A DNA stretch of 30,528 bases. Origin: a virus. Lineage: Duplodnaviria > Caudoviricetes. The stretch covers positions 1 through 30,528 of the IMG/VR virus record IMGVR_UViG_3300030372_004806, one strand, 5' to 3'. The position numbers and the translations under genes were made by a program. Below the pieces are notes generated by a model. It saw only the letters and a list, made by a program, of their open reading frames with translations, ran no database searches and had not been told where the DNA came from. Below are positions 1 through 30,528 of the stretch, piece after piece. How positions within the stretch are numbered: the first letter of the stretch is position 1; each line of letters starts with the position of its first letter.

Positions 1-99
1 CGAGGTCAACCAGGTCAGTCCACTGGGCGCCACCACTGCCCGCAATGCGCTCAGTGAAGGCGACCGACGTTGACAGGCCGCCCTTCGTTGCCTTCACAA
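1..99. repeat. Terminal direct repeat, copy 1 (99 bp; probable assembly circularisation overlap)
   Basis: 1-99 is identical to 30430-30528. It lies inside a reading frame that continues across the junction. Confidence 0.97.
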
Positions 100-391
100 G
101 CACTTGCACCGCTTCGCCCGTAGTGCTGCCGCTCGGGGCGGTCCAGCTCGGGGTGGTGCCGGTCGCGCCAGTGACAGTGACTGCACCGCCGGTGCTCGCC
201 TGCTCCACAGTGGTGCTGAGGGTTGCCCCGTCAGGGTTGCTGATGGAAAGCGACCGCGCACCGGCAGAGACGGTGTAGCCCTCGCCGTCGGTGCGACCGG
301 CAACGGTCAAGCCTGGCGCGGTAGCTCCGCCGCCCGAGCTCGAGCCCCCGCTTGCCCCTGTCGTCGGGTCAAAGGTTGGGGTGATGGGCAT
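1..391 (-). CDS. 5' part of a 362-aa virion/tail-fibre-like protein spanning the circular junction (391->1, then 30429->29732)
   Basis: ATG at 391 lies 3 nt after the TAG of 395..841. It reads MPITPTFDPTTGASGGSSSGGG...VLVKATKGGLSTSV and joins the 29732..30526 ORF in frame. Thr/Gly/Ser-rich. Absent from the ORF track because the window is linear. Confidence 0.85.
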   Translation of the reverse strand, partial: MPITPTFDPTTGASGGSSSGGGATAPGLTVAGRTDGEGYTVSAGARSLSISNPDGATLSTTVEQASTGGAVTVTGATGTTPSWTAPSGSTTGEAVQVLVKATKGGLSTSVAFTERIAGSGGAQWTDLVDL

Positions 392-394
392 GCG

Positions 395-841
395 CTACTC
401 CCTCCAGCTGATGACCGACTGCGTAAACACTGGGACGGTGCCCGCGTTGTCGACCTTGGCGAAGAGGTAGAGGTTGCCGTTACCCGGCCCTGCCAACAGC
501 TGGAACAAGGGCAGGCCGACCGAGAATGTTGCAGCTTGGACCGTTGTTGTGGTGACACCGGCGACAAGGCTGGCCTCGGTGTCAGGAACAAGCACCTCGT
601 CACCGTTGGCGTCTGCGCAGATGCGGATTGTGACCTTGGTAGCGCTCGGGGCGCCTGGGCTCGTCAGCTTGACGTGGATGCCCTCGACGATGCCCCGGTA
701 GTTGCGGCCTCCCTTCTGGAACTCGGGCAAGCGCGCCTGCAGGTCATGCACGTGCACGTCCGAGGTGTTCAGGGCAGTGCCCAGGGCTTGGGAGCCCGTC
801 ACCGTCGAGCTGTGCAGGAAGTTCGTGATGCGTGTTGGCAT
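395..841 (-). CDS. Hypothetical protein, probably virion-associated beta-rich protein (148 aa)
   Basis: GAGGAG SD upstream, same strand as the structural arm, tight packing with the next gene. Confidence 0.75.
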   Translation of the reverse strand: MPTRITNFLHSSTVTGSQALGTALNTSDVHVHDLQARLPEFQKGGRNYRGIVEGIHVKLTSPGAPSATKVTIRICADANGDEVLVPDTEASLVAGVTTTTVQAATFSVGLPLFQLLAGPGNGNLYLFAKVDNAGTVPVFTQSVISWRE

Positions 842-879
842 GTCGGTCTCTCCTCATTCGTGGACTGACGACTCTCGAG

Positions 880-891
880 CAGTCTATCACT
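880..891 (-). promoter_or_regulatory. Putative extended -10 promoter AGTGATAGACTG
   Basis: TG-n-TAGACT in the intergenic gap upstream of 395..841. 11/12 identical to the motif upstream of terL. Confidence 0.55.
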
Positions 892-3800
892 TACTGCCCG
901 GTCATCACCTGCTGAATCCGCTGCATGTCCTCGCGTCGGGCCTGCTGCGGGTCTGCGACCGGTGCCCGGGGCAGTAGCGCCCCAGCTGCGGCCTCGGCTG
1001 CTGTAGAGGGCAGGGCGGCCCCAGGATAGACGGCGATGGGTGTGGCTTCCTCGCGCGGGTCGAGCTCGAAGGCCGAGGTGTAGCCGACAAGGGCAGACTC
1101 GATAGCGTCGGGTGTCAGCTCTCGAATGATGCGCATGTTGCGCTCACCGGTGTCACTCAGCTCGATGACCTTGTAGAGCGGTAGCCCTCGCTCATCCCTG
1201 CCCCAAAGCAGGTGAGGCATGCCCTTGGGCGCCTTCGTCCAGTACTCGGGCATCGTTGGGTGAGCCAAGTTGGGAGGGGGCGCAACCGTCTGAGGCTCGA
1301 AGACATCGGTGAACTGGTCCCATGCACCGGTGCGCCGGCCCTGGTCGATGTGGTGAGCGTACAGGGCTGCAGACCAGAACATCTGCTCATCACTGACAGG
1401 CTCGGCCCCTTGGATGCCCTGCGTCTGGTAGGTCTGCCCTCCTGCGAAGTCGTCAAAGGCGTCGTACACCGCTCCGAGCGCCTCATCGCCAAGCCGTCGG
1501 GTAATGACCTCGGTGCCCTCCGCTACAGACTCAACCAGGTCGCCCGCGGTCTCGGCACCTCGGCTCACCCTTCGCAGCTCTCGGAAGAGCAGGTCACCCT
1601 GGCGACCCATGGCAAGCGCAACCTCGGGGGCAGCGAAGAGCGGAATCTCGGGGCCGAAGAAGACACCGTCACCGGCATTGACCAGCCCGAGAGACTTGAG
1701 CGCCTTGTCTCCGTGGATGTTGTACGGGTCTTGCGCCCTTGCCTGCTGCAGCTTTGCCTTGAGGACGACGCGCGCCTTGCTCGGGTTCGTCATGATGGCC
1801 TGAACCAGCTCGGTGTAGAGCTTGGTGTTGCCGGCTGCCGTCGCAACAAACTGCCCGAGGCTCTCGCGGATGGGGCCGGGAACCTCGCTGTAGTCGAAGA
1901 AGGTGCGCCGCGCGGTCTCGGCTGCCTGCCGCGGTGCCTGCCCCTTGATGAGCGCTGCCTCGAAGGCCGCCTGGCGCATGCTCATCTCAATCGCTTCAGC
2001 TGTGCGGGTGTAGAACGACTTGTCCAACGGGTTGAGCTGCTGCTTGACGACACCTTCAAGCGGCCCCTCGGCTGCCCGCCTGGCATCCCTGAGCAGGTCG
2101 TCTGCAAGGCTGCCTACCCGCTCACTGCTGACGGTCGAATATCCAAGCCCGGTCTGCTCCGCGAGCTCCTGCAGCTGCTTGCCGGTGTAGTAGACGCCGT
2201 CCTGCGTCGTCAGTCCTCCGCCAAAGGTGCGCCGCTTGATGAGACGGTCGAGCACGTCACCCGACTCTTTGAGTCCGGCAGTGAGCAACGGGGTGAGCAT
2301 CTGCTTGAAGATGGCGTATGGGAACCCAATCACATTGGGTACCAGGTAGCCATAGGTGGCATTCTGCACGACGTTGCGCCGCCCCCTGCCGAGTGCAAAG
2401 TCCATCATCTCAAGGATGACTGACTGCAGTGAAGCCCTCGCTCGGGGGCTGATGCCCTCGATGAACTCGGCGAACTCTTCGCCGTTCTCGGCAAGCACGC
2501 GCTCAGCATGCGACTGCAGCACGTCATAGACCCGCTTGCGCTGCACACTGCCCCGGGCAAGCCTCGGCACCGCTACACCCTTCGCCTCGGTGAGCGCAGC
2601 CACGAAGCGGTCAAGGCCCGTCGGTAGCTGCCCGGCTTCGGCTGTGACTGCCTCGATGGCGCTGCCGAGCTGCTCGGTGTACCGCCCTCGAGCTGCAAGC
2701 CCCTTCTTGGTGCCCTCATCGAGCGCCACCTTGAGCAACGCCTTCTGATAGTCGGGTGCCATCCAGCTCGTCAGCTTGGACGTACCGCGCACACCGAAGA
2801 GGCCGGTGACTCGGTCCTTCATGAAAGCCTGGTCAACAGCTCGAACCGTTGCAACGGTGGGCATATCGGTCGCAATCGCGTTGACCAGACCCTTGCGGGT
2901 AGCCGTGTCGAAGTATTGTTCAGCCGCCCCTTCATCGACACCGTACATTGCCCCGAGCACCTTTTTCCATGCCTCTTGAGCGCCGATGGGCCTTGGAGCG
3001 CGCGCAATCTCTTCGGTGAACACCGCGTCTACTGCGTCGTCTGCGCTGCCCAGCTCTCGTGCCTTGTCGGCCATGCGCTGACCGATGCGGGCAAACTCGG
3101 TCTGCGCTGCTGCTCGGATGTCTGCCCGAGCTCGTGCAACGGCTGCGGTCTCGGACTCCAGGAACCGGCTGCCCCCGAGCACTGCCTTGGCGCGGCGCGC
3201 TGCAGGTGTCTGCAGTCGGCGCGACTTGAGCAGGAGGTCAAGCCCTCGTGTCTGCCCGGTCACGTATGTCTGCGCCGCGGTGAGGTCTCGCGCTAACCGT
3301 GCGACCTTGGGCGCCTGGTTGATGGCATGCGCGTCCTCAAGCAAGGTGGTGGCCTGCTGTCGGAGGTCTGCAGGCATGTCCTGCCAGCGCTCGAACTTGC
3401 GGAGCTGGTCACCGACGGCATCGGGCAGCTTGTCGGCTATGTCTGAAGGCTTGCCGGTGAACACCTGCCGACGGAAGGCGCCGAGACTGCGGCGTAGTGC
3501 GGCCTCATGCGCGCGGGGCACACCGACGTTGGTTGTGACCATCACAACGTCATCGGGGACGTTGAGCCGGAACTGCCGCGCGAAGTAGTCAGCGTTGTCG
3601 CCGAGCAACGGGCGGACGTCTGCGAGCACCTCGTCAACGGTGTCGCTGCTCGCCTTGATGGCCTGTCGGGCTGCTGTCGAAGTAGCCCTATCAAACGCGC
3701 CTGACTGCAGTACGTTCTGAGCTACCCGACGGACTACGCGCCCATCTGACGCCTTGCCCGGTGTGACTGCGGCTGCAAGGTCAGCGATGGGGTTGGCGAT

Positions 3801-5282
3801 GGACAAGGCCGCGGCCTGGGCCGCCTTGCTTGCTCGGCGCTGCTGCGCAAAGAAGGCATCGGTCACCGGTGTGCTCAGCGCTTGGGCGCCGCGGGCTTTG
3901 GGTGCGCGTTGACCGGCTTCGAGCGTCTCGGCTGCCTTGATGGCAAGTCGCGCGGCCTGTGATGCCGGCTTGCTGCCGGCGACGAGCTTCGCGCCCTTGG
4001 CTGCCCCCTTGGCTGCTGTGCCCGGCCCCGCAGGAAGAGCAAGCTCACCGAGGCTACCCGCCCAATAGGCTGCGTCAGGGTCGCCCCAGACAGACGCATA
4101 CCAGTCGCGCACTGCAGGCGCGTCGAGGAACTCATCACCCATCGTGCGACCGGCTGCGACGTTCTGAGCAATGCGGGACTGCTCGGCTTCCTTCCAGCCC
4201 GCAAAGTCTTCGAGCGGGTTGGGAACCTCGACGACAGACACGACTCGCCTGCCCTCGGGGTCGAAGGTGGTCACCTTGCGCGTCTGAGATTGGGTGGCAA
4301 CCCCTGGGGTCGGCAGTGCTATCTGTGGCACCGCTTTCACTATGTTGCGCAATGAAGACTCAAGCTCGGGGTCAAGCCTTTCCAGCCCTGACAGCACGTT
4401 TTTCATGCCCCCTGAGTCGAGTCGAGCCTCAAGCGAAAAAACATCCGGGATACCGAGGGTGCGACGGCCCTGCGCAATGGCAAAGCCAAGGTCATCGGGG
4501 TCTACCGGCACACCGTTCGCATCCACCTCATAGCCGAGGCCGCGGAAGTAGCCCTCAGCCGCAAGGGCAGACACCCAGCCCAAGGTAGAGCGCAGGGCGG
4601 CCCCGAGCTCGGTCTCTACTACTCCTGCGGTCTCGTTGGCTTCGGTCAGGATGCCCGACAACAACGGCCCGGCAACCTCGAAGGTGCCCACTTCTTCGCC
4701 TGCTGCGATGCGCCTATCGATGTCGGCCTGCTGCGCTCGGATGTTCTCGCCCATCTGCCGGGCGGACTGCGAACCCAGCTGAGTCTGCAGGGCAAAGGCC
4801 TCGGCCGTCTCATCGGCTGCCGTTGCAGGGCGCTCCTCACCACTGGGCTCGACAAAGACCCGCTCGGTGAGAATCTCGCCCGAGGGGAGTACCGCGGGTA
4901 TTTCGCGCTCGATGATGCGAGACGGGCGGAAGGGGGCAAAGCCCTCGGGGTCGACTTCCCTGGGCTCATCTCGGCCCGGCTGTATGACGGCTGTACTACG
5001 CTTCTGCTGCGCCTGGCGCTCTCGCTCAAGGGCTTGCTGCTCTTCCTCAAAGACTCGGCCCTCTCGGATGAGGCTTTGCCGGGCTTGCATCACCGGGGCT
5101 ACCGCTGCCTGCGCCGCTTCCTCTCGGGCTGCAGCGAGCTCGGCAGGCCTGGGGATGTCTGGGGCAGGAAGCTCCAGCTCGGGGATAGGCTCGGCAGGTA
5201 GAGCCTGCCGCCGGCGGGCAAGCTCCCTGCGTGCAAGCTCCCTGCGTGCAAGCTCCCTTCGTGCTTCGTCGGCTGGGGTCAT
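891..5282 (-). CDS. Large internal virion / DNA ejection protein (1463 aa)
   Basis: Largest ORF, Ala-rich and helical, last of three such genes after the tail genes as in podoviral ejectosome modules. No catalytic motif recognised. Confidence 0.7.
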   Translation of the reverse strand: MTPADEARRELARRELARRELARRRQALPAEPIPELELPAPDIPRPAELAAAREEAAQAAVAPVMQARQSLIREGRVFEEEQQALERERQAQQKRSTAVIQPGRDEPREVDPEGFAPFRPSRIIEREIPAVLPSGEILTERVFVEPSGEERPATAADETAEAFALQTQLGSQSARQMGENIRAQQADIDRRIAAGEEVGTFEVAGPLLSGILTEANETAGVVETELGAALRSTLGWVSALAAEGYFRGLGYEVDANGVPVDPDDLGFAIAQGRRTLGIPDVFSLEARLDSGGMKNVLSGLERLDPELESSLRNIVKAVPQIALPTPGVATQSQTRKVTTFDPEGRRVVSVVEVPNPLEDFAGWKEAEQSRIAQNVAAGRTMGDEFLDAPAVRDWYASVWGDPDAAYWAGSLGELALPAGPGTAAKGAAKGAKLVAGSKPASQAARLAIKAAETLEAGQRAPKARGAQALSTPVTDAFFAQQRRASKAAQAAALSIANPIADLAAAVTPGKASDGRVVRRVAQNVLQSGAFDRATSTAARQAIKASSDTVDEVLADVRPLLGDNADYFARQFRLNVPDDVVMVTTNVGVPRAHEAALRRSLGAFRRQVFTGKPSDIADKLPDAVGDQLRKFERWQDMPADLRQQATTLLEDAHAINQAPKVARLARDLTAAQTYVTGQTRGLDLLLKSRRLQTPAARRAKAVLGGSRFLESETAAVARARADIRAAAQTEFARIGQRMADKARELGSADDAVDAVFTEEIARAPRPIGAQEAWKKVLGAMYGVDEGAAEQYFDTATRKGLVNAIATDMPTVATVRAVDQAFMKDRVTGLFGVRGTSKLTSWMAPDYQKALLKVALDEGTKKGLAARGRYTEQLGSAIEAVTAEAGQLPTGLDRFVAALTEAKGVAVPRLARGSVQRKRVYDVLQSHAERVLAENGEEFAEFIEGISPRARASLQSVILEMMDFALGRGRRNVVQNATYGYLVPNVIGFPYAIFKQMLTPLLTAGLKESGDVLDRLIKRRTFGGGLTTQDGVYYTGKQLQELAEQTGLGYSTVSSERVGSLADDLLRDARRAAEGPLEGVVKQQLNPLDKSFYTRTAEAIEMSMRQAAFEAALIKGQAPRQAAETARRTFFDYSEVPGPIRESLGQFVATAAGNTKLYTELVQAIMTNPSKARVVLKAKLQQARAQDPYNIHGDKALKSLGLVNAGDGVFFGPEIPLFAAPEVALAMGRQGDLLFRELRRVSRGAETAGDLVESVAEGTEVITRRLGDEALGAVYDAFDDFAGGQTYQTQGIQGAEPVSDEQMFWSAALYAHHIDQGRRTGAWDQFTDVFEPQTVAPPPNLAHPTMPEYWTKAPKGMPHLLWGRDERGLPLYKVIELSDTGERNMRIIRELTPDAIESALVGYTSAFELDPREEATPIAVYPGAALPSTAAEAAAGALLPRAPVADPQQARREDMQRIQQVMTGQ
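5218..5262. repeat. 15-nt tandem repeat x3 encoding (ARREL)3
   Basis: GCAAGCTCCCTGCGT twice, then GCAAGCTCCCTTCGT. Confidence 0.95.
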
Positions 5283-7177
5283 TGGTTCGCCAGGCGCTCA
5301 AGTTCTTCGTCGCTCATGCTGCGATAGTCAAAGGCGCTCGGGACAGGGGCTTCGGCCTCGCCTGCTGGTGGCTCACCGAACAGTCGCGCCTGAGCGGCGG
5401 CAGTGCTTTGTAGCAGTGGTGTGGTATCTGCTTCGGGGGGCGCAACCGGTGCGGCAGGTGCGGCAGGTGCGGCAGGTGCGGCCTGCACTCGTGGCAACGG
5501 GGCACCGCCTGCGAGTACCTGCTCGATGCTTCGGGCGGCTCGAGAACCCCTTGGCACGTTGTAGGGCTCGCGTCCTTCCTGGATGACCTGGTACCCGTCT
5601 GCCGTTTCTCGGTAGACAAAGCGCGGGTCGCTCGGGTCTACCTGAACGTCGAGGTCTACCGAGGTGCGTGTTTCAGAAGCAGGCTCGGGCGTAAAGTCTG
5701 CCGGCGCTCCCAGTGCAAAGCGTTGGGCCGCAGCAGCCTCGGCCGAGGATGACGGCTTAAGCCGTCGAGCAAAGTCAAACTCGGCTTGTGCCTCGGCTTC
5801 GATGTCGCGGGTGATTTCCGCGTCGAGCTCGCGCGCCTGCTCTTCGGCCCGGGCTTCGCGCTCCTTGGCTGCCCGCTGCAGCTCCCGCTGGTTGGGGCTG
5901 CTCAGGTTCTGCTGGTCGTACTCCTTGGTGGCGAGCGCAAAGGCAAGCGCCCCCTGCAGCTCTTCGCCTTCGAGCACCTTGCCAAGCTGCTTCTCCACCT
6001 TGGTGATGTCGTAGGGCTTGCCGGCTGCGTCGAGCTGCCGCACAAGGTCTGCCGCCATGCGCTGCCCGCGGTTGACCGCTTCGAGTTCCACATCATCGGC
6101 AAGCAGGCTGTCGAGGATGTCGTCAGCTGCAATCATCGCCCCGTAGTAGGGCGACTTTTGAAACTGCAAGTAGCGGCCCCCATTCTTCTCGGGGTCATAG
6201 CCTCGGGCGATAAGCTCGCGGCGGAACCGTTCCCTCGTGGGGTCAGTGTACTGGGCGCCTGGTGCAGACTGCCGCAGGCCTTCCAGCTCGGCGATGCGCG
6301 CGCGAGAGGTCAAGACCTCGGTCTCGAAGTTTACCCGCTCATCGTTGCGATACGCCTTCTTTGCCTTCGCCTCATCGTATAGGGCTTTGGCGAACTTGAA
6401 GTCTTCTTCGCTCGCGAAGTCTTCGACAGCAAGCACACCGTCTTGAAGCGCGCCGAGGGCTGCCGCATAGGCATCGGCCTCGGTGCTGAAGCTCAAGCCC
6501 TCGGGGGCTGCAGTCTGTTCGCGTCGCTCAACGATGGCCTGCCCGTCGTAGCCTCCGCGGATGCCTGCCGGGCCGGCGAAGAAGGCCGCCTCAAGCTGTT
6601 GCTGGATGGCCTGCTCGGCTGCCTTCTCTTCTGGGCTTGCTGCCCGTGCTGCTCCGCTTGGGGCTCGGCCCGAGGCTACCCGCTGCAGCTGGCTGCGGAC
6701 CTGAGCGATGCCCTCGGCCTCAAGACCTCCGCGTTGCAGCAGGCTGAGCAGCTCGCGTCCTTGCTCGGGTGTTGTGTCGGCAGAGATGGCGCCGAGGGCA
6801 GTGTTGCGAGCGTCGACCGGCTTGCCGCTTGCGAGCTCGCGTTTGAGCTGGTCGCTGACGGCCTTGGGTAGCTGTAGCCCTGCCGCGCGCCCTGCGGCCC
6901 CTGCAGCCACCCTGCGCCGTGCTGCGTCCTCACCTGCGTACTGCTGCTGCAGGAGCGCCTGAGCTGCCCCAAGGTCCTGCGGGCGTACCCGAAAGACCTC
7001 GTTGAGGTTCGTGAGGTTCTGACGCTCGGAAGCCATGAGGCTGTCGAGGTAGTTGACTCGGTCCTGCTCAAGCTGGATGTCTTTGGTGATGTCCTGGTAG
7101 CGCTGGTAGGCTGACACGGTGCGCGCGTAGCTTTCCAGGTACTGCGGACGCCTGCCCTTAAAGCTGGTGGTTGCCAT
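5279..7177 (-). CDS. Internal virion / ejection protein (632 aa)
   Basis: Helical Ala/Glu/Gln-rich protein with C-terminal DYRSMSDEELERL. ATGA overlap with the next gene. Position in module. Confidence 0.65.
   Translation of the reverse strand: MATTSFKGRRPQYLESYARTVSAYQRYQDITKDIQLEQDRVNYLDSLMASERQNLTNLNEVFRVRPQDLGAAQALLQQQYAGEDAARRRVAAGAAGRAAGLQLPKAVSDQLKRELASGKPVDARNTALGAISADTTPEQGRELLSLLQRGGLEAEGIAQVRSQLQRVASGRAPSGAARAASPEEKAAEQAIQQQLEAAFFAGPAGIRGGYDGQAIVERREQTAAPEGLSFSTEADAYAAALGALQDGVLAVEDFASEEDFKFAKALYDEAKAKKAYRNDERVNFETEVLTSRARIAELEGLRQSAPGAQYTDPTRERFRRELIARGYDPEKNGGRYLQFQKSPYYGAMIAADDILDSLLADDVELEAVNRGQRMAADLVRQLDAAGKPYDITKVEKQLGKVLEGEELQGALAFALATKEYDQQNLSSPNQRELQRAAKEREARAEEQARELDAEITRDIEAEAQAEFDFARRLKPSSSAEAAAAQRFALGAPADFTPEPASETRTSVDLDVQVDPSDPRFVYRETADGYQVIQEGREPYNVPRGSRAARSIEQVLAGGAPLPRVQAAPAAPAAPAAPVAPPEADTTPLLQSTAAAQARLFGEPPAGEAEAPVPSAFDYRSMSDEELERLANQ
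5448..5482. repeat. 9-nt tandem repeat (~4 copies) encoding an Ala-Ala-Pro linker
   Basis: GGTGCGGCA x3 plus GGTGCGGC. Confidence 0.9.
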
Positions 7178-7179
7178 GG

Positions 7180-7848
7180 TTATTGCACTCCAAGGGGGTC
7201 AGGAACCAGACCGCCGTAGCTTCGCCCCAGGGGTTGGGGCTGGAAACCAAAGACAGTGGTCCTCTCGCTGAGTTTGGGCGTGGCTGCCTCGGCTACCTTC
7301 ACCTGGTTCGCCATCTGCAGCCCGGTGAGTCCTACGTCTGCCGCACCTGCAAGGCCGAGGGTGACTGCCTGAGCGATGCCCTGACGGCGTTGCGCCTCGG
7401 CCTGGGCTGCCTGCCCTTCGAGCGCTGCAATCTGCGCGCGCTCCGCGTCTCGCTCGACCTGGTTGGCCTGTCTGATGCTTTCCTCTTCGGCCTGCTGCAT
7501 GCCCCTCAAGGTCTGCTGCTCGGCCTGCTCCTGCAGGAAGATGTCACGGCCTGAAACCGCCCGGGCCCCTGCCTGCTGCGCTGCTGCTTGCTGCAGGGTC
7601 ATCGCTTCGAGGTCTCGGGTGACACCCATCTGAGCGCCTTCGGCTTGCCGTCGCAAGCGCGCCTCTTCGGACTGGGTGAGCCCGAGGTTGCCCCGGCGCT
7701 GCCGTCTGCGGAGCTCGTCAAGCTCTCGCTGCTGCTGGGGGGTGAGCTGCAACGCCTTGGCAGCTCGGGCAGTGCCGACGCCTTGGGCAATGCCTGCGCC
7801 TGCCTTCGCTGCGCCTGCCGCAATGAGGCCGAGAGTAAGAACCGACAT
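7180..7848 (-). CDS. Small ejection/pilot-type protein (222 aa; start revised to ATG 7848)
   Basis: GAGG SD precedes ATG 7848. Hydrophobic Gly/Ala N-terminus MSVLTLGLIAAGAAKAGAGIAQGVG followed by a Gln/Ala coiled coil. The upstream extension to 8079 overlaps another gene. Confidence 0.7.
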   Translation of the reverse strand: MSVLTLGLIAAGAAKAGAGIAQGVGTARAAKALQLTPQQQRELDELRRRQRRGNLGLTQSEEARLRRQAEGAQMGVTRDLEAMTLQQAAAQQAGARAVSGRDIFLQEQAEQQTLRGMQQAEEESIRQANQVERDAERAQIAALEGQAAQAEAQRRQGIAQAVTLGLAGAADVGLTGLQMANQVKVAEAATPKLSERTTVFGFQPQPLGRSYGGLVPDPLGVQ

Positions 7849-7855
7849 TGATGCC

Positions 7856-8569
7856 TCAGAGGTAAAAGGTTTCGATTGCGACGCCCCAGTTGACCACAGC
7901 AACGCGGTCAATCTGGGAATGGGAAGCAAGGCCGAAGGTGGTGCGGCCGTTGATGGCGCTGTGAACAAGCACACCGTCTCGGCTTTGGTAGCCCCCGTTG
8001 ACAGTGTACGGGAACTTTGCGCCGAGGTTGCCAAGCCACATCTGACCGATGTCTTGCACGTTGGCGACTTCCTGCGCATGGCCCCGGTAGGCGGTGTAGG
8101 CCGTGGCTGGGTCGTTGACGTAAGGCGCTATCCAAGCCTGCCGCTCTTCTGCGGTGACGACCTGCCCGCCTGCCGTGCTCTCATCTGGCCCGGCTTCCAG
8201 CTCATACCAGTAGTGGAACACTGCGGTACATGCCCGTCGGGCGTCGATGGTGATGGCGGTGCCCGGGATGAGGTGAAAGGCCTGCGAGCTCGACCGCCCT
8301 TGACCGCTCAAGTACTTTGTGCAGAAGGTCAAGCGAACAAGGCCCGAGTCATTGCCGCCCTGGTGACCGCTGACACCGTGCTGCACACCACTGAAGGGCT
8401 CGAACCTGGGTGGCTGAACGTGGCGGGTGTCAATCCATTGCGCGGCCTGCACATCGCCCGAGACGATGCCCCCGTGCAGGTAGACGCGGAGGGCCTGGTT
8501 GTTGCCTTCGAGCGCTGCCGAGGTGCAGACGGTGCCGTCGCTGAACGTGTTGGGTGGGCTGAATGACAT
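7856..8569 (-). CDS. Tail-associated structural protein (237 aa)
   Basis: N-terminus MSFSPPNTFSDGTVCTSAALEGN resembles tail-fibre attachment segments. Abuts the upstream gene. Confidence 0.65.
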   Translation of the reverse strand: MSFSPPNTFSDGTVCTSAALEGNNQALRVYLHGGIVSGDVQAAQWIDTRHVQPPRFEPFSGVQHGVSGHQGGNDSGLVRLTFCTKYLSGQGRSSSQAFHLIPGTAITIDARRACTAVFHYWYELEAGPDESTAGGQVVTAEERQAWIAPYVNDPATAYTAYRGHAQEVANVQDIGQMWLGNLGAKFPYTVNGGYQSRDGVLVHSAINGRTTFGLASHSQIDRVAVVNWGVAIETFYL

Positions 8570-9463
8570 TCACTTCACCCGATGCTTGAGCACTGCGAGG
8601 TTCCCGCCATTGTACGCGAGGCTTGCCCCGTTGCTATATATGGGGTCGTGGACCATGTAGTTGGTGCCGCTGGCCTTGTAGGGGTGCATGACGCCCTTGA
8701 CGACCACACGAAGCCCGTAGACGACCAGGGCTGCAGGCTGGGTGCGCGGGTAGTACCAGGCACCCGAGATGCCGCGCCAACGTTGCGAAGATTCATTGCT
8801 TGCGTTTGGCAGGAACCCGTTGCTCGGAGCGTTCGCAAAGCGCAGGCCGGCAGGAACTACACTGCTCGACTCCATGTTTGTGAGAGGCTCGCCCCGATAG
8901 CTGCCGATGGTGGTCTTGAAGTCGCCCTGCCCGGTGACGGGCACAAAGTTGGCGCGAGCTGCGCTGGTAATGTCCCATTCCAGGTAGAAGACCCAGCAAC
9001 CGCCCCAGGTGTCTGCTTTTGTGTCTGGGTTCGGGGCGTTGGTGAACTGGTAGTAGCCGAGGCTCCCTGCCGCGTTCCAGTTGCTGCCCTGCGTTGCGTT
9101 GACGGACAGGTTCCAGTAGACGCGCAAGACCTCGCTGTTGGCAATGGTCAGCCCCGAGCCGAAGCTCATGATGCTTGCGTTGCCCGCACCGTCCTCGATG
9201 GGGTGAGGGTCGACCGGTACGGCTGCCGTCTGCCCTGCGACGGTGACTGAGCTCGCGTGCTTCCAGTCGTTCAGCCCGATGCTTTGCTCTTGCGCATGGC
9301 TGAGCAGCCAGTTGGTTGACGCGAACTGCGGCAGGTCATGAGCTGCGTCGCGGTGGTTGAACTGGTTTAGGTCCGTCTGGGTGTAGCTGGCAAAGCGGTC
9401 GTTGAGGCTTGCCGCGTCGAGCGTGTCACCGCCCTCAATGGGGCCGTCTGTGATGCGAGACAT
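8570..9463 (-). CDS. Tail-associated structural protein (297 aa; ATG 9463 preferred)
   Basis: GGGAGG SD and TAATG overlap with the upstream stop. N-terminal GDTLDAASLNDRF motif. Confidence 0.7.
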   Translation of the reverse strand: MSRITDGPIEGGDTLDAASLNDRFASYTQTDLNQFNHRDAAHDLPQFASTNWLLSHAQEQSIGLNDWKHASSVTVAGQTAAVPVDPHPIEDGAGNASIMSFGSGLTIANSEVLRVYWNLSVNATQGSNWNAAGSLGYYQFTNAPNPDTKADTWGGCWVFYLEWDITSAARANFVPVTGQGDFKTTIGSYRGEPLTNMESSSVVPAGLRFANAPSNGFLPNASNESSQRWRGISGAWYYPRTQPAALVVYGLRVVVKGVMHPYKASGTNYMVHDPIYSNGASLAYNGGNLAVLKHRVK

Positions 9464-10128
9464 TAGCGCCACCTCCCAATCGCCAGGTAGCGCATGCTGT
9501 AGAGGTGCGCCTGGGTGACCGGCATGCCGGCAGTTGTGGTCGTTGCGTCATCTTGCGACGGCCCGGTGATGCGCCACTGAAACCGGAGGGTGATGTCCCC
9601 CTGCGGCACCAGGCTCGACCCGATGACGCGGAAGGCCTCATGGCATCCGGGGCCGCGTTTTTCCGCAATGACAACACCGTTCGCAGTGATGCGCAGGTTG
9701 AGGTATCGCGGCGACAGTGGGTGGGGAATGTTGTTGCCCGCCGCCATGCTGCCGAAGATGTAGCCGTTGCCCGCCCACTCGATGTGGAGGTGGCCACCCT
9801 TGAAGCCGGCAAGAACAACCGCGGTGCCGCTCGATGCGTTCTGCCAGCCCCCAGGGTACACCCGAAAGGCTGCCGCGTCCCAGGTGTTGGAAGGGCCACT
9901 GCCGACATAGACAACCGAGTTTTGCTGCCCGCCTGTCGGGTGTGATGGGTCGATGTAGCCGCGCAGGATGCCGTAGTCTTTGAGTCTTGACTCGGTGACA
10001 TACGCCTCGGGCAGCTGGTCTCGGTCGAGCGTCGTGATGCTCGACTGCTGCGCGCGCAGCTCGTCGTTGACTGCGTCCGGGCTGAGGGTTCCGCCCGTTG
10101 TCGCGTCTCGCTGTGTCCACCGCTTCAT
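9463..10128 (-). CDS. Tail-associated structural protein (221 aa)
   Basis: ATGA overlap with the nozzle gene. N-terminal GGTLSPDAVNDEL motif. Confidence 0.7.
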   Translation of the reverse strand: MKRWTQRDATTGGTLSPDAVNDELRAQQSSITTLDRDQLPEAYVTESRLKDYGILRGYIDPSHPTGGQQNSVVYVGSGPSNTWDAAAFRVYPGGWQNASSGTAVVLAGFKGGHLHIEWAGNGYIFGSMAAGNNIPHPLSPRYLNLRITANGVVIAEKRGPGCHEAFRVIGSSLVPQGDITLRFQWRITGPSQDDATTTTAGMPVTQAHLYSMRYLAIGRWR

Positions 10129-12311
10129 GCGCGCCTTCCCATCACGACTTTTGTGCCCTTCGTGGTGAACTCATACTCATGGCCGACCAGGATGATGTCT
10201 GCCGTCGTTTCGAGCTCGAAGCAGAACCACGCCGCGGACATATGCGCGACACTGTAGCGGAGGGGAACCAGGCGCTCGGACTGGTAGGTCTCGGGCGCAC
10301 CGAGCACCGTCTTGTCGAGGGTCGGCAGCACAACCGCGTCGGGGGGTTGGGCGAGGTAGGTGCGCTCAAGCACGGGCACCAAGTCGAAGTCTTTGTAGTG
10401 CCGCATTGTGATGGTGCTGTCGCCGGTCGTCATGACCCAGATGGTGACGTAGGTGACCTGCTTCTGCAGCTGAGGGTCACCGGCAGACCACCAGGCAGAC
10501 CGGTACACGCTCGTCGGTGCGCCCTTGAAGGTCATCTGGTCGGCTACGATGCTGCTGCCGAGTGCTCGCTTGCCGCTCATGACGAAGAGACCGCGTTGCG
10601 AGTCGGTGCCCCCTGCCTCGGCCCCGGTGTGGTGTCCGAAGATGATGGTGCCGTCTGCCCGAGTCGCCAGGGCTCCGACTGGAAAGCCTCGTCGGGTGCT
10701 CCACGGGCTGAGGCGCTGCGAGTCGATGAGCGCAAGCCGGTCGAGGTGCAGAACGAGGCCGCGGTTCGGGCGGTCGTTGCCCTGAGCTGGGAAGAAGAGC
10801 TGGTACTGTCGCTCGGACGCACTGAACACCGCAACAGCCCGGGGCAGGCAGTCGGGCGTCATGCGCTGGATGAACTCGTCTTGGCCGAGGGTCAGGTTGA
10901 CCAGGTCCGCAATGGCGCCGCCCTCGAGGCCGCCCGTCAACCCGTACACACCATCCGTTCCCAGGAAGACGACCCCGAGGCCGGGCACCGCTGCGATTGT
11001 GTGGGGGCTCAGGCAGGTCACCGAGTTGCTGATTGTGGAGACCTGGAAGCCCTCCGCAAAGCTGCCGGTGACGACGTCGATGCCCCGTTCACGAAAGACG
11101 AGCAGGTTGGTGTAGGAGCCGAACAGGCCGGTGATGGCACCGCCCTCGCTCGACAGCTGCACAAAGTTCGCGGCCCCGAACTGCTCAATCAGCCCCGGCG
11201 CGCTGTAGTACAGGCTCAGTCCGTCATCGATGCCGCCGTCGAGCCACAGACAGCCCCCGAAGAGCCCACTGAAGCGCGCGCGGGGGGCAGGCAGGGGGCC
11301 GGTGGCAAGGTCGGGCTTGGGGCTGTTGAGGTTGCTACCGCGCACCGCGTCAAAGTACAGGTCTTCTGCGTTGTTGCGGACGATGTCGACGCGGTAGAGC
11401 GTGGTGTCTCCGGGCTGGTTGCTGTCTTCGCTGTAGTTTTTCGTGCGGTAGATGACGCGGGCAACGGTGCCCTCGGGGCCGATGGGCAGGCGCAGCCCGA
11501 CTGCGTGACGCATTCTGTCCGCGTTCTGTGCCAAGCCCCACGAGATCGATGCGGGCTCGCTGCTTGGCCCTTCGCTGCCGGTGTCGGTGATGAAGCTGAC
11601 GACGTAGCGATAGAGCGCCTCGTTGTCACCGTCTGCCGCCCCTGCCGCCTTGTTGCTGCCAAAGCCCAGCCCCCAGCGCCCGCCGTCGGCGATTGCGAGT
11701 GGATTGCTTGGGCACCACAAAGTCAAAGCGCTGCCGAGGATGGTCGGGTTGTAGGTTGGGGGGCTCGGCGCAGGCATCGGGTTGACGCGGAGAGGCTCGG
11801 GCGAGCTCGGCAGCGTCGAGAAGCCGAAAGCCCTGCAGCACCTGGCAATGGCTGCCGTCGACTCGGACGCGTTGCCGAGAGGCCACGGGTTCACGATGAC
11901 AGGGCGGTCGACCCCGTTGGTGATGATGGTGCCGTACGGGGTGTCGGTGAACCAGCTGCCGGCCTCGGTAGGCGTTGGGATGTGCCGGTCGGCCTGCAAG
12001 GTACGCAGGGTGGGAGCCCCAGCAGCGTCGTAGTAGAGCTGCAGCTTGCCGTCTGACTCGAAGAGTACTGCCTGCCGGGCACCGCCCGCGAGCTGCTGCG
12101 CAACATGCAGCGCATAGACCGGGCCAGTGGTGGCAAAGGGGTCGAAGTCGTTGCGGCCTGTTCTGTATTGCTCGTAGCCGACCCGAGACGACCAGCCGCC
12201 CGAGACCCGGTCAAGGGTCCAGTTCTGCAGCTTGCCTGCGTCCTGCGGGTTCTGGGGCAGCCTGGTGGCTACGCCGCCTGCCAGGGGCGTCTGGAACTGC
12301 GACTGGTTCAT
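10125..12311 (-). CDS. Tail nozzle / tail tubular protein B-like (head-stabilisation) protein (728 aa)
   Basis: N-terminal GGVATR...LQNW, beta-propeller-like segments (GGAITGLFGSYTNLLVFRE, CLSPHTIA, VVFLGTDGVYGL), follows the adaptor. Confidence 0.75.
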   Translation of the reverse strand: MNQSQFQTPLAGGVATRLPQNPQDAGKLQNWTLDRVSGGWSSRVGYEQYRTGRNDFDPFATTGPVYALHVAQQLAGGARQAVLFESDGKLQLYYDAAGAPTLRTLQADRHIPTPTEAGSWFTDTPYGTIITNGVDRPVIVNPWPLGNASESTAAIARCCRAFGFSTLPSSPEPLRVNPMPAPSPPTYNPTILGSALTLWCPSNPLAIADGGRWGLGFGSNKAAGAADGDNEALYRYVVSFITDTGSEGPSSEPASISWGLAQNADRMRHAVGLRLPIGPEGTVARVIYRTKNYSEDSNQPGDTTLYRVDIVRNNAEDLYFDAVRGSNLNSPKPDLATGPLPAPRARFSGLFGGCLWLDGGIDDGLSLYYSAPGLIEQFGAANFVQLSSEGGAITGLFGSYTNLLVFRERGIDVVTGSFAEGFQVSTISNSVTCLSPHTIAAVPGLGVVFLGTDGVYGLTGGLEGGAIADLVNLTLGQDEFIQRMTPDCLPRAVAVFSASERQYQLFFPAQGNDRPNRGLVLHLDRLALIDSQRLSPWSTRRGFPVGALATRADGTIIFGHHTGAEAGGTDSQRGLFVMSGKRALGSSIVADQMTFKGAPTSVYRSAWWSAGDPQLQKQVTYVTIWVMTTGDSTITMRHYKDFDLVPVLERTYLAQPPDAVVLPTLDKTVLGAPETYQSERLVPLRYSVAHMSAAWFCFELETTADIILVGHEYEFTTKGTKVVMGRRA

Positions 12312-13675
12312 GAGAACGTCAGGGGGCCGTAGGGGTTGCGGACGAAGCGGGTGCCCGCGGTGGGTGTGCCCTTGATGATTCGTCGGGGCACCTCCTTCAA
12401 GTAGCGCTGCTCCATGGCCTTGAAGAGCACGTCCTTCTTGCGCATGTAGACCGATGCGAGGGCAGGGTTGTCGACCTTGAGGGTGAGCGCTTCGAGGGCA
12501 GCATAGGCGACAATCTGCGCATAGGCGGCAGGCACGAGGGGTACGTCCTGGTCCTCCTGCATGCGAGGGGGCGCGACTACCATGCGGGTATCGATGTCCT
12601 GGTCACCGCTCGGGTGGGGGTAGAGCTCGACCGACCGATACAGGCCGGCCTGGTTGAAGCTGTAGCGGATGGCCTCGGACTGAAAGGCCTGCCCGCTCAG
12701 GTGGGTCAGGCTGAGGTTCGGCTTGAGGGTCACACCGCCCGTCGGGGCTACGGTGTCGACTCCGACTGCAAGGGCATCGACCGCGTCTGCATGGGTGATG
12801 CGCACCGGCGCCAGGATGTTGGCCTCAGCGCAGGTGAAGTAGTACCGACGATACAAGCCCGTCTGGTTGGGCAGGGTCTCGGGCGTCAGGGTCAGGGTCT
12901 GCGTGTTGGTGAGCGTGAAGCTCGCGACCTTGCTGAGGGCAGACTCGAAGCCCGACGACACATCCCGTCGGTAGGTCGGGTAGTTCTGCGCGTTGGGGCC
13001 GGCGACGTTGCACATGTAGACGTCAATGGTGCGCGCGCCTTGGGAGGCACCTGCTACCGTTGCAATCCCTCGGGGCACCTGGGGCGCTGGGATGCGGTCG
13101 CCCTCGCTGGGAAGGAAGGCCTCGATGGTGCCGAGCAGGTCAGGGTCAAGGTTGGCGTCTTCGCGCTCCCACTTGCTCAAGAACATCGCTTTGGCGGGTA
13201 TGCCCACCTTGGGGTCACTGACGTTCTGCAGGGTCATGCAGTCCGACGGTAGGCGCACCTCTCGCCGCTTGACGGTGACGGTGTAGGTGCCGCTTGCACC
13301 GATGAAGGGGCGGCGCAGGTACAGCCTGGTGGCGAGCTCGACCCAGGCAACGCGGTGCCGGTGGGAGTTGCCCGCGGAGTCCTCGAAGGTCAGCTCAGCC
13401 CGGGCGAGGTTGCTGCCCGGTGTGATGGGGTCTGCCGAGATAGGCAGCCCGGTGCCTGTCACTGTGGCGCTGCCGCTGGTGAAGGTCAGGCTGAGAGTCG
13501 TGTCCGTGTACACCTTGACGCGTCGCTCTTTGCTCGCGAAGGCCCAGGGCCGGTCTGTCAGGGTGCGCGTCTGCGCGTCGTTGAGCAGCGCGACGAGCTG
13601 CGCCCGGTAGGTGGTGTTGACCGGGTCGTAGTCCAGGAGGTTGCCGCAGAAGTCGAGTAGCTCGCCGAGATTCAA
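12308..13675 (-). CDS. Head-tail adaptor / tail tubular protein A-like with inserted beta domains (455 aa)
   Basis: MNLGELL...LLNDAQ...PWAF N-terminus, VRLPSDC, ELYPHPS and VPLVPAAYAQIVAYAA motifs typical of podoviral adaptors. GAGGTG SD with TTG start. Confidence 0.75.
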   Translation of the reverse strand: MNLGELLDFCGNLLDYDPVNTTYRAQLVALLNDAQTRTLTDRPWAFASKERRVKVYTDTTLSLTFTSGSATVTGTGLPISADPITPGSNLARAELTFEDSAGNSHRHRVAWVELATRLYLRRPFIGASGTYTVTVKRREVRLPSDCMTLQNVSDPKVGIPAKAMFLSKWEREDANLDPDLLGTIEAFLPSEGDRIPAPQVPRGIATVAGASQGARTIDVYMCNVAGPNAQNYPTYRRDVSSGFESALSKVASFTLTNTQTLTLTPETLPNQTGLYRRYYFTCAEANILAPVRITHADAVDALAVGVDTVAPTGGVTLKPNLSLTHLSGQAFQSEAIRYSFNQAGLYRSVELYPHPSGDQDIDTRMVVAPPRMQEDQDVPLVPAAYAQIVAYAALEALTLKVDNPALASVYMRKKDVLFKAMEQRYLKEVPRRIIKGTPTAGTRFVRNPYGPLTFS

Positions 13676-13689
13676 GGGTCACCTCATGG

Positions 13690-13729
13690 AAAGAAGGCCC
13701 CTTCGCCGTGGGAACAGAGCGAAGGGGCC
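13690..13729 (-). terminator. Intrinsic terminator after the capsid/decoration genes
   Basis: Perfect 11-bp stem GGCCCCTTCGC/GCGAAGGGGCC with a 12-nt loop, followed by TTCTTT on the minus strand. Confidence 0.7.
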
Positions 13730-13781
13730 GGAGCAGCGCCTGCCGAGGACACGTGGCAGGGCACCGCCCTGGGGGGGGGGC
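13690..13781 (-). ncRNA. Candidate 3'UTR-derived small RNA with three hairpins and C-rich loops
   Basis: GCCC-CCCCCCA-GGGC, then CCUGCC-ACGUGUCCUC-GGCAGG, then the terminator hairpin with loop UCUGUUCCCACG. Confidence 0.35.
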
Positions 13782-14249
13782 TCAGTACTTCTTGATGACG
13801 AAGACCGGTGCGATGTTGGTGGCATCGGCTGCGAGGGCGATACCGCACACGCTACCGGTCGTGGTGCCAGGCACCTCGATTTCGGCGCGGCCTGCGGTGC
13901 CGATGGGACCGACGAGGGCACTGCCCGCAACGGTTGCACCTGCCACCTGGGCCTCGTCGACGTAGCCGGCCACGACGATGCGGACCTGCTCACCGGCTGC
14001 AGCGACGGCAGCAAGGGCCACACCGAACGCAGCAGCGTTGCCCTTCGTGCCGACCCCAACGCATTCCTTGACGTAGAGCGCACGGTCTGCGCCGGTCTTG
14101 GATGCGTCGAGCTCAACCCAATCGCCCTTGGCAATGGCGCCGGAGCTGATGAAGGTTTCGACCTGGCGGCGGTTCATGGTGTCGGCACCGGCCCCGGTAG
14201 GGGAGGTGATGCCGTCGCCGAGGAACTGAATGAGAGTTGAGGTAGCCAT
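13782..14249 (-). CDS. Capsid decoration/cement protein (155 aa)
   Basis: Directly after MCP. Ala/Gly/Val-rich with GAIAKGDWV, FGVALAA and GIALAA motifs typical of cement proteins. Confidence 0.75.
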   Translation of the reverse strand: MATSTLIQFLGDGITSPTGAGADTMNRRQVETFISSGAIAKGDWVELDASKTGADRALYVKECVGVGTKGNAAAFGVALAAVAAAGEQVRIVVAGYVDEAQVAGATVAGSALVGPIGTAGRAEIEVPGTTTGSVCGIALAADATNIAPVFVIKKY

Positions 14250-14252
14250 GGC

Positions 14253-15266
14253 TCAGGCCTCCGCGTCGAGAAGGACACCGTGCGAAGCAAGGTGACCGGT
14301 GACAAGCTGCATGCGGCAGAAGACCATAGCGGCTTCGGTCGCAGTGCCGGGAACGGGCATCATATCGCCGACTTCGAAGAAGCCGTCGGTGTCCGCATAG
14401 AGCTGGAAGTTCGAGCTGCTCAGCACGTAGGCGCTGACAGGCTTCGCAGGGTTCTGGGCGGTGAAGCCGAGGTTGGGCTCAACATAGATGCGAGCACCGC
14501 GCCACATTGCAACCATGTCGCGGTCAAGGCTGTCGCGGCCGTCGGCGCTGACGTAGTTGACGAAGCTCTGCTGCTTGGCCTGGAAGGCTGCGAAGCACTT
14601 GGGCGACATGAGGATGATGTCAGGGAACTCGCCGGAGGGGTTCCGAATCTGACAGTCAATCATGAGCTGGTCGAGGTGGGACAACGCGAAGTTGGCGCCA
14701 CTGTCGAAGAAGTTGTTGAACCAGTTGTTGGCCCGGTAGGTGGTCTTGGACAAACCGCCAACGGTGTTCTGCTGGGTGTTCGTGGCGATGCCTTCGAGCC
14801 AACCAGTAGAAGCGGCAGTGGTGAGACCGTTGAGGGTCTGCAGCGTTGTCAGGGTGGAGCTGTTGCCCACGATGACCTGCTTGCTGACTTCCTTCTTCAG
14901 CCCCAGCATGACGTTCTTCATCTTCGATTCGAGGATGTTGACGACTGCGAGGTCACCCTTGTTCGCGGCCTTTTCTACGGCGTTCAGGATGATAGGCTGC
15001 GTAAAGTTCGAGTACTCGAACTTGGCAGTCTGGAAGGGGTCAGTCACTGCCATGTTCACCGGCTCGAAGCCGTTGGTCAGCTCGGTGATGCTGGAGTGGT
15101 CACCGAAGATGACAGGCTGCTCGACGCGGAGACCGCCCGAGACCTTGACCAGGTTGCCCGCGGATTCAATCGCGCGGAAGAGGGGATGGCTGAGGAAAGA
15201 GTTGTCAATCAGCTTGTCGCGCAGGAGCTGCAGCGTAGTGCTGATGACGCTTTGTGGTGCGGCCAA
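14253..15266 (-). CDS. Major capsid protein (337 aa, TTG start)
   Basis: Size and position after scaffold. DNSFLSHPLF, SGGLRVEQPV, GGLSKTTY..WFN and PDIIL motifs of an HK97-fold MCP family. GGGAGG SD. Confidence 0.88.
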   Translation of the reverse strand: MAAPQSVISTTLQLLRDKLIDNSFLSHPLFRAIESAGNLVKVSGGLRVEQPVIFGDHSSITELTNGFEPVNMAVTDPFQTAKFEYSNFTQPIILNAVEKAANKGDLAVVNILESKMKNVMLGLKKEVSKQVIVGNSSTLTTLQTLNGLTTAASTGWLEGIATNTQQNTVGGLSKTTYRANNWFNNFFDSGANFALSHLDQLMIDCQIRNPSGEFPDIILMSPKCFAAFQAKQQSFVNYVSADGRDSLDRDMVAMWRGARIYVEPNLGFTAQNPAKPVSAYVLSSSNFQLYADTDGFFEVGDMMPVPGTATEAAMVFCRMQLVTGHLASHGVLLDAEA

Positions 15267-15365
15267 GGTGGCCTCCCATAGCGGTTGGATGCTTGCGAAT
15301 TCGGGGCGTGCTGCGGTCGTCGCAGTGCCGAAGGCGCAAGGCTCCGCTACGGGGTGGCCTTACAT
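15267..15365 (-). promoter_or_regulatory. Structured 5' leader of the capsid gene, able to sequester the SD
   Basis: Nested stems 15275-84/15344-53, 15292-97/15335-40, 15300-04/15328-32 and 15311-15/15321-25, with a competing stem 15336-42/15357-63. Confidence 0.55.
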
Positions 15366-15370
15366 GGCTG

Positions 15371-15382
15371 CATTGTAGCACG
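15371..15382 (-). promoter_or_regulatory. Putative extended -10 promoter CGTGCTACAATG for the capsid operon
   Basis: TG-n-TACAAT immediately after the scaffold stop codon. Confidence 0.6.
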
Positions 15383-15385
15383 GCG

Positions 15386-16201
15386 TCAGCGGCGGTGCAT
15401 AGCCTGGGCCATGGCGAGAATATCGGCCGCACTGGTGTTGCGCAGGTCTCCCCGCTTGGGTCGGCCTTGGCGTCCGCCCTTGCGGCTGGCACCGGTGCCC
15501 TTGAGCGCCGCCTCTTTGGCTGCCCGTCGCTTTGCTGCCCGGGCCTCGCTGGCTTGGGCCGCTTCGGCCTTTGCTGCCTTGCCCTTGGCTGCCCAGTAGG
15601 CGGTTTCGAGGTCGAGCGAGTCGTTGTTCTCAAGCAGGTGCTGCACCTCCGAGCGAAGCCCGGTGTCCGTCTCGAAGTCAGGGTGCTGCTGCAAGAAGCT
15701 CTTGTAGTTGTCCTGCGCTGCCATCTGCTCGTACTCGGCTTGCATCGGCTCAAGCACCTGCTGCAGGCGCCTGGTGACCTCTCGCTCGATGCGCGCGTTG
15801 ATGCTCGCCTCGTTGAACGGGTCGTATTCCGGCAGCTCTTCCGGCTCAGTCAGCGATTGCTTGCCCCGCATCAAGGCTTCCCGCTCTCGCTTGAAGTCCT
15901 TGCGCTGCTCGCTCAGCTCCTGCGTCTTGCGAGTGTAGTCGGCCTGCATGCTGCGCATGAGCTTGGCGATGTCGGGGGGCACACTCTTTACGGCCTGCTC
16001 CCAGCTCAGTCCCCGCTTCTTCGGGGGCTCGTCACCCGTCTGCTCTTCCAGCTCGACTTCGGCCCCGTCGTTCTCCATGGCAGCTTGCATCGCTGCGAGC
16101 TCGGGGTCAGGGGCTGCGGGTGTCGGCTCGGCTGCTTCCGGCTGGATGGTTTGCGCCTGCACTTCTGCAAGCACTTGCTCGGCAACGCTTTCATGGGGCA
16201 T
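15386..16201 (-). CDS. Capsid scaffolding protein (271 aa)
   Basis: Acidic N-terminus, MQADYTRKTQELSEQRK scaffold-type motif, coiled coil, basic C-terminus, immediately upstream of MCP. Confidence 0.85.
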   Translation of the reverse strand: MPHESVAEQVLAEVQAQTIQPEAAEPTPAAPDPELAAMQAAMENDGAEVELEEQTGDEPPKKRGLSWEQAVKSVPPDIAKLMRSMQADYTRKTQELSEQRKDFKREREALMRGKQSLTEPEELPEYDPFNEASINARIEREVTRRLQQVLEPMQAEYEQMAAQDNYKSFLQQHPDFETDTGLRSEVQHLLENNDSLDLETAYWAAKGKAAKAEAAQASEARAAKRRAAKEAALKGTGASRKGGRQGRPKRGDLRNTSAADILAMAQAMHRR

Positions 16202-16207
16202 GTGTCC

Positions 16208-16684
16208 TCACGTGATGAGCTTGATGGGTTGCCCGACTTGGCGATACCAAGACGGGTTCCAGCCCGGGGCCTTGATGAAGGCGACCGGCCGGCCCAAGAA
16301 GGTGGTGCCAAGCTCAAGCACACTCACCCCTTGGATTCGATTGACGAGGAAGGTGCGCCAGCCCGGCAGCCCGCCTGTTGCTGTCGCTGACTGCGGGTCG
16401 ACGTACAGGTGCAGGTAGGTGCGGCCGTTCTTGCCTCGCCAGATGGCATGAGGGTTCCCGACCCGCTGCCCCAGGGCGCCTGGTGTGCCCTCGGGCTGCC
16501 ACTTGTCCTTGTAGAAGAAGGTCACCGGCTGCTTGCGCTCGATGGCCTGGGTCAGGTTTCCGAGAACGCCGCCCTCGTAGCTCCGGTAGTAGGCCTGCTT
16601 GCGCGTTGCAGGTATGACCGACTCGGGACGCTTGCCAAAGCCGAATATCTGCGCCAGGCGTAGCCTTATCGACTTAAAGGCCAT
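16208..16684 (-). CDS. Stand-alone WYL-domain protein (158 aa)
   Basis: Matches the WYL pattern: LTQAIERKQPVTFFY...QRVGNPHAI...TYLHLY...GWRTFLVNRIQGVSVL...PGWNP. No N-terminal HTH or C-terminal WCX domain evident. Confidence 0.75.
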   Translation of the reverse strand: MAFKSIRLRLAQIFGFGKRPESVIPATRKQAYYRSYEGGVLGNLTQAIERKQPVTFFYKDKWQPEGTPGALGQRVGNPHAIWRGKNGRTYLHLYVDPQSATATGGLPGWRTFLVNRIQGVSVLELGTTFLGRPVAFIKAPGWNPSWYRQVGQPIKLIT

Positions 16685-16686
16685 CT

Positions 16687-17193
16687 CTACCGCCGCATAC
16701 GCTTAGCGAAGTCGAACTCTTCCTCTTCCTCTTCTTCCTCGCCGTCGGGCATCATGACGGTCTCTTCCTCGACCACCTCCTCCTCAACCGGGGCATCGAG
16801 GAACTCAGCGAAGGCCTTGTCTGCTGCGAGCTGGGTGAGGGCTGCGGTGATGGCGGTGAGCTCACTGTCACCCTTGATGTCTTCGAGTTCCACGGGGAAC
16901 GGCTTGCCGTAGTCGCTTGCTGCTGTTGCCATCATCGCAAGAAATCTTGCAACATCCGCCTCCATCTCTTCGACGTCGTCGGTGTAGCGCTCGGGGGTCA
17001 GGTCGAGCCCCATGACCTTCGCGGCCTTGCTGATGGCCTGGGTCAGGGCGGTGTAGACCTTCGCCGAGTAGGGCCGGTCTGGAATGGGTACGAGGCCTGC
17101 CATCTCCTGCCCGATGAGGTTGTCTTGCTCTTCGGCGATGGCGGCAAGGTCGGCGGGCATGCCCTGGGGGGCGCTGGCAATCATGAGAGGCAT
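16687..17193 (-). CDS. Acidic helical hypothetical protein in the head module (168 aa)
   Basis: Tightly packed after portal. Poly-Glu C-terminal tract ending FDFAKRMRR. Confidence 0.8.
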   Translation of the reverse strand: MPLMIASAPQGMPADLAAIAEEQDNLIGQEMAGLVPIPDRPYSAKVYTALTQAISKAAKVMGLDLTPERYTDDVEEMEADVARFLAMMATAASDYGKPFPVELEDIKGDSELTAITAALTQLAADKAFAEFLDAPVEEEVVEEETVMMPDGEEEEEEEEFDFAKRMRR

Positions 17194-17196
17194 GGG

Positions 17197-18894
17197 TCAG
17201 GTTCCTTCGGGGGGCATGCCCCCTGCAGCGGGGAAAGGCAGGGGAGCAGGTGGGGCAGGTGCCTCGACGGGTGCCGGTTCGGTCACCTCGGCAAAGCTCT
17301 CGGGGAGCTGGTAGGTGCGGACGAGCTCGGCAAGCACTTGGCGAGGGTCGGCCCCGAGCTGGACCAGGATGGGCACCAGGCGCTCAAGGGCCTGCTGCTT
17401 GGTCAAGTCGCTCATCGGGGTGGTGCCTGCGTCGACTGCCCAGTAGCTGAAGTCACCGGTCAAGTCGTCGGCTGACAGGATGGTCGGGCCTACGGGGTTG
17501 GGCAGGCTGAGGGGCTCGGCCTCATCCCCGAGCACGACGGACAACATGATGTTGTAGGTCTTGGCGATGGAGGTGATGACCGCGTCTCGGGTCCGTGCCA
17601 TCCGCCCCACTTCGCTGCTGGTGTAGGCCGCCAGAAGCTGCTGCTCGGTGGCTGTGCTCTTAGTCACCTCTCCCCTTGTGAACGGGGCAAGCAAGCCGGC
17701 CTCGTTGATGTCTGCCTGCACGGTCTGAGCGTAGAGGCTGATATCTGCGGGGATGGGCGCCTGGGGCACCGGCATCATGTTCCCCTCGAGGGGGGCGCCT
17801 GGTTGCAGGTCGACTTCAATGAACTCGCCGTCAAGGCCCTGCGCAATCTTCGCCGCACCGTCTTCGCTGAGAAAGCCGGCCCGTACCATCCACTGCCGGG
17901 CCATGCGTCGCACGCCCTGCGCTTGGTACGTGCGCATGACGTTCAGCTCTCGGAACTGGTCGAGGCTCCGACGGATGAGCGAGTAGCCGCGAAGGGGGGT
18001 GTCAGGGTCGCGACTGAAATAGAGGGGGATGATGGGGACGACCGGTCGCCCGTTGGCGGACTTGTAGGGGATGCCCGTCGTCTCGTGCTCAACCTCGGCA
18101 TCGGGGCGCTCTTCGTCTGCACCGGCATCGGGGTCGAGGGCACCCACTTGCACCTGCACACCCTCGAAGAGCAGCTCCTGCCCGTCTGCGTAGTCGGGCG
18201 ACCACACCACCAGCGCGTCATCGAGCAGGTCATACAGCTCGACCACCCTGACCCACTGCTCCTCGGGCGGTGTCTGCGTCGGGTCGCCCAGCCCGAGCAT
18301 TTGGTCCTTGCCTGCGATGCCGGTTGACTCAATCCACTTGCTGTAGGCCCTCGCGCGCAGCTCATCGGCGCCCTTGCTGTAGCGCTCCGCCGCTTCGAGC
18401 AGTGGCATCAGGTAGACGTGACCCACGTACCGCTGCTGGTCCCAGCTGGTGGCCGTCGCGTCTACGATGACCTCCCAGGGCGACAGGGCTGCGCAGCTGA
18501 TGCGCTTGAGCGGGTCTGCCCCCATGACGGGCGCAAGCTTGATGAAGCCCGCCGGGTAGATGAGCGCCAGGCGGGTAGCGTCTTCGAGCTGCTCTCTGAC
18601 GTTCAGCAGGTACTGGTTGGCCGTCGCCTCGGCTACCTCCGCGTTGCCCCGCCCTCGGATGTCGGGCAGAACTTCAACGCTCGGGTTCTTCGCGTACAGG
18701 CTGCCGAGGTAGCTCTCGACGACTGCGTAGGCCTTGGGCACCTCGGTGCGTAGGATGCCGTCAAGGGTCGGCGCGTTCGTCTCGAAGAAGCGCGTCATGT
18801 AGAGGTTGCGCAGCTCGCGGAGCTCGTCGCGTCGCCCGTCCCAGTAGAGGTCATGTTGCTGGCAGATGGCTGAGCATTGCTCGGGGGTCAGCAT
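17197..18894 (-). CDS. Portal protein (565 aa)
   Basis: Size, position directly after TerL, LYAKNPSVEV and GEVTKSTATE (TATE motif) segments. Confidence 0.85.
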   Translation of the reverse strand: MLTPEQCSAICQQHDLYWDGRRDELRELRNLYMTRFFETNAPTLDGILRTEVPKAYAVVESYLGSLYAKNPSVEVLPDIRGRGNAEVAEATANQYLLNVREQLEDATRLALIYPAGFIKLAPVMGADPLKRISCAALSPWEVIVDATATSWDQQRYVGHVYLMPLLEAAERYSKGADELRARAYSKWIESTGIAGKDQMLGLGDPTQTPPEEQWVRVVELYDLLDDALVVWSPDYADGQELLFEGVQVQVGALDPDAGADEERPDAEVEHETTGIPYKSANGRPVVPIIPLYFSRDPDTPLRGYSLIRRSLDQFRELNVMRTYQAQGVRRMARQWMVRAGFLSEDGAAKIAQGLDGEFIEVDLQPGAPLEGNMMPVPQAPIPADISLYAQTVQADINEAGLLAPFTRGEVTKSTATEQQLLAAYTSSEVGRMARTRDAVITSIAKTYNIMLSVVLGDEAEPLSLPNPVGPTILSADDLTGDFSYWAVDAGTTPMSDLTKQQALERLVPILVQLGADPRQVLAELVRTYQLPESFAEVTEPAPVEAPAPPAPLPFPAAGGMPPEGT

Positions 18895-18900
18895 GGCGCC

Positions 18901-20448
18901 TCAGAATGGCAGAGAGTGGGAACGGATGCGGCGGGCTTTGCTACGACTGATAAGGTCATCGATGCGGGTGCGGCCCGATTGTAGCGCATGGGTGCGCCAG
19001 CTCGACGGGATATCGCGCAGGCAGCGGTATCCTAACGCCATGGCCATGGCGCTGTCATCATGCCCGCCCTTGGGCGCCTCGGGTGCGACCTTGCCCGCGG
19101 GGATGGTCAGGCTGCGCAGCTCCATCCAGGTGACGCGGTCCATGACCTTGACGACCTGCAACGACTCGCGCAGGCAGTCGAAGGCTTCGAGCTTGCTTTG
19201 CAGGGTGGTGACCCAGGGCTTCTGCTGAGGGCTGCGCCACTGGTAGCGGTAGCCGCAGTGGGTCAGCTCCAGAAGGAACGCGTGTCCGTGGTTGTTCGAC
19301 TCCGCGAGCATGAGCGCGTTGTTGTACCGGCTGGCGACCTGAATGCACCGGTGCGCCCATGCCGCGGGTGTGACCTGGTTGTTCCGCTCGGTGTAGACCG
19401 GCTGCATGGTCGAGACCGACACGACGCACAAGGCCGAGTAGTCATTCCCTACACCGCCGCTGATGTCGACGCCCATGACGTACCGGTCATGGGGGTGCGG
19501 CCCCTCGACTTCCCGCCCGTGCGCCTTGCCGTGCAGTTGGTGCTCGATGACGTGGATGTCTTGCAACACCTCTTCCCCGTAGTACCCGCCCTCTCGTCCG
19601 AGGAAGCAGTCATCGAGGCAGGCAGGGTACTCGCGGCGGAACTTGTACGGTCCGAGCTGCTTGAGGTAGCGACGGCGCCAGGCAAGCTGCCCGTCCGTCA
19701 GGCTGTAGGCTTCGGCAAGCTCGGCCTCGGCCTCGGTGCGCTCGAAGTCATCCGGGGCAGGGTCGCAGTATTTCGGCTCCTCCCACCACCAGTGGGTGAT
19801 GAGGTGAAAGCCGTTCTCGGGCGCCCCTGCGATGAGCTGGCTGAACCGGTCGCCTGGGTTGTTGGCCGTGCTCTCGAGCATGAGCAGCCCGTCGCCGACT
19901 GCGCTGAGCGCCTGAGCGAGCAGCTCTTCCTGGTCGGGTGCGAAGGCGAACTCGGACAGCAGTGCAGCGATGGGACTGAACGAGCGCAGCCCCGTCGAGC
20001 TCCGAGAGGTGAACGCCTTCATGACTGCCCCGGTGTCCGCGAGGCGCAGCTCTCCCTTGGCTCGGGTGTCGAGCTCGCGGCGCAGGATGCTCGGGGGGTG
20101 GTGCATCCATCTGCGATTGTCATCGAGCAGCGCCGTGGCAGACTCGGCCCGGAGTGACACGAGGGCGAAGAGGGCAGCGGTGGGCGTCGCCGTCCACTGC
20201 TGATGCAGCACCATCTTGCAGCCCGTTGTTGCTGCTACCTGCCGCGCCTTGATGACGAGGACGCGCTTGTGGCCCCGCTTGACTGCGTTGAAAATCTTCG
20301 TCTGCATCGGCAACGGGGTGAAGGGCACCTCGCGCTTGGTGTCCTTGTCCTGAACGCGGTGCAGCCTGCAGAACCGTGCAGGGTCGCTCACCAGTCCGCG
20401 CACCTGGTCGTGCAGCTCGGACGGTATCGTCGGCGAAACATAGGTCAT
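18901..20448 (-). CDS. terL: Terminase large subunit (515 aa)
   Basis: KARQVAATT Walker A-like, LLSEFAF Walker B-like, ESTAN coupling motif, FRREYP, nuclease acidic motifs MGVDISGG and GHDDSAMA. Confidence 0.93.
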   Translation of the reverse strand: MTYVSPTIPSELHDQVRGLVSDPARFCRLHRVQDKDTKREVPFTPLPMQTKIFNAVKRGHKRVLVIKARQVAATTGCKMVLHQQWTATPTAALFALVSLRAESATALLDDNRRWMHHPPSILRRELDTRAKGELRLADTGAVMKAFTSRSSTGLRSFSPIAALLSEFAFAPDQEELLAQALSAVGDGLLMLESTANNPGDRFSQLIAGAPENGFHLITHWWWEEPKYCDPAPDDFERTEAEAELAEAYSLTDGQLAWRRRYLKQLGPYKFRREYPACLDDCFLGREGGYYGEEVLQDIHVIEHQLHGKAHGREVEGPHPHDRYVMGVDISGGVGNDYSALCVVSVSTMQPVYTERNNQVTPAAWAHRCIQVASRYNNALMLAESNNHGHAFLLELTHCGYRYQWRSPQQKPWVTTLQSKLEAFDCLRESLQVVKVMDRVTWMELRSLTIPAGKVAPEAPKGGHDDSAMAMALGYRCLRDIPSSWRTHALQSGRTRIDDLISRSKARRIRSHSLPF

Positions 20449-20470
20449 GAGTGTGTCCTCTCAAGACCTA

Positions 20471-20482
20471 CAGTCTACCACT
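20471..20482 (-). promoter_or_regulatory. Putative extended -10 promoter AGTGGTAGACTG upstream of terL
   Basis: TG-n-TAGACT overlapping the stop of the upstream gene and leaving room for the GAGAGGACAC RBS. Confidence 0.55.
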
Positions 20483-20717
20483 GCTCCACGAGCTTGAGCA
20501 CGTTCTTCAGCTCCTCGACGTCCGGTGCGTCCGTCGCCTTCTCCGCCCGCGCAGCTGCCGCTTCCTTGCTCCACTCCAGCACCCGCCAGGCGCTGTCGAG
20601 CTGCGCCTTGTTGGGGCTGCTCCGCCCCTGCAACGTGCCCTCGATGCAGCTGATGGCCTCGGGGGCAAGCTTCGCGACTGCCTCGAGAATCTGCTCGGTC
20701 GTCATGGGGATAATCAC
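20475..20717 (-). CDS. Probable terminase small subunit (80 aa; GTG 20717 or ATG 20705)
   Basis: Small helical protein directly upstream of terL. AGGAG SD 6 nt before GTG 20717. Function inferred from position. Confidence 0.55.
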   Translation of the reverse strand: MIIPMTTEQILEAVAKLAPEAISCIEGTLQGRSSPNKAQLDSAWRVLEWSKEAAAARAEKATDAPDVEELKNVLKLVEQW

Positions 20718-20751
20718 TGGTTTCTCCTGAATGCAGTGTTGACGGGGGCTC

Positions 20752-20926
20752 TGACCCTGCACACCCGTAAACGCCCTGTTCATGGGGATAGTGCAGGGTG
20801 TGTATGGTATATAGAGAATAAAAAATATAGAACATATAGACTACTATGTGTACGGGGAAGTGGGGGGGCAAGGCGCCCTCCCTGCACTTGGGGCCGGTCA
20901 TGGGGGTCTTGGGGTGTGCAGGGTCA
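20752..20926. repeat. Dyad-symmetric element: two CCCTGCAC-N28-GTGCAGGG units flanking an AT-rich core (origin or packaging-site candidate)
   Basis: 15-bp perfect inverted repeat 20752-66/20912-26 and 9-bp inverted repeat 20790-98/20880-88, both centred on 20839. ATATAGA x3 in the core. Confidence 0.8.
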
Positions 20927-20964
20927 AAAGGGGCCGAACAGGGTGCTGACACGGTCTTGACAAG

Positions 20965-21018
20965 TTTGGGACTTGTGGGCCAAGTGTCCCAAGGGTACAA
21001 GTGGGACACCTGTCCCAA
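20965..21018. promoter_or_regulatory. GGGAC(A)/TGTCCC inverted-repeat cluster upstream of the early operon (operator candidate)
   Basis: GGGACT 20968, TGTCCC 20985, GGGACA 21003, TGTCCC 21011. TTGACA at 20957. Confidence 0.5.
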
Positions 21019-21028
21019 AGGAGCCAAC

Positions 21029-21109
21029 ATGACCCGCACCGAGCACCTCGAAGCAGCAGCAAGCGCCTTGCTCATCTGCTCCGCTCTCTTCCTCCTCCTT
21101 TCCCTCTGA
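21029..21109 (+). CDS. 26-aa hydrophobic peptide MTRTEHLEAAASALLICSALFLLLSL
   Basis: Strong AAAGGAG SD 5 nt upstream. First ORF of the rightward arm. Single TM-like segment. Confidence 0.6.
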   Translation: MTRTEHLEAAASALLICSALFLLLSL

Positions 21110-21116
21110 GGTTCCC

Positions 21117-21359
21117 ATGAGCACAGCCGAAGCCCTCCGCCTGTATTGCGACCCCGAGCGCACACCTGCCCGCAGCATGGCTGCGCAGCTCGACCAGCTT
21201 GCCGAGGCGAGCTCCAAGCTCATCACCGGCATGAAAGACCTCAGCCCTGCGGACCTCTATCAGGCCCTCTACAAGCTGAACCGACAGATTGACTACACCT
21301 GCGGAGAGGTCGCCGGTGCAGTCATCGCCCTCGAAGACCTCCACAAGGAGCAAGCGTGA
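21117..21359 (+). CDS. Hypothetical early protein (80 aa)
   Basis: GAGGT SD, GTGA overlap with the next gene. Confidence 0.75.
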   Translation: MSTAEALRLYCDPERTPARSMAAQLDQLAEASSKLITGMKDLSPADLYQALYKLNRQIDYTCGEVAGAVIALEDLHKEQA

Positions 21360-21541
21360 ACACCACATCTTTTCGCCCTCGCCTCAGCGCCGAGCTCGAG
21401 CACAACATCAAGGCCGCGGCCGCCCTCGCCAAGCTCTCGGTGCCCCAGTACTTCGAGCAGGTCATTGGCCCGATGGTCATGACCGACAAGAACCGCCGCA
21501 TTGAGCGCCAGGCACTGCAGCGCATGGCAGGTGTGGAATGA
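21356..21541 (+). CDS. Ribbon-helix-helix (Arc/CopG-like) DNA-binding protein (61 aa)
   Basis: TTSFRPRL strand, SAELEHNIKAAAAL helix, LSVPQYFEQVI helix. AAGGAG SD. Confidence 0.65.
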   Translation: MNTTSFRPRLSAELEHNIKAAAALAKLSVPQYFEQVIGPMVMTDKNRRIERQALQRMAGVE

Positions 21542-21852
21542 GTGACCTCCGGCTCTTTGTGTTCTGCGCGTCCAGTGGTCGGGTTGAAACCTTCGCGTCG
21601 GTCTTCCCCAAGCTGGGAGCGGATGCCTTGGAGTACATCGTCAGCTGCACCGACTGGCCAACACCGCCCGACCTTCACATCGCTTTCCTGCCCTTCGAGC
21701 TCATCAACGAGTTCTATGAGTCCAACACGGAAGACCGTGTCAAGCTCCTTGCGAAGCAGGACAGCTACACCCGAGCAGCTCCAGACCGACCCGGACGGGA
21801 GCCTGCAAGCCTCGGGAAGTGGGCACGCTTCCTGCCCCGAGGTGCCTCATGA
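21538..21852 (+). CDS. Hypothetical protein (104 aa)
   Basis: ATGA overlaps at both ends. Confidence 0.7.
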   Translation: MSDLRLFVFCASSGRVETFASVFPKLGADALEYIVSCTDWPTPPDLHIAFLPFELINEFYESNTEDRVKLLAKQDSYTRAAPDRPGREPASLGKWARFLPRGAS

Positions 21853-21980
21853 CCCGCTCACACGTTGCCCTTCTCATCCTCACCCTCGCCCTCGGTCGCT
21901 GCAGCTACGAGGCAGGCCTTCGCAAGGGCGCCGATGATGGGTGGTGGCAGTGCATGGCCGAACATGGGGAGGTTGCATGA
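21849..21980 (+). CDS. 43-aa membrane-anchored peptide MTRSHVALLILTLALGRCSYEAGLRKGADDGWWQCMAEHGEVA
   Basis: GAGGTG SD and ATGA overlaps with both neighbours. Below the ORF-track length cutoff. Confidence 0.65.
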   Translation: MTRSHVALLILTLALGRCSYEAGLRKGADDGWWQCMAEHGEVA

Positions 21981-22396
21981 GGCCAAGTATGGATACCCCC
22001 TGCGCCTTTTGTGGCAGAAGCTGCGGAAGCCGAGGGGAGTGGGACCATTTTCCAGTACCAAAGCGAAGGGGCGGCAATGACGTGCAAGCGCTTTGCGTCA
22101 GTTGTCACGACTTGAAAGACCGGTTCAACCTGTTGAACTGGCCAAGGGCAGCGCTCGCAGATGCTCAGTCCGAGCTGAGGGCCTGCGTAGAATGCAATCT
22201 CGAAGAGTTTGAAAGATGGGAGTCCCGCGTCGCTAGCAAGTCGTTCCCGGATGGTGTTTGGCCGTCTGTCCTCCTGCTCAAGCTGGTGGGGACATCATGG
22301 GACCAGCTTGGCTACGCAGGCAAGGCGCTGGTTGCGAAGATGATGCATGTCGCAGACGACCGGATTGAGCTGGCGAGAAAAGCAGGTGCAGCATGA
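21977..22396 (+). CDS. HNH endonuclease family protein (139 aa; ATG 21977 preferred)
   Basis: CAFC...WDHFPVPKRRGG...ALCVSCHDLK zinc-binding HNH pattern. GGGGAGGT SD. Confidence 0.8.
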   Translation: MRPSMDTPCAFCGRSCGSRGEWDHFPVPKRRGGNDVQALCVSCHDLKDRFNLLNWPRAALADAQSELRACVECNLEEFERWESRVASKSFPDGVWPSVLLLKLVGTSWDQLGYAGKALVAKMMHVADDRIELARKAGAA

Positions 22397-22638
22397 GGCC
22401 GCCCCTGACACCCTGGTGTGCCTTCGCAAAGGGCTGGCAGCGCACCTGCCGCAAGCCCTACCGAGACGCGGAGGTGATGCCCGTCGGCGACTGCTGGCGA
22501 TACGACGTCCGCACCATGACCGGACACATCGAGGTCATCGGTGTGCGCCCTACCCGCCTTGAAGCAATGGCGGCCGCAACCTCTCACCTGCTCCGCGTCA
22601 AGGCCGAGCAGGTGAGCAACGACTTGGGGGACATGTGA
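22393..22638 (+). CDS. Hypothetical protein (81 aa)
   Basis: AGGTG SD, 4-nt overlaps with both neighbours. Confidence 0.65.
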   Translation: MRPPLTPWCAFAKGWQRTCRKPYRDAEVMPVGDCWRYDVRTMTGHIEVIGVRPTRLEAMAAATSHLLRVKAEQVSNDLGDM

Positions 22639-23126
22639 GCCTGACACCTCATCAACTGGAACGCACCAGACACTACCGCAAGCGCTTCGAGCTCGGGCTC
22701 AACAAGGTCGAGCGAGATGCCATCGTAGTCGAGGCAGCCGAAGAGCTGGGCATCACTCCTGAGAGCGTGCGGCACCGCTGGCATCGGCTCGGCATGTGCA
22801 AGCGGTGGGCATGGATGGAACCCGTAGTGCGCAAGGCCGTCGCCCGATATCCCTTCGAGGCTGACCGAAGCCTGGCCGCGAAGTTCAACGTGAACTTCAG
22901 CTCATTCACGAACGCCCGCCAAAGGCTGGGCATCCCTTCGAGCGTCCAGCGCCGACGGGCCGCCCTGCGCAAGGAGGTCGCTATCTATGTGCGAGAGTTC
23001 CCCGAGCTGACTGCTGCCGAGGTGCGCGACAGCATCAAGGCCGACGGTGAGCACCCTTGGCAGTTCAGCATCTACCGCATCAGCGAGCTCATGAGCGAGG
23101 TCGAGAATGAACGCGCAGCATCCTGA
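22635..23126 (+). CDS. HTH DNA-binding protein (163 aa)
   Basis: Two HTH-like segments, AAEELGITPESVRHRWHRLG and DRSLAAKFNVNFSSFTNARQRLGI. Confidence 0.65.
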   Translation: MSLTPHQLERTRHYRKRFELGLNKVERDAIVVEAAEELGITPESVRHRWHRLGMCKRWAWMEPVVRKAVARYPFEADRSLAAKFNVNFSSFTNARQRLGIPSSVQRRRAALRKEVAIYVREFPELTAAEVRDSIKADGEHPWQFSIYRISELMSEVENERAAS

Positions 23127-25395
23127 CGCCCGAGTTCGCTCGGTGTGGCCGACACCGCCCGAGGGCTGCTGCTACGTCGAGCAGTCCCTCAAGGGTGGGG
23201 ACTACATCAGCACCGGCTACTTCCATCGGGGCAGCGTCGACAAGCAAGGCCGCGGCCGCAGTGTCGAGAACTGCCAGGGCGTCACCTCGCTGTTCTTTGA
23301 CCTTGACCTCCTCGGCCTGGTGGATGCTGCCCGCCTCGCTCGGGGTGACATCCTGCCCGAGCGTGCTGCCGAACGAAAAAAGCACATGTACACCATGCCG
23401 GAGGAGCATCGGCAGGCCGGCCTTGACGTCCTGCTGCAGGACATCGGGCACATCCTTGAGACCGTCATGGGGGCACCGCCCACCCTGACCATCTGCAGCG
23501 GCTGGGGCTTTCACTTCCACTACGCAGTCGAGGAAGGCATCAGGAAGAACAAGGAAGCCCTGCAGCAGGTTCACGCGGCAGTGGTGGACGTCTGCAACGC
23601 GCAGGCCTCCGAGCTGACGCAGGGCATGCACCCGCCCCTCACGACCTATCACAAGGCTTTCGACCGGACGCATGACGTAGGCGCCAGGCTTGCCCGAGCA
23701 CCGGGCAGCAACAACACAAAGGCCAAGCACCGAGTGCAGCCCGTTGAGGTTGTGTCTGCATCTGACACCGTCATCACTGCAGACGCCCTCGAGGTGCTGC
23801 GCAAGGCACACGTCAAGCAAGGGCAGCTCGGGGACAACGCCAAGGCCCAAGCGTCTCAGAAGCTCATCCCGACGCGTCGACGCCCTCGGCAGATTCGCTC
23901 GGTTGACTGCGACTTCAGAACGCAGCGCCTAAGCGACGGTCGCACGTGGCAGCAGTGTGCTGACGCCCTCGCCCCAGGTGAGCGCCTCAAGGTCATCTGT
24001 CCCTACGGCGGCACCTCGGTCGGCTCGGGCTTCTTTCACCGAGAGTCAGACGGCCGCATGCGCTACTACAGCGCACCGACTGCAACAACCTACTGGAACA
24101 CCTACAAGCCTGCGAGCTCCCCGGGCCTCGTCGAGCTGATGCGCAAGCCGGCAAAGAAGGACGGCACCCAGGGCGCGCCCTACAACACCCTCACCAATCT
24201 GCGCGAGATGTTGAGGCATGACGCAGCCTTTGACCTGTGGTTTGACGCCTTCCGCGAGCAGGAGATGAACGGGCACCAGGTGCTCGACGATGGCATCTGG
24301 ATTGACGTCATCGCGCACATGGAGGTTGCCTATGAGTGGCACTGGCGCATCGGCAAAGAGCTGATGTTCTCGGCAGTAGAGAGCGTGTGCCGGGCATCGA
24401 CTCGCAACCCCGTGCAGGACTACGTCAAGGCGCTGGAGTGGGACGGATGCCCGAGGATTGACCGCTGGCTGATGGAAGTCTGCCACACCGAAGACCTGCC
24501 CATCTACCGCATCTACGCGCGCAAGTGGGCGGTCGGCCTCATGGCTCGCCTCTTCTCCCCTGGCTGTCAGCTCCACACCTGCATGTTGCTCAGCGGCCCT
24601 CAAGGCTGGGGCAAGTCGTCGGTGTGGCGAGAGTGGGCGAACTGGCCTGGGCAGCCCCACCTCTTCAGTGACACCCGCTTCAACATCAAGGACAAGGACA
24701 GCTACCTACAGTTGTATTCTGCTCTCATCTACGAAGACCAGGAAATGGCGGGCAGCAGCAACGCCGACCAGGAGACCCGCAAGGCCTTCATCACCTCAGC
24801 CATCGACCGGTTCCGCCCCCCCTTCGGGCGCAAGCTGAAGACCTTCCGCCGGCACACCGTCATCACCATGACGAGCAACGAGCAGGATGTCTTGAGAGAC
24901 CGCACCGGAAGCCGACGCTACTGGGTGGTGGCCTGCATGGGCGACGGTGCCAACCTGGAATGGTTGCGCAAGTACCGAGACCAGATGCTTGCCGAGGCGT
25001 ACAAGGCATACACCCAGGGCGAGCAGTGGTGGCTGAACAAGGGCGAAGGCCGACTCAACCGCAAAGCCAACGGCATCTTTCAGTATCTGGACTGGTTCAG
25101 TCAGTGCGCTGCCTGCGCCTGGGAACATAACGGCGGGGGCCGCGCCAACCGCTTCACCGCTGCCGAGTTCGCTGACGCCATCGACAGCAACCTCAGCACC
25201 CAGCGCTTCGGCCTGTCCCTCAGCTCCGCCCTGCACTCGGCAGGCTTCAAGCGGCACCGCTCGGGGGGCGTCACCTACTACTTCAAAGACACCGACCGCC
25301 AGGCCGCGGATACCGGCCTGCTCGCCATCAAGGCACTCACTCGAAGCGACTACCAACTCACGACGCACGCGACACCCACAACCCCACAGACATGA
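23107..25395 (+). CDS. Primase-polymerase (AEP-like) fused to VirE/VapE-type P-loop helicase (762 aa)
   Basis: N-terminal FFDLD, SGWGFHFHY and ARLARAPGSNN AEP motifs. C-terminal NPVQDY..LEWDG.PRID, SGPQGWGKS Walker A and LRDRTGSRRYWVV. Confidence 0.9.
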   Translation: MNAQHPDARVRSVWPTPPEGCCYVEQSLKGGDYISTGYFHRGSVDKQGRGRSVENCQGVTSLFFDLDLLGLVDAARLARGDILPERAAERKKHMYTMPEEHRQAGLDVLLQDIGHILETVMGAPPTLTICSGWGFHFHYAVEEGIRKNKEALQQVHAAVVDVCNAQASELTQGMHPPLTTYHKAFDRTHDVGARLARAPGSNNTKAKHRVQPVEVVSASDTVITADALEVLRKAHVKQGQLGDNAKAQASQKLIPTRRRPRQIRSVDCDFRTQRLSDGRTWQQCADALAPGERLKVICPYGGTSVGSGFFHRESDGRMRYYSAPTATTYWNTYKPASSPGLVELMRKPAKKDGTQGAPYNTLTNLREMLRHDAAFDLWFDAFREQEMNGHQVLDDGIWIDVIAHMEVAYEWHWRIGKELMFSAVESVCRASTRNPVQDYVKALEWDGCPRIDRWLMEVCHTEDLPIYRIYARKWAVGLMARLFSPGCQLHTCMLLSGPQGWGKSSVWREWANWPGQPHLFSDTRFNIKDKDSYLQLYSALIYEDQEMAGSSNADQETRKAFITSAIDRFRPPFGRKLKTFRRHTVITMTSNEQDVLRDRTGSRRYWVVACMGDGANLEWLRKYRDQMLAEAYKAYTQGEQWWLNKGEGRLNRKANGIFQYLDWFSQCAACAWEHNGGGRANRFTAAEFADAIDSNLSTQRFGLSLSSALHSAGFKRHRSGGVTYYFKDTDRQAADTGLLAIKALTRSDYQLTTHATPTTPQT

Positions 25396-25405
25396 GAGGA
25401 CACCC

Positions 25406-26107
25406 ATGCAACTGTACGGAGTCACCGAGACCTGCACCGACCTGTTCACCGCCCTCATCAAGGCGCAATCCGAGATGGGCAGCGCCGTCAAGGACGCCAA
25501 GAACCCCCATTTCAGGCATGGGTACGCGAGCCTGTCTTCTGTCATTGACGCAATCATCCCCGTGCTCAACGCCAACGGTGTGGGAGTGCTGCAGCTGCCC
25601 AGCATCGAGGGCAGCGAGGTTCGGCTCACCACCATCCTGATGCACTCCAGCGGGCAGCGCCTGTCCTCCACTGTCGGCGCCCCCCTGGGAAAGAAGCAGG
25701 ATGCGCAGGCCGTCGGCTCGGCCATCACCTACCTTCGCCGCTACTCCCTGCAATCCATCATGGGCCTGCCTGTCGAAGATGATGACGGCAACGCAGCGAG
25801 CCGGCGACAGCCGCAACGACGGCAGGTGCCCGAGACTGCTGCCCCGACCCAGAGCCATCCGCATGGTTTCAGGCAGGGCGACAAGGTGACGCCGACCACA
25901 AGCCGGCCAAGGGACTGGGCTGCCCTCATCGCTGCCGAGCTCGAAGGCGCAGGCCTGACAGTGCAGCAGTTCAACGTATGGGCCATGAAGTCGAACCGGC
26001 AGCCCCTGGGAGGCATGACGCCCCCCAACCTCAAGAACGCCTATTCATGGCTCGCGCATGGCAACGGCCTGGCTGTCATCAAGGCCACCATCAGCGAGCG
26101 TGTCTGA
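25406..26107 (+). CDS. erf: ERF-family single-strand annealing protein (233 aa)
   Basis: KDAKNPHF..GYASLSSV, TILMHSSGQ and QAVGSAITYLRRYSL..IMGL..EDDDG signature. Confidence 0.9.
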   Translation: MQLYGVTETCTDLFTALIKAQSEMGSAVKDAKNPHFRHGYASLSSVIDAIIPVLNANGVGVLQLPSIEGSEVRLTTILMHSSGQRLSSTVGAPLGKKQDAQAVGSAITYLRRYSLQSIMGLPVEDDDGNAASRRQPQRRQVPETAAPTQSHPHGFRQGDKVTPTTSRPRDWAALIAAELEGAGLTVQQFNVWAMKSNRQPLGGMTPPNLKNAYSWLAHGNGLAVIKATISERV

Positions 26108-26574
26108 TGCTGTACATCGGCATCGACCCTGGCCCGGAGTTCTGCGGCCTGGTGGTGTACTATCTTCAAGAAGAATGCTCGGGTGTCGTGATTGCTGCCC
26201 GAAGCAACGCGACGGTTCAGGAGGTGCGCGCCGTCATCGACGAGCTTGCAGCAGACGGCCCGACGGTTGCCATCGAGCACACTCACCCCGGCCCGCCGTC
26301 CTGGTCGGTCATCAGGACAACGGTCGTCGTCGGCCGACTGCTTGAGTACTCCGAGCTTCGGGGACTGCAGACGGTCGCCGTACACCGCAAGGACGTCAAG
26401 GCCTACCTCGGCAAGGCAGACAGCCACATACGGCGCAGCCTCATCGAGCAGCATGGCCTTGACCCTGACACCTTCCACTACACCAAAGAGACGGCGCTCA
26501 AGGGCGTCACCGGACACGCATGGCAGGCCCTGGCGGCTGTCATCACACTGCACGACGAGAGGACAACACAATGA
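26107..26574 (+). CDS. RuvC-like Holliday junction resolvase (155 aa; ATG 26107)
   Basis: MLYIGIDPG, VAIE, RKDVKAYLG and C-terminal HAWQALAAV. TGATG overlap with erf. Confidence 0.75.
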   Translation: MLYIGIDPGPEFCGLVVYYLQEECSGVVIAARSNATVQEVRAVIDELAADGPTVAIEHTHPGPPSWSVIRTTVVVGRLLEYSELRGLQTVAVHRKDVKAYLGKADSHIRRSLIEQHGLDPDTFHYTKETALKGVTGHAWQALAAVITLHDERTTQ

Positions 26575-27407
26575 ACATGCCCACCCCCGAGGATACGCTC
26601 ACCTGGTCGGACGCGGAGTACTTCGCCTTCGAGGCGATGAACGCCACCAGCTTGAAGCAGCTTCTGAAGAGCCCGCGGCAGTATCAGCACCACCTGCGCA
26701 ACCCCAAGCCGAAGACCATCAACATGGTGCTCGGCAGTGCAATCCACTGCATGACCTTCGAGCCCATGCACTTCGATGCTCGCTATGCGGTGTGGGATGG
26801 CGAGAGCCGGCGCACGAAGGCCTACCGAGAGTGGAAGGAGCGCCAGGAGATGGCAGGCCGCACCTGCATCACTGTTAGCGAGCACGAGACGGCCCGACGG
26901 GTTGCCGAGGCCGCAAGCCGTCACCCCTTGATGCTCGACCTGCTTGGGCACCCTGGCACCCAGCTCGAGCGGGTTGTTGTGTGGCAAGGCCTGTTCGGGC
27001 TGTGCAAGGCAAAGATTGACCTGTTGCACTGCTCCGAAGAGCACGGCCTCATTGTCTGCGACCTGAAGACGACCGGCACCGAGCTCGACGAGCACACCCT
27101 GCAACAGACCATGGGGCGGTATGCCGTCCACCTGCAGCTATGGCACTACTTCGAAGCCGCCTGCGCCTACTACGGGCGGACCTCCGAGGTGACCTTTGAC
27201 TCTCGGCTGATGGCCCTGTACGCGCAGACCTCAGCACCCTACGATACGACTGCCTGCGAGCTCGGCCCTGAGACCGTGGCACAAGTCCGCGAGCTCTATG
27301 CCGACCTTGCCCAGGTGTACAGCAACTGTACCGAGCTGGGCCGATGGCCCGGTCAACCTGCAGAGCGCCTCATTGAGGTGCCTGCGTACTACACTCAACT
27401 GAAGTGA
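26571..27407 (+). CDS. PD-(D/E)XK exonuclease, RecE/exonuclease VIII-like (278 aa; ATG 26571)
   Basis: NATSLKQLLKSP, LGSAIHC..FEP, KAKIDLL, VCDLKTT and HLQLWHY motifs. Confidence 0.88.
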   Translation: MNMPTPEDTLTWSDAEYFAFEAMNATSLKQLLKSPRQYQHHLRNPKPKTINMVLGSAIHCMTFEPMHFDARYAVWDGESRRTKAYREWKERQEMAGRTCITVSEHETARRVAEAASRHPLMLDLLGHPGTQLERVVVWQGLFGLCKAKIDLLHCSEEHGLIVCDLKTTGTELDEHTLQQTMGRYAVHLQLWHYFEAACAYYGRTSEVTFDSRLMALYAQTSAPYDTTACELGPETVAQVRELYADLAQVYSNCTELGRWPGQPAERLIEVPAYYTQLK

Positions 27408-27416
27408 GGACACACG

Positions 27417-27803
27417 ATGCCTGCATACATCACCATCACCGCCCGACTGGCCCGAGACCCTGAGCTGCGCGAGACTCCGCACGGCAAGAGCTTGTGCAAG
27501 CTCTCCCTGCCCAATGACTCAGGCTGGGGCGAGAACAAGCTCACCACCTGGTGGGGCTGTACCATTTGGGGCAAGCGAGGCGAGACCGCTGCCAAGTACT
27601 TGAAGAAGGGCGACTGGGTGACCGTCACCGGTGTGCCCAGCCTGCGCAAGTATGAGAAGCGTGACGGGGGCGAGGGCAGCTCGCTCGAAGTCGAGGTCAA
27701 TGACTGGGGCTTCTGCGGCCCTAAGCCTCAGCAGACTCAGGGCGGCGGCTACAAGCGGAATGACTACAGCAAGGACGCACCGTCGCCCGACATCCCGTTC
27801 TGA
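27417..27803 (+). CDS. ssb: Single-stranded DNA-binding protein (128 aa)
   Basis: RLARDPELR, IWGKRGETAAKYLKKGDWVTVTG and C-terminal DIPF. Confidence 0.95.
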   Translation: MPAYITITARLARDPELRETPHGKSLCKLSLPNDSGWGENKLTTWWGCTIWGKRGETAAKYLKKGDWVTVTGVPSLRKYEKRDGGEGSSLEVEVNDWGFCGPKPQQTQGGGYKRNDYSKDAPSPDIPF

Positions 27804-27836
27804 GGGCCGGGCAGCTTTGCCCTGAGTGACAACACC

Positions 27837-27880
27837 AGAAGCAGGCAGTGCAGTGCGAGCAGCTGCGTTGCCTGCTTTCT
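27837..27880. terminator. Probable bidirectional terminator between the convergent arms
   Basis: AAGCAGGCA (27839-47) / TGCCTGCTT (27869-77) stem with inner pairing. A small GGGCA-GCTT-TGCCC hairpin lies just after the ssb stop. Confidence 0.55.
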
Positions 27881-28211
27881 ACGTCTTGCTGGCAAGGTCT
27901 CGGATGAGCTGCCCGAGCGTCTCGGTGAGCTGTCTGAGGTCTCGCTGAGTGTCACGTAGCGCCTCATGCTGCAGCTCGAGCCGTGTGACTCGGGTCTGCA
28001 TGTCGGTGATGAGGCCCGAGTCTGCCGCCGCAGCAGGCTCGCGCTGCTGAGAGAGTAGCTTGTCTTTCACCGTCAGGGCAAGCACGGCGCTCACAAGTCC
28101 AGCAAGGCCGCCCCCACCGACTCCCCACATGTCGTGGACAGTCTGCACCGGGGCAGCCTGCGGCAGCTCCTGGGCCCATGCTACGGCGAGCATGAGCAGC
28201 ATGGACATCAC
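27879..28211 (-). CDS. Membrane protein with coiled-coil tail, holin or lysis-accessory candidate (110 aa)
   Basis: Signal-like N-terminus, second hydrophobic segment GGLAGLVSAVLALTV, C-terminal coiled coil, near the endolysin. Confidence 0.55.
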   Translation of the reverse strand: MMSMLLMLAVAWAQELPQAAPVQTVHDMWGVGGGGLAGLVSAVLALTVKDKLLSQQREPAAAADSGLITDMQTRVTRLELQHEALRDTQRDLRQLTETLGQLIRDLASKT

Positions 28212-28423
28212 CCGTCTACCTGGTCGAGAGCTTCGCGGATGCCTGCGACGACATCAGCCCGGCCTTTGATGATGGGCTCGACGGTCCAAGCAATGACGAC
28301 ATCACTGACCCGTTCCCACATGAGCCCCTTCGGTTCAATGACGGCATCGAGCGCCTCGGTGAGCTGCTCCGCGTTGCCGATGACGAGCGCGCGCCCGAGC
28401 TCGCGCCAGAGTCTGGTCTTCAT
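28208..28423 (-). CDS. Hypothetical protein (71 aa)
   Basis: GGAGGT SD, 4-nt overlap with the next gene. Confidence 0.7.
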   Translation of the reverse strand: MKTRLWRELGRALVIGNAEQLTEALDAVIEPKGLMWERVSDVVIAWTVEPIIKGRADVVAGIREALDQVDG

Positions 28424-28426
28424 GGT

Positions 28427-28774
28427 CTACCTCCGAGGTGTTGGCTTGCTCTTTGCGCGCTTTCCGGCTCGCTTGCGAAAGAGGGCATCTTGCACCTCCT
28501 TCTTTGTAGCACGGGTCGAGGGGGTCTTCTTCTTCGAGACGACCTTGCTCGGTCGGCAGTACTGGCTCTTGCTGTCGCCCGAGTGTCCGCAAGGCTTGCC
28601 GGTCTTCTTGTCGACCCACTTTTCCTTGGCCCACCGTCGCAGGCTCGCGCCCTTCTTCGTCTTCCGTACCTGCCCCTTGCCTTTGCGGCACTTGGCGACG
28701 GCCTGAGAGGCTCGGGCAGACGGCCACACCTTGTACTGCCGCTTGACTTTCTTCGTGCATGCGTCATCTGCCAT
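28427..28774 (-). CDS. Highly basic Cys-containing viral protein, DUF5872-like (115 aa)
   Basis: WPSARAS..V.KCRK and LRRWAKEKWVD..TGKPCG...YCRPSK motifs. Family assignment is from memory and unverified. Confidence 0.65.
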   Translation of the reverse strand: MADDACTKKVKRQYKVWPSARASQAVAKCRKGKGQVRKTKKGASLRRWAKEKWVDKKTGKPCGHSGDSKSQYCRPSKVVSKKKTPSTRATKKEVQDALFRKRAGKRAKSKPTPRR

Positions 28775-28776
28775 GG

Positions 28777-29190
28777 CTACGCCCTCACAAGCTGCCAGTG
28801 TGGCCCGTCCTTGAAGCTCGACCAGTCACCGCCCCATTCAAGGCGCAGCTCTTTGCTGACTTGGCCGGCCTTCTGCAGTCGGTTCCACGTTGCCTTGATG
28901 TGGTCTGCCAGCGGATAGTAGTACTTCCAGTCCCATGAGATGCCGCCCACGTAGGGCGCTGCGTCCACTGCCATGCTGGGAATCTTGTTGTGGTAGCTCC
29001 GCGGGTACTTGAGCTGGCTCTTGCCTTCCTCGTAAAGCTGGTTCTGCCTTGCTTGGTTGCGGTAGCCTTCGAGGATGGTGATGTCCTCGGGGCAGTCAGG
29101 GGAGGCAAGCGCCTCGGTAAACAACAGCACCAGGTCAGGGTGGGCGGTGTTCAGCCGCTCAAGGCTGCGGGATGAGTAGCGGTAGCTCAT
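28777..29190 (-). CDS. Endolysin, peptidase M15 (L-Ala-D-Glu peptidase-like) (137 aa)
   Basis: S.RS.ERL...HPDL, EGYR...RQ..LY..GKS, SYH, AVD and WGGDW..FKDGPHWQL zinc-peptidase motifs. Confidence 0.93.
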   Translation of the reverse strand: MSYRYSSRSLERLNTAHPDLVLLFTEALASPDCPEDITILEGYRNQARQNQLYEEGKSQLKYPRSYHNKIPSMAVDAAPYVGGISWDWKYYYPLADHIKATWNRLQKAGQVSKELRLEWGGDWSSFKDGPHWQLVRA

Positions 29191-29193
29191 GGT

Positions 29194-29448
29194 TTACTTC
29201 GCAATCTTGCTGACGGCCTTCTTGCTCCACATCTTGCAGCTGTGAAAGCGGGCTTTGTTCGGTGGGCCTGGGTCGTCGCAGTTGTGGCGGTCGCGGAAGG
29301 CCTTGCGCTTCTTCGGGTTGTCGCGCTTGATTTCCATGTCAGGGTCACCGAAGCGCACGGTGTATTTCTTCCCTTCGTGGGTGCCCGTGGCAACGAACTT
29401 CTTGCGCCCGAAGCCCGGCTCGCCCTTCCTGATGCGCCGCACCGGCAT
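29194..29448 (-). CDS. Small basic conserved viral protein (84 aa)
   Basis: VRFGDPDMEIKRDNPKKRKAFRDRHNC..PG...ARFHSCKMW, a pattern I recognise from uncharacterised aquatic phage proteins. Confidence 0.75.
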   Translation of the reverse strand: MPVRRIRKGEPGFGRKKFVATGTHEGKKYTVRFGDPDMEIKRDNPKKRKAFRDRHNCDDPGPPNKARFHSCKMWSKKAVSKIAK

Positions 29449-29735
29449 CAGCCCGCCGCCCAGGCCTGCACCGCTGCCGTGATTCCGAGGTCATCGAGGT
29501 GCGACTTGAGCACCGGGCTTGAGCTGCCCGAGTCGATGCGCTCCTTGATGATGGCCTTGATGCTGTCCACCGTGTCCCAGCTGACGGCGCTTGTGATCAT
29601 ATAGGTGTCGAGGCCCTGGGCCGCAACGGTCTGCATGAGTGGCACCTGTAGAGGGCTCCAACCGTCGACATGGACGACAGGGTTGTCCTCGGGGTCATAC
29701 GCCACCTCGACGACGATGAGAGAAGTGTCGCTCAT
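29448..29735 (-). CDS. Hypothetical protein (95 aa)
   Basis: GAGGT SD, ATGA and TGATG overlaps with neighbours. Confidence 0.75.
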   Translation of the reverse strand: MSDTSLIVVEVAYDPEDNPVVHVDGWSPLQVPLMQTVAAQGLDTYMITSAVSWDTVDSIKAIIKERIDSGSSSPVLKSHLDDLGITAAVQAWAAG

Positions 29736-30528
29736 TGCAACCTCTGCACAAGGATTCGGGTGAGAGTGAAGTCGGACGCGTCGCCGGCGCTGACGAAGCA
29801 GCGCAGACCGTTGGCTTGATAGTCGGGGGCAGCCTGGGCCAGTCCAACACTGTCCGAACCAACCATAAAAGTCCCCGCAGCTGCCGGGGCAGGGGTGGGC
29901 GGTGTTGTGCCAGCTGTGTCCATCACCTCCACAATTTCTCCAGCAGTCAGAATGAGGGTGAACACCCGGCTCGTCTTTATTGCTGTGGTCGCCTGAATAC
30001 TAGACGCGCTTGTGTTGCGCCGGACGCGGGTACGTTCGTCTGCTGAGTTGTTCGCGTCCTCGACGTAGATCATCCGAGCGATGCCGCTGTTGTGCGTCGT
30101 CGTTGTGCCTCGGTTCAACCCTGCAAAAACTGAACTGTTGTTTGCGCTGGTGTACACGAGGTTTGTGATGACGATGTGTACCGCGTATTGGTACGTCCTC
30201 ACGTCTTCGACAGTGTACGAAGACAGAAGCGGGTCAAGGTCTACCGAGAGGGTGACGGTGCCCGATGTGTCGGTGCCCCCATCAAAGACTAAGCCGTTGC
30301 CGTTGCTCGGGGTGACTGTGCCGTTCGCCCCACTATAGGTCGACACATCAGCCTGCACGCTCTTGCTCGAGACCGTGATGGTGTTGCTGCCGTTGCTCAG
30401 GGCGCTGGCATCTGCCACGGTTGTCCAGTCGAGGTCAACCAGGTCAGTCCACTGGGCGCCACCACTGCCCGCAATGCGCTCAGTGAAGGCGACCGACGTT
30501 GACAGGCCGCCCTTCGTTGCCTTCACAA
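29732..30528 (-). CDS. 3' part of the 362-aa junction-spanning virion/receptor-binding-like protein
   Basis: Open frame continuous with 391->1. Beta-rich Thr/Ser/Asn composition. Confidence 0.85.
   Translation of the reverse strand, partial: VKATKGGLSTSVAFTERIAGSGGAQWTDLVDLDWTTVADASALSNGSNTITVSSKSVQADVSTYSGANGTVTPSNGNGLVFDGGTDTSGTVTLSVDLDPLLSSYTVEDVRTYQYAVHIVITNLVYTSANNSSVFAGLNRGTTTTHNSGIARMIYVEDANNSADERTRVRRNTSASSIQATTAIKTSRVFTLILTAGEIVEVMDTAGTTPPTPAPAAAGTFMVGSDSVGLAQAAPDYQANGLRCFVSAGDASDFTLTRILVQRLQ
30430..30528. repeat. Terminal direct repeat, copy 2
   Basis: Identical to 1-99. Confidence 0.97.

Follow-up and report, generated by a model that had tools for sequence, protein, structure and literature searches.

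A capsid mRNA 3' end with a hairpin loop complementary to the phage's own start tags: a candidate trans-acting repressor

We report that the 3' untranslated region (UTR) behind the capsid genes of a phage displays, in the open loop of a hairpin, the complement of a sequence tag at the ribosome-binding sites (RBSs) of its assembly and recombination genes, and that loop and tag change together among its relatives. Structure, complementarity, target ranking and co-variation are established by computation, and the comparison of sequences strongly supports a real, selected RNA element that would base-pair to the phage's own start tags. We consider it likely that the 3' end of the capsid-decoration mRNA pairs in trans with the tagged RBSs and represses their translation. 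On a broader reading we are evenly divided: the phage's most abundant structural mRNA may be the master repressor of a tagged regulon, in which RBS addresses and one antisense key are re-coded jointly in each lineage.

The window (the whole 30,528-base stretch of DNA analyzed) is a complete phage genome with a GC content of 63.8% and a 99-nt terminal repeat. The minus strand carries the structural genes in the order large terminase subunit (terL), portal, a 168-aa gene, a WYL-domain gene, scaffold, major capsid, a 155-aa gene and an SU10-type adaptor, while the plus strand carries genes for a primase-helicase, erf, a resolvase, exonuclease VIII and ssb. PHROG matches were obtained for scaffold (weak, E 2e-4), terL, erf, exonuclease VIII and ssb; an HTH-like gene has match scores under the Pfam cut-off. 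An earlier note on this DNA had named the 155-aa product a decoration protein: its position behind the capsid gene agrees with this, but it has no PHROG or Pfam match, and we keep the name as a positional label. Neither a host nor a close cultured relative was found by blastn, which gave no match to cultured relatives, or by capsid and terL comparisons: tblastn of the capsid protein against cultured phages returned Myxococcus phage Mx9 alone (26% identity over one third of the protein), and terL reached at most 27% identity among the 10 matches listed. Four loci lie inside prokaryote genomes. The genes around the element are as follows.

12308..13675, minus strand: head-tail adaptor gene, 3' of the element (Pfam SU10_adaptor, E 1.2e-6)
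13782..14249, minus strand: putative decoration gene of 155 aa, with the element in its 3' UTR; its position behind the capsid gene is conserved
14253..15266, minus strand: major capsid protein gene (phrog_9953, E 2e-18); it lacks a tag and served as control target
16208-16684, minus strand: gene for a stand-alone WYL-domain protein (Pfam E 1.6e-4), flanked by portal and scaffold; the scaffold tag overlaps with its stop codon

On the minus strand, the 3' UTR behind the putative decoration gene forms two hairpins, listed here from the stop codon onwards.

13770..13781, minus strand: C-run after the stop codon, single-stranded (5-11% paired as a hairpin); in most close relatives
13731..13769, minus strand: hairpin 1, whose 14-bp stem displays the seed (folding; compensatory changes in relatives)
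13745..13754, minus strand: seed loop ACGUGUCCUC, antisense to the start tag GAGGACAC; open in the minimum free energy (MFE) structure and the ensemble
13696..13729, minus strand: GC-rich hairpin 2, which probably serves the capsid-decoration mRNA as a leaky intrinsic terminator (folding; G-U versus A-C 24:0)
13690..13695, minus strand: short U-rich tract UUCUUU after hairpin 2 (sequence; a pyrimidine tract in relatives)

The element folds with a z-score of -3.54, none of 200 shuffles being as stable, and the plus strand folds nearly as well (z -3.49). Each base of the seed loop has an unpaired probability of 0.81-1.0 in the ensemble, and the proposal that the middle loop is the exact complement of a shared RBS motif stands, ACGUGUCCUC being an open loop facing GAGGACAC. 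The description of three hairpins with C-rich loops had to be revised to two: the GGGC arm assigned to a CCCCCCA hairpin is the outer stem of the seed hairpin and pairs upstream with a probability of only 5-11%, so that the C-run is single-stranded. The third C-rich loop, UCUGUUCCCACG, is partly paired with at most 4 contiguous open bases, and joint action of three loops finds no backing, the conserved seed being the middle loop only. A hairpin with a weak U tract is present at the 3' end on the mRNA strand; hairpin 2 is absent from the output of a consensus terminator scan. The adaptor gene is presumably expressed via read-through past the hairpins. Phage T7 has a leaky terminator, T-phi, between its capsid gene and its adaptor and tail-tube genes, the position that the probable terminator takes here between capsid and adaptor genes; we know of no antisense seed hairpin for T-phi. 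Rfam gave no match at the gathering score for the window and three distant loci, and an sX2 match 1.9 kb from the element is at chance level.

GAGGACAC occurs exactly five times in the genome (13745+, 16202-, 20453-, 25396+ and 27406+), against a chance expectation of 1.57 copies on average, with at least five in 3 of 100 shuffles. This exhaustive count confirms the positions given in the earlier note and its finding of no further perfect copy; the 7-nt match claimed at the exonuclease gene is also present. The tags sit 0-8 nt before an ATG, one further copy being reversed and intergenic; part of the tag is the Shine-Dalgarno (SD) core, and it often also overlaps the TGA stop of the upstream gene.

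16202..16209, minus strand: scaffold start tag, overlapping the stop codon of the upstream WYL gene
20453..20460, minus strand: terL start tag; at least 7 nt in 4/8 genomes having the gene
22627..22636, plus strand: wobble match GGGGACATGT over the start of the HTH-like gene; strongest predicted duplex in the window, not conserved
25396..25403, plus strand: start tag of erf (ssDNA-annealing protein); 8-9 nt in 10/10 genomes
26559..26565, plus strand: exonuclease VIII start tag, 7 nt; at least 7 nt in 8/10 genomes
27406..27413, plus strand: ssb start tag; at least 8 nt in 9/10 genomes

In a ranking of 27 hand-curated gene starts by a score that takes in the energy needed to unfold the element, ranks 1-6 go to the HTH-like, erf, ssb, terL, scaffold and exonuclease genes, all via the seed loop; the six targets named beforehand do outrank the other genes. 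The suggested HTH target stands as far as the match itself, which ranks first, but not as a conserved target: the match is absent in G001/L002, although the capsid protein of G001 is 96% identical to that of the window. Since erf, exonuclease and ssb lie on the opposite strand, any pairing with them would be in trans. A blind scan of all hairpins, which is noisy because of spurious ORFs, places the element second of 138 in the window and first, tied first or second in 9 of the 12 genomes that hold it; it falls below the top three in G003, G005 and G027. Genomes without the element showed no convincing replacement loop elsewhere among their top three hairpins.

Among close relatives the loop is constant while the stems vary. 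Searching viral and metagenome contigs with the capsid protein (best 80 of 167 and best 80 of 148 matches) yielded, among the matches listed, 54 loci with a capsid identity of at least 87% and a full UTR, some being the same contig in two collections. GUCCUC (GTCCTC in DNA) is found in 54/54 of these loci and, among the matches listed, is the sole 6-mer common to all 31 distinct elements. In a sequence-only alignment of 21 of the close elements, with relatedness not removed, 11 of 15 consensus pairs have changes on both sides and 93.9% of cells pair, as against 41-62% with slid partners; the outer helix of hairpin 1 is 99% paired over the 21 sequences, with 6/7 pairs changed on both sides. A covariance model (R1) run on 64 sources returned 31 matches (one window copy, 29 further close-clade loci and one marginal match) and none in distant lineages. 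The hairpin 2 loops of L001, L003 and L004 hold a degenerate second copy of the seed (GUGUC..), where other close relatives have CUGCUC.

Relatives also retain the complementarity of loop and RBS. All 25 distinct close-relative loci match their own loop at the scaffold start by 8-15 nt, and across eight close genomes (window included) and two distant ones, with a probe that includes a few stem bases, a match of 7 nt or more to the loop of the same genome is found for terL, scaffold, erf, exonuclease and ssb in 40/47 cases, against 4/158 for other genes. The seven misses are terL of G005, G006, G024 and G025, the exonuclease of G024 and G025, and ssb of G006. The loop matches the capsid start by 3-5 nt and the decoration start by 4 nt (10/10 genomes). 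Newly placed genes appear to carry the tag as well: tagged starts lie at G002:25713 (plus strand) and G005:796 (minus strand), in genes whose motifs resemble those of methyltransferases, and the tag was not seen at terL in those genomes. Loop and tag differ in concert even at this range, so that the checks which the earlier note had set for refuting its proposal (loss of complementarity in relatives, no co-variation, no higher rank of the targets) came out in its favor: the window's subgroup combines loop GUGUCCUC with tag TGAGGACAC (up to 11 perfect pairs), other close relatives loop UGUCCUCUC with tag GAGAGGACA (up to 15), and own pairs average 8.63 nt against 7.66 nt when swapped (0/20000 permutations; 19 combinations, with kinship not controlled).

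Searches reaching further (35 of 35 and best 80 of 301 matches, with capsids at 31-45% identity) uncovered tags of other sequence, GGAGCACA, CAAGGACC, GGAGCUAC and ACAGGAGA, with loops altered to match. In G024/G025 (capsid identity 42%), the tag before scaffold, erf and ssb, and before as many as three other genes, is GGAGCACA. A hairpin behind the decoration gene holds AUUGUGCUCC inside a 20-nt loop, and the 5' part of this loop also pairs across the initial codons of erf and of one more gene. Loop GGUCCUUG goes with tag CAAGGACC in L296, UUGCUCC with GGAGCAA in L301, UCUCCUGU with ACAGGAGA in L394 and CUCCCUGUA with TACAGGGAG in L396. In G027 the loop pairs over 13 bp with ssb, and there are matches to erf and to an exonuclease homologue, but half of the seed is buried and the scaffold start is poorly matched. 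Low-GC lineages have plain terminators at the position of the element, and intermediate clades share tags (GGAAGTC, GGGAGTC, GGAGAC) mostly without a matching loop. Large pyrimidine-rich loops (e.g., CGUCCUC) occupy the same place in L373, L374, L364, L295 and L300; with the scaffold match absent or weak and early genes absent, these loci were scored as misses or could not enter the test. About 430 extra nt, apparently with a small ORF, lie between scaffold and capsid in G024/G025 (L293, that is G025, 9432-9858).

A formal test supports co-variation beyond the close clade. From 276 loci with a capsid match among the matches listed, 205 had a scaffold start, a UTR and a full capsid gene, and 139 remained after deduplication, falling into 41 capsid clusters at 85% identity; scaffold starts were picked by SD score, with homology used to correct five of them in the close clade, and the L086 UTR was delimited manually. 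The score adds up, over the clusters, the fraction of loci having an accessible match of 7 nt or more with the scaffold start of the same locus; own-genome matches reach 8.17 cluster-equivalents of 41 versus 1.31 when permuted (0/5000). The capsid-start control is at chance (0.87 versus 0.82), and the signal persists with the window's clade removed (7.17 versus 1.28; 0/10000) and likewise among GC-rich clusters. The element is patchy, not universal: a match of at least 8 nt is found in only 7/41 clusters and in none of the other 34/41, and on a midpoint-rooted capsid tree of 91 rows the 11 rows with at least 8 nt require 7 changes.

We propose a mechanism in which transcription, intracellular pairing, repression, timing and any requirement for a chaperone are inferred. 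The capsid-decoration mRNA would end in the seed hairpin followed by the terminator hairpin, and the open loop would nucleate pairing of 8-15 bp with the lineage-specific tag that extends the SD of scaffold, erf, exonuclease, ssb, often terL and some small genes; untagged starts would form merely 3-6 pairs with the loop. By covering the SD and sometimes the start codon, the duplex would compete with the 30S subunit and lower initiation. As capsid mRNA accumulates, scaffold and terminase would be capped, and synthesis of recombination proteins and SSB would be wound down during assembly, the actor being either the tail of the capsid mRNA or a released RNA of about 90 nt. Several points count against this: the element is patchy, the terL tag is missing in 4/8 genomes, G027 has a half-buried seed and a poorly matched scaffold start, and the tag shares bases with the SD core and often with an upstream stop. 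It would also be a far from obvious arrangement for a capsid mRNA to repress the scaffold and terminase of its own phage.

Signaling could also run in the opposite direction, the tagged mRNAs binding the loop and thereby altering termination, read-through into the adaptor gene or the stability of the capsid mRNA. Such a role would suit L086, L296, L301, L394 and L396, where the seed lies within the terminator hairpin itself, and L010/L016/L103, where a 15-nt match extends into the stem. We consider it unlikely, because in the window's clade the seed has a hairpin of its own and pairing leaves the terminator untouched, and because a mere trigger would have no need of a tag that invariably covers the SD.

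Repression by the capsid mRNA further presupposes that the structure acts on the mRNA strand. In the close-relative sequences, stems of hairpin 2 defined by Watson-Crick pairs contain G-U rather than A-C mismatches by 24:0, and 20 other hand-picked loci by 20:3, an excess that points to the mRNA strand as the one that folds. Taken by itself, hairpin 1 gives no indication of strand (8 G-U, 6 A-C) and is more stable on the mRNA strand in only 8/18; the bases flanking duplexes show no wobble excess (20 G-U and 28 A-C of 82). These null results, the equally good folding of the plus strand and the WYL-domain gene adjoining the scaffold tag would fit a protein-binding site, either a DNA operator or a decoy RNA from the other strand with GAGGAC in its loop, as CsrB is an RNA decoy that displays the CsrA motif in a loop; the complementarity would then be incidental. 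We regard this as decidedly improbable, given that the adjoining terminator is selected on the mRNA strand, as are the 20 other loci, that same-sense matches in 3' UTR loops are at background level (1.05), and that protein specificity would have to change at every change of tag. Moreover, the WYL gene has no tblastn match in G024/G025, which carry the element, and the other strand has no conserved ORF after the motif. Two candidates were tried and rejected: an antisense gene behind the motif, where ORF lengths range from 3 to 503 codons without conservation, and the WYL protein as partner, whose fold is confirmed (structure model with pLDDT 79; best Foldseek matches CapW, BrxR and PafBC) but for which no link to the element was found.

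The scaffold is the most constant partner of the loop and has the longest perfect matches (15 nt), as would be expected if the loop acted in cis alone, within one long late transcript that includes the scaffold start, and if a strong RBS were all that the other genes have in common. A promoter-like element between scaffold and capsid speaks against this.

15372..15380, minus strand: extended -10-like element TGCTACAAT between the scaffold and capsid genes, seen by eye at a fixed place in many close relatives

TGCTACAAT lies just after the scaffold stop, and outgroups have TTGAC-N17-TA..T-like elements there by eye; a strict promoter scan does not list it. The sequence suggests that the capsid-decoration mRNA probably has its own promoter, in which case the scaffold, too, would mainly be a trans target. 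The loop of G027 matches ssb, exonuclease and erf yet not the scaffold, and in G024/G025 the erf and ssb tags have changed along with the loop, all of which leaves action in cis alone, in our judgment, with slender prospects. Least probable, and in our view barely credible, is a neutral relic or chance event, an inverted copy of a gene start within a hairpin: the 5' edge of the loop does read as an anti-start codon in 20/31 elements and the G025 loop mirrors an RBS and first codons, as expected of an inverted duplication, but the loop does not vary whereas the stems do, and on separate branches of the capsid tree it has followed different tags. Such a duplication may explain origin, not maintenance.

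Repression by loop-borne complementarity has parallels among known RNAs. In S. aureus, as described in PMC2790875, RsaE and RNAIII use an unpaired pyrimidine-rich motif, displayed by RNAIII in hairpin loops, to pair with the SDs of several mRNAs and block initiation, the pairing being Hfq-independent in that species. The phage element likewise has an unpaired seed that is predicted to be complementary to the SD regions of several mRNAs, but these chromosomal RNAs carry a generic UCCC, whereas the phage has a GUCCUC core with a private extension that co-varies with the phage tag and sits in the tail of a structural mRNA. A conserved unpaired UCCC motif of the RsaE type was not found here, the UUCC of hairpin 2 not being conserved. 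The c4 RNA of P1/P7 (reviewed in PMC12197685) likely has loop-borne complementary sequences, binds around the RBS and is tied to specificity between related phages. A loop displaying predicted complementarity to a phage RBS region is common to both, but c4 is a dedicated immunity RNA directed at an antirepressor mRNA, whereas at least five assembly and recombination genes are addressed here; the element has no Rfam match to the C4 structure, and scaffold, terL, erf, exonuclease and ssb, not an antirepressor, are its targets. In icaR of S. aureus, an anti-SD motif in the 3' UTR pairs with the SD of its own mRNA and blocks initiation (PMC3868564). The phage motif is also an anti-SD motif in a 3' UTR, but the capsid and decoration starts are unmatched and three of the targets lie on the other strand. 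Titles and abstract openings in the literature surveyed mention no phage structural-mRNA tail that targets a shared RBS tag; Table S1 of PMC12197685 lists 38 phage sRNAs with no assigned function.

Tags of this kind have been described in mycobacteriophages. The start-associated sequence (SAS) of cluster K, as described in PMC3203893 and PMC11373665, is a repeated asymmetric 13-bp tag over the RBS, conserved beyond 16S pairing, present in 11-19 copies at non-structural genes only, with one copy in opposite orientation and a function stated as unknown; those descriptions mention no antisense partner. The window tag is likewise an asymmetric repeat with an SD core before starts and one reversed copy, but it is shorter, differs in sequence and also marks scaffold and terL. 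Adephagia has 16 forward SAS and one reverse. The reverse copy falls in the intergenic space of genes 92 and 93, where a hairpin of 19 bp, on the same strand as both neighbors, holds it in a 10-nt loop.

L421:33662-33714 (about 58,660-58,715 of the record): hairpin of Adephagia with the reversed SAS

The reversed SAS lies in an open hairpin loop in four of the eight phages examined (Adephagia, Anaya, Amelie and Efra2); an anti-SAS loop was not found in the homologous stretch of Ekdilam and Keshu or in the right halves of Pixie and TM4. By blastn, the anti-SAS stretch of Adephagia occurs in 137 mycobacteriophage records, and cluster K could serve as a cultured test system for the principle of loop and tag.

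If the broader reading holds, the element would constitute a protein-free switch from replication to assembly, possibly insulating co-infecting relatives from each other, and the SAS tags of cluster K would find their explanation in the same principle, offering a testable answer on the role of start-associated tags, whose function has been open since 2011. In the literature examined, phage base-pairing RNAs are mostly dedicated sRNAs of temperate phages, directed at immunity or at genes of the host. If a capsid mRNA tail addresses scaffold, terminase and recombination genes of the same phage through a co-evolving tag, virion assembly would be timed and dosed in a new manner. The natural orthogonal pairs of loop and tag might be used for translational control.

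Two further features lie upstream of the structural genes concerned. An extended -10-like sequence, TGGTAGACT (20472-20480, minus strand), occurs just upstream of the terL tag, with similar ones in relatives by eye. In the folded 5' leader of the capsid gene (15264-15365, minus strand), the capsid SD (GGGAGG) is buried within a long stem; it is possible that this stem acts as a second translational switch, the capsid SD being paired in the MFE structure of 61/66 leaders, a count made without a shuffled control, and the arms of the stem co-changing in close relatives by eye.
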